From a virus (lineage: Duplodnaviria; Caudoviricetes): a stretch of DNA of 42,372 nucleotides. Both the position numbers and the translations under genes were made by a program. The number at the start of each line of letters is the position of its first letter. Position 1 is the stretch's first letter. Below are positions 1-42,372 of the stretch, in pieces. Where the stretch lies: IMG/VR virus record IMGVR_UViG_3300022742_000089, positions 1 through 42,372 of that record. One strand, 5' to 3'. The notes below the pieces were generated by a model. The model saw nothing but the letters and a program-made list of their open reading frames with translations. It did no database searches and was not told the DNA's origin.

Positions 1-246
1 GTTGCCGAAGCGTCCGGTTTGTCCAAGACCGACGCCACGAAGGCCGTCGACGCCGTGTTCGACAGCATTGCCGAATCCTTGAAGAACGGTGATGAGGTCC
101 GTCTGGTCGGCTTCGGCACCTTCGCGGTCGCTGAGCGTCCCGCGACCGAAGGCCGCAACCCGCGCACCGGCGAGAAGATCGATATCCCGGCGTCCAAGCA
201 GCCGAAGTTCAAGGCCGGCAAGACTCTGAAGGACGCCCTGAACTAA
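1..246 (+). CDS. hupB: DNA-binding protein HU (5' end lies outside the window; host gene)
   Basis: Frame is open from base 1 (VAEASGLSKTDA...). Classic HU motifs VRLVGFGTF, GRNPRTGEKIDIPA and PKFKAGKTLKDA. Confidence 0.95.
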   Translation, partial: VAEASGLSKTDATKAVDAVFDSIAESLKNGDEVRLVGFGTFAVAERPATEGRNPRTGEKIDIPASKQPKFKAGKTLKDALN

Positions 247-350
247 GCGCTTATCAGCGCTTGAAGTTTTTGGCCCGCTCAGGGCATAGTGCGGCCGGCC
301 GGGCACCCACCCGGCCGGCTTGCCTTTGAGTGCGAAGGCAGGTTCGTTTC

Positions 351-425
351 GGGCGATTAGCTCAGCGGTAGAGCGTCTCGTTTACACCGAGAATGTCGGG
401 GGTTCGATCCCCTCATCGCCCACCA
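351..425 (+). tRNA. tRNA-Val (anticodon TAC)
   Basis: Acceptor stem GGGCGAT/ATCGCCC plus ACCA end; D-arm GCTCAGCGGTAGAGC; anticodon arm CTCG-TTTACAC-CGAG; T-loop GGTTCGATCC. Confidence 0.97.
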
Positions 426-429
426 ATCT

Positions 430-503
430 TTTCAATAACTTAGTGGTAATTCCAAGGCCCCTTCAAGGGGCCTTTGTCGTATCTAGGTGACAACTAGGTG
501 ACA
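430..503. promoter_or_regulatory. Putative att-arm elements: IHF-like site and tandem integrase arm-type repeats
   Basis: TTTCAATAACTTA (430-442) matches the IHF consensus WATCAA-N4-TTR with one mismatch. CTAGGTGACA is repeated perfectly at 483-492 and 494-503. Confidence 0.55.
454..475. terminator. Intrinsic terminator hairpin downstream of the tRNA (possibly bidirectional)
   Basis: AAGGCCCCT-TCA-AGGGGCCTT 9-bp stem between the tRNA and the convergent 494-964 ORF. Confidence 0.7.
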
Positions 504-964
504 GGCGGTGCTGACTTGCGCCAGAGAGCCGCTGTCCGCTCTAAAACCTGCTGTCCGAACTCCACGCGAAACGCGACCTTGCTGGGGGTCGGGGCGGCGC
601 CAAAGCGCTGCGCACCCTCGGTTGTGACCACATACACAGCAGGGTCCGATATTTCTATCTGGATGGCATTGGCCTTGCCGGAGGTCAGCGCGCTTGCAAT
701 CGCATCTCCAGCGCGGCGGGAATTTTCATCAGTAAGATCATAATAATACTGAGCGGACGCAACGGGTTTTAATCCCGGAACCTCTACATAACACGCCAGT
801 ATCAGAAGTGCAAACTGCGCCTCTGATATGTGTTTAACATCCCGGCCGGAACTAACGGGGATAAGATCAATCTGCTGAAACTTGTACGATATTGCGCGTA
901 TTTGTTTCTCGGTTAGGTGGGATATTTCAGAAATAATGCTAATTGCCTGCGTTAGGGTGGCCAT
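494..964 (-). CDS. Divergently transcribed putative DNA-binding regulator (candidate repressor)
   Basis: Lower-GC ORF. Likely start is ATG 964 (MATLTQAISIISEISHLTEKQIRAISYKFQQIDLIP..GR....S..Q.A.LILA), resembling small HTH-like proteins of alphaproteobacterial prophages. The ORF track extends it to a TTG at 1003. Confidence 0.6.
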   Translation of the reverse strand: MATLTQAISIISEISHLTEKQIRAISYKFQQIDLIPVSSGRDVKHISEAQFALLILACYVEVPGLKPVASAQYYYDLTDENSRRAGDAIASALTSGKANAIQIEISDPAVYVVTTEGAQRFGAAPTPSKVAFRVEFGQQVLERTAALWRKSAPPVT

Positions 965-1022
965 ATCGTTTGCCAATACCTTGTGGTTGCGAAACGTTGC
1001 CAAAGAAAGATTAATCGGGAAA

Positions 1023-1089
1023 TTTGGATTTGGCTATAAAAATCCAATTTCAAGCTTGACACGCTTTGGATTTGGATATGAGATTTCAA
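1023..1089. promoter_or_regulatory. Divergent promoter/operator region with two operator-like sites and a TTGACA -35
   Basis: TTTGGATTTGG(C/A)TAT direct repeat at 1023-1037 and 1065-1079. Palindrome TTGGATTT-N8-AAATCCAA at 1024-1047, with a degenerate copy at 1066-1089. TTGACA at 1056-1061. Confidence 0.65.
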
Positions 1090-1164
1090 AACCAACTCAT
1101 GTGATGCCAGACGGCGATAGATGATCTGCATGGATCGTCCGTCATTGAAAGGCGAGGGGATGCA

Positions 1165-1488
1165 ATGAGCCAAACCGAAAATTCCGAGCCCGCCCGTATT
1201 CTGCGTTATCCCGAAGTCTTCAAGCGCACCGGATACCACCGCACTTCTTTGTTTAAGATGGAGCGCGCCGGAAAATTCCCGAAGCGTATCCCGTTGGGAC
1301 CGAAATCAGTGGGCTGGCTGGAATCGGAAATCAATGCTTGGATCGCTGATCGACTGAAAGCGCGTGACGCTGCTCCTGCCACGGCAGCCCAATCAACCTC
1401 TTCCGTCAATGCCTCCAATCAACCGGCACTGACCAAGCGTGGCCGGGGCCGTCCTCCGGTGAACCCGCCTCAGCACCCGGCGTACTAA
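1165..1488 (+). CDS. alpA: AlpA-family transcriptional regulator/excisionase with C-terminal AT-hook
   Basis: RILRYPEVFKRTGYHRTSLFKMERAGKFPKRIPLGPKSVGWLESEINAWI is a typical AlpA sequence; the tail contains KRGRGRPP. Confidence 0.9.
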   Translation: MSQTENSEPARILRYPEVFKRTGYHRTSLFKMERAGKFPKRIPLGPKSVGWLESEINAWIADRLKARDAAPATAAQSTSSVNASNQPALTKRGRGRPPVNPPQHPAY

Positions 1489-1566
1489 GCCTCACCTCTG
1501 CCGCCACACAAATCGATCCCAAACCACGCGCCGGCTGATCTGGCGCGAACGCCAAAGGCTTGCCCG

Positions 1567-1821
1567 ATGTCCACCTTGGAACGCACACAGAAGCTTCTCG
1601 CCGAAATCCTCGGCAACGGTATCGACCCCACACCCATCGAGCCGCACGCCTATTTTGGCGACGACCTCGGGGCCGACAGCCTGGACGCCATCCAAATCCA
1701 GATCGCGGTGGAGGAGGAATTCGGCGTCGAAATCCCGGACGACGAGTTCGGCCGCATCATCACGGTGGACGATCTGGTGAAGCGCATCGACAGCGCTGTG
1801 CCGGCTGACGCGGAGGGCTGA
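1567..1821 (+). CDS. acpP: Prophage-encoded acyl carrier protein (AcpP-like)
   Basis: 84 aa and acidic. DLGADSLD carries the phosphopantetheine Ser motif; EEEFGVEIPDDE...TV.D matches fatty-acid ACPs. Confidence 0.9.
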   Translation: MSTLERTQKLLAEILGNGIDPTPIEPHAYFGDDLGADSLDAIQIQIAVEEEFGVEIPDDEFGRIITVDDLVKRIDSAVPADAEG

Positions 1822-1990
1822 TCGGATGGGCGACCACATCCTCCGTCCCATGGGCGCCGCAACGCTCCGGATCGCCACGGACACCCAGCCCGGCCACTGC
1901 CACGGCATCGACAGCGTGACGGAGGATGTCGCCGGCACGCTCGCCCTCGAAGCCTCCGACCAGCACTTCAAAAAACCCCGTGACTGCGTA

Positions 1991-2230
1991 GGTATGGGCG
2001 GCCGGGCGGATCGGTGACCTGATCCCGGCCTGACCAGTTTCGCGGCTTGTCCGCGTCCGAGGCCCGCACCCCCATCCATCCGGGTGCGTGGCGTTTCCTC
2101 CAAGCCTTATGGCCGGCAACCCGGCGGCTGCCGGCCACCTTTCCAAGCCCCTTACCCATGCCTGGGTGGGGCCATAGGCCGTTGCGGACGCCCGGAGCAA
2201 ACGGGGTAGCCCGCCGGCAAGCCGCCCACC
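1991..2230 (+). ncRNA. Candidate structured regulatory RNA in the early operon
   Basis: Several 7-8 bp stems (1995-2002/2221-2228, 2053-2059/2185-2191, 2065-2071/2082-2088, 2111-2118/2129-2136) in a gap that has only weak ORFs. Confidence 0.3.
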
Positions 2231-2266
2231 CGATAGAGCGCGGCACTTCCATCTGAGACCGCCGCC

Positions 2267-2683
2267 ATGGCTCTCCCCGCCCGCATCGGCCGCGACATTC
2301 CCGGAAAGAGCGTCGTCAAGGCCGAGGAAAAGAAGACCCGCGTCGCTGCCGACCACCTCGGCCTGATCCGGAAGCTCTCCTGCTGCGCCTGCGGAGCGCC
2401 TCCACGATCCGACCCCCACCACCTGATGCGTGGCGGAGATCGTGGAGGCAATCGAACTTCCTCCGGCCGCTACACCATCCCGCTTTGCCGCAAGCACCAC
2501 GAGGAAATCACCCCGCACGGCAACCCGGAAGCGGTCCTGATGGCGCGTTACGGCATCGATGCCCGTGCCCTGGCTGATTCGCTTTGGTCGGTCAGCGGTG
2601 ACGTAGACGCCATGGAGCGGGCCGTCTTCCGCGCCCATCAGGATGCGAGGCAGCGCCTCCGTCAGGTGGAGGCGCAGCGGTGA
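2267..2683 (+). CDS. DUF968-like Zn-finger/HNH-type protein
   Basis: CCACG..SDPHHL...TIPLCRKHHEE pattern typical of lambdoid DUF968/DUF1364 proteins. Confidence 0.7.
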   Translation: MALPARIGRDIPGKSVVKAEEKKTRVAADHLGLIRKLSCCACGAPPRSDPHHLMRGGDRGGNRTSSGRYTIPLCRKHHEEITPHGNPEAVLMARYGIDARALADSLWSVSGDVDAMERAVFRAHQDARQRLRQVEAQR

Positions 2684-3852
2684 CTGACGCTCTCGCCACC
2701 CCCGCTTGGCCGGTCATCGACTACAAGGCGGTCTCCGCTCGCCTGGACATTTCGCCGGCCTCCAAGGTCATCACCCTGGACGGCGTCGTCATCGGCACCT
2801 TCGGCACCGAGATGGACGATGGCTCGCGAGTGTGGACCGCCTGCCTGACCGACGTCCTCGGTCACCGCGGCGGCATCATCCAACATCGCATCCCGACCGA
2901 CGCGATAAGGCTCACCACCAACAAGGTGGTGGACATCTTGCGCCGCCACTTCCCCGACGTCGACCACGGCCCGATCTCGCTGGACGCCACCGAAGGCGAG
3001 ATGAACGAGATCCGCCGCGGCGAACGGACGGCGCTGCACCTCCCCTACAACTCGGCCAAGCACGGGCGTACCGCATGCCGCCCCGGCCGCAAGGCCCGCA
3101 TCTCGATCTTCGCCGCACCGAAGGGCCGGAAGCGCCCCGTCGACGCCGAAATCGTCTCGGTCCGCAAGGTAACGCGCGCTGAAGCGCTCGCCGCGAACCG
3201 CCTCCTCGAATTTCGCCACCCGTCCGTCAAGGCCTTCGCCGAGGTGACCTTCACCCTCGCGCCGGCGGCGGACACCTCTCAACAGCCCAGCCCGGAGGAC
3301 GCCATGCCGGCGAAAGCCGCCCCCGTTCCGTCCAAGCCGCGCGAGACCCAGGCCACGATCATGGCCTGGAAGCGCGAGACCTTCGGACCGTCCAGCCCCA
3401 TGCGCACTTTGGCCCGCGCCGCAGAGGAGGCGGCCGAGCTGTTCCGCGCCATCACCTCCGACGCCCCACCGGAGAAAATCGTCGAAGAGGCGGCCGACAC
3501 GGCTCTGATCCTCGCGGACATCGGCGAGCTGCTGCGCCTGACCGATTGGCTCTTCCTTCCTTCCGCCCCGATGATCCGTCGCCCCACGAAGCTGGCCGGC
3601 TATGTCCTGACCCACCTTGGCACGCTCGTGAGGGAGGTGGACGACTACACCGACGGGGACGGCGTCAGCGACACCTTGGCCCACAGCACGTCCTGCGGCC
3701 TCCTCCGCGCCGTGATCGGCGGCCTGGAGGAGCTGTGCGGCTGCTACGGCCACAGCCTCCGCGACGCCATCGACTCGATGATGGCGATCAACCGGACCCG
3801 CAAGTGGAACCCGGACGGCACGGGCCACGCCTACCACCGGGCCGCGGTCTGA
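2680..3852 (+). CDS. Multidomain protein: ASCH/PUA-like domain plus MazG-like (DUF550) dNTP pyrophosphohydrolase
   Basis: Middle part has EIRRGERTA...PG...VDAEIVSVR (ASCH-like). C-terminus has AWKRETFGP...EEAAEL...EEAADT...AIDSMMAINRTRKW (DUF550/MazG-like). Confidence 0.6.
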   Translation: MTDALATPAWPVIDYKAVSARLDISPASKVITLDGVVIGTFGTEMDDGSRVWTACLTDVLGHRGGIIQHRIPTDAIRLTTNKVVDILRRHFPDVDHGPISLDATEGEMNEIRRGERTALHLPYNSAKHGRTACRPGRKARISIFAAPKGRKRPVDAEIVSVRKVTRAEALAANRLLEFRHPSVKAFAEVTFTLAPAADTSQQPSPEDAMPAKAAPVPSKPRETQATIMAWKRETFGPSSPMRTLARAAEEAAELFRAITSDAPPEKIVEEAADTALILADIGELLRLTDWLFLPSAPMIRRPTKLAGYVLTHLGTLVREVDDYTDGDGVSDTLAHSTSCGLLRAVIGGLEELCGCYGHSLRDAIDSMMAINRTRKWNPDGTGHAYHRAAV

Positions 3853-4286
3853 TGGCGGGCGCCTTCTTCCGGAAGGCCGCGGCGCGCGTTGCCGCTGCGG
3901 TCTCCACCATTGCCCCTCCCACCCCGGCCGAGGCCGCCGGCAACCGCCTGCGGGCCTGCCTCCATGCTGATGGCCGGACCAGCTACCCCGATGTGGTCCA
4001 GTACCGGCTGAAGGACTTCGACCCGATCAGCCTGTCCTACGAGTCGACCGGCCCGCTGGTGAACCTGCCGCCCACGGCGGAGAGCCACCCGGACACCCAC
4101 GCCGCCGATCTGGCCGGCCGGTCGGGTAAGAGCGCGCTGCCAGTGTCGCTGCCCTACATCGCCGTGGTCCACGACCTGTCGGCCTACGACCGCTTGAAGG
4201 CCCGCGGTCTGCTGGAGATCGGGCGCCGCATCCGCATGGAAGACATCGGCGCCCCGGTCGACCGGCGCCCCGCGCCGGGAGCGTGA
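3852..4286 (+). CDS. Hypothetical phage protein
   Basis: ATG 3852 overlaps the upstream stop (TGATG); GC3-rich codons. Confidence 0.6.
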   Translation: MAGAFFRKAAARVAAAVSTIAPPTPAEAAGNRLRACLHADGRTSYPDVVQYRLKDFDPISLSYESTGPLVNLPPTAESHPDTHAADLAGRSGKSALPVSLPYIAVVHDLSAYDRLKARGLLEIGRRIRMEDIGAPVDRRPAPGA

Positions 4287-4289
4287 GCC

Positions 4290-6116
4290 ATGCCGATCCC
4301 CGACACATGCATCAATGATAACCAGCTTTACGTCGCCCTGACCGGCAAGGGCGGGCTCGTCACGCCCATGCCCCTGCTGCTTCGCCGCGGCGCTGCAACG
4401 GTCGAGGCCTACGCCCGCCCCTGGGATCTGCCTTATGGCGCCTTCGGCCAACTGGTGCGCGACGAAATCGACCCCCTGTGGGGCGCACGCGATCTGGCGC
4501 CCGACGAATTCGACGATCTGGTCGACCTGATCAACGACCGCGATCCGGGCGGCGTCGAGCGCCCGCTGCACATCTTCGATCCCGAGGACATAAACGTCCG
4601 GAAGGTCCGGTGCCTCTATGACAGCCGCGCCAAGCTCAATGGCGGCCCACCTTCCATTGCCGACGTCTTGGACGCGATGTGGCTGGAGCTTGAGGGCACC
4701 GGAACCTTCTTCGCAGACATGAAGGAGCGCGAGGCGGCTGAGGCGGAAGAGGCGGAAACCGAAGACGCCGAATCGGTTCCCGCCCCGGCAGAGACCGCCC
4801 CCGAGGTGGCTGCGCCTCCGGTCACCACCCCCACCACTCCGCCTCACTCCGCCGTCCCAGCGCAGCCCATCCCCGCGCCCCAGCCGGCCGCCAATCCCCA
4901 GCCCAAGGGCAACACCCCCATGCAGCTCACCGTCGACAAGGGGCCGCTCCTGGCCGCCCTGAAGCGTGCCGTGTCGGTAGCCGGCAAGAAGACCACTATG
5001 CCGATCATCGAATGCGTCCTGCTCGATGTCGCCGGCTCCATCTTGACCCTGTCCGCCACCGATCTCGCTGTGGACATGCAGATCAAGGTCCCGGTCGCCA
5101 TGGACGCGCGTCCCGGCCGGCTGGCCGTCCCCGGCGCTGCGCTGGTCACGGCTATCGACGCCCTCCCTGATGGCGCCCAGGCCACCCTGGAGAAGACCGA
5201 CGACGCCCGCCTTCGCATCATGGCCAGCCGCACCCGCTTCCACGTCCCGACCATGCATCCGGACGACTTCCCGGCCTTCGCCATGGTCGACGGCTCGGAG
5301 GTTCGCGTGCAGGCGCAGGAGCTTAAGCGAGCTATCGACCGGGTGGCGTTCGGCATTTCCACCGACGACGTCGCGCGCCCCCAGCTGGCCGGCATGTTTC
5401 TCCACGCCCGTCCTGAGGGCCTGCGGGTGGTGGGAGCCAATGGACAGATCCTCTCCCGCTCGGACTTGGTGACCACCGCCCCGGCTACCGAATTCGTCCA
5501 GGCATTCTCGGAACCCGGCCGGCCGCAAGGCGTGATGATCCCACGTGATTCGGTTACTGCCCTCCGCCGCCTTCTGGATGCGGTCGACGGCGAAACCGAG
5601 GTGACCGCCATCATCGGCCGCAAGCGGGCCATCTTCGAGATGTTCCCGCTGCGCTTTGGCACCACCCTCTCCGCGGCGGAGTACATCGCCTACGAGGCGG
5701 TGCTGTCGCAGACCCTGGCGACGGCCAAGCGGAACTGGACCGTGCCGCGGGCTGGCCTGCTGGCGACCGTCCGCCGGGTGCGTGCCCTGGCGGGGGACAA
5801 GGGCCGCACGGTCGCCCTGACGGTCACTGGTGACGGGGTGCGCGCGGAGACGACCGTTCGCGAAAGTGCCACGGATGCCGTCGATATCCTGGAGGCGCCC
5901 ACCGGCCTTTGCGACGCCCCGATCGATATCGGGTTCGCCGCCGGTCACTTGGCCGCCGCGCTCGATTCCCTGAACGCCGGCACCGTCACCTGCACCATGA
6001 CCGACCACCTCCTGCCCACCTTCTGGCGGGCCGAACAGGAGGGGGACATCCTCGCGGCCGAACACCTCGTGGTGGTCATGCCGTTCCGTCTCGATCCGAA
6101 AAAGGCGGAGGCGTGA
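4290..6116 (+). CDS. dnaN: DNA polymerase III beta sliding clamp homologue with about 210-aa N-terminal extension
   Basis: From Met at 4920: MQLTVDK..LL..L...K.TMPIIECVLL, LSATDL, DDFP, AIDRVAFGISTDD.ARPQLAGM, IGF, and C-terminal VVMPFRL. The upstream in-frame domain is joined by an E/A/P-rich linker. Confidence 0.85.
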   Translation: MPIPDTCINDNQLYVALTGKGGLVTPMPLLLRRGAATVEAYARPWDLPYGAFGQLVRDEIDPLWGARDLAPDEFDDLVDLINDRDPGGVERPLHIFDPEDINVRKVRCLYDSRAKLNGGPPSIADVLDAMWLELEGTGTFFADMKEREAAEAEEAETEDAESVPAPAETAPEVAAPPVTTPTTPPHSAVPAQPIPAPQPAANPQPKGNTPMQLTVDKGPLLAALKRAVSVAGKKTTMPIIECVLLDVAGSILTLSATDLAVDMQIKVPVAMDARPGRLAVPGAALVTAIDALPDGAQATLEKTDDARLRIMASRTRFHVPTMHPDDFPAFAMVDGSEVRVQAQELKRAIDRVAFGISTDDVARPQLAGMFLHARPEGLRVVGANGQILSRSDLVTTAPATEFVQAFSEPGRPQGVMIPRDSVTALRRLLDAVDGETEVTAIIGRKRAIFEMFPLRFGTTLSAAEYIAYEAVLSQTLATAKRNWTVPRAGLLATVRRVRALAGDKGRTVALTVTGDGVRAETTVRESATDAVDILEAPTGLCDAPIDIGFAAGHLAAALDSLNAGTVTCTMTDHLLPTFWRAEQEGDILAAEHLVVVMPFRLDPKKAEA

Positions 6117-6385
6117 TGCGCTACACCCACCCCAATCCCCTCCGCAACGAACCTGAGGCCCAGGAGCGGCGCGGCGCACAGGACCTCTCCGCCCTCGTCG
6201 CCCATGCGCTGGCGAAAGGCGAGGCCTCCGTCAAGCCGGTGACCGGTCAGGACGTCCGGGAGAATGCCGAGCGGAACCGCAAGGCCTTGGCGAAGAAGCG
6301 CAGCCGAGCGGGTGCCCGTGGGGCCGAGGTGCGCGCCGCACAGCAGCGCGAAGCCGCCCGTCGGAAGGAGGCCGCCCGGTCATGA
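6116..6385 (+). CDS. Small basic hypothetical protein
   Basis: GGAGG RBS and TGATG coupling to the clamp gene; MRYTHPNPLRNE...; stop overlaps the next ATG. Confidence 0.6.
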   Translation: MRYTHPNPLRNEPEAQERRGAQDLSALVAHALAKGEASVKPVTGQDVRENAERNRKALAKKRSRAGARGAEVRAAQQREAARRKEAARS

Positions 6386-7479
6386 GCAATACCGACCCCA
6401 TCGCCGTCGTCTCGATATCCGGTGGCAAGGACAGCCTCGCCACGGCCCTGCTGGCAATTGATCAGTACGGCCACGACCGCTGCCGCTTCGTGACCGCCGA
6501 TACCGGCCACGAGCACGAGTTGACCATCGCTCACCTGTCCGACTACCTCCCGCGCCGGCTAAACATCCAGATCGACATCGTGAAGGCCGATTTCAGCGCC
6601 GACATAGCCCGAAAGCGGGTCTATGTGGCCGAGAAGTGGCTGGAGAAGCTGATCAACGGCAAGTCCGGCAAGTGGGTGCGCCTGGGCTCAGTTGAAGAGG
6701 ACGATGCCGAGCCGCCGCCCCCAGTCAACCCCTATCTCGGCTCTGTGATCGGCGGGTGGGTGTGGTCGGCAGCCATCCGACCGATGTCGGCCGAGGAGGC
6801 CGCCGAGGTGGTGGCACGCGCGCTGAGCGTTCTGCATCCCACCGGCATCCCCTTCTTGGACCTCTGCCTCTGGAAGGGCCGTTTCCCCTCCCGCAAGGCG
6901 CAGTTCTGCACCCAGCAGCTGAAGCGGTTCCCGCTGGACCGCTACATGATCGACCTCGCCAGCCAGGGCCACCGATTGGAAAGCTGGCAGGGCGTCCGCC
7001 GCGATGAAAGCCACGCCCGTCGGAATGCGGCCGAACGGGAGATGACCCCCGAGGGGTGGGAGATCGTCCGGCCCATCGTCACCTGGACCGCCCAGGAGGT
7101 GGTGGATTTCGTCCGCTCCCGCGGTATCGATCTGAACCCCCTCTACTCCCAGGGCTGTGACCGCGTCGGCTGCATGCTCTGCATCAACGCCGGCAAAGAC
7201 GAGATCGCCAATGCCGCCCGGCGCTGGCCGGAGCACATCGACCGTATTCGGGAGTGGGAGCGGCTGGTGGGCATGGCCTGCAAGCGGGGCTTCTCGACCT
7301 TGCTCCACCACGCCGGTGGCGAGGGTGGGGATGCTGAGCACGCTTATCGCCACAGCAACATCGACTCGATGGTCGATTGGTCCCGCACCGTCAGGGGAGG
7401 GCGCGTCTACGACCTGATGGTGCTGGCCGCGGATGCCGGAGGAGCGGTTTGCAGCTCCTCATACGGCCTGTGCGAGTGA
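6382..7479 (+). CDS. Phosphoadenosine phosphosulfate (PAPS) reductase family protein, phage type
   Basis: PP-loop SISGGKDS, ADTGHEH, KGRFPS..AQFCT..LK, GVRRDES..R, NPLY.QG.DRVGCMLC, and C-terminal CSSSYGLCE. Confidence 0.88.
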   Translation: MSNTDPIAVVSISGGKDSLATALLAIDQYGHDRCRFVTADTGHEHELTIAHLSDYLPRRLNIQIDIVKADFSADIARKRVYVAEKWLEKLINGKSGKWVRLGSVEEDDAEPPPPVNPYLGSVIGGWVWSAAIRPMSAEEAAEVVARALSVLHPTGIPFLDLCLWKGRFPSRKAQFCTQQLKRFPLDRYMIDLASQGHRLESWQGVRRDESHARRNAAEREMTPEGWEIVRPIVTWTAQEVVDFVRSRGIDLNPLYSQGCDRVGCMLCINAGKDEIANAARRWPEHIDRIREWERLVGMACKRGFSTLLHHAGGEGGDAEHAYRHSNIDSMVDWSRTVRGGRVYDLMVLAADAGGAVCSSSYGLCE

Positions 7480-7489
7480 GGGCGGCATC

Positions 7490-8914
7490 ATGACCCACAT
7501 CCCTTCATACGCCGAGGTCCTGGCCCGCAAGCTGGTCTCTGCCCCCGTTCGGGGACTCGAGAACATCCCGGCCCTGTCCACCCGACACTTTCCCTATCAG
7601 CGCGACGTGCTGGAGTTCCTCCTGCAGCTCGGTTGCGGCGCCGGCTTCTTGGACACCGGCCTCGGAAAGACCGGTATCGAGCTGGACTGGTCCCGCGTCA
7701 TTGCGGAGCATACCGGCAAGCCCGCGCTGCTGTTCGCCCCGCTCGCCGTCGGTCCCCAGCACGTCGCTGAGGCGGCGAAGATGGGCCTGGACGACGTCCG
7801 GGTGGTGCGGTGCCAGGACGACATCCGGCCGGGCATCAACATCGCCAATTACGAGCGCCTCCACCTCTTCCAGCCCGAGGCCTTTGGCGCCCTGGTTCTG
7901 GACGAATCGTCGATCCTCAAGAGCTTCAGCGGCGTCACCACGCGAAAGCTGATGACCTTCGGATCGGCCGTCCCCTACCGGACCTGCTTCAGCGCCACGC
8001 CCGCCCCGAACGACCACACCGAGCTGGGCCAGCACTGCCAGTTCTTGGGCGTGATGGACTCGGTGGAGATGCTGACCCGCTGGTTCATCAACGATCAGAA
8101 GCACATGGGACGGTATCGGCTGAAGCGCTTCGCCGTGGAGGACTTCTGGTCCTGGGTCGGCACCTGGGCGCGCTGCATCTCCAAGCCCTCCGACCTGGGA
8201 TACAGCGACGCCGGCTTCGAGATGCCGGAGCTGCTGACCTTCAACCACACCGTTCGCGCCGATCTGACGAAGGGTGCTGGCGAGGACCGGGACGGCCAGC
8301 TTCAGCTCCTCCGCATGCCCGGCACCTCCGCGACCGAGCTTCACAAGGAGAAGCGCCACACGGTCGAAGCCCGCGCCCGCCTGATCGCCGATGTCGTCAT
8401 GGGCGAACCCGATGAGGCATGGGTGATCTGGTGCGACACCGATTACGAGGAAGAAGCGCTGACCTCCCTCATCCCCGGCGCGGTCGCGGTGCGCGGCCCC
8501 ATGAAGCCGGATCTGAAGGAGGCGCGCCTCCTCCAGTTCGGGGCGGGCCAAATCCGCCGCCTCGTCACCAAGCCGTCCATTGCCGGCTACGGGCTCAACT
8601 GGCAGCACTGCGCCCGCACCGCGTTCGTCGGCCGGTCCTACAGCTACGAGGACTATTACCAAGCCATCCGCCGTTTCTGGCGGTTCGGCCAGAAGCGCCC
8701 GGTCCATGTCCACACGGCCGAGGCCGACACCGAAGCCCACGCCGCTGCGGCCATCGCCCGCAAGGAAGCCGACCACATCGCCATGAAGCGCGAGATGGCA
8801 GCCGCCATGTCCCGCGTCGGCGAGTGCCGCGGCGTGAAGCTCAACTACGCCCCCACCATTCCGCCCGCCCTGCCGTCCTGGCTGGCCGGCTCCACCCCCA
8901 CCGCGGCGCGCTGA
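7490..8914 (+). CDS. SF2 (SNF2-like) helicase
   Basis: Walker A LDTGLGKT, Walker B LVLDES, motif III SATPAPND, motifs V/VI GYGLNWQ and YQAIRRFWRFGQ. Confidence 0.88.
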   Translation: MTHIPSYAEVLARKLVSAPVRGLENIPALSTRHFPYQRDVLEFLLQLGCGAGFLDTGLGKTGIELDWSRVIAEHTGKPALLFAPLAVGPQHVAEAAKMGLDDVRVVRCQDDIRPGINIANYERLHLFQPEAFGALVLDESSILKSFSGVTTRKLMTFGSAVPYRTCFSATPAPNDHTELGQHCQFLGVMDSVEMLTRWFINDQKHMGRYRLKRFAVEDFWSWVGTWARCISKPSDLGYSDAGFEMPELLTFNHTVRADLTKGAGEDRDGQLQLLRMPGTSATELHKEKRHTVEARARLIADVVMGEPDEAWVIWCDTDYEEEALTSLIPGAVAVRGPMKPDLKEARLLQFGAGQIRRLVTKPSIAGYGLNWQHCARTAFVGRSYSYEDYYQAIRRFWRFGQKRPVHVHTAEADTEAHAAAAIARKEADHIAMKREMAAAMSRVGECRGVKLNYAPTIPPALPSWLAGSTPTAAR

Positions 8915-8934
8915 GCGTCAGGAGACCATCCCCC

Positions 8935-9636
8935 ATGACCACCATCGACCTGACCAAGCTCGCCACCGACGCCGTCGCCAAGTATGTGGAGGACGGCACG
9001 TTCCAGAAGATGCTGGACAAGGGCATCAAGGGCGCCCTGGAGAGCGTCATCAACGACGCCACGGGCTATGGCTCGCCATTCCGCAAGGAGATGGCCGACG
9101 CCGTGAAGGGCGCCCTCCGCATCGACGCCGACGCCATCAACCTCCCGGCCTACAACCAAGTGGTTCTGGGCATCATCAAGGGCCGGCTGGATCAAGTCGT
9201 GAATGAGGATCTCCGCGACAAGCTCCAGAAGGACTTGGACGCCCTCCTGGTTGACGCCCCGAAGGAAATCACCGTCACCAAGTTGGTGCAGGACTTCAAG
9301 CTCTGGCTGCGCAAGGAGCGCGGTCACGCGGACAGCGCCTGCACCGCCAAAGTCGAGAAAAGCGAATACGGCAGCTATTGGATCAGGCTCGATCCCAAGA
9401 GGTATCAGCAGTCGTATTCCTGCCAGTTCCGGATCGGTATCGGCTCCAGCGGTGAAGTCTTCAGCGTGTCCGACGACGGCATCGATATGCAGAAGGCCGT
9501 TCTGTCCAGGACGCTCCACGGCTTCCCCCGCGACCTGTTCCAGATCATGGCCGCCGGCACGAAGATCGTCATCGACACCATGGACATCGACGGCTCCATG
9601 GAGTCCTACGAGGACGACGAAGAGGAGGACATCTGA
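8935..9636 (+). CDS. Hypothetical phage protein
   Basis: GGAGA RBS before ATG 8935; 233 aa with an acidic C-terminus. Confidence 0.75.
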   Translation: MTTIDLTKLATDAVAKYVEDGTFQKMLDKGIKGALESVINDATGYGSPFRKEMADAVKGALRIDADAINLPAYNQVVLGIIKGRLDQVVNEDLRDKLQKDLDALLVDAPKEITVTKLVQDFKLWLRKERGHADSACTAKVEKSEYGSYWIRLDPKRYQQSYSCQFRIGIGSSGEVFSVSDDGIDMQKAVLSRTLHGFPRDLFQIMAAGTKIVIDTMDIDGSMESYEDDEEEDI

Positions 9637-9637
9637 G

Positions 9638-10264
9638 ATGACCTCCAAGGAAAAGCCTCTCCTGGCCTATGCGGTCCAGGAGGAAGACGAAGGCACCGGC
9701 GGGATCGTGTTCGCCCGCTCCAACGTGGAGGCCCGCCGACGCGGCTCGTCTGAGTTCGGTGACGGAGACTTCAATTGGGGAAAGGCGACCCGCGCCCGGT
9801 GGGCTGACGCCTATGCGCCCGGCCCGGTGCCGATCTCGGTCATGATTGAGAACGGCTGGTGGTTCTGCTGCCAGCACACGGGCATCCGCATCGACAGCGA
9901 GCACAAGGGAAAGTGGTTCGCTGACCCCGCTCGTCACGGCGTCGTCTATGGCTCGGTGTGGACGTGGCTTGACCACCTGTCCGCCGAGGGCGCGAAGCGC
10001 GCCGAGTTGCAGCTTGCAGAGCGCATGTGCCGCTTGCAGTTCCCGAACATCAAGGATGTTGGCGCCTTTCACGTTGGGGCCCGTCGCCAGAACCGTATCG
10101 AGACTGTGCCGGCCGTCCATTTCCGGTTTCCGGGCGGCTACTCGCTGGTCACATGGCATCTCGACAACGGCGAGCTGCAGGTCTGGAAGGGCGATACCAC
10201 GGCCTGGAATGCGTGGCGTGACGCCGGCTGTCCGGCGGAGATGCGGGAGGTGGCTCATGGCTGA
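9638..10264 (+). CDS. Hypothetical phage protein
   Basis: GAGGA RBS; AYAVQ...GGIVFARS..EARRRG...WAD.YA...GWWF.C pattern of a kind seen in phage early regions. Confidence 0.7.
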   Translation: MTSKEKPLLAYAVQEEDEGTGGIVFARSNVEARRRGSSEFGDGDFNWGKATRARWADAYAPGPVPISVMIENGWWFCCQHTGIRIDSEHKGKWFADPARHGVVYGSVWTWLDHLSAEGAKRAELQLAERMCRLQFPNIKDVGAFHVGARRQNRIETVPAVHFRFPGGYSLVTWHLDNGELQVWKGDTTAWNAWRDAGCPAEMREVAHG

Positions 10265-10457
10265 CGCTGACCACCTCCCCGGACACACCGTCGTCGATCT
10301 CCATGACGGACGGGTCCGTCTGTCCTACCGCCGCCCCAACCTCGTCGCTCCGGACGAGTTCGTGCGGCTCCTCTACACGCCCGAGGCCGCGCTCGCGCTG
10401 GCGGCCGAGCTGACCGAGGTCGCGCGCACCGCCGTCGAAGGAGCGCAGACGTCATGA
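10257..10457 (+). CDS. Small hypothetical protein
   Basis: GGAGGT RBS before ATG 10257; stop overlaps the next ATG. Confidence 0.6.
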   Translation: MADADHLPGHTVVDLHDGRVRLSYRRPNLVAPDEFVRLLYTPEAALALAAELTEVARTAVEGAQTS

Positions 10458-11217
10458 TCGTTCGCGTCGGTATCCCCGCCTCGTTCCGCCGCTTCACAGC
10501 CGTGGCGGCCGAGATCAACGCGCCGATCCTCATCAGCGCCAACGCGCTGACCCGGCGCAATCTGGACTATTACCGGCCTCCGACCCACGCCATGCTGAAC
10601 GGGCGGCCCGCCGCCCTCGATAGCGCCGGCTTTGTCGCCACCAAAATCTATGGAGGCTATATCCAGCCTCGCGCCGCATATGTGGCGCTGGCCGGCTCCT
10701 ATGCCTGGGACTGGTGGGCGCAACGGGATTTCTGCTGCGAGCCGGAGATCGCCCGCGACCGCACCATTGTGCTTGAGCGGGTGGAATACACAGTTCTCGA
10801 ATTGGCTGAGTGCCGCCGCGAGGCTGAGGACCAAGGCGTCACCATGCCGATGCCAGTCCTTCAGGGTTGGCTCCCGGACGACTACAAGCTCTGCGCCGAC
10901 AAGATGGGCGATCTCCCGGCGCTCATCGGCGTGGGCGGGATGGTCTCCTCAACATCGTTGACGCGCTCGACTTTCACCTGCCGGCTCACGTCAAGCTTCA
11001 TCTCTTTGGGGTCAAGGGGCCGGCTATCACCGCCCTCCGCGGCCATCACCGCATCGCATCGGTGGACAGTCTCGCCTGGGATTACGCCGCCCGGCGGGAA
11101 AAGACCGGCTCCTGCACCATCGAGCATCGCAGCCATCACCTTCGCCGCTGGTACCTGGAACAGACGCGCGCTCTCGCGTGCCCTGGCTGGGGCTGGCAAA
11201 CCAACTTTTGCCATTGA
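10454..11217 (+). pseudogene. Frameshifted queuine-tRNA-ribosyltransferase/DpdA-like (deazapurine DNA modification family) gene
   Basis: Frame 1 carries ALDSAGF, DFCCEPEI, MPVLQGW.PDDY and LIGVG. The expected C-terminal motifs (DGLLNIVDAL...KLHLFGVKG...SVDSLAWDYAARR) continue in another frame from about 10939. Confidence 0.7.
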
Positions 11218-11225
11218 GGCACCTC

Positions 11226-12515
11226 ATGGTTGACCTGAAGCCCCGGCACCAGAAGGTGCTGGACGCCCTGCTGATCGGCGATCCTGCCGAGGTTGGGCTG
11301 AAATCCGCCGAGGTTGGCGCCAAGCTGGGCCTGACCTCCGGAAACGTCGGCCGCGCCCTCTACGACCTCTTGGAGGCGGGCCTCGTCGTCTATGCCGGTA
11401 CGGACGGGCATCGCCGCTACGCCAAGGCGCCCGCCACCCAGGCGCTGACCCCCGCCACCACCGAGCCCCAGGTTCGCGCCCCGGCCGCCCCGGAAATCCC
11501 CCCGCTCGTCCTCGATCAGGCCGCCGGCAACGCCTGGAACCTCTACAACGCGGACTGCGTCTCCTTCGCTCGCAACCTGCCGGACAACAGCGTCGATCTG
11601 GCCGTCTACAGCCCGCCGTTCAGCAACCTCTACGTCTACTCCGAATCGGTTGCCGATCACGGGAACTGCGCCACCGATGCCGAGTTCTTCGACCACTACC
11701 GGCACCTCGTTCGTGAGAAGTTCCGCGTCCTCCGCCCTGGCCGGCTGACGGCGATCCACGTCAAGGATCTGGTCTACTACCAGAACAGCAGCGAGGACGG
11801 CTCCGCCGGTCTCCGAGCCTTCTCCGACGGCTGCACCAAGGTTCATCAGGAGGAAGGCTTCACCTTCCACTGCCGGATCACGATCTACCGCGATCCCGTG
11901 CTGGAGCGGGCGAAGGCCAACCCCCATGGCCTGCTGTGGAAGACCTTCCAGGGCGACTCCAGCTTCTGCCGGGTCGGTATGCCCGAGTACCTGATGGTCT
12001 ACCGGAAGTGGGCCAAGCCGGGGGAGGAGGATCTCGTCCGACCGGTCACCCACCCGAAGGCCATGGTCCCGCTCGCCCGGTGGCAGGATCTCGCCTCTCC
12101 CGTCTGGCGGACCAACGACATCGACCTGTGGCTGCCCTACGGCGATCCGCGCGCCACCCCGCATTCCCAGGTCTGGAACCTTGAGGAGCCCGGCCGCGGT
12201 GATGGCGACCTGTCGACCACCGACGTGCTGAACGTCGCGGTCGCCAAGGACGACCGGGCCGAGCGGCACCTCTGCCCCATGCCCCTGAACATCACCAAGC
12301 GCGCCCTGGAGCTGTACACGAACAAGGGAGACGTCGTGTGGTCCCCCTACGCCGGCATCGGATCTGAAGGCGTCTCCGCCCTGTCCATAGGCCGCAAGTT
12401 CATCGGCACCGAACTGAACTCGACCTACTTCCGCCAGGGCGCCAAGTTCCTCTCCGAGGAGGAGAAGCTCAGCGCCTACGGGTCGCTCTTCGATCTGGTG
12501 GAGGCATCATGGTGA
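11226..12515 (+). CDS. Beta-class amino DNA methyltransferase (N4-C/N6-A) with N-terminal winged-HTH
   Basis: Motif IV YSPPF precedes motif I SPYAGIGS; also HLCPMPL and GRKFIGTEL. N-terminus KVLDAL...SAEVGAKLGLTSGNVGRALYDLLEAGLV is wHTH-like. Confidence 0.88.
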   Translation: MVDLKPRHQKVLDALLIGDPAEVGLKSAEVGAKLGLTSGNVGRALYDLLEAGLVVYAGTDGHRRYAKAPATQALTPATTEPQVRAPAAPEIPPLVLDQAAGNAWNLYNADCVSFARNLPDNSVDLAVYSPPFSNLYVYSESVADHGNCATDAEFFDHYRHLVREKFRVLRPGRLTAIHVKDLVYYQNSSEDGSAGLRAFSDGCTKVHQEEGFTFHCRITIYRDPVLERAKANPHGLLWKTFQGDSSFCRVGMPEYLMVYRKWAKPGEEDLVRPVTHPKAMVPLARWQDLASPVWRTNDIDLWLPYGDPRATPHSQVWNLEEPGRGDGDLSTTDVLNVAVAKDDRAERHLCPMPLNITKRALELYTNKGDVVWSPYAGIGSEGVSALSIGRKFIGTELNSTYFRQGAKFLSEEEKLSAYGSLFDLVEASW

Positions 12516-13354
12516 AGGCGATCAAGGGGGTTGGGTCGCTCTTCGACCGCCCGCCGCCCACCCCGACCGAAACCCTTTCCCGGCTGACCGCCCAGGCCGC
12601 CGCCGGCACCCTCTCCATCCAGGACATCCCCGGCTGTGAGACCGCCAAGCGGGCCATGGAGATCGCCGCCATCGGCAACCACCCCGCCGCGTTGATGGGG
12701 GAGACGGATACCGATCGGCACCTCCTCGGCCTGCTCGCGATTGCCTTCCTGCAGTCCGGGGTGCCGGTCACGATGGTGTCCCCCGCTGACGAGCCGGAGA
12801 TCGCGGTTTACCGTGCCATCCCCGACGTAGACTTCATGCTCCCGCCGCCGGCCGAACGGACCGCCAGCCTCATCGCCCGGATCGCCGCGACCAAGCCCCG
12901 CGTCGCCGAACTACATGTGGATCATCTTGCCCGGCATCTGCTGGACGAAGGGAAGCTCCGCGGCGTCATCGGCGAGGCCGGCCAAGCGAGGGTTATCCGG
13001 GTTGCCCACACCATCGCCGCGATGGACGGCGCTCGGATGACCATCCGGCGGCATGTCGCGGAAGCGCTGTCCTACGTCTACCCCTTCGCGGACAGTGCTC
13101 CCCCGGTCGACTTCCTGCCCATCAATACCGCGCCGCGGGACGGCACCGTCATCGAGGTCGCCGCCTTCGACAGCAAGGGTCAGCTGGAAGCCTCTGCCGA
13201 CATGCGCTGGCGGGACGATACCACAAACGGTCTTTTCTCTGGCGTCGTCGGCTTCTGGATCACGCCCGACTGGCCCGGCAGCGATTCCCTCACCTGGAAC
13301 GAATCCGATCCCGACGCCGCGCCCACGCACTGGCGCCCCGTCCGGACGAACTGA
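12509..13354 (+). CDS. ComM/YifB (Mg-chelatase-like)-derived protein lacking the AAA+ core, fused to a phage P..TAPRDGT domain
   Basis: DIPGCETAKRAMEIAAIGNH..LMG, LPPPAE.TA..IARI and RVIRVAHTIA.MDG.....HVAEALSY match ComM segments. No Walker A or B motif is present. Confidence 0.7.
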   Translation: MVKAIKGVGSLFDRPPPTPTETLSRLTAQAAAGTLSIQDIPGCETAKRAMEIAAIGNHPAALMGETDTDRHLLGLLAIAFLQSGVPVTMVSPADEPEIAVYRAIPDVDFMLPPPAERTASLIARIAATKPRVAELHVDHLARHLLDEGKLRGVIGEAGQARVIRVAHTIAAMDGARMTIRRHVAEALSYVYPFADSAPPVDFLPINTAPRDGTVIEVAAFDSKGQLEASADMRWRDDTTNGLFSGVVGFWITPDWPGSDSLTWNESDPDAAPTHWRPVRTN

Positions 13355-13365
13355 GGCATCCCGAC

Positions 13366-13731
13366 ATGACGAACACCCAACATCCCCAGGCGCTGGCCGC
13401 CACATCTGGCGGGCAACGCCACAGCTCTGGCGGCTGGAACCGGAACATCCCGCCGGCCCGCAAGTACCCTGTCATCTTCGCCGGTCGGAACAAGCACGTC
13501 TGCCGCCTCATCACGGACGGCATGACGGACGAGGAGGTGGAGGCAAACGCCAACCTCATCGCCGTCGCCCCCGACATGCTGGCCACGATGGACGAACTGG
13601 CTCGCGCCGTCGCGCATTACACCCCCAGCCCGGCCGCAATGCCTCTCGCCAGCCTGGAGTGGCAGCGTATCGGCCGCGCTTTGACCGCCGCTCGCGATGT
13701 CATCGCCAAGGCTACCGGGGGTGCGGCATGA
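13366..13731 (+). CDS. Hypothetical phage protein
   Basis: EANANLIAVAPDMLA and A...IAKATG, a common phage motif; GAGG RBS. Confidence 0.75.
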   Translation: MTNTQHPQALAATSGGQRHSSGGWNRNIPPARKYPVIFAGRNKHVCRLITDGMTDEEVEANANLIAVAPDMLATMDELARAVAHYTPSPAAMPLASLEWQRIGRALTAARDVIAKATGGAA

Positions 13732-14240
13732 CCTGAGACGAAGCCCGCGCCCTCTGGGCCTCCACTGGCCTGGACTATAGCGTCCTGACCCACGAGCTGC
13801 TCCACCGCCTCGTCAGCCTGATCGACGCCGAACTGGTGGCCGCCAACCTGATCCGCGGCTATCGGATGAATCGCTCCCTCAACCTCCGCCACAAGGCGGG
13901 CAAGCCCGTCCAGGCGGAGCTGCGGTGCCGCGCCTTCTACTTCCGCAGCCGGGAGGCGGTGACCTTCCGCTCTGACGGCTGGATCGGGTTCTGCGGCTGG
14001 GCCTCCGACGAGAACGCCGTGCCCATTCTGGAGGGGTTCAGGAAGTGGGTTGCCAGCCTCCAGCGGGACGGGATGGGCACCCATGCTCTGGGGCGGGATC
14101 GCTCGCTCCTGCAACAGGCCATCCAGATCGTGGAGCGGGCCGAGGCTGCATCCGAGTGGCGCGGCTACTTCGATGCGCTGGCCTCGCTCCGCGCCCTTGA
14201 AGCGCTGCCACCCCGGCCGGAAGGGAAGGTGCTGTCATGA
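13728..14240 (+). pseudogene. Hypothetical phage gene with a nonsense codon at codon 3
   Basis: Coupled ATG at 13728 reads ATG ACC TGA GAC GAA GCC CGC (MT*DEARALW...). The frame then stays open to 14240 and includes FRSREAVTF..DGWIGFCGWASDEN..PIL.GF..W. Confidence 0.65.
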
Positions 14241-14479
14241 ACCTCTCTGCTTCTGAGCGATACATCCTCCTCATTGCTCTCGGCTTGCACTTCTCGGAAA
14301 AGCCCGCGCGCAACTGGTTTCTCACCGGCGGCACCACCGACCCGCGTGATCGCATATGCGCGGGCATGGTTGACCGGGGCCTTCTGACCGAAGGCGACAA
14401 CCGAGGCAAATTCAACCTCTTCCATGCCACCGCCGAAGGCGCTGGCGCGGTCGGTCACACCCTGCCGAAGGAGGCATAG
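14237..14479 (+). CDS. Small hypothetical protein (wHTH-like)
   Basis: ATGA coupling; ALG...RNWF...MV.RGL.....FHAT.EG pattern. Confidence 0.7.
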   Translation: MNLSASERYILLIALGLHFSEKPARNWFLTGGTTDPRDRICAGMVDRGLLTEGDNRGKFNLFHATAEGAGAVGHTLPKEA

Positions 14480-14482
14480 GGA

Positions 14483-15010
14483 ATGAACTTCTCCTTCGCT
14501 CCGCCCCTAGTGTCCTTCGACACGATCGACCTGGGCGACCTCAACCAGTGCCTGACCGCCTGGGAGCACAAGATGGGTCCGCTCAATCGGCCCGGTCAGG
14601 AGCCTTGGGCATGGGGGCTGCATCACAATGGGCAACTCGTCGCCGTGACCGCCGCCAGCCGTTTGCCCGCTGAGCGCGTCGCCGGCTGGACGCGTGACGA
14701 GGCGTTCGAACTGTCCCGCGTCTGCGCCGCTGAGCCGGACTGGTGCCGTGCCGCGCTACGCCTGTGGCGGAAGACCGTCTTCCCGGCCATCTGCCGCGCC
14801 TATGGGCACCGATGGGTGGTCAGCTATCAAGACGCGGCTCTCCATACCGGCAACCTCTACCGCATGGACGGCTGGTTGCGCGTTGCCTACAGCCACTCTG
14901 GAACCGACCGCCGGTCTGGACGATCGGGCCGCGACAAATGGATATGGGCCTGGAACGACGATCCGCTTGAGCGGGCGCGCATGAAGGGCCGCCAGGAGGC
15001 GCTGTCATGA
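14483..15010 (+). CDS. Mom-like/GNAT-fold protein (candidate DNA base-modifying acyltransferase)
   Basis: ELSRVCA, VSYQD...HTGNLYR.DGW and K.IW.W match the Mom/XF1762-type signature (EL.RL, SY.D, H.G..Y...GW). Confidence 0.65.
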   Translation: MNFSFAPPLVSFDTIDLGDLNQCLTAWEHKMGPLNRPGQEPWAWGLHHNGQLVAVTAASRLPAERVAGWTRDEAFELSRVCAAEPDWCRAALRLWRKTVFPAICRAYGHRWVVSYQDAALHTGNLYRMDGWLRVAYSHSGTDRRSGRSGRDKWIWAWNDDPLERARMKGRQEALS

Positions 15011-15513
15011 ACCTCCGGATCCTGAAGAAGCTGTCGAAGAAGGCCGTCCCGCTGCTGGCGCACTTCGACATCGAACCGCACCGGCAGTTCCTGGCTGAGA
15101 AGGGCGACAGCTACACCGGCCTCCTGATCATGGATCGCTCCTGTTGGGATCGGGGCCGGTCCGTCCATGACGAATGCGCCTGGGAGGGCATGCGCAAGAA
15201 GCCCGCCGCCGATGGGAATGGCTGGGTGTGGATGCGCCCGCCTCACAATGTCCTGAAGGGCACGCCCATGGTGGGGCGGATAGTCGGCCACGAAGAACCC
15301 GAATGGGACGAGCGCACGGCCCTGGAAGAGCTGATGGAGTGCATCCGCTGGTCCGATAAGCCCGACACCATGACGAACGCCGAATGGGCGCTGGCGCAGC
15401 GGATCACGGCCGTGACGCCGATCACCCAGGACGAGATCGACGGCATGCTGGACGACATGGACGAGGCGATGGAGGGCGACCTCTCGCCGATGGATGAGGA
15501 GCTGGCGCTATGA
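15007..15513 (+). CDS. Hypothetical phage protein
   Basis: ATGA coupling; [13 protein letters not shown]...LKGTPMVG...EPEWDERTA. Confidence 0.75.
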
Positions 15514-15791
15514 CCGGCATGGGACACAACTCCGGTGGCGCTGGCGCCGACATCGGCGGCATCGCGGCGGATCGCCTGAAGTCCTTCGTCGAGCGCATCG
15601 AGCGTCTCGAAGAGGAAAAGCGCGGTCTGCAGGAAGACATCAAGGAGGTCTACGCCGAGGCCAAGGGAACCGGGTTCGATACCAAGATCATCCGACAGAT
15701 CATCCGCCTGCGGAAGATGGACAAGGCCGACCGCCAGGAGCAGGAGGCCATCCTCGAACTCTACAAAGAAGCGTTGGGGATGGTGGAATGA
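15510..15791 (+). CDS. gapR: GapR/DUF2312 (UPF0335) nucleoid-associated protein
   Basis: [20 protein letters not shown]...[27 protein letters not shown].....[14 protein letters not shown]. Confidence 0.92.
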
Positions 15792-16069
15792 GCTTCCAGG
15801 GCGCCACCACCAACCCCATGAGCGCGTGGAGCCGCCTGCGGACGCTACTTGTCCGCCGTCGGCTTCAGCTGAGGCTTCGTCAGGAGGATGTGGCCCGGAT
15901 GGGCGCCTTCGGCCTGCGCTCTCTGGAGCGTTGGGAGAACGGCGACTCGGAGCCGGGCGCATTCGCGATGTTCCGGTGGTGTTCCGCCCTGGGCGTCATC
16001 CTCACCCCCTCAATCGACACCATCAACGCGCCGGTCACCGACCCGGCGCCCCTCACCGTGGGAGGCTGA
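15788..16069 (+). CDS. XRE-family HTH regulator
   Basis: [13 protein letters not shown].......[11 protein letters not shown].......ALGV; ATG 15788 overlaps the gapR stop. Confidence 0.75.
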
Positions 16070-16070
16070 T

Positions 16071-17423
16071 ATGGCCGAAACGACCCTCCCGGAACCCCTG
16101 GTCCCGGCCGAAGTGGACCTGACCGACTTCAAATTCATGCCCCTGGAGGTCGCGCGCCTGCTCGATAGCGAGATTATGGCGCTTGAGGACGCCGAGTCGT
16201 TCCGGGCTGGCGTCGCGTCATGGTGCAAAGGATGGCACCAAATCCCGGCCGCGAGCCTTCCGAACGACGACGGCGCGCTGTGTAAGACGCTCGGTTACGG
16301 TCGAGACCTGAAAACCTGGGCGAAGCTGCGCAGGGCCGGTGCACTGCGCGGCTGGATACTCTGTGCCGATGGGCGCCTTTATCACCCCATCGTTGCCGAG
16401 AAGGCCTTGGAAGCGTGGCTGGAGAAGCTGGCGCAACGGTTGAGCAGCGGTGCCGGCAACGCCAAGCGTTGGGGCATCGAGTTCGACGCAACCCAGATAA
16501 ATGAACAGGTTGCGACCGCGCGGCGGTTCCTGACGGCACTCAATCCGCAGTCCAAGGCGCTGACCAAACGGAAGCCGCCGGCAATCCCGACGGGAAACGC
16601 ACCGGCAGTCCCGCAGGATGTCCCGGCCGAACTCCCGAACGAAGTCCCAGAAGTGGAAGATCAGCAATCCCGTCAGGACTCCCGGCAGGATGGAGGTCGG
16701 GAGTCCCGTCAGGATCGCAAGAGACAGAGACAGGGACAGAGACAGGGAGATCTTAGCCTTGCCTCAGGAGATAAATCTCCTTCGGCGGCGGCTAAGGCGC
16801 GCGAGGACGCGCTTTGCCAGCCGGCCGGAATTTCTGACGGGGATTTGACTGATTCCGTCGAAACCGTGTTTTCCGCCGTTGCGCGGTCTGCGGAAAACTG
16901 GTTCGATGCGGTTGAGCGTGACCGCCACGACGGCGACGAGGTGGTTATCCGAGGCTGGCTGGAGCTGGCCGGAAGCGCTGGATTGTCGGACGCGGATGCC
17001 GTCCAGGCCATCGCCGAGGCCATCGACCGCCAGTTCGATCGGCTGTCCAAGCGACCCCGCGTCGGCATGCCGGTCTCCCTGGAGCTGATCGACAAGGACG
17101 TTCGGGCCGCGATATCCGCCGCCCGGCGCAATCCGTCAAAAGTGGCGGATGAAGCCCGCGCCCCGGAGCCCTACGCCGCCCGGTTCACGGCGACGCAGTG
17201 GAACACATGGCTCAAGCCATGTGCGGTCACCGTCGCGGACGGGATCGCCACCATCACCGCTCCCACCATGGTCATCGCTGACCGCCTCCGCGTTCATCAC
17301 GATCAGGACCTCCGCGTCTGTCTGGACGTGGATGCGGTTGAAGTTGTCGCCGCTCCCCGGCGCAAGGGCGCGTCTGCCACTATCATCCCTCATCCCGCGA
17401 CCGTCGCGGAGGCCTCGAAATGA
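16071..17423 (+). CDS. DUF1376-family replication initiator with C-terminal DnaA N-terminal-like domain
   Basis: PLVPAEVDL.DF.FMPLEVARLLDS, WHQIPAASLP.DD, GW.LC.DGRLYHP..AE; C-terminus QWNTWLKP......ITAPT..IAD.L; internal iteron array. Confidence 0.8.
   Translation: MAETTLPEPLVPAEVDLTDFKFMPLEVARLLDSEIMALEDAESFRAGVASWCKGWHQIPAASLPNDDGALCKTLGYGRDLKTWAKLRRAGALRGWILCADGRLYHPIVAEKALEAWLEKLAQRLSSGAGNAKRWGIEFDATQINEQVATARRFLTALNPQSKALTKRKPPAIPTGNAPAVPQDVPAELPNEVPEVEDQQSRQDSRQDGGRESRQDRKRQRQGQRQGDLSLASGDKSPSAAAKAREDALCQPAGISDGDLTDSVETVFSAVARSAENWFDAVERDRHDGDEVVIRGWLELAGSAGLSDADAVQAIAEAIDRQFDRLSKRPRVGMPVSLELIDKDVRAAISAARRNPSKVADEARAPEPYAARFTATQWNTWLKPCAVTVADGIATITAPTMVIADRLRVHHDQDLRVCLDVDAVEVVAAPRRKGASATIIPHPATVAEASK
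16583..16750. repeat. Iteron-like array (putative phage replication origin)
   Basis: TCCC cores at 16585, 16609, 16621, 16633, 16645, 16668, 16680 and 16704 (about 12-bp phase), followed by GA/GGACAG hexamer repeats at about 16720-16750. Confidence 0.7.
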
Positions 17424-18040
17424 GCGAAGGCAAGGCTCCCGAGGCGTCGCGCGTCGATGGTGGCGACGCGCCCGTCGAAATCCCGATCTTCACAGGGAGG
17501 GTCTGGTACGTCGCGGTGGTGAAGCCTTTGGCCCAGTACCGCGAGATGGCGAGGAAGGCCCTTCGTGCCCGTGGATATGCCGTGTTCCTGCCGATGTGCC
17601 GTGAGATCATCCTCCAAGCCGGCCAGCAGGAGATCGTCGAGCGGCCAATGTACGGGCGCTATCTCTTCGTCGGCGTCGAGCCCGGAGGCGACAGCTGGGC
17701 AATCCGGTGGGTGCCGGGCATCCAGCACATGACGCTCGATGCCCGCCGTCGGCCGGTCACCATCGCGGTGTCCGTGCTGTCTGCCATCTCGGATCGCATG
17801 GTTCGGGATGGCGGCGTGATCAATCTGGTTCCGCCACCCAAGACGGTCGGCTCGGGCTTCGTCCCCGGCCAGCTCGTCCGCATCACGGACGGCACCCTGG
17901 CCGGATGGGAAGGCCTGTTCCAGGCTGACCAGGGTGCGCGGTGTCGGGTGCTGTTGATGGTGGCCGGTCCTGAATCGGCACTCATGATCCCAACCGACTA
18001 CCTGGAGGCGGTACAGCCTGTTGACGGGAAAAAACGATAG
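17420..18040 (+). CDS. NusG/RfaH-family antiterminator (probable late-gene activator)
   Basis: NGN domain (WYVAVVKP...A...L...GY.VFLP, PMYGRYLFV) and KOW motif (FVPGQLVRITDG.LAG.EG); occupies the Q-equivalent position. Confidence 0.85.
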   Translation: MSEGKAPEASRVDGGDAPVEIPIFTGRVWYVAVVKPLAQYREMARKALRARGYAVFLPMCREIILQAGQQEIVERPMYGRYLFVGVEPGGDSWAIRWVPGIQHMTLDARRRPVTIAVSVLSAISDRMVRDGGVINLVPPPKTVGSGFVPGQLVRITDGTLAGWEGLFQADQGARCRVLLMVAGPESALMIPTDYLEAVQPVDGKKR

Positions 18041-18059
18041 GGGTAAAACGACGGTACAG

Positions 18060-18150
18060 GTGGACCCGATTTCCGGGTCCACTGCGGACGCCGTGCAGCG
18101 GCCCGCCTTCAGCCCGCCCGGCCCCGCCGCGGCGGGTTTCGTCATTTTCG
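18060..18150 (+). promoter_or_regulatory. Hairpins and terminator in the late leader
   Basis: GTGGACCCG-ATTTC-CGGGTCCAC stem (18060-18082), then a CCCGCC/GGCGGG stem followed by TTTCGTCATTTT. Confidence 0.5.
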
Positions 18151-18162
18151 GGGATCGCCTTC

Positions 18163-18462
18163 ATGGACAATCTGCCCTTATCGATCCCCGACGTTGGGGA
18201 AACGCTTACCCGTATCTCCATCCTTTCTCCTGCCGCACAGGTCGCTGCAGTCATCGCGCTTGGCTGTGTGGCGGTCGCTTGGATCTGGACACGCCGTCCG
18301 CAGCCCGGCCCCGGCAACGAGACCTTCCAGCTCGTCATCACCTCGATGACCGAGCAGGCGAAGGCCACCAACGCCCTGGCCGAGCAGGTCGAGCGGATCG
18401 TGGAGCAGAACGCCGTCATCATCGCCCGCCTTCCGGCCGGTATCGTGGAGCGGGTGGGCTGA
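18163..18462 (+). CDS. Small membrane protein (possible holin-like)
   Basis: One hydrophobic helix (VAAVIALGCVAVAWIW) followed by a coiled-coil-like segment. Confidence 0.6.
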   Translation: MDNLPLSIPDVGETLTRISILSPAAQVAAVIALGCVAVAWIWTRRPQPGPGNETFQLVITSMTEQAKATNALAEQVERIVEQNAVIIARLPAGIVERVG

Positions 18463-18464
18463 CC

Positions 18465-18680
18465 ATGAGCAATTTCGCCATCAAACAGGCCGCCGATGCC
18501 GCTGTGGCCTCCGACCTCGCCGTTGAGGCGCGCATGCTCCTGTTCAAGTCGGCGCTGACCGTGGGTGATGCCGCTCGCATCCAGGCTGCCCGGCAGGATG
18601 CGGAGGATGCCTTCGCCGCTCGGCTGGACGCTCACACCGCGCTGTATGCCACAGCCAAGATGATTGACGGGAGTCGGTGA
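18465..18680 (+). CDS. Small hypothetical protein
   Basis: ATG 18465 (MSNFAIKQAAD...); stop overlaps the next GTG. Confidence 0.6.
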   Translation: MSNFAIKQAADAAVASDLAVEARMLLFKSALTVGDAARIQAARQDAEDAFAARLDAHTALYATAKMIDGSR

Positions 18681-18865
18681 CCATGGACCGCAAGTCCCTC
18701 TCGCAGTCCATAGCTGATGCGGCGGACCTGATCGACTGCGTCGCCCAGCGCGAGGCATATCGCCGGGCAACCGAGCTGATCGGGCCGGCCTTGGAGCGCA
18801 TCGACGGTCGCATGCCGGCCGGTGCCATGGACGGCTGGACTCTCGACACGCCTGTGACGGCCTGA
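18677..18865 (+). CDS. Small hypothetical protein
   Basis: GGAG RBS, GTGA coupling, 62 aa. Confidence 0.5.
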   Translation: MTMDRKSLSQSIADAADLIDCVAQREAYRRATELIGPALERIDGRMPAGAMDGWTLDTPVTA

Positions 18866-18869
18866 AGCC

Positions 18870-19517
18870 GTGCGCGCTGCTGTCACCATCACCGGCCGCC
18901 TGGAGGACGCCTTCAACGAGTGGACGGAAGGAACCGCCCGTCTGCTGACCGACGCCACGGAACATGCCGCGTCCACAATGCGTGACGAGATGCGGACGGC
19001 CATGGCGAATGCCGGTCTCGGCAAGCTGGGCCGGGCGCTGGGCTATGCCGCCTATCCCGGTGGCGGAACATACAGCTTCCACCCTGCCGCAGAGGTGTTC
19101 GTCCGGGGCAAGGCCGCATCGGCTGCGAAGTGGGAAGGCGTCATTGACGCTTTTGCACAGGGCGCGACGATCCGCTCTAAGCGGGGCTGGCTGGCCATCC
19201 CAACGAAGAACTGCCCCAAGGGATCGCGCGGACGCTACCTCACCCCGGACCAAGTGGCCGAGCGGTTCGGCCCGCTGCGCTCCATCGCCGCCGGCAAGTC
19301 CGTCCTGCTGTTCGCCGACGTGATCGCGGGCAAGTCCGGCGGTGTCCGCAAGGCGACGGCCGGGCGCCTTGCACAGGGCCGAGAGGCTAAATTGACGCTG
19401 ATGTTCGTCCTGGTGAAGGAAGCGACGATCTGCAAGCGTCTGGACCTGGACGCCGTCATCCGGCAGTGGGAGACCCGCTTCCCTGCCATGATCGCCGACG
19501 TGCTGAAAGCCGAGTGA
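18870..19517 (+). CDS. DUF6441-like putative tail-completion/neck protein
   Basis: AGLGKL, F..GATIRSK.GWLAIPT, LMFVLV.......RLD; basic protein of a type usually found in head-tail modules. Confidence 0.6.
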   Translation: MRAAVTITGRLEDAFNEWTEGTARLLTDATEHAASTMRDEMRTAMANAGLGKLGRALGYAAYPGGGTYSFHPAAEVFVRGKAASAAKWEGVIDAFAQGATIRSKRGWLAIPTKNCPKGSRGRYLTPDQVAERFGPLRSIAAGKSVLLFADVIAGKSGGVRKATAGRLAQGREAKLTLMFVLVKEATICKRLDLDAVIRQWETRFPAMIADVLKAE

Positions 19518-19530
19518 CGGAGACTGCAGG

Positions 19531-19764
19531 ATGAAGCCTTCTCCTCCCCCGCCTGTCTGGATCAACGGGGCGCCTCGCTCCATGCGGTCGACCATCGCCG
19601 CGGTGGAACGCTTGGCCCCTCGCTCCGTCCCGACGCAGGGGGCGGCAACTCACCGCCTCCCCGACGGAAACGGCTTCACCATCGGGTTGGCCACTGGCTA
19701 CGCCGCCGGCATCCTCACCGCTGCGGCTGTGATCGCCTCCGGGCTGGTCATGGTGGGATGGTGA
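19531..19764 (+). CDS. Small protein with C-terminal TM helix
   Basis: Hydrophobic C-terminus FTIGLATGYAAGILTAAAVIASGLVMVGW. Confidence 0.5.
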   Translation: MKPSPPPPVWINGAPRSMRSTIAAVERLAPRSVPTQGAATHRLPDGNGFTIGLATGYAAGILTAAAVIASGLVMVGW

Positions 19765-19766
19765 CC

Positions 19767-19925
19767 ATGGACCGGCTGAAGGCGTGGGGTGCGGCTATGG
19801 TGGTGCTGGCACTGGCCTACGTCGCCCTGCTGCTGGTCGACCGGATGTTCCCGCCCGGTCGAGTCCGCCGTCGGGCAGTCCGCCCCATCGTCCGGACCCT
19901 GACCGAAGGGACCACGGGAGACTGA
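19767..19925 (+). CDS. 52-aa membrane protein (below the ORF-track cut-off)
   Basis: MDRLKAWGAAMVVLALAYVALLLVDRMFPPGRVRRRAVRP...: TM helix plus basic tail; an upstream in-frame GTG overlaps the previous stop. Confidence 0.45.
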   Translation: MDRLKAWGAAMVVLALAYVALLLVDRMFPPGRVRRRAVRPIVRTLTEGTTGD

Positions 19926-20082
19926 CCCTCCCATAGAGGGCCGGTCCGTAGGGCGCCCGCTGATGCGTCGTCCGTCGGGACGCTCCATCGCAAGTCCGAT
20001 GCGGGAGAGGCCAACCACGGGCCGCCTGACGGGCCGGACGGGCACCCCTAGGGGGGGATGGGCAGGGGTAGGGGGGTGTCGT

Positions 20083-20149
20083 GGGTCCTTCCGGGTGGCC
20101 CCCCTATAGAGGGTGGGACAAGTCCGATCATCGTCCAGGTATGAAAATT
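20083..20149 (+). other. Putative cos site (cosQ-cosN)
   Basis: GGGTCCT at 20083-20089 (the lambda cosQ sequence), GGGTGGGACAAG at 20111-20122 and ATGAAAATT at 20141, directly upstream of the terminase small subunit. Confidence 0.65.
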
Positions 20150-20197
20150 CCATAGGGGGGTTCCGCTTCCGGTTGGGCCGTCCGGTGAGGTGCAACC

Positions 20198-20695
20198 ATG
20201 GCAACCCAGGCTGAGATCGCAGCGCATCTCGATCTGACCGACCGCACCGTCCGCGATCTCAAAAAGCGAGGCGTTTTCAACGCGGACAGGCGTGGTCAGC
20301 TGGATTTGGACGCCTGCCGCGTCGCCTACATCCGCCACCTTCGGGAGCGTGCCGCCGGCCGGGCTTCGGACGAAGCCGAAGCGGAAGGCCTCGACCTCGT
20401 CGCGGAGAAAGCCCGGCTGGCGAAGGAACAGGCCGACCACTACGCGATGCGCAACGCGGAAAAGCGTGGCGAGCTGGTGCCGGTCGCCGATTACACCGCC
20501 GCGGTGCTGTCGGTCATCGAGATGGTCAAGGCGAAGCTACTGCGCATTCCGGCCAAGGTCGCCAAGACCGACAGCCGACTGAAAGACCGCATCGCCGATG
20601 CGCTGGAGGATGCGCTGGACGAATTGAGCGCGGCCCGGATCGTCGAAGAGATGGGCGGCGGAGACGATGACGGGGACGACGATGCAGACGAATGA
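20198..20695 (+). CDS. Terminase small subunit (Nu1-like)
   Basis: N-terminal wHTH TQAEIAAHLDLTDRTV; YIRHLRE.AAGR; EKARL.KEQAD......RGELV. Confidence 0.88.
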   Translation: MATQAEIAAHLDLTDRTVRDLKKRGVFNADRRGQLDLDACRVAYIRHLRERAAGRASDEAEAEGLDLVAEKARLAKEQADHYAMRNAEKRGELVPVADYTAAVLSVIEMVKAKLLRIPAKVAKTDSRLKDRIADALEDALDELSAARIVEEMGGGDDDGDDDADE

Positions 20696-22637
20696 CGTCG
20701 TCCGCGTCCGCGGCGCCCTGCTGGCCGAGCATGTCGCCCGATGGCTGCTGGCGCTGAAGCCGCGCCGTCGGATGACGCTGTCGGAATGGTCGCTGAAGAA
20801 TGCCCGGTTGGAGGATGGGACGCGCTACCGCCCGTTCCCCTTTCAGATCGGCATGCAGGACGCTTTCACAGAGCCGGGCGTCCGGCAGATCACGGCGAAG
20901 AAATCCAGTCGCATCGGCTATTCGCAGATCGTCAAGAACTACATCGCCTATTGCGCGGACCAGTCGCCTAGCCGTGTGTTGGTCTATCAGCCGACCGTCG
21001 ATGATGCCGAGGACTTCGCCAAGGACGACGTGGCCAAACTGATCCTATGGCCAGCGGTGCGGCGCCTGTTCTCCACCAAGACGCGGAACAGCAGCAACAC
21101 CATCCGGTCGAAGCGCTTCCCCGGCGGCTGGATCAAGATCAAGGGGGCGAACAGCCCGAAGGAGTTCCGCCGCATCACCGCCGACAAGGTCATCTTGGAG
21201 GAGCCGGACGGCTACCCGCCGACCGCCGGTGTCGAAGGCGACCAAGTGGAGCTGGCCTTCAAGCGCTGCCTGACATCGGACGACCCGCTGAAGGCGGCAG
21301 GCTCCACCCCGACGATCAAGGGGCATTCCAAGATCGACGCGCTGTTCGAGCAAGGGACGCAGGAATACCGGTATGTCCCCTGTCCGCACTGCGGCGAGAT
21401 GCAGATCCTCCAGTTCGGCAACGGCACCGGCGCCGGCATCGACTTTGAGCCGAAGGACGCACCGACCAAGGCCTGGTACGTCTGCGTCAATGGCTGCGTG
21501 ATCGAGGAAGAACACAAGGCGGAGATGGACGAGCGGGGCGAGTGGCGGGCGCATGCGCCGCAGAACTGGCCGCATCGCTCGTTTCACATTTGGGCCGCCT
21601 ACAGCCAGTTTCCCGGCGCCGCCTGGGTGGAGATCGCCAAGGAGTTCGTTCGGGCACGAAAGGACCCGAACAAGCTCCGTGTGTTCGTCAATCAGGTGTT
21701 GGCCGAAACCTACGAGGTGAAGGGCGAGGCGCCGCAATGGCGCGTCCTCTATGACCGGCGGGAAGACTATCAGGGTGTTCCGGTCGACGGGCTGGTGTTG
21801 ACCGGCGGTCTCGACGTTCAGAAAAGCCCCGGTCGCCTTGAGTTGTTCGTGTGGGCGTGGGGGCAGGATTTCCAATGCTGGCTGGTCGATCACGTCGTGA
21901 TCCCCGGCAACCCCTACGACGCCGCGGTGTGGGACGAGGCCTCCCGCGTCGTCCAGGGCACATGGCGGCATCCGTCGGGCGTCGAACTGCGCTTGTCGAA
22001 GGTCGGGGCCGACACGGGCTTTGCCACCACGCAGGTTGAAGCGTGGGCGAAGCGCCATCCGGGCTTGGTCATCCCCGTGAAAGGCGCCAGCACGATAGGC
22101 GCCCCATCCTTCGCATGGTCCAGCGTGCGCGAGGCCAGCCCGAACGGGAGGCGGCGCAAGCGCGGTCTCCAACTCGGCATGATCGGTGGCCACGTCCTGA
22201 CCCTGGAGCTGTACGGCAAGCTGAGCCTGCAGCCGCCCACCGATGAAGAGGCGGCCGACGGAGCCGGGTTCCCGGCCGGCTATGTCCACCTCAACAGGCT
22301 GGCCACCGAGGAGCTGTGCAAACAGCTGGTCGGCGACCAGTGGATCGAGGGCCGCGGCGAGTGGAAACAGGTCCACGCCACCGAGGCGCTGGACGGCTGG
22401 AAATACGCCCGCGCCTGCACCGTGGCCATGGGGATGGAGCGCTGGACCGCCGCGCGCTGGGCGGAGTTGCGGAAGGCGCTTGCGGTGGCGGTGAAGGCTG
22501 AGCAGCCGCGGGCAAGAGTGACAGAGACACCGGCGCCGGCACCGGCGGCCGAGAAGGAGCAGTCCCGACCGGACGAGCGGCGCCCATCAGGTAGCGGCTG
22601 GCTTGGTGGGCGCGGCGGCGGATGGGGAAGGCGATAA
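20682..22637 (+). CDS. Terminase large subunit, lambda gpA family
   Basis: KSSRIGYS (Walker A variant), VILEEPD, GSTPT, YVPCPHCG, GLDVQ and EALD; alternative start at 20667. Confidence 0.95.
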   Translation: MQTNDVVRVRGALLAEHVARWLLALKPRRRMTLSEWSLKNARLEDGTRYRPFPFQIGMQDAFTEPGVRQITAKKSSRIGYSQIVKNYIAYCADQSPSRVLVYQPTVDDAEDFAKDDVAKLILWPAVRRLFSTKTRNSSNTIRSKRFPGGWIKIKGANSPKEFRRITADKVILEEPDGYPPTAGVEGDQVELAFKRCLTSDDPLKAAGSTPTIKGHSKIDALFEQGTQEYRYVPCPHCGEMQILQFGNGTGAGIDFEPKDAPTKAWYVCVNGCVIEEEHKAEMDERGEWRAHAPQNWPHRSFHIWAAYSQFPGAAWVEIAKEFVRARKDPNKLRVFVNQVLAETYEVKGEAPQWRVLYDRREDYQGVPVDGLVLTGGLDVQKSPGRLELFVWAWGQDFQCWLVDHVVIPGNPYDAAVWDEASRVVQGTWRHPSGVELRLSKVGADTGFATTQVEAWAKRHPGLVIPVKGASTIGAPSFAWSSVREASPNGRRRKRGLQLGMIGGHVLTLELYGKLSLQPPTDEEAADGAGFPAGYVHLNRLATEELCKQLVGDQWIEGRGEWKQVHATEALDGWKYARACTVAMGMERWTAARWAELRKALAVAVKAEQPRARVTETPAPAPAAEKEQSRPDERRPSGSGWLGGRGGGWGRR

Positions 22638-22640
22638 AGC

Positions 22641-22856
22641 ATGGCACTGACGCAGACGCACCTTAACACCCTGGTCGAAGCATGGGCCGCCGGCACAACC
22701 AGCGTCACCATCGACGGCAAGCGGGTGGACTACCGCTCCATGCGGGACCTGACGACTGCTATCGCCGCCACCGCGGCGGTGCTTGGGGTCCCGAACCCCC
22801 TTCAAGCGACGCGGGCCGCCTCCCGGACCAGCGTCACCAAGTTTTCGCGGGGCTGA
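22641..22856 (+). CDS. Head-tail joining protein (gpW-like)
   Basis: 71 aa between terL and the portal; GT.SVTIDGKRV.YRS..DL. Confidence 0.8.
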   Translation: MALTQTHLNTLVEAWAAGTTSVTIDGKRVDYRSMRDLTTAIAATAAVLGVPNPLQATRAASRTSVTKFSRG

Positions 22857-22860
22857 ACCC

Positions 22861-24339
22861 ATGAACATTCTGGACAAGGCCATCGGCTGGTTTGCTCCGC
22901 AGGCCGGCGCCAAGCGGGCGCGGGCGCGTGTCGCCATGTCGCTGATGGCGCGCAGCTACGACGGCGCCAGCACCGGCCGGCGCACCGACGGCTGGAACAC
23001 CAGCGGCACCTCTGCGAATGCCGAGATCGGGCCGGCCCTGGCCCGGCTGCGCGCCCGTTCCCGCGATCTGGTGCGCAACAACCCCTATGCCGCCCGCGTG
23101 GTCGACATCTGGGCCGCCAACGTCGTCGGCACCGGCATCATGCCGCAGAGCCGCACCGGCAATGACGATCTGGACAAGCGGGTCAACGCCCTGTTCCGGC
23201 GCTGGTCGGAGCAATGCGACGCCGAAGGGCAGTTGGACTTCTCCGGCCTGCAAACCCTGATCCTGCGGACGGTGGTGGAGGGCGGCGAAGCGCTCCCCCG
23301 CCATCGCAATCGCCGGCCGGAAGACGGCTTGCCGGTGCCCTATCAGGTCCAGGTGCTGGAAGGCGACTTCCTCGACTCCTCCCGCGACAGCACGTTGACC
23401 GGCCGCCGCACGATCCAGGGCGTGGAGTTCGACTCGCTGGACCGGCGCACCGGCTATTGGCTATTCCGCACCCATCCCGGCGACCCCTACAGCATGACGG
23501 CGGAGGGCCTGACCAGCGCCCTGGTTCCGGCATCGGAGGTGATGCACGTCTATCGCAAGCTGCGCAGCGGGCAGGTGCGCGGCGTGCCGTGGTTCGCTCC
23601 GGTGCTGCTGAAGGCGCGGGATCTGGACGACTTCCACGAGGCCGCCATCGTCCGGGCGCGGATGGAGGCCTGCATCGGCATGGTGGTGACGCAGGCCGAG
23701 GACGGGACGGAACGGCCCATCGGCGTCACCAGCGAAACCGCGGACGGCCGGCGGGTGGAGGGGATGGAGCCGGGCATGGTTCCGTATCTGAAGCCCGGCG
23801 AAAGCGTGCAGTACCTGAACCCGACCGCGTCGCCGTCCTTCGATCCCTTCACCCTGCACACCCTGATGGCGATGGCGGTCGGAACGGGCGTCACCTACGA
23901 CCAGATGACCGGTGACCTCCGGCAGGCCAACTACTCCAGCTTGCGCGCCGGCAAGGTGGAGTTCCGCCGGCTGGTCGAGCAAGCGCAGTGGCAAATGCTG
24001 ATCCCGATGTTCTGCGTCCCCGTCTGGCGGCGGTTCATCGCGACGGCGATCCTTTCCGGGGAGCTTCCGTCGCGCGATTACCCGGTCGAGTGGGCGACGC
24101 CGGCCCATGAACCCATCGACCCGGTGAAGGACATGCAGGCGGACATTCTCGCCGTCCGCACCGGCCGGCTGACCTGGGAGCAGTTTGTCGGCATGTGGGG
24201 CTTCGATCCGAAGCAGCAGCTCGCCGACATTGCCCGCATCAACGCCGACATGGACGAGGTGGGTGTCACCCTCGACATCGACCCCCGCAAGGTGACCAAG
24301 GCCGGCGGGGCGCAACAAGGAGACCTGCAGAATGCCTGA
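22861..24339 (+). CDS. Portal protein, lambda family
   Basis: LR.RSRDLVRNNPYA, R.GQVRGVPW, GDL..ANYSS.R, IDP.KD; start ATG 22861. Confidence 0.95.
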   Translation: MNILDKAIGWFAPQAGAKRARARVAMSLMARSYDGASTGRRTDGWNTSGTSANAEIGPALARLRARSRDLVRNNPYAARVVDIWAANVVGTGIMPQSRTGNDDLDKRVNALFRRWSEQCDAEGQLDFSGLQTLILRTVVEGGEALPRHRNRRPEDGLPVPYQVQVLEGDFLDSSRDSTLTGRRTIQGVEFDSLDRRTGYWLFRTHPGDPYSMTAEGLTSALVPASEVMHVYRKLRSGQVRGVPWFAPVLLKARDLDDFHEAAIVRARMEACIGMVVTQAEDGTERPIGVTSETADGRRVEGMEPGMVPYLKPGESVQYLNPTASPSFDPFTLHTLMAMAVGTGVTYDQMTGDLRQANYSSLRAGKVEFRRLVEQAQWQMLIPMFCVPVWRRFIATAILSGELPSRDYPVEWATPAHEPIDPVKDMQADILAVRTGRLTWEQFVGMWGFDPKQQLADIARINADMDEVGVTLDIDPRKVTKAGGAQQGDLQNA

Positions 24340-26236
24340 CAGCCTGACTTTGGACATGCCGATGCAGACGCGCGCGGCAGCTGTCCAGACGGTGGACGAA
24401 GCCGCGCGCACCATCGAGCTTGTGTGGTCGACGGGCGCCGCGGTCCCCCGCGTCAACTACCGCACCGGGGAGCGCTTCATGGAAGTGCTGTCCCTCGATC
24501 CGGAACACTGCGACCTCACCCGCCTCAATAACGGCGCCCCGGTCCTGAACACCCACGGCCAATACGACCTGTCGCAGGTCATGGGCGTGGTGGAGCGCGC
24601 CGCGATCGACGGCACGCAGGGAACGGCCACGGTCCGCTTTTCGGATCGGCCCGACGTCGAGCCGTATTGGAGCGACATCAAGAACAGCATCATCCGGAAC
24701 GTGTCTGTCGGCTACGCGGTCCGGAAGTACGAGGTGACGCATGAAGAAGGCGCGATGCCAACTTACCGCGCCATCGACTGGATGCCGATGGAGCTTTCCA
24801 TGGTGCCGATTGGAGCTGATGCCGGCGCCGGCACCCGTTCCGCCGAACCGTCCACCACCCCCTGCCAGATCATCAACCGGGCGTCGCCCGCCAACAAGGA
24901 GAGTGCCACCATGCCGGACAGCGTCCAGCACCAGCCGGGCAGCGAACTGCCAGCCGGTCAGAACCGTTCCGCCGATGCCGGCGCCGTGACCGCCGCCGTC
25001 ACGGCCGAGCGCGCCCGCATCGCCCATGTCAACGACGTGGCGCAGCGTCACGCGCTGGGGGCCGAGTTCATCCGCGCCCATGTCGATGGCGGCACCAGCA
25101 TCGAGGAGGTCAACGCCGCTGCCCTGACCGCCCTTGCCGCCCGGTCGGAGCAGTCCCCCTCCTCCTCGATCCGCGTCGGCGTCTCCCATGACGACCCGGA
25201 GGCTGTCCGTTCGGCCATGGCGGATGCCATCGTCGCCCGCGCCACCTACACCGCCCCGGAGAACGACCGGGCAAGACAGTATGTTCACGTCTCGCTTCTG
25301 GATATGGCGAGGAGCCTGTGCGGCATCCGGTCACACAACCCGGACGAGGTTCTCCGTCGTGCCATGCACAGCACGTCGGACTTTCCTCTGCTGCTGGAGG
25401 CTGCGGCCAACAAGGTGCTGCTGCGCACCTACCAGGCCGCAACGCCGACTTATCGCAGCGTCGCCCGGCGGCGTGACTTCACCGACTTCAAGCCGACCAA
25501 GTTCCTGCAGGCCGGCGATTTCCCCCAGCTCCTCGAATACACCGAGTCGGGTGAGATTAAGGACGGCACCATCTCCGAGGGGCGGGAGACGGTCATGCTG
25601 TCGAGCTTCGGACGCGTCATCAACATCAGCCGCCGGGTGTTCGTCAACGACGACCTGGGCGCCTTCAACGATGTCATCGGCATGGCGTCGCGCCGGGTCG
25701 CCGATTTCGAGAACGCCACCTTCTATGCCATGATGCTGAAGAATAGTGGCGCCGGCCCGACCCTGTCGGACAGCAAGGCGGTGTTCCACGCGAGCCACAG
25801 CAACCTTGCGGCATCGGGCGGCGCCATCGGTGTCTCGACCGTGAGCGACGGCCGGTCCGCCATCCGTAAGCAGACCAGCCTCGATGGCGTTAGGCTGAAT
25901 CTCGCCCCCTCCATGATCGTCTGCGGCCCGGACAAGGAGACGGAAGCCGAGCAGCTGATTGCTGCGATCCAGCCGCAGCAGCCCGGCAACGTCAATCCTT
26001 TCTCCGGCCGGCTGTCCGTCGTGGCGGACGCCAACATCACCGGAAACCAGTGGTGGCTGTTCGCCGATCCGGCGGTCGCCGAGGTGTTCGTCTATGGCTA
26101 TCTGGCGGGCAATCCCGGCCCCCGCTTCATGACCGAAGAGGGCTTCCGCACCGACGGCGTGGCGCTGCGCGTCACCCTGGATTTCGGCTGCGGCGCGGTC
26201 GATTACCGCGGCGGCTACCGCAACCCCGGCAACTGA
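24332..26236 (+). CDS. Prohead protease-major capsid fusion protein
   Basis: N-terminal protease (APVLNTH, RNVSVGY, ELSMVPIGAD), linker, then capsid domain (HSTSDFP.LL, FGR...ISR....NDDLGAF, DFG..AVDYRG). Confidence 0.92.
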   Translation: MPDSLTLDMPMQTRAAAVQTVDEAARTIELVWSTGAAVPRVNYRTGERFMEVLSLDPEHCDLTRLNNGAPVLNTHGQYDLSQVMGVVERAAIDGTQGTATVRFSDRPDVEPYWSDIKNSIIRNVSVGYAVRKYEVTHEEGAMPTYRAIDWMPMELSMVPIGADAGAGTRSAEPSTTPCQIINRASPANKESATMPDSVQHQPGSELPAGQNRSADAGAVTAAVTAERARIAHVNDVAQRHALGAEFIRAHVDGGTSIEEVNAAALTALAARSEQSPSSSIRVGVSHDDPEAVRSAMADAIVARATYTAPENDRARQYVHVSLLDMARSLCGIRSHNPDEVLRRAMHSTSDFPLLLEAAANKVLLRTYQAATPTYRSVARRRDFTDFKPTKFLQAGDFPQLLEYTESGEIKDGTISEGRETVMLSSFGRVINISRRVFVNDDLGAFNDVIGMASRRVADFENATFYAMMLKNSGAGPTLSDSKAVFHASHSNLAASGGAIGVSTVSDGRSAIRKQTSLDGVRLNLAPSMIVCGPDKETEAEQLIAAIQPQQPGNVNPFSGRLSVVADANITGNQWWLFADPAVAEVFVYGYLAGNPGPRFMTEEGFRTDGVALRVTLDFGCGAVDYRGGYRNPGN

Positions 26237-26306
26237 TTCCCCACCCCGATAACGACGGCATGAGGGCGCCCGCTGCGGCGCCTTCGCCGTTTCTGGAGAT
26301 CACGCG

Positions 26307-26636
26307 ATGAAGAACTTCGTTCAGCCCGGCAAGACGGTGACCGTCGCCGCCCCCTACGACGTCGCCAGTGGCGCCGGCTGTCTGGTCGGCTCCCTGTTCG
26401 GCGTCGCCACCATAGACGCCGTCAGCGGCGCCAACGTCGATATCACGACCTGCGGCGTCTACACCCTGCCCAAGACCAGCGCGCAGGCCTGGACCGTCGG
26501 CGCCAAGGTCTATTGGGACGACACCAACAAGGTGGCCACCACCACGGCGACCAGCAACACGCTGATCGGCTGCGCCATGGCTGTTGCGGCCAACCCGTCC
26601 GCCACCGGCGACGTTCGCCTGAACGGCACGGTCTGA
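26307..26636 (+). CDS. DUF2190-family capsid cement/decoration protein
   Basis: MKNFVQPG, GV..LPK, GAKVYWD, LIG.A, VRLNG. Confidence 0.88.
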   Translation: MKNFVQPGKTVTVAAPYDVASGAGCLVGSLFGVATIDAVSGANVDITTCGVYTLPKTSAQAWTVGAKVYWDDTNKVATTTATSNTLIGCAMAVAANPSATGDVRLNGTV

Positions 26637-26638
26637 CC

Positions 26639-26950
26639 GTGAGCGTCTTTGACGCCATGTTCGGCGTCCTGTTCGCTGACCCGAACATGGCGTCGGACGC
26701 CACATACACCGCCCCCGGTTCCGGCGGCACACCCATTGCTTGCCGCGCCGTCTTCCGCCAGCCCGACACGGAATGGCGCGGGGATGGCGTCGAGGTGACA
26801 ACGCCTAGCCGGATTGCAGAGGTGCGGGTCTCGGAAGTCCCGGTGATGAAGGAGGCGGGAACGCTCGCCATCGACGGGAAAACCTACACCATCCAGCATG
26901 CCAGCCGGCGGGATGCCGACCGCATGCTCTGGCGCCTGGAGTTGCGCTAA
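26639..26950 (+). CDS. Head-tail joining protein
   Basis: GTG start at 26639; LFADPNMA.DA.Y, EVR.SEV, RD..R..W.L; position after the cement gene. Confidence 0.75.
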   Translation: MSVFDAMFGVLFADPNMASDATYTAPGSGGTPIACRAVFRQPDTEWRGDGVEVTTPSRIAEVRVSEVPVMKEAGTLAIDGKTYTIQHASRRDADRMLWRLELR

Positions 26951-27429
26951 TGCCCATCGCGGTCCGCGAACAGGTCATTTCCGCCTTCCTGGCGGTGCTT
27001 GGCACCGTCACTGCGGAGAACGTCCCCGGCACGATCAAGGTCTATCGGGCGCGGCGCAAGCCCTTGTCCAGCGATGACGATGAAGACCAGTTGCCGGCCC
27101 TGGTGCTGCGATCCGCTCCGGCTGGAGCTGAACAGACCAGCGCCGCGGTGACCCGCAATATCGAGCGGATCACTGTCACCGCCGTGCTGAAGGCCGACAC
27201 CGACGAAGGGCTGGACCAAGCCCTTGCCGATATGTGGGCGGCCATGCAACGCGCCGTCGAAGCCGATCCGACGCTTGGGGGCGTCGCGGTGGACGTGAAC
27301 CTTGCTGACGCCGACCAGAGCGCGGCCGACGGCGACGGCGACGGCATCGGCGGGGTGGGTGACGTCTTCGCCGCCTATGACGTCGAGTATTGGACCCGGC
27401 CGGGCGACCCCTACGCCTTCGCCCCCTGA
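26950..27429 (+). CDS. Tail terminator-like protein
   Basis: REQVI.A, ADPTLGG, EYWTR..DP; acidic; position. Confidence 0.7.
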   Translation: MPIAVREQVISAFLAVLGTVTAENVPGTIKVYRARRKPLSSDDDEDQLPALVLRSAPAGAEQTSAAVTRNIERITVTAVLKADTDEGLDQALADMWAAMQRAVEADPTLGGVAVDVNLADADQSAADGDGDGIGGVGDVFAAYDVEYWTRPGDPYAFAP

Positions 27430-27453
27430 CCCTTCAACCTGGAGACCATCCCC

Positions 27454-27669
27454 ATGACCATCCCGTCCCACCGGGCGGCGGCGGAGGTGCCGACGCCTGC
27501 CCACACCTTTGAGCTTCGCGACGGCGAACTCATCAATCTGACGGAGGCGGAGGAGGCCGCGCGCAAGGCTGCCGCTGAAGCGCCCGAGCCCGTCGCGGCG
27601 CCTGTCGCCAAGCCCCGCCGCCCCGTCAGCGACGCGTTCGCCGGCGGCGCCCCGTCGGCCGACCAGTAA
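27454..27669 (+). CDS. Small hypothetical protein
   Basis: GGAG RBS; Ala/Pro-rich, 71 aa; precedes the tail tube gene. Confidence 0.55.
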   Translation: MTIPSHRAAAEVPTPAHTFELRDGELINLTEAEEAARKAAAEAPEPVAAPVAKPRRPVSDAFAGGAPSADQ

Positions 27670-27681
27670 GGAGCTGCCCCC

Positions 27682-28836
27682 ATGGCAATGAACAACCGTT
27701 ACGCCGCCCTACTGGCGAAGATCGAGACCACGGAAGGCGTCGACGCCTCCCCGGTTGCCGGCACCGATGCGGTGCTGGTCGAGAACCCACAAATCAGCTT
27801 CAATCCGAACATCGTCCAGACCAGCGAAGTGACGGGCAGCCTGGACGGGCGCGGGCCGATCACCGGCGGCATGACGGTGCAGATTACCTGTGACGTCTAC
27901 CTGAAGGGTTCCGGGGCTGCCGCTACCGCTCCGGAGTGGGGCAAGCTGCTGAAGGCCTGCGGCTGGGCAGAGACGATCACCAGCACGGCGGTTCCTGCGT
28001 CTGCCGAAGCTGCCACCGCCGGCACCACCACGACGCTGACGCTCGGGTCCAGCGCCAGCAGCACGGCGCAAACCTACCGCGGAATGCCGCTGCTGCTGAC
28101 CGGCAACCCGGCGGCCGGCGCCACGTCTTTCGTGTCGGACTACACCGCCGGCAAGGTGGCCACGCTGGCTGACACGTTCGGCACGGCGCTGTCGACCGGG
28201 ACCAGCTATCAGGTTCCGGTGAACGTGCTTTACAAGCCCGCCTCCACCTCCATTCCGTCGCTGACCCTGTACCTCTACAAGGACGGATTGCTCTACAAGG
28301 TGGTTGGCGCCCGCGGCAACGCGACCATGCGACTGACCAGCGGCAACGCCGGCCGGTTCAGCTTCACCTTCACCGGTATGTTCGTCAGCAAGACGGATGC
28401 CAGCGTGCCGACCGGGCTTGTCTATGACACCACCCGTCCGCCGATCTGGAAAGGCGGCAAGGCGCTGGTCAATCGCGTGGCGTCGGCCATGTCGTCGCTG
28501 TCCGTCGAGTTCGGCAACAGCCTGACCAACCCGGACAACCCCAACTCGGCCGAAGGCTACGACCCCTCCATCATTACGGCCCGCAACATGACAGGTTCGT
28601 GTGATCCCCTGGAGGTGCTGGTCGCCACCCGCGACAGCATGGCCGCCTTCCGCGCCGGCACAGCGCAGATTATCCATGCGTCCTACGGTATCGCCGTCGG
28701 AAACCGCGTGGGCCTGACCCTCCCGGCGGCGCAGTACACCAACTTGCAGCCGGGCGACCGCAACGGGTTGATGACCCTGACCCATCAGTTCTCCTGCAAC
28801 GGTCAGGACGCGGGCGGCTTCATCTGCCTCTACTGA
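27682..28836 (+). CDS. Major tail tube protein
   Basis: LLAKIETTEG.D, P.WG.LL.ACG, GARG, FTFTG; AAGGAG RBS; position. Confidence 0.8.
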   Translation: MAMNNRYAALLAKIETTEGVDASPVAGTDAVLVENPQISFNPNIVQTSEVTGSLDGRGPITGGMTVQITCDVYLKGSGAAATAPEWGKLLKACGWAETITSTAVPASAEAATAGTTTTLTLGSSASSTAQTYRGMPLLLTGNPAAGATSFVSDYTAGKVATLADTFGTALSTGTSYQVPVNVLYKPASTSIPSLTLYLYKDGLLYKVVGARGNATMRLTSGNAGRFSFTFTGMFVSKTDASVPTGLVYDTTRPPIWKGGKALVNRVASAMSSLSVEFGNSLTNPDNPNSAEGYDPSIITARNMTGSCDPLEVLVATRDSMAAFRAGTAQIIHASYGIAVGNRVGLTLPAAQYTNLQPGDRNGLMTLTHQFSCNGQDAGGFICLY

Positions 28837-28958
28837 CTCCGCGACCCCGGCGGCAACCGGGCAACCAGTCGGCGACGGCCGACGGGGCGATTTCGTGCGC
28901 CTGACGCGGGTGGTGTTGCCGGCGCCACCCGCCCCCTTCCCGGCAGAGGACCCCCTCC

Positions 28959-29952
28959 ATGCTCCCCATTTCGTCCAAGGACATCGTCCACTTCACCCCG
29001 CGGCTGGACTTCCTGGCCCATCTGCGTGACCTCCAGGAAAACGCGCGGGATGCCAAAACGAAGAATGGGCTACAGGCGACGATTGACCTCGTTCAAGCCG
29101 GGATCGACGCGGCGCCGCAGCCGGTCTACCGCCTCGCTGTGCCGAGCCACCTCCAGCGCGCCGCATTCCGCCGCGACCTTCTGGCGACCGGCGCCACCTA
29201 TGCAGGCGACAAGGCGCTCTATGCCGCTTTGCGCGCCGATATCGAGGCCATTTCTCCCGACAATCTGGCGGAGGCGCTGGAGATCATCGACGCCGTTGAG
29301 GCGGTCGGAAATCCGGCCGACGCGGATCCGGAACTGCGCGACCGCTATACGGAAATCGCCCGCATCGCCCGCGGGCTTGGCGGGCGCTATGCCGGAGTGG
29401 AAGGCGACTTTGAATATTACCTTTCGGTCGCTCCCTTCATCGCCTGCCGTCACTTCCTGATGGGATGGGAGGGCGTGAAGGACGCCGCCGGCACCGATGC
29501 GCCGTTCATCCGCCGGGCCAATCTGACCACGGACGAGACGCTTGGCCATCTGGACGAAAACGAGCTGCGGGCGGTCGGGTTCAAAATCCTCAACCTGATG
29601 CAGCCGACCAAGGCCATGGAAAAAACTCCGTATCGCCGTCGCGGTCAGCCTCCAGCCGGACGCTTTCCCCGACGGCGAAGAAGCGCCCGACGGCTCGGCG
29701 TGGGAAATCTTCGGCGAACGGTACGAGCGCAACCCCCGCCTGAACCTGTCCGACGGGGACCTTGAAATGGTGCGCTACTGGCGCGCCTACCGGCCCCATC
29801 CCGGACGCATCGGCGGTATGGCCGCCGGCATCATCCCCGCCACCGGGCACCTTCCGGAGTCCGGTGGCTACGGCGACCAAGCCGCGATCATGCTCGACGC
29901 CTTCGAGATCATGAGCGGGGCGGAAGCCGAACTCCTCGCAATGGAACGCTGA
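28959..29952 (+). CDS. Tail assembly chaperone pair (gpG/gpGT-like) joined by a frameshift at about 29620-29626
   Basis: gpG-like ORF 28959-29765. A second frame is open from 29599 to 29952 (KLRIAVAV...GHLPESGGYGDQAAIMLDAF). An A6C run sits at the junction. Confidence 0.7.
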
Positions 29953-29954
29953 TG

Positions 29955-30030
29955 CGTAGGCCGCCGGTCACTATGCCGGCGGTCTACGTACGCACGTAGC
30001 TACGTCCTGGTTTTGACCTGGATCAAAACC
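29955..30030. promoter_or_regulatory. Inverted-repeat cluster including an FNR/FixK-like box
   Basis: 13-bp stem 29955-29967/29976-29988; CTACGT/ACGTAG repeats at 29984-30005; GGTTTTGA-N6-TCAAAACC (30009-30030) containing TTGAC-N4-ATCAA. Confidence 0.45.
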
Positions 30031-30059
30031 GCCATTCCCATCGAAACCGGAGCATGCCC

Positions 30060-33000
30060 ATGGCTGGCCGCAACGTCACCGCTCGCTTTGCTGTAGAGGC
30101 CGACGTCGCGCAGGCGAAGCGCGACCTTGAAGCGGTGACGCAGCAGATCGACCAGCTCGGCAAAACCCGCGTCGACGGCGCCCGGCAGGAATTGGAGCAA
30201 CTGAACGCCACCACGTCCAAACTGGCGGCCGGCTATACCGCCCTGTCGGAGGACCAGCGCAAGGCCTACCAGCAGCGCGAACAGGACGCACAGCAGGTCG
30301 ACAAGCTCCGCCGCACCTACAAGACGCTGGAGGGTGCGCTTGAGACGCTGGACGTCCAGGTCAAGAACGGCTGGCGGTCGATGGAGGAGGCCGCCCGGCT
30401 GCAGCCGCAGCTTGCCGCCGCCTATACCCGGACCGGACAGGCCACGCGCCAAGCCGGAGCGGACCTACAGGCGGGCGCCGCTGCAACGAAGATGGCGGCG
30501 GCGGCACAGGATGCGGCGGGGGAAAGCGCCGGCCGGCTGCGCGGCGTGATGGGCAATCTCGGTTATCAGATCCAGGACGTCGCCGTTCAGGCGCAGATGG
30601 GAACGAATGCTTTCGTCATCATGGCGCAGCAGGGGCCGCAAATTGCGAGCGCCTTCGGCCCGGCCGGTGCGGCAATCGGCGCAGTAATCGCCATTTCGGC
30701 GGTAGCGGCAGGGGTTGTTTTCGGGCTTGGGAAAAGTGCGGAGACGGCGGAAACCGCTTTCACCTCCTATGCAAAGGCGCTCGGATTTGCGGCGTCGGCA
30801 TCTGATAAGACGCGGACCGCTTCCGAAGGTGCGAAGGCTGCCCTTGACGCGGAAGCGCGCTCTACGACCGCCGCCGCAGAGGCGCGCCTTGCGAAGGCGC
30901 AAACGGAGCTGAAGGCGCTTGAAGCCGCGATGACCATGTCAGCGTCGGGCGATGCAAGCGCGAATGCCGGCGCGGCGCTCACCTACCTTTTCAAGTCCAG
31001 CGACGTCAAGGAACTCGCGCAAGAGGTGCTGATCCTCCGTGCGGCACTTGGACAGTATGCGGACGGCGCCCGCGATGCGGCAATCCAGACCGAGAATGGC
31101 GCCGGCAAATTGCGCGACGCCAGAAACGCAATCGAGGACTACCGCGCAGGTCTGCGTCAACAGATCGTTGAGCTAGGCGTTGAGGTATCGACTTTCGGTG
31201 CGTCGGTAGAAGCGAAGTTGCGCGCCAAGCTGGAGATGGAAGCGCTCACCAAGGCGCACGCCGCCGGCCGGACCGAGATCGACGCCGGCACCCGCGCGCT
31301 GATCGGACAAGTTGTCGCCCTACAGAGCCAAGTCGATCATTTGGACGCCTCGAAAAGGGCGATGGAGGAAGCCGCCAAGGCCGCCACCATCCTTGCCACC
31401 GCACAGGCGCGGGCCGGTGCGTCGCTTTTCACCACAGAGGCAAATCTTGACGCCAAGATCGCGGCCCTGAAGGGCGGTGAGGAGGCGATGAAGGCCTATG
31501 CCGCCGAACAGGTCCGGTCTGCGGCCCGGTCGAAAGCCTATGATGACGCCATCAAATCCGGTCTTTCGCCCCTCGACGCCACCGCGGAGGCTAACCGCGT
31601 TGCCACCAAGGCGGCGGAGGCCTATCGGCTGGAGTTGGAGCGCACCGAGAAACTAAGGGCTGGCAGCAAAGCTGAGACGCAAGCGGAGCGGGACGCCAAG
31701 GCGCATGAAAAGACCATCGAACAGGCCGACAAATACATAGACCGGCTGAAGGGCGAAACAGACGCGCTTGGACTATCCGAGCGGGAGCGTTTCGTCGCCA
31801 ACAAGGCGATGGAGTTTGAGCTACAGAACCGCGGCAAACTGTCCGGCTCCGAAATGGATACCTATCTCGCCAAGGTGAAGGAGGAGGCCGGCGCGCTCTA
31901 TGACAGCACGGAAGCCCGCAAAGCAAAGGCCAAGGCGGAGGAGGAGTCTGTCCGCGCGCTGGAGAAATACCAGCAGGACGTCACCCGTGTGGCAACCGAT
32001 ATCGGCAAGGATATCTCTGAAAACCTGTGGGACCAGATCACCGGCGAGGCCAAGGCCGGTGACGCGCTCCAGTTCTTCAAGAATTGGGCAAAGCGTCTTG
32101 CGGTGGAGATGCTGAACCAAACCATCGTCCTGCCGGTCACGATGCAGATCGTCGGCTCCATGCCGTCGCTGTTCGGTATCCAGGCGCCGGCCGGGGCGGC
32201 GGCTAATCAGAATGGCGGCATGAGCGGATTGGCCGGCAAAGGCCTGTCGCTCGGGTCCAAGCTCATCCCAACCGACGGGCTAATGTCGTCCGTCGACCGG
32301 TGGGGCTATTCGGCCCTGGGCATTGGCTCTCAATCGTCCCTGTTGGCTGGGCAGACCGTGCTTGCTCCGTCTGCTGAAGTCCTTGCATCTCAAACCGCCA
32401 TGCTCCAGGCCGCAAACCCCGGATTGGCTGTCACGGCTGCCCCGACCGTAACGGCTGGGTCATCTGGCGGCGCTGCCGGTGGCGTGGCTGCCGGAACGGG
32501 TCTGTCGGCCTATCTCGGGGCGGCGGCAGCCGGCGGTGTTGGCGGCATGCTTGGCGGCTACCTGGGCACGGCGACCAACTCCAAGGCGGTTGGCGGCCTC
32601 TCCGGCGCGGCTCTTGGCGGCGGTGCGGCCTATTTGGCATCGGCGATGGAGCTTGGTTCCATCGGCGGCCCGGTGGGTATAGCTATCGGCGCTATTGTCG
32701 GCGGTGTGCTGGGAATGCTCGGCACTCAGAAGGCCACCGTTGGCAAGACGGCGTCGGCTGACGTGACGATCAATGCCGGTGGGCGGTCGGCGACGTTCGG
32801 CAACGTCCAGACCGATAACGAAGGCGATCCTGCGGCGGGCAAGGCTCTAGGCACCGCTCTGTCCGGCATCTTCAGCATCGCGGCCATGGGCGGCGGCTCT
32901 CTCGCCAAGAACTTCGGTATCGGCCAGACGGAGGCCAAGGGTCTCTACGTCGGCGGCTCTGTCCCTTACCGCGAGTTCGGCAAAGGTGACAACGCCATCG

Positions 33001-35072
33001 GCGATGCTCTCCGGTACATGCTGTTGGACCAGGGCGGATTGCAGGGCGGCGGGGCGAATACCATCGCCGCGTTGAAGGCGACCAAGGCGAAGGATTGGGA
33101 AGAGGCGACAAAAGATATTGCTCTTGGTGCCTCTATCGATGCCGGGACTACCGCCCTGGCTGCCCTGGATAAGTCGCTGAACAGCTTCACCAAGTCCGCC
33201 AAAGAGACCACGGCGGAAGCCATGAAGCCTATGTTTGAGGAGATGGAGCGGGCCAAAAAGCTGGGCCTAGACGGGGCTTATAAGGCACTCGCCACTGACC
33301 AGCTTAAGGCGGCACTTGACCAGATTAGAAACCCGGTTGATTACACGCAGCGCGAACAGCAAATGGCGGCGCTGACCGGGCAGTTCACGGCAATCCGGGA
33401 CGCGGTGGCGCAGCTCAACCCCGAGATGGCCGCCTATGTGGACCAGATCGAGGCGGAGACCCGCGCGCGGATCAAGGCACAGACCGCGCAGGAAGCCACC
33501 GTCATGCTGAACGAGGCGATGGGGCGGGGCTATCTGAACCAGATCGAGGATCTGCAGAAGGCTCGCGACATCAACGCCCGCAACTTGGCCGCGGTGGGGC
33601 TGGACGTCTCGACGGCCGGTGACATCTTCAACGCCTCCCTCACCAGCCTGTTGAGGGGCTTGGACGATGCGTCGCTGTCCGTGGTCGCACAGTCCTTTAC
33701 GGGCGATATCTCCGCTCTGGCAACGACGCTCCGGAACGCCAGCAGTGCGGCTGTGTCGTTCGCCACCGATATTGCCGGCCGGGTTCAAACGGCGCTTGGC
33801 AATGACCGGGGCGCGTCGCTCATTGCTCTGGATGCACAGCAAGCGGCAGCGCTCGCCACTGCCCGCGCCAGCGGTTACGACACGACTACGCTTCAGCAGG
33901 TCCAGGCGACCGAGCGGGCTGCGCAGGCTTTCAAGTTGGCACAGTCTGACGTTTTGGCCGCCTATGATAAGCAGATTGCAGCACAGCAGGAGTATGTTGC
34001 ATCCCTCACCGACGGTGCGGTAAAACTGGCACAGTCGGCGCGTGAGTTTCGATCCGCCTACGATGCTTTGGCGCTCAACGACAATTCACCCCTGAACGCC
34101 AAAGACCGGCTGGATGAGGCGCGGCGGCAATTCGGAACCGCACTCACTACTTACCGAGACAGTGGGGCGACTGCCGAAGAGCGAGACGCGGCAAAGCAGA
34201 CCCTGCTGTCGCTCGGCCCCTCGCTTGTGCAACTCGCGAGGGGATTTTTCGGCTCAACCTCCACCACGGATTACGACCGGGTCCGGTCGGTGTTTTCGGA
34301 GCTTGGCGACGCCACCGCTCTTGGTGTGGACACTGCCGAACAGCAGCTTGCAACGGCAAACGCCACCCTGAAGGAGTTGCAACGCCAGCGGGCAGACGCC
34401 GCCGCGTTGGGAGCAAGGCAATACGGCGCACAGACCGAACTCAATAGTACCATGGCGCAGTCTCTTGTCATTTGGCAGGCGCAGCTTGCGGCGCTCCAGG
34501 CCAGTGCGGGAGGCTCGTCCAGCACGGCCCCGACCTACATAGACAGCCGATATGCGCGGTTGCAGGCCTTCACCAATGACCAGATAGAGCAAAACTTCGG
34601 CAATTTCAGCGACATCCGCGCCGCTCGGGCCGCTAACCCGGATTTCAATCTTGCCGAGTGGTTCCGGGGCGCCGGCATTGCTGAAGTGTTGGCGGGGACG
34701 CGCAAAATCCCCGGCTTTGCGGCCGGCACTCTTTCCACACCGCCGGGCGCGGTTTGGGTCGGAGAAAATGGGCCGGAGTTGCTGTGGCAAGGCGGCGCGG
34801 CGGCGGTCGCCTCATCCGTCGATAGTCTGCGCATCGCGCGGGCTTTTGAAGCGGCCAATGATCGCTGGTCGGGCAACGTCACTCCTATCCGATCCCCCTC
34901 CACCTCCTCGATCAACACGCGCGGCATTGAGCAACGTCTTGACCGCGCCGTTGCCGTCCTAGAGCGGGTGGTGGAGGCGATAGGCGCGGGCAATGAGGAA
35001 GCGGTCCCGGCCCTTAAGGCGCTGGTCAGGCAAGGCGCGCGGTCGCCTGTCCCGCTCGGTCGGCGTATGTAG
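30060..35072 (+). CDS. Tail tape measure protein
   Basis: About 1670 aa and Ala-rich; NLGYQIQDVAVQ...QQGPQ motif; C-terminal GFAAGT...VGENGPE; follows the chaperones. Alternative start at 30054. Confidence 0.92.
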   Translation: MAGRNVTARFAVEADVAQAKRDLEAVTQQIDQLGKTRVDGARQELEQLNATTSKLAAGYTALSEDQRKAYQQREQDAQQVDKLRRTYKTLEGALETLDVQVKNGWRSMEEAARLQPQLAAAYTRTGQATRQAGADLQAGAAATKMAAAAQDAAGESAGRLRGVMGNLGYQIQDVAVQAQMGTNAFVIMAQQGPQIASAFGPAGAAIGAVIAISAVAAGVVFGLGKSAETAETAFTSYAKALGFAASASDKTRTASEGAKAALDAEARSTTAAAEARLAKAQTELKALEAAMTMSASGDASANAGAALTYLFKSSDVKELAQEVLILRAALGQYADGARDAAIQTENGAGKLRDARNAIEDYRAGLRQQIVELGVEVSTFGASVEAKLRAKLEMEALTKAHAAGRTEIDAGTRALIGQVVALQSQVDHLDASKRAMEEAAKAATILATAQARAGASLFTTEANLDAKIAALKGGEEAMKAYAAEQVRSAARSKAYDDAIKSGLSPLDATAEANRVATKAAEAYRLELERTEKLRAGSKAETQAERDAKAHEKTIEQADKYIDRLKGETDALGLSERERFVANKAMEFELQNRGKLSGSEMDTYLAKVKEEAGALYDSTEARKAKAKAEEESVRALEKYQQDVTRVATDIGKDISENLWDQITGEAKAGDALQFFKNWAKRLAVEMLNQTIVLPVTMQIVGSMPSLFGIQAPAGAAANQNGGMSGLAGKGLSLGSKLIPTDGLMSSVDRWGYSALGIGSQSSLLAGQTVLAPSAEVLASQTAMLQAANPGLAVTAAPTVTAGSSGGAAGGVAAGTGLSAYLGAAAAGGVGGMLGGYLGTATNSKAVGGLSGAALGGGAAYLASAMELGSIGGPVGIAIGAIVGGVLGMLGTQKATVGKTASADVTINAGGRSATFGNVQTDNEGDPAAGKALGTALSGIFSIAAMGGGSLAKNFGIGQTEAKGLYVGGSVPYREFGKGDNAIGDALRYMLLDQGGLQGGGANTIAALKATKAKDWEEATKDIALGASIDAGTTALAALDKSLNSFTKSAKETTAEAMKPMFEEMERAKKLGLDGAYKALATDQLKAALDQIRNPVDYTQREQQMAALTGQFTAIRDAVAQLNPEMAAYVDQIEAETRARIKAQTAQEATVMLNEAMGRGYLNQIEDLQKARDINARNLAAVGLDVSTAGDIFNASLTSLLRGLDDASLSVVAQSFTGDISALATTLRNASSAAVSFATDIAGRVQTALGNDRGASLIALDAQQAAALATARASGYDTTTLQQVQATERAAQAFKLAQSDVLAAYDKQIAAQQEYVASLTDGAVKLAQSAREFRSAYDALALNDNSPLNAKDRLDEARRQFGTALTTYRDSGATAEERDAAKQTLLSLGPSLVQLARGFFGSTSTTDYDRVRSVFSELGDATALGVDTAEQQLATANATLKELQRQRADAAALGARQYGAQTELNSTMAQSLVIWQAQLAALQASAGGSSSTAPTYIDSRYARLQAFTNDQIEQNFGNFSDIRAARAANPDFNLAEWFRGAGIAEVLAGTRKIPGFAAGTLSTPPGAVWVGENGPELLWQGGAAAVASSVDSLRIARAFEAANDRWSGNVTPIRSPSTSSINTRGIEQRLDRAVAVLERVVEAIGAGNEEAVPALKALVRQGARSPVPLGRRM

Positions 35073-35087
35073 TTTACGAGGTTCCCC

Positions 35088-36602
35088 ATGCCCTACCTGA
35101 TGCGTGCGGAGCCGTACGACGCCGATCTAGGCGCCGTGCGGCCCGTCTACCGTTCTGACACGGGGTTTACGACCGAGCCGGGAGACAGTCCCTCAAACAC
35201 CTACTTCGTGCGACGGATCGACACTCCATTGACCGTCAAGCGCAGCCTCTACAACGGGACTTCCATCGGCGGTTATTCGGAGACCTCCTTCGGCTCCGTC
35301 ACGCTCGGCAACGATGATGGAGCCGATGATTGGCTGGCTGAAATGGATTGGGATGGCCGTCTGGTCGAAATCCTTTACGCCCCCCTGGCGCGGCCGACGC
35401 TGGCCGACTTTGGGGTGTTGTTCTCCGGCGCCGCTGAGCAACTGGTCCTAGGCGACGCCATCGAAATCCAACTGCGCGACTTGCTGGTATTGCTGGATAC
35501 GCCCGCCAGCCGCGGGCAGTTCGGCGGGGCTGGCGGCATCGACGGAACAGCGGAACTGAAGGGGCGGGAAAAGCCATGGCTGATCGGCCGGCGGCGGCAG
35601 ATTGAGCCGGTGCTGATCGACGCGGCGAACAACGTCTATATGGTCGACCCGGCCGGCTTCTCCGCCCTGTTGGCGGCTCGGGACAAGGGCGTCGGCTATC
35701 CGTCAGCAGTGGGGGACTATGCCACCTATGCCGCGCTGGTCGCCGCGTCCCTCACCGGCACCAACGTGGCCACGTCCAAGGCAGCCGGGCTGATCCGTCT
35801 CGGGCAAAAGCCATCCGGGCGCTTCACCGTCGACGTGGAAGGGGTGAAGGTCTCCGGCGCCTGGATTTACCGCTTTGCCGATCTGGTGCGCCATCTGGTC
35901 ACCAGCATGACGACGCTATCCGACGTTGACCTGGACGGCTCATCTTTCACCGCCTTCAACACGAAGCAGCCGGCGGTGTTGGGCTACTGGTGCGACGGCT
36001 CCAACGTGCCGAAGGTGCGCGACGTCATCGACCAGTTGTCGGCGACTGTCGGGGCTTATTGGGGGTTCGGTGATGACCGTCTTTTGTCCCTAGGGCGCTA
36101 CGAGGGGCCGGCGGCAACTGCCCACTATGAGTTCGGCGCGCGGGACATCATCGACCTGACCCCGGAGGCGGTGGAACGGCGGATGAAGTCCCTCAAGCTG
36201 GGTTACCGCCCGTTCGGTGTCACCTTCACCGCCGAGGAGCTGGACCAAGTCAACGTCCTTCCGGCCGACCGGGAGGCCTTCCAAAATGAATACCGGTGGA
36301 CCGCCGTGGCGACCAACGCGGCGGCTGAAGCGGCGTCATTGCTGGCGACCGAAGATGAGGCGCAAACCCTGTTCGATGCGGAAGCGGACGCTGTGACCGA
36401 GCGGGACCGGCGCCTGTCGCTCTATGCCGCCAAGCGGAAAGGCTTCTCCGTCACGGTCCCAATCACTCCAGGGCTGACGGTCGGTCACACGGTCAAGCTG
36501 ACGGACGACCGCTTTGGACTGAATGCGGGTTGGCGCGGCGTCGCCCTGGAGATCGAGCGAAACGCCAACGATGAAACCCTGACCATGAAGGTGTTGGGCT
36601 GA
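35088..36602 (+). CDS. Tail tip/hub protein
   Basis: 504 aa after the TMP; LGN.DG..D, GG.GG.DG..ELKG..KP..G; GAGG RBS. Confidence 0.7.
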   Translation: MPYLMRAEPYDADLGAVRPVYRSDTGFTTEPGDSPSNTYFVRRIDTPLTVKRSLYNGTSIGGYSETSFGSVTLGNDDGADDWLAEMDWDGRLVEILYAPLARPTLADFGVLFSGAAEQLVLGDAIEIQLRDLLVLLDTPASRGQFGGAGGIDGTAELKGREKPWLIGRRRQIEPVLIDAANNVYMVDPAGFSALLAARDKGVGYPSAVGDYATYAALVAASLTGTNVATSKAAGLIRLGQKPSGRFTVDVEGVKVSGAWIYRFADLVRHLVTSMTTLSDVDLDGSSFTAFNTKQPAVLGYWCDGSNVPKVRDVIDQLSATVGAYWGFGDDRLLSLGRYEGPAATAHYEFGARDIIDLTPEAVERRMKSLKLGYRPFGVTFTAEELDQVNVLPADREAFQNEYRWTAVATNAAAEAASLLATEDEAQTLFDAEADAVTERDRRLSLYAAKRKGFSVTVPITPGLTVGHTVKLTDDRFGLNAGWRGVALEIERNANDETLTMKVLG

Positions 36603-37447
36603 TGCACGCGCTATGGAAGAAACCGACCGATGACGGGGCCTATTCCGAAGGGTCATGGGTCGACACGGGCGGGCTGTCGCTGGACAACCTGAAGACACAG
36701 GACGTGATGGAGCTTGCCCGGTCGACCGACACGGCGGAGTCCTCCACATGTTGGCGGATCGACTTCGGTCGGCTGGTGCCGCTGAGCCTCTTCGCCATCC
36801 TCAACCACAACGGCACGGTCCAGGCCAAGCGCCGGCACGTCGTCACCAACAGCCCGACCAACAGCGGCGCCCCGGTCTACGACACCGGCATGGAGCGGAT
36901 GCGGGTGGCCACCGAGATTTGGGGCGGGCGTCCGTTTGGGGCCTTCGCCTTCGACGGCATCGACACGGCGGCTTATCCAGGTGGCACCATCGACCTGCAT
37001 TTCTCCCCCTCCACCGTCTACGGCCGATATCTCTTCACCTACCTGAGCGACGTTGACAACCCGGCCGGCTATTTCCAGGCGGGCCGCTTCATGGCGGGTG
37101 AGGCGTGGTCGCACCGGGTGAAGTACGGGTTTCAGGTCCGGACGGTGGACCCGAGCGAAACCCGCCGGACCCGTGGCGGCCGGCGCCTGGTTAGACGGCG
37201 TCCGCGCTACCGGACCATGACGATGACCTTCGAAGCGATGACCGAGCGGGACGCCTACGCCACCGGCTTCGAGATCGAAAACCAACTGGGCAAGGTCGGG
37301 GATTTCCTGTTGGTCTACGACCGAGACGATGACCCCTCCGTCCAGTTCCGCCGAACCATTTACGCCGCGCTGGTCGATACCGCCGGCATCACCACCACGT
37401 CGCACCAGCGCTACGGCTGGTCGATGACTGCGGAGGAGCTGATCTGA
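36602..37447 (+). CDS. Tail protein
   Basis: TGATG coupling; D.DNP.GYFQAGR...G, DPS...R..GG; position. Confidence 0.7.
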   Translation: MHALWKKPTDDGAYSEGSWVDTGGLSLDNLKTQDVMELARSTDTAESSTCWRIDFGRLVPLSLFAILNHNGTVQAKRRHVVTNSPTNSGAPVYDTGMERMRVATEIWGGRPFGAFAFDGIDTAAYPGGTIDLHFSPSTVYGRYLFTYLSDVDNPAGYFQAGRFMAGEAWSHRVKYGFQVRTVDPSETRRTRGGRRLVRRRPRYRTMTMTFEAMTERDAYATGFEIENQLGKVGDFLLVYDRDDDPSVQFRRTIYAALVDTAGITTTSHQRYGWSMTAEELI

Positions 37448-38925
37448 TGGCGACCTTCAACGGGCGCAATTGGACGGTGGCCGATATGCTGCCGTTCAAA
37501 TACGTGGAGAATTGGGACGACTTCTTTGACGACGTCATCGCCGAGATGGAGGCACGGTCCACCGGGGTAGGCTCCGCACGGGATCAAGCCGTTGCTGCCG
37601 CTGCGGCGGTGACACCCGCGGTGCCCATCGTCACCTCCGCACGCGACCAAGCCGTTGCCGCCGCCAACACCGCCGCGTCCATCGTCAAGAGCGCTGACGT
37701 GACCGAGCGGGCCGGCATGCCGCCATGCTTGGACTGGCTGTTCACGTCGGCCGCTGCCGTCCCGAGCGGCGTTATCACCGGCACGTCCGGCAAGTGGGTT
37801 CGTGGGCAAAGCGGGTTGTGGACATTTGTCCCGGCTGGGATCGCGCCCATCGAATACGGGATGTCCGGCGATGCCCGCGGCATACGAGTTGAAAGCGCGG
37901 TTCCGAACCCCATCCTGTACCCCAGCGACTTCAGCAACGTGGCGTGGACGAAGAGCGGGTCGGGCACCGTTACGCCCGACGCCAAAGTTGCGCCGGATGG
38001 CACGCTGACTGCCGATCTGCTGTCTGATACCGACAGCGGCACTGACGCGGCTTACTGGCAACAGATATTCACGATTGCGAACGACACGTCGACGCGCTGC
38101 CTCAGCACTTTCTTGGCGCAGGGCACGGCGGCGGCAAGTGAAATCAGGGCCTTTCTCGTGGGCGGCTCTGTCCCGTTATCCGCCGGTGTGGTCGCAAAGG
38201 TGACTTGGAGCGGGCGCGCGGTGACCGGATCGCCTGGGGCTGTGGGTGACGAGGATGCCAACGGTTTCCTGCGCCTGTCTGTGCCCATCACAAACAATGG
38301 GACCGGCAACACCACGCTGATCGTCCGGGTCTACCCTGCAACCAACGCCACTGGAGTGACCGGCACTGCTTATGCGTGGCATGCACAGATCGACCCCGGC
38401 GACACGCCGTCGTCCATCATCCCCGGCGCCACGACAGGCGCTGTGGCGCGTTCGGCAGACGTCAACGTGCGGCCGTTGTCGCAGGTGCCCGGCTGGAACC
38501 CGAGCGAGGGGACAATTTACGGCGAGTCGCGCACAGCGGCGTCACTGCCCAGCAGTGCGCAAGTGCTTGTCCAATATGACGATGGCTCTTTTAGCAACCG
38601 CTTGTGCGTCTACCGCAATACTTTCGGCGAAATACATTGCATTGCCGTAGTTGGTGGATCGAATTCCGTTAACCTCAACCTCGGCGTGGTAGCCAACAAC
38701 ACGGATATCCGCGTCGCGTTTTCTTGGAAGGCGGGCAGCTTCGCGGCGTCGCTAAACGGAGCCGCCGCAGTGACTGCGGTAACTGGGGCGTTGCCGGCCG
38801 GATTAACAACCAAGCGTGTCGGAAACGAGACGGGTAGCTACAGCGCCTGGGCCAGCACGATCCGGCGCGACGTTCTGTTCCCCCGCGCTCTTCCCGCCGC
38901 CTCCCTTCCAATCCTGACCGCGTGA
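37447..38925 (+). CDS. Tail fibre/spike-like protein with beta-sandwich (LamG-like) domains
   Basis: GIRVE....N.I..PSDF....W, APDGT..AD, RSAD, WNPSEGT; Gly/Ser/Thr-rich. Confidence 0.7.
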   Translation: MATFNGRNWTVADMLPFKYVENWDDFFDDVIAEMEARSTGVGSARDQAVAAAAAVTPAVPIVTSARDQAVAAANTAASIVKSADVTERAGMPPCLDWLFTSAAAVPSGVITGTSGKWVRGQSGLWTFVPAGIAPIEYGMSGDARGIRVESAVPNPILYPSDFSNVAWTKSGSGTVTPDAKVAPDGTLTADLLSDTDSGTDAAYWQQIFTIANDTSTRCLSTFLAQGTAAASEIRAFLVGGSVPLSAGVVAKVTWSGRAVTGSPGAVGDEDANGFLRLSVPITNNGTGNTTLIVRVYPATNATGVTGTAYAWHAQIDPGDTPSSIIPGATTGAVARSADVNVRPLSQVPGWNPSEGTIYGESRTAASLPSSAQVLVQYDDGSFSNRLCVYRNTFGEIHCIAVVGGSNSVNLNLGVVANNTDIRVAFSWKAGSFAASLNGAAAVTAVTGALPAGLTTKRVGNETGSYSAWASTIRRDVLFPRALPAASLPILTA

Positions 38926-38933
38926 GGCTGACC

Positions 38934-39266
38934 ATGCAGACCCTACGTTTACGCGCGGCTGACGAGGCCACGCTTGCCGCAGCCCTGCCGATGCTCCGCG
39001 GGGCCGATGACGAAGGTGCGCCGTGCTGGGTGACCAGCGGGCCGCTGTGTGAGGTGAGGATCATCGGCGCTCTGCCGCTGACTGCCCCTGTGGTCAACGA
39101 CGTGCTGGAAATCGTCGAGCCGGCGACCTTTGCCGAAGGCTGGCACTTGAATGTCAGAGGGCCGCGCATCGGCGCCGATCCGGCCGCGTGGGCGGAGCTG
39201 CTTGAAGCCGCTGCCCCGTACACCCTGACCGAAATCGCTCTACCGCGTGAGAGGTTCCTGCCATGA
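38934..39266 (+). CDS. Hypothetical protein (possible fibre chaperone)
   Basis: GAGG RBS before ATG 38934 (GTG 38922 is an alternative); GWHLNVR motif. Confidence 0.6.
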   Translation: MQTLRLRAADEATLAAALPMLRGADDEGAPCWVTSGPLCEVRIIGALPLTAPVVNDVLEIVEPATFAEGWHLNVRGPRIGADPAAWAELLEAAAPYTLTEIALPRERFLP

Positions 39267-40327
39267 CTATGTCCGTCGCTACGCCGAACAGTAACGGCCT
39301 TATGGGCAGCCGGCATGCGGAGCTTGTCCAGACCACCATGATTTGGTGCGGCACCTCCGCTGGATCGGCCAACGCCCAAGTCATCTCCCCCGAGTTCGCG
39401 CCTCTGTCGCTGACCGGGCATCCCAGCTTCGTCTTCGTGGCGGGCTTCACGAACGCTGGGCCGCTGACGCTGTCATTCGGCAACGCGGTGAGCCTGGGAG
39501 CGGTCAGCGTCCGCCGGCCGGACGGAACGGCATGTGCTGGTGCAGAGGTACAGGCCGGCTACGTCTACACAGTCGTGCTGGACGCCAACGGCTATTTCCG
39601 GCTCGTCGGCTCCCCGTCGCTTGGAGCCGCGCCAGTGTGGGGCGGCACGTCTACCGGATCGGCCAATGCCCAAGTGGTCACCCCGTCGCCGGCAGTATCC
39701 ACCCTGTCGCCCGGCCAGATTGTCAACTTCATCGCCGGTTACACCGCCACGTCGGCGACTCCGACGCTCCAAGTCTCCAGCTTGGCGCCCGTAACCCTGA
39801 TCCGGCGCAGCGGGGCTCCGCTGGGCAGCAACGACCTTGTCGCCGGCCAGCTCGTTGAAGCTCTGTATGACGGGGCCAATCTGCGTCTGCTGACCGAAGC
39901 GCCCGTGTATTCGCTGGTGATCGGCGACGCCGAAGACGGGGCGACCGGCGGATGGTCTGGTCAGTCGCAAACCACCATCACCAACACGACCGAAGCCGCA
40001 AAATCGGGGAGCCGCTCCTACAAGGTGGTGTGTTTGGGCGGCGGTGCAAATTTCTGGAGCGCCTTCGCAGTGCCGGTGATCCCGAACAAGCCTGTCACCC
40101 TCAGCGTGTTCTGCAACCAGCTGGCCGGCGGCAACATGGTCGCGCGACTGGCGACCAATGCCTCCGACGGGACGGACCTCGGTGGCGGCAGCCGCAGCCT
40201 CACCACGGGATGGGCGCGGTATATTTTCACGCTCATGCCGACAATCCAGACCGTCTACCTGCAAGTCTATTCACCGACAGGGACTGCATCCACAACCTAT
40301 GTGGATGACATCAGCATCCTTCAGTAA
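39263..40327 (+). CDS. Tail fibre/receptor-binding protein with a duplicated module and a carbohydrate-binding-like C-terminus
   Basis: Two W.GTS.GSANAQV..P...F.AG.T repeats; C-terminal D.E.G..GW...A.SG.RS.K...YVDDIS. Confidence 0.65.
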   Translation: MTMSVATPNSNGLMGSRHAELVQTTMIWCGTSAGSANAQVISPEFAPLSLTGHPSFVFVAGFTNAGPLTLSFGNAVSLGAVSVRRPDGTACAGAEVQAGYVYTVVLDANGYFRLVGSPSLGAAPVWGGTSTGSANAQVVTPSPAVSTLSPGQIVNFIAGYTATSATPTLQVSSLAPVTLIRRSGAPLGSNDLVAGQLVEALYDGANLRLLTEAPVYSLVIGDAEDGATGGWSGQSQTTITNTTEAAKSGSRSYKVVCLGGGANFWSAFAVPVIPNKPVTLSVFCNQLAGGNMVARLATNASDGTDLGGGSRSLTTGWARYIFTLMPTIQTVYLQVYSPTGTASTTYVDDISILQ

Positions 40328-40360
40328 ACCGCGACAACATTCCAATCCCTGTCCACCCCC

Positions 40361-40382
40361 GGCGCCCGCGAGGCGCCTTTTT
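40361..40382 (+). terminator. Intrinsic terminator before the endolysin
   Basis: GGCGCC-CGCGA-GGCGCC stem followed by TTTTT. Confidence 0.7.
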
Positions 40383-40403
40383 CATGCCCGGAGGATCTGA
40401 ACC

Positions 40404-40964
40404 ATGGTGACGACCACCACCGAATCCATCATCGACACCATCCTCCGCCGGGAGGGCTGGCCGCGCTACACTGACCGGTCCAGCGACCGCGGCGGGCCGA
40501 CGAAGGGCGGGATCACTCTGGAGGCGCTGACGAGCTGGCGGAAGCGCCCGGTCACGGCAGCCGACGTCGCCGCGCTCGACGAGGCCGAGGTGCGAGCCAT
40601 CTACCGCGCCAACTATATCGAGAAGCCGGGCTTCGCCGGAATCACCGACGATGCCCTGCGCGCCTTGGTCATCGACTCCGGCGTCAACCATGGGCCGGCC
40701 CGCGCTGGGGCGTGGCTGCAGGATGCGGTGAACGATCTGGCGGGCCGCCCGGTGCTGAAGGTCGACGGGGCCGTCGGGCCGAAGACGCTGGCCGCCGTCA
40801 ACAGCGCTGACGTGGCCGGGCTGTGGCGCTCGGTCTTCGCCCAGCGGATGACTTTCTACGGCGACCTGATCTCGGGCGATGCCCGGAAGCGTGGCCGCAC
40901 CGACGATCAGGCGCTGAACGCCGCTGGCTGGCTCAACCGGCTGGCTGAGTTCATGGAGGTGTAG
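40404..40964 (+). CDS. Endolysin, glycoside hydrolase family 108
   Basis: REG...Y....DRGGPTKGGIT, DSGVNHG...A..WLQ, VDG.VGPKT, GWLNR. Confidence 0.92.
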   Translation: MVTTTTESIIDTILRREGWPRYTDRSSDRGGPTKGGITLEALTSWRKRPVTAADVAALDEAEVRAIYRANYIEKPGFAGITDDALRALVIDSGVNHGPARAGAWLQDAVNDLAGRPVLKVDGAVGPKTLAAVNSADVAGLWRSVFAQRMTFYGDLISGDARKRGRTDDQALNAAGWLNRLAEFMEV

Positions 40965-41254
40965 CCTCCATGCCTCCCCAACGCCGGGCGATCAAGGTCG
41001 CCATGCTGCGGTGGCAGGCAGCATGTGGACTCGTTGCCGATGGCGGTTAGGAAGGTGACAGCCACTGGAATGGTCCTAGGCTGATGCATTCCTACCAATG
41101 GCGTCGCACGGCAGCTCCCGATTTCCTATTTTTAGGATTTTTGTCTTTACGGGTGCGCGCCTGAAAGGCATTGTCTGTCTGCGCGTATTGAAGATGCTGG
41201 CCAGCTTTCACTCTTCACGAACCATCGCTCCACCGATGTAGCGGAGACGCATCC

Positions 41255-42082
41255 ATGTCCGTCCAGACCTTCAACCCGTCCGACCTGTTCCAGTCTGCCG
41301 CCAACTGGGCGGTATCCCAGCGCATCGTCGGCAATTTCGCCCCGCATGCGCAGGTCGCGCCGAACCTGACATTGGCGCTCGATCCCGGCAATCTGCTGAA
41401 CGGCACCACCCTGACCGAGGTAAACGCCCAGTCCGTCGGCCCCTTCGCGCCCCCGTCCAGCGGTTTCCGAATCGACCGCGTGGTGGTGGACCGCAGCACC
41501 GGTGCTGCAGCAATCGTAACAGGCGCCGCCAACAGCCTAACCCCGCCGGCGATTCCGGCCGGAAAATTGCCAGTGGCCCGCGTGATGCTGCTTCCGACGA
41601 CGGACGCCATCACCAATACGCTGGTTGTGGACGAGCGGACCATCTATGACAGCGGTTCTGCCAATAATCCGGTCACCAGCCGCATGCAGCGTAACGGCGT
41701 CGATCAGACTGGCGTCCCCCACAATTCCTTGACGAAGGTCATGTTCACCTCGGCTACGGGCAACAACGCAGGTGCCTTCGATCCTGTTAGCAGCCGGTTC
41801 ACCCCATCCATACCCGGCACCTACCAAATTTACGCCCAACTCACAATTCCCGCCATGACCAACGGTTATGGCGTCGCTATCTACAAAAATGGAAGTGTGA
41901 TTTCGCAAAGCATCCTCGTTCCCGGTGGATCCACCAACGTCACGGCCACAGCCATGGATAATGTCACGTTCAATGGAACGACGGACTATGTTGAGGTTTA
42001 CGGATACCAAACGACCGGAACAACGGGCACGTTCATCGGAGGAAACCACCAGACCTATATGACGACAGCTCTTATCCGTTAG
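41255..42082 (+). CDS. Fibre-like protein with C-terminal C1q-like domain (moron-like)
   Basis: N-terminal RIDRVVVD...G...PPAIPAG..PVA.V; C-terminal FD...SRFTP.IPGTYQI, IYKNG, F.GT.DYVEVY; GGAG RBS. Confidence 0.7.
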   Translation: MSVQTFNPSDLFQSAANWAVSQRIVGNFAPHAQVAPNLTLALDPGNLLNGTTLTEVNAQSVGPFAPPSSGFRIDRVVVDRSTGAAAIVTGAANSLTPPAIPAGKLPVARVMLLPTTDAITNTLVVDERTIYDSGSANNPVTSRMQRNGVDQTGVPHNSLTKVMFTSATGNNAGAFDPVSSRFTPSIPGTYQIYAQLTIPAMTNGYGVAIYKNGSVISQSILVPGGSTNVTATAMDNVTFNGTTDYVEVYGYQTTGTTGTFIGGNHQTYMTTALIR

Positions 42083-42126
42083 AAATCGGAGATTGGTCAC
42101 AGTGCGTCTTTGCCTTCTCAGGAGGG

Positions 42127-42372
42127 TCAAGGCGAGGAGTTGGACTGCTTTGGTGGAAATGTCGCGGTAGATAGCCGGCTGACCACCCTTTCATCGGCCA
42201 GCAGAGCAACCCGCGCGTCCCATCCGTCCTAGCTGAGTTTCCAGACGCCCGGCTTCTCACCGGGCGTCACCAGCCCCAGGTCTTGGCACTCCTCCAGCAA
42301 CCAGTCCGGCAGCACCTCGGCGCCGGGAGCGCGGACTTCACCTGTATCCGGATCGGCCGTCAGCAGGCACAT
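42127..42372 (-). pseudogene. Partial small minus-strand gene, possibly interrupted by an in-frame TAG
   Basis: MCLLTADPDTGEVRAPGAEVLPDWLLEECQDLGLVTPGEKPGVWKLS*DGWDAR...; TAG at 42231-42229. The gene may start beyond the window. Confidence 0.35.

Follow-up and report, generated by a model that had tools for sequence, protein, structure and literature searches.

A motor-less ComM derivative encoded by a prophage, a putative decoy for the DprA protein of its host

Introduction

Does a prophage gene that retains only parts of the transformation helicase ComM serve to lower the natural transformation of its host, and on which host protein would it act? The first-pass annotation of this gene, termed mini-ComM in the following, had proposed a phage mimic that could poison the hexameric ComM ring and protect the prophage from being cured by transformation. 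The locus touches on the long-standing open question of whether bacteria maintain natural transformation in order to rid their genomes of parasites.

Prophage setting and structure of the gene

The window, i.e. the whole stretch of DNA analysed (record G000, 42,372 bases), starts with what we take, from recognition by eye, to be the end of an HU-like gene and contains the following features:

351-42372, plus strand: lambdoid prophage after tRNA-Val
351-425, plus strand: tRNA-Val, integration site of the prophage
11178-12515, plus strand: HTH-N6/N4 DNA methyltransferase, upstream neighbour of mini-ComM and of its orthologue in Azospirillum
12500-12504, plus strand: ribosome-binding site GGAGG (by sequence), within the 3' end of the methyltransferase gene
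12509-13354, plus strand: mini-ComM, an open frame of 281 aa encoding a core-deleted ComM derivative with a fused 90-aa tail

The prophage genes are arranged in the order AlpA, beta clamp, PAPS reductase, SNF2 helicase, DpdA-like protein and DNA methyltransferase, and continue downstream with GapR, a replication protein, the gpA terminase, portal, capsid and lysozyme. A related prophage in Azospirillum sp. B2RO_4 (locus L001, genome G001) shares 78-91% identity in blocks in the early region, which makes Azospirillum or a near relative the likely host. This relative adjoins a tRNA-Lys, unlike the window prophage. A 30-base piece of the tRNA-Val (380-409) recurs on another contig of run X2, likely the other attachment site. 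In the early region, the beta-clamp homologue (4290-6116) carries a 210-aa N-terminal extension and the PAPS reductase is encoded at 6382-7479. The DpdA-like gene (queuine tRNA-ribosyltransferase type, 10454-11233) is absent from the alignment with the G001 prophage; its match ends near aa 183, a second frame overlaps it (10867-11217), and it may be frameshifted. Just 3' of mini-ComM a phrog_1273 protein is encoded (13366-13731), members of the same family being found near related genes at loci L130 and L178, probably only because the family is common in early regions.

The ATG of mini-ComM is located 4 nt past the GGAGG, and the start of the gene overlaps the methyltransferase stop codon (12513-12515), in agreement with the earlier description of an open frame coupled to its upstream neighbour. 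Two runs belonging to different studies (one of them possibly the source) yielded contigs that span the gene without a single differing letter, so the gene is no assembly artefact. One RNA-library run gave a flat depth over the whole region, as DNA would. Orthologues were detected in P0002 (80% identity) and at L001 (85%).

Homology to ComM and loss of the motor

The YifB profile TIGR00368 matched mini-ComM with an E-value of 2e-6 and 26.5 bits, which is below the family cut-off of 362 bits, and the Pfam domains Mg_chelatase (aa 37-72, E 0.002) and Mg_chelatase_C (aa 135-189, E 4.5e-5) were likewise found under their Pfam cut-offs. Legionella ComM (8rxd) was matched with an E-value of 8e-4. 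A full-length ComM profile scored 64.6 bits compared with at most 2.3 bits for 1000 shuffles, and the family profile aligned to the ComM AAA+ domain with a probability of 99.95 and an E-value of 1.4e-38, leaving a single long internal gap. The proposed ComM origin is hence borne out by matches well above those of shuffled sequences: mini-ComM falls outside the ComM helicases by its features, but is nevertheless derived from ComM/YifB. The L001 orthologue is about 44-46% identical to Azospirillum ComM in two matched blocks. The protein can be divided as follows (all on the plus strand):

12608-12700: aa 34-64, pre-Walker-A helix and first ComM strand (D-I-x-G-x-E-x-AKRA-x-EIAA-x-G-x-H)
12701-12799: aa 65-97, ATPase core replaced by an inactive P-loop (ETDTD), a helix and a short strand
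12800-12904: aa 98-132, last AAA+ strand, LPPPAE and a long helix with the conserved R124
12905-13078: aa 133-190, Mg-chelatase-C helical domain, corresponding to the region where DprA docks on ComM
13079-13354: aa 191-281, TAPRDGT tail, a separate gene of 84-92 aa in other Azospirillum records and faster evolving

The loss of the motor noted in the first-pass annotation was confirmed, since GETDTD (aa 64-69) stands where ComM has GPPGSGKS and both the Walker B region and the Lon domain are gone, only 33 aa being left ahead of the AAA+ segment. According to the motif positions, about 130 residues of Azospirillum ComM are absent between the P-loop and LPPPAE (aa 111-116, a motif common to alphaproteobacterial ComM), and about 28 further residues before the C-terminal helices, which end with HVAEALSY at aa 189. 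Besides Walker B, the replaced stretch at aa 65-97 lacks H2i, the sensor-3 Arg, the PS1-beta hairpin and the zinc finger; among the counterparts of Legionella ComM features, R316, R463 and the H2i and PS1-beta loops are deleted or substituted. In the Mg-chelatase-C part the trans-acting Arg of LSARG is lost, A157 occupying its position. The outline of the AAA+ scaffold is retained, and residues 1-190 are predicted to be folded (pLDDT 93-98). A colinear reading of LLDE as Walker B was dropped, since LPPPAE and the helices after it map to ComM 397-503 in both the profile and the structure alignments. An att-site or insertion remnant of comM was rejected as well, the gene being located 12 kb inside the prophage and not being nearly identical to host comM.

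The fusion to a TAPRDGT domain was recovered only in part. The tail is present, and residues 195-281 also stand alone as proteins of 84-92 aa with 70-73% identity (three of five matches in named Azospirillum records). It had no family match in Pfam or PHROG, is fused in only three close orthologues and is missing from P0003 and most related proteins. The tail is an incidental local fusion of adjacent early genes.

The family of core-deleted ComM derivatives

A search of 1.84 billion cluster representatives with a three-sequence profile gave 1113 matches at E <= 0.001. The best 150 were classified, a mini being defined by an N block and a C block within a span of less than 250 aa and by the lack of a Lon domain. 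These best 150 of 1113 matches comprised 104 minis, 31 full AAA+ domains and 15 others, so that the same deleted architecture clearly exists elsewhere. Between the equivalents of ComM 198 and 503 the minis among them span 102-244 aa (median 170), compared with 306 in ComM. When P0001 and P0002 are added (106 minis), the Walker A motif GxxxxGK[ST] is kept by 36, a Walker-B-like motif by 3, a CxCG zinc finger by 30 and a PPP-type motif by 56. The outer Mg-chelatase-C module is retained in all core-deleted minis, convergence on a single retained module is seen in more than 100 clusters (50% identity), and the block of aa 34-64 is the best conserved of the family; since the minis were gathered with a profile weighted to the conserved blocks, this block conservation is partly circular.

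Three ESM Atlas clusters (142, 94 and 133 members; 198-216 aa) contain both Pfam pieces and are 65-83% viral among the members with a record. In IMG/VR, minis of 12 distinct types were found on 16 of the 49 distinct contigs retrieved, the rest carrying full or interrupted host-type comM. The 128 selected neighbour ORFs at 12 viral mini loci included hallmark phage genes (terminase, portal, tape measure, DNA polymerase with primase) at four loci and no constant partner gene. Minis also occur within polyvalent proteins, namely P0170 (ArdC-N, metallopeptidase and mini) and the 2759-aa P0125 (InPase, mini and PRTase), and inside the 5885-aa protein P0179. P0163 and P0228 contain two mini units in tandem within one polypeptide of 531-549 aa. 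P0015, P0216 and P0171 represent host-like ComM with clean internal core deletions and are possible recent intermediates or assembly errors.

Single-sequence queries gave no match in IMG/VR, INPHARED phages or plasmids, and the three-sequence alignment found no mini in IMG/VR, but broader alignments did reach the viral minis. In the alignment of the zinc-finger subgroup no segment was sufficiently conserved for scanning. With other minis as queries, INPHARED yielded two compact full-span matches (MT838397.1, MT835774.1), and the matches among plasmids were all of ComM type, either full-length or split. BFVD contained no mini. In bacterial genomes minis are rare, an intact one being present in one of 69 genomes of the genus and one of 130 of the order, and a class-level scan of 401 genomes (strict threshold, seven candidates scored per genome) matched G001 and, with the C half, G275. 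In a tree of 60 rows (30 of 89 well-filled minis and 30 of 77 full ComMs) the LPPP-type minis nest with alphaproteobacterial ComM, the motif's own columns being included; as to independent origins of minis, the AU test on this tree left one mini clade unrejected (p 0.55). A literature search, whose coverage was thin for subscription papers, found no description of a motor-less ComM family. Taken together, the minis form a large, virus-enriched and apparently undescribed family.

Selection and elements that split comM

Codons 1-190 of mini-ComM are under purifying selection: in comparison with L001, dS is 0.31, dN 0.052 and dN/dS 0.17 (bootstrap 0.09-0.28; a single pair). The same comparison gave 0.39 for the tail and 0.07-0.44 for nine neighbouring genes. 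Another mini, present in three near-identical viral copies, has a dN/dS of 0.22-0.31 on few changes. Within the Mg-chelatase-C segment, 15 silent codons and 8 replacements were counted, selection being no stronger there than elsewhere in the domain.

A broken relative is known from a genome in which comM itself is disrupted. In G005, codon 385 of comM is the insertion point of a 74-kb Tn7-like element that splits the gene and has TG..CA ends and a 5-bp duplication:

G005, contig C1, about 2885856-2959170 (L114-L117): Tn7-like element with TnsA, TnsB-type transposase, TniB and TniQ

The left end of this element contains a close relative of the window mini, frameshifted and split by an insertion. 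This single case fits a function that is no longer needed when comM has been disrupted. The comM halves are 50-70 kb apart or on different contigs in another four genomes of the genus (G026:C55, G042:C44, G052, G061), indicating that comM-splitting elements recur in the genus; no mini was found in these four. Furthermore, comM is cut at about codon 345 at 17 loci on 15 IMG/VR contigs (L185-L191, L195, L196, L201-L203, L205-L207, L209, L210), likely an integration site common to elements of a single family. The idea that a mini complements an insertion-truncated ComM was ranked low, comM being intact in G001 and only one of five split-comM genomes having a mini, a broken one.

It might be argued that mini-ComM is a captured comM remnant that slowly decays and has no current function. 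Deletion endpoints and motif loss vary widely among minis, the Tn7 copy is frameshifted and insertion-split, and fragments can arise from elements inserting in comM. However, the dN/dS of 0.17 at a dS of 0.31 lies inside the range of the neighbouring phage genes, over 100 clusters converge on one module, and the fold of mini-ComM is predicted with confidence. Decay without function is largely refuted by selection and appears very improbable.

Predicted role of the retained module

The accessible text of 10.1101/2024.10.21.619469 describes that the winged helix of DprA docks on the Mg-chelatase-C module of ComM and thereby loads ComM, a contact required for branch migration, and according to the part of PMC11612176 available to us the Mg-chelatase-C domains make no contact with each other in the ComM ring. 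Neither ComM nor a winged helix on DprA is present in Bacilli (Dataset S1 of the PNAS version of 10.1101/2024.10.21.619469). As the retained module comprises the DprA docking site and makes no ring contacts, sequestration of DprA fits better than poisoning of the ring.

The latter, proposed in the first-pass annotation, supposes that mini-ComM is built into nascent ComM hexamers as an inactive subunit that stalls or caps the ring. ComM, a monomer whose assembly takes place on DNA and with ATP (10.1101/147660), is hence poisonable, the outline of the AAA+ scaffold is kept, and the 36 of 106 relatives with Walker A could hold a nucleotide at one interface. However, nothing remains of the Lon scaffold of the hexamer, of the two DNA loops or of the trans arginines, and the parts that build and drive a ring are deleted or decayed, so that this mechanism is less supported than the origin from ComM and seems unlikely.

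We consider it nearly an even chance that mini-ComM sequesters the DprA of its host as a decoy. It would bind DprA's winged-helix domain; with DprA occupied, the loading of genuine ComM onto transformation D-loops would be prevented, and this competition would lower transformation and keep incoming empty-site DNA from curing the host of the element. According to our inferred mapping of the V. cholerae residues L455 and R497 onto the minis, the position of L455, likely a key DprA contact, is G152 in the window mini, a register uncertain by one residue (V153); it is hydrophobic in 91 of the 104 relatives (minis among the best 150 of 1113 matches) and Met in P0003. The R497 position is not basic in the window mini, nor is it in Azospirillum ComM. 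Both positions speak against a decoy, as do several further observations: the invariant residues of minis may be only structural, selection on the Mg-chelatase-C segment does not exceed that in the rest of the domain, some carriers resemble autonomously replicating phages (L129) and would gain less from blocked curing, one third of the minis keep a Walker A motif unneeded by a pure decoy, and minis are rare in bacterial genomes.

Alternatively, mini-ComM could recruit or retarget DprA (or YraN) to phage DNA in order to protect or recombine it, or neutralise a DprA-based defence, without blocking transformation. The gene belongs to the early, replication-side gene run of the window prophage, a mini adjoins DNA polymerase and primase in L129, and the mini in P0170 is fused to ArdC-N, ArdC being reported to travel with entering DNA. 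Anti-phage systems such as ShosTA contain DprA-like proteins. On the other hand, mini-ComM lacks DNA-binding loops that could tether a partner to phage DNA, and the 12 viral loci share no constant partner gene, which makes this scenario rather unlikely.

The sequestered partner might also be another one, i.e. the nuclease YraN, a member of the same pathway for which two-hybrid assays showed binding to ComM (10.1101/2024.02.06.579203), or a further ComM partner. The conserved exposed-type residues K200, R201, E204, R410 and Y503 could form another surface, but DprA is the sole partner that the accessible sources place on the retained domain; we regard this alternative as quite improbable.

Extended to the whole family, the DprA decoy reading would be that phages, conjugative elements and transposons across several phyla repeatedly trimmed ComM to its DprA-docking module, giving widespread, lineage-matched decoys that switch off transformation recombination. 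We put this forward as possible, yet tentatively.

Implications and comparison with known systems

The window mini is a real, selected and predicted-folded member of its family and likely a DprA decoy, its function being putative. To our knowledge, transformation is so far countered at the recombination step by the disruption of genes and by a single small RNA. With a family of motor-less ComM proteins that is selected and virus-enriched, the question raised at the outset can be put to a direct test: the gene is small, its target surface is named and the assays are simple. Should mini-ComM bind DprA, it would provide a genetic tool to split the DNA-protection role of DprA from its ComM-loading role as well as a marker for hosts with an active pathway. 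If the widespread-decoy reading is true, the minis would represent the first case of a protein that mimics a transformation helicase and would directly show the DprA-ComM pathway to be a genome defence viruses must counter.

With the ComM/YifB helicases (TIGR00368; PF01078 and PF13335; Legionella 8rxd/8rxt) mini-ComM shares its ancestry, the fold of the retained segments, the pre-Walker helix and the C-terminal Mg-chelatase domain. It differs in the absence of the Lon domain, P-loop, Walker B, zinc finger, DNA loops and trans arginines, and it is one third as long, phage-borne and additional to the intact comM of the host.

Polyvalent proteins of phages and conjugative elements (PMC5512222, as far as accessible) resemble the fusions in which a mini is a domain beside ArdC-N, MPTase, InPase or PRTase; chelatase, YifB and ComM do not occur in the accessible main text of that study.

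Mini-ComM is encoded by a mobile element, the prophage, and its relatives are found on 16 viral contigs. An anti-transformation role, as suggested in the first-pass annotation, is upheld as its likeliest purpose, and mini-ComM most likely works like the mobile-element inhibitors of transformation. In Table 2 of the 2025 review PMC12378983 these are represented by Prx, ComI, RocRp, Rok-LS20, Aqs1/Tip and IdeA, with which it would share the purpose that an element lowers the transformation of its host. Those inhibitors act on regulation, on the pilus/uptake machinery or on DNA, whereas that table, in its accessible form, includes no protein acting on DprA or ComM and none described as a cut-down enzyme of the target pathway. 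The same pathway is the likely target of the comM-disrupting elements AbaR/Tn6022 and Tsy (PMC10293859, in part), and the Tn7-like element of G005 carries a broken mini. While AbaR/Tn6022 and Tsy inactivate comM by insertion, the tRNA-Val prophage would act in trans.
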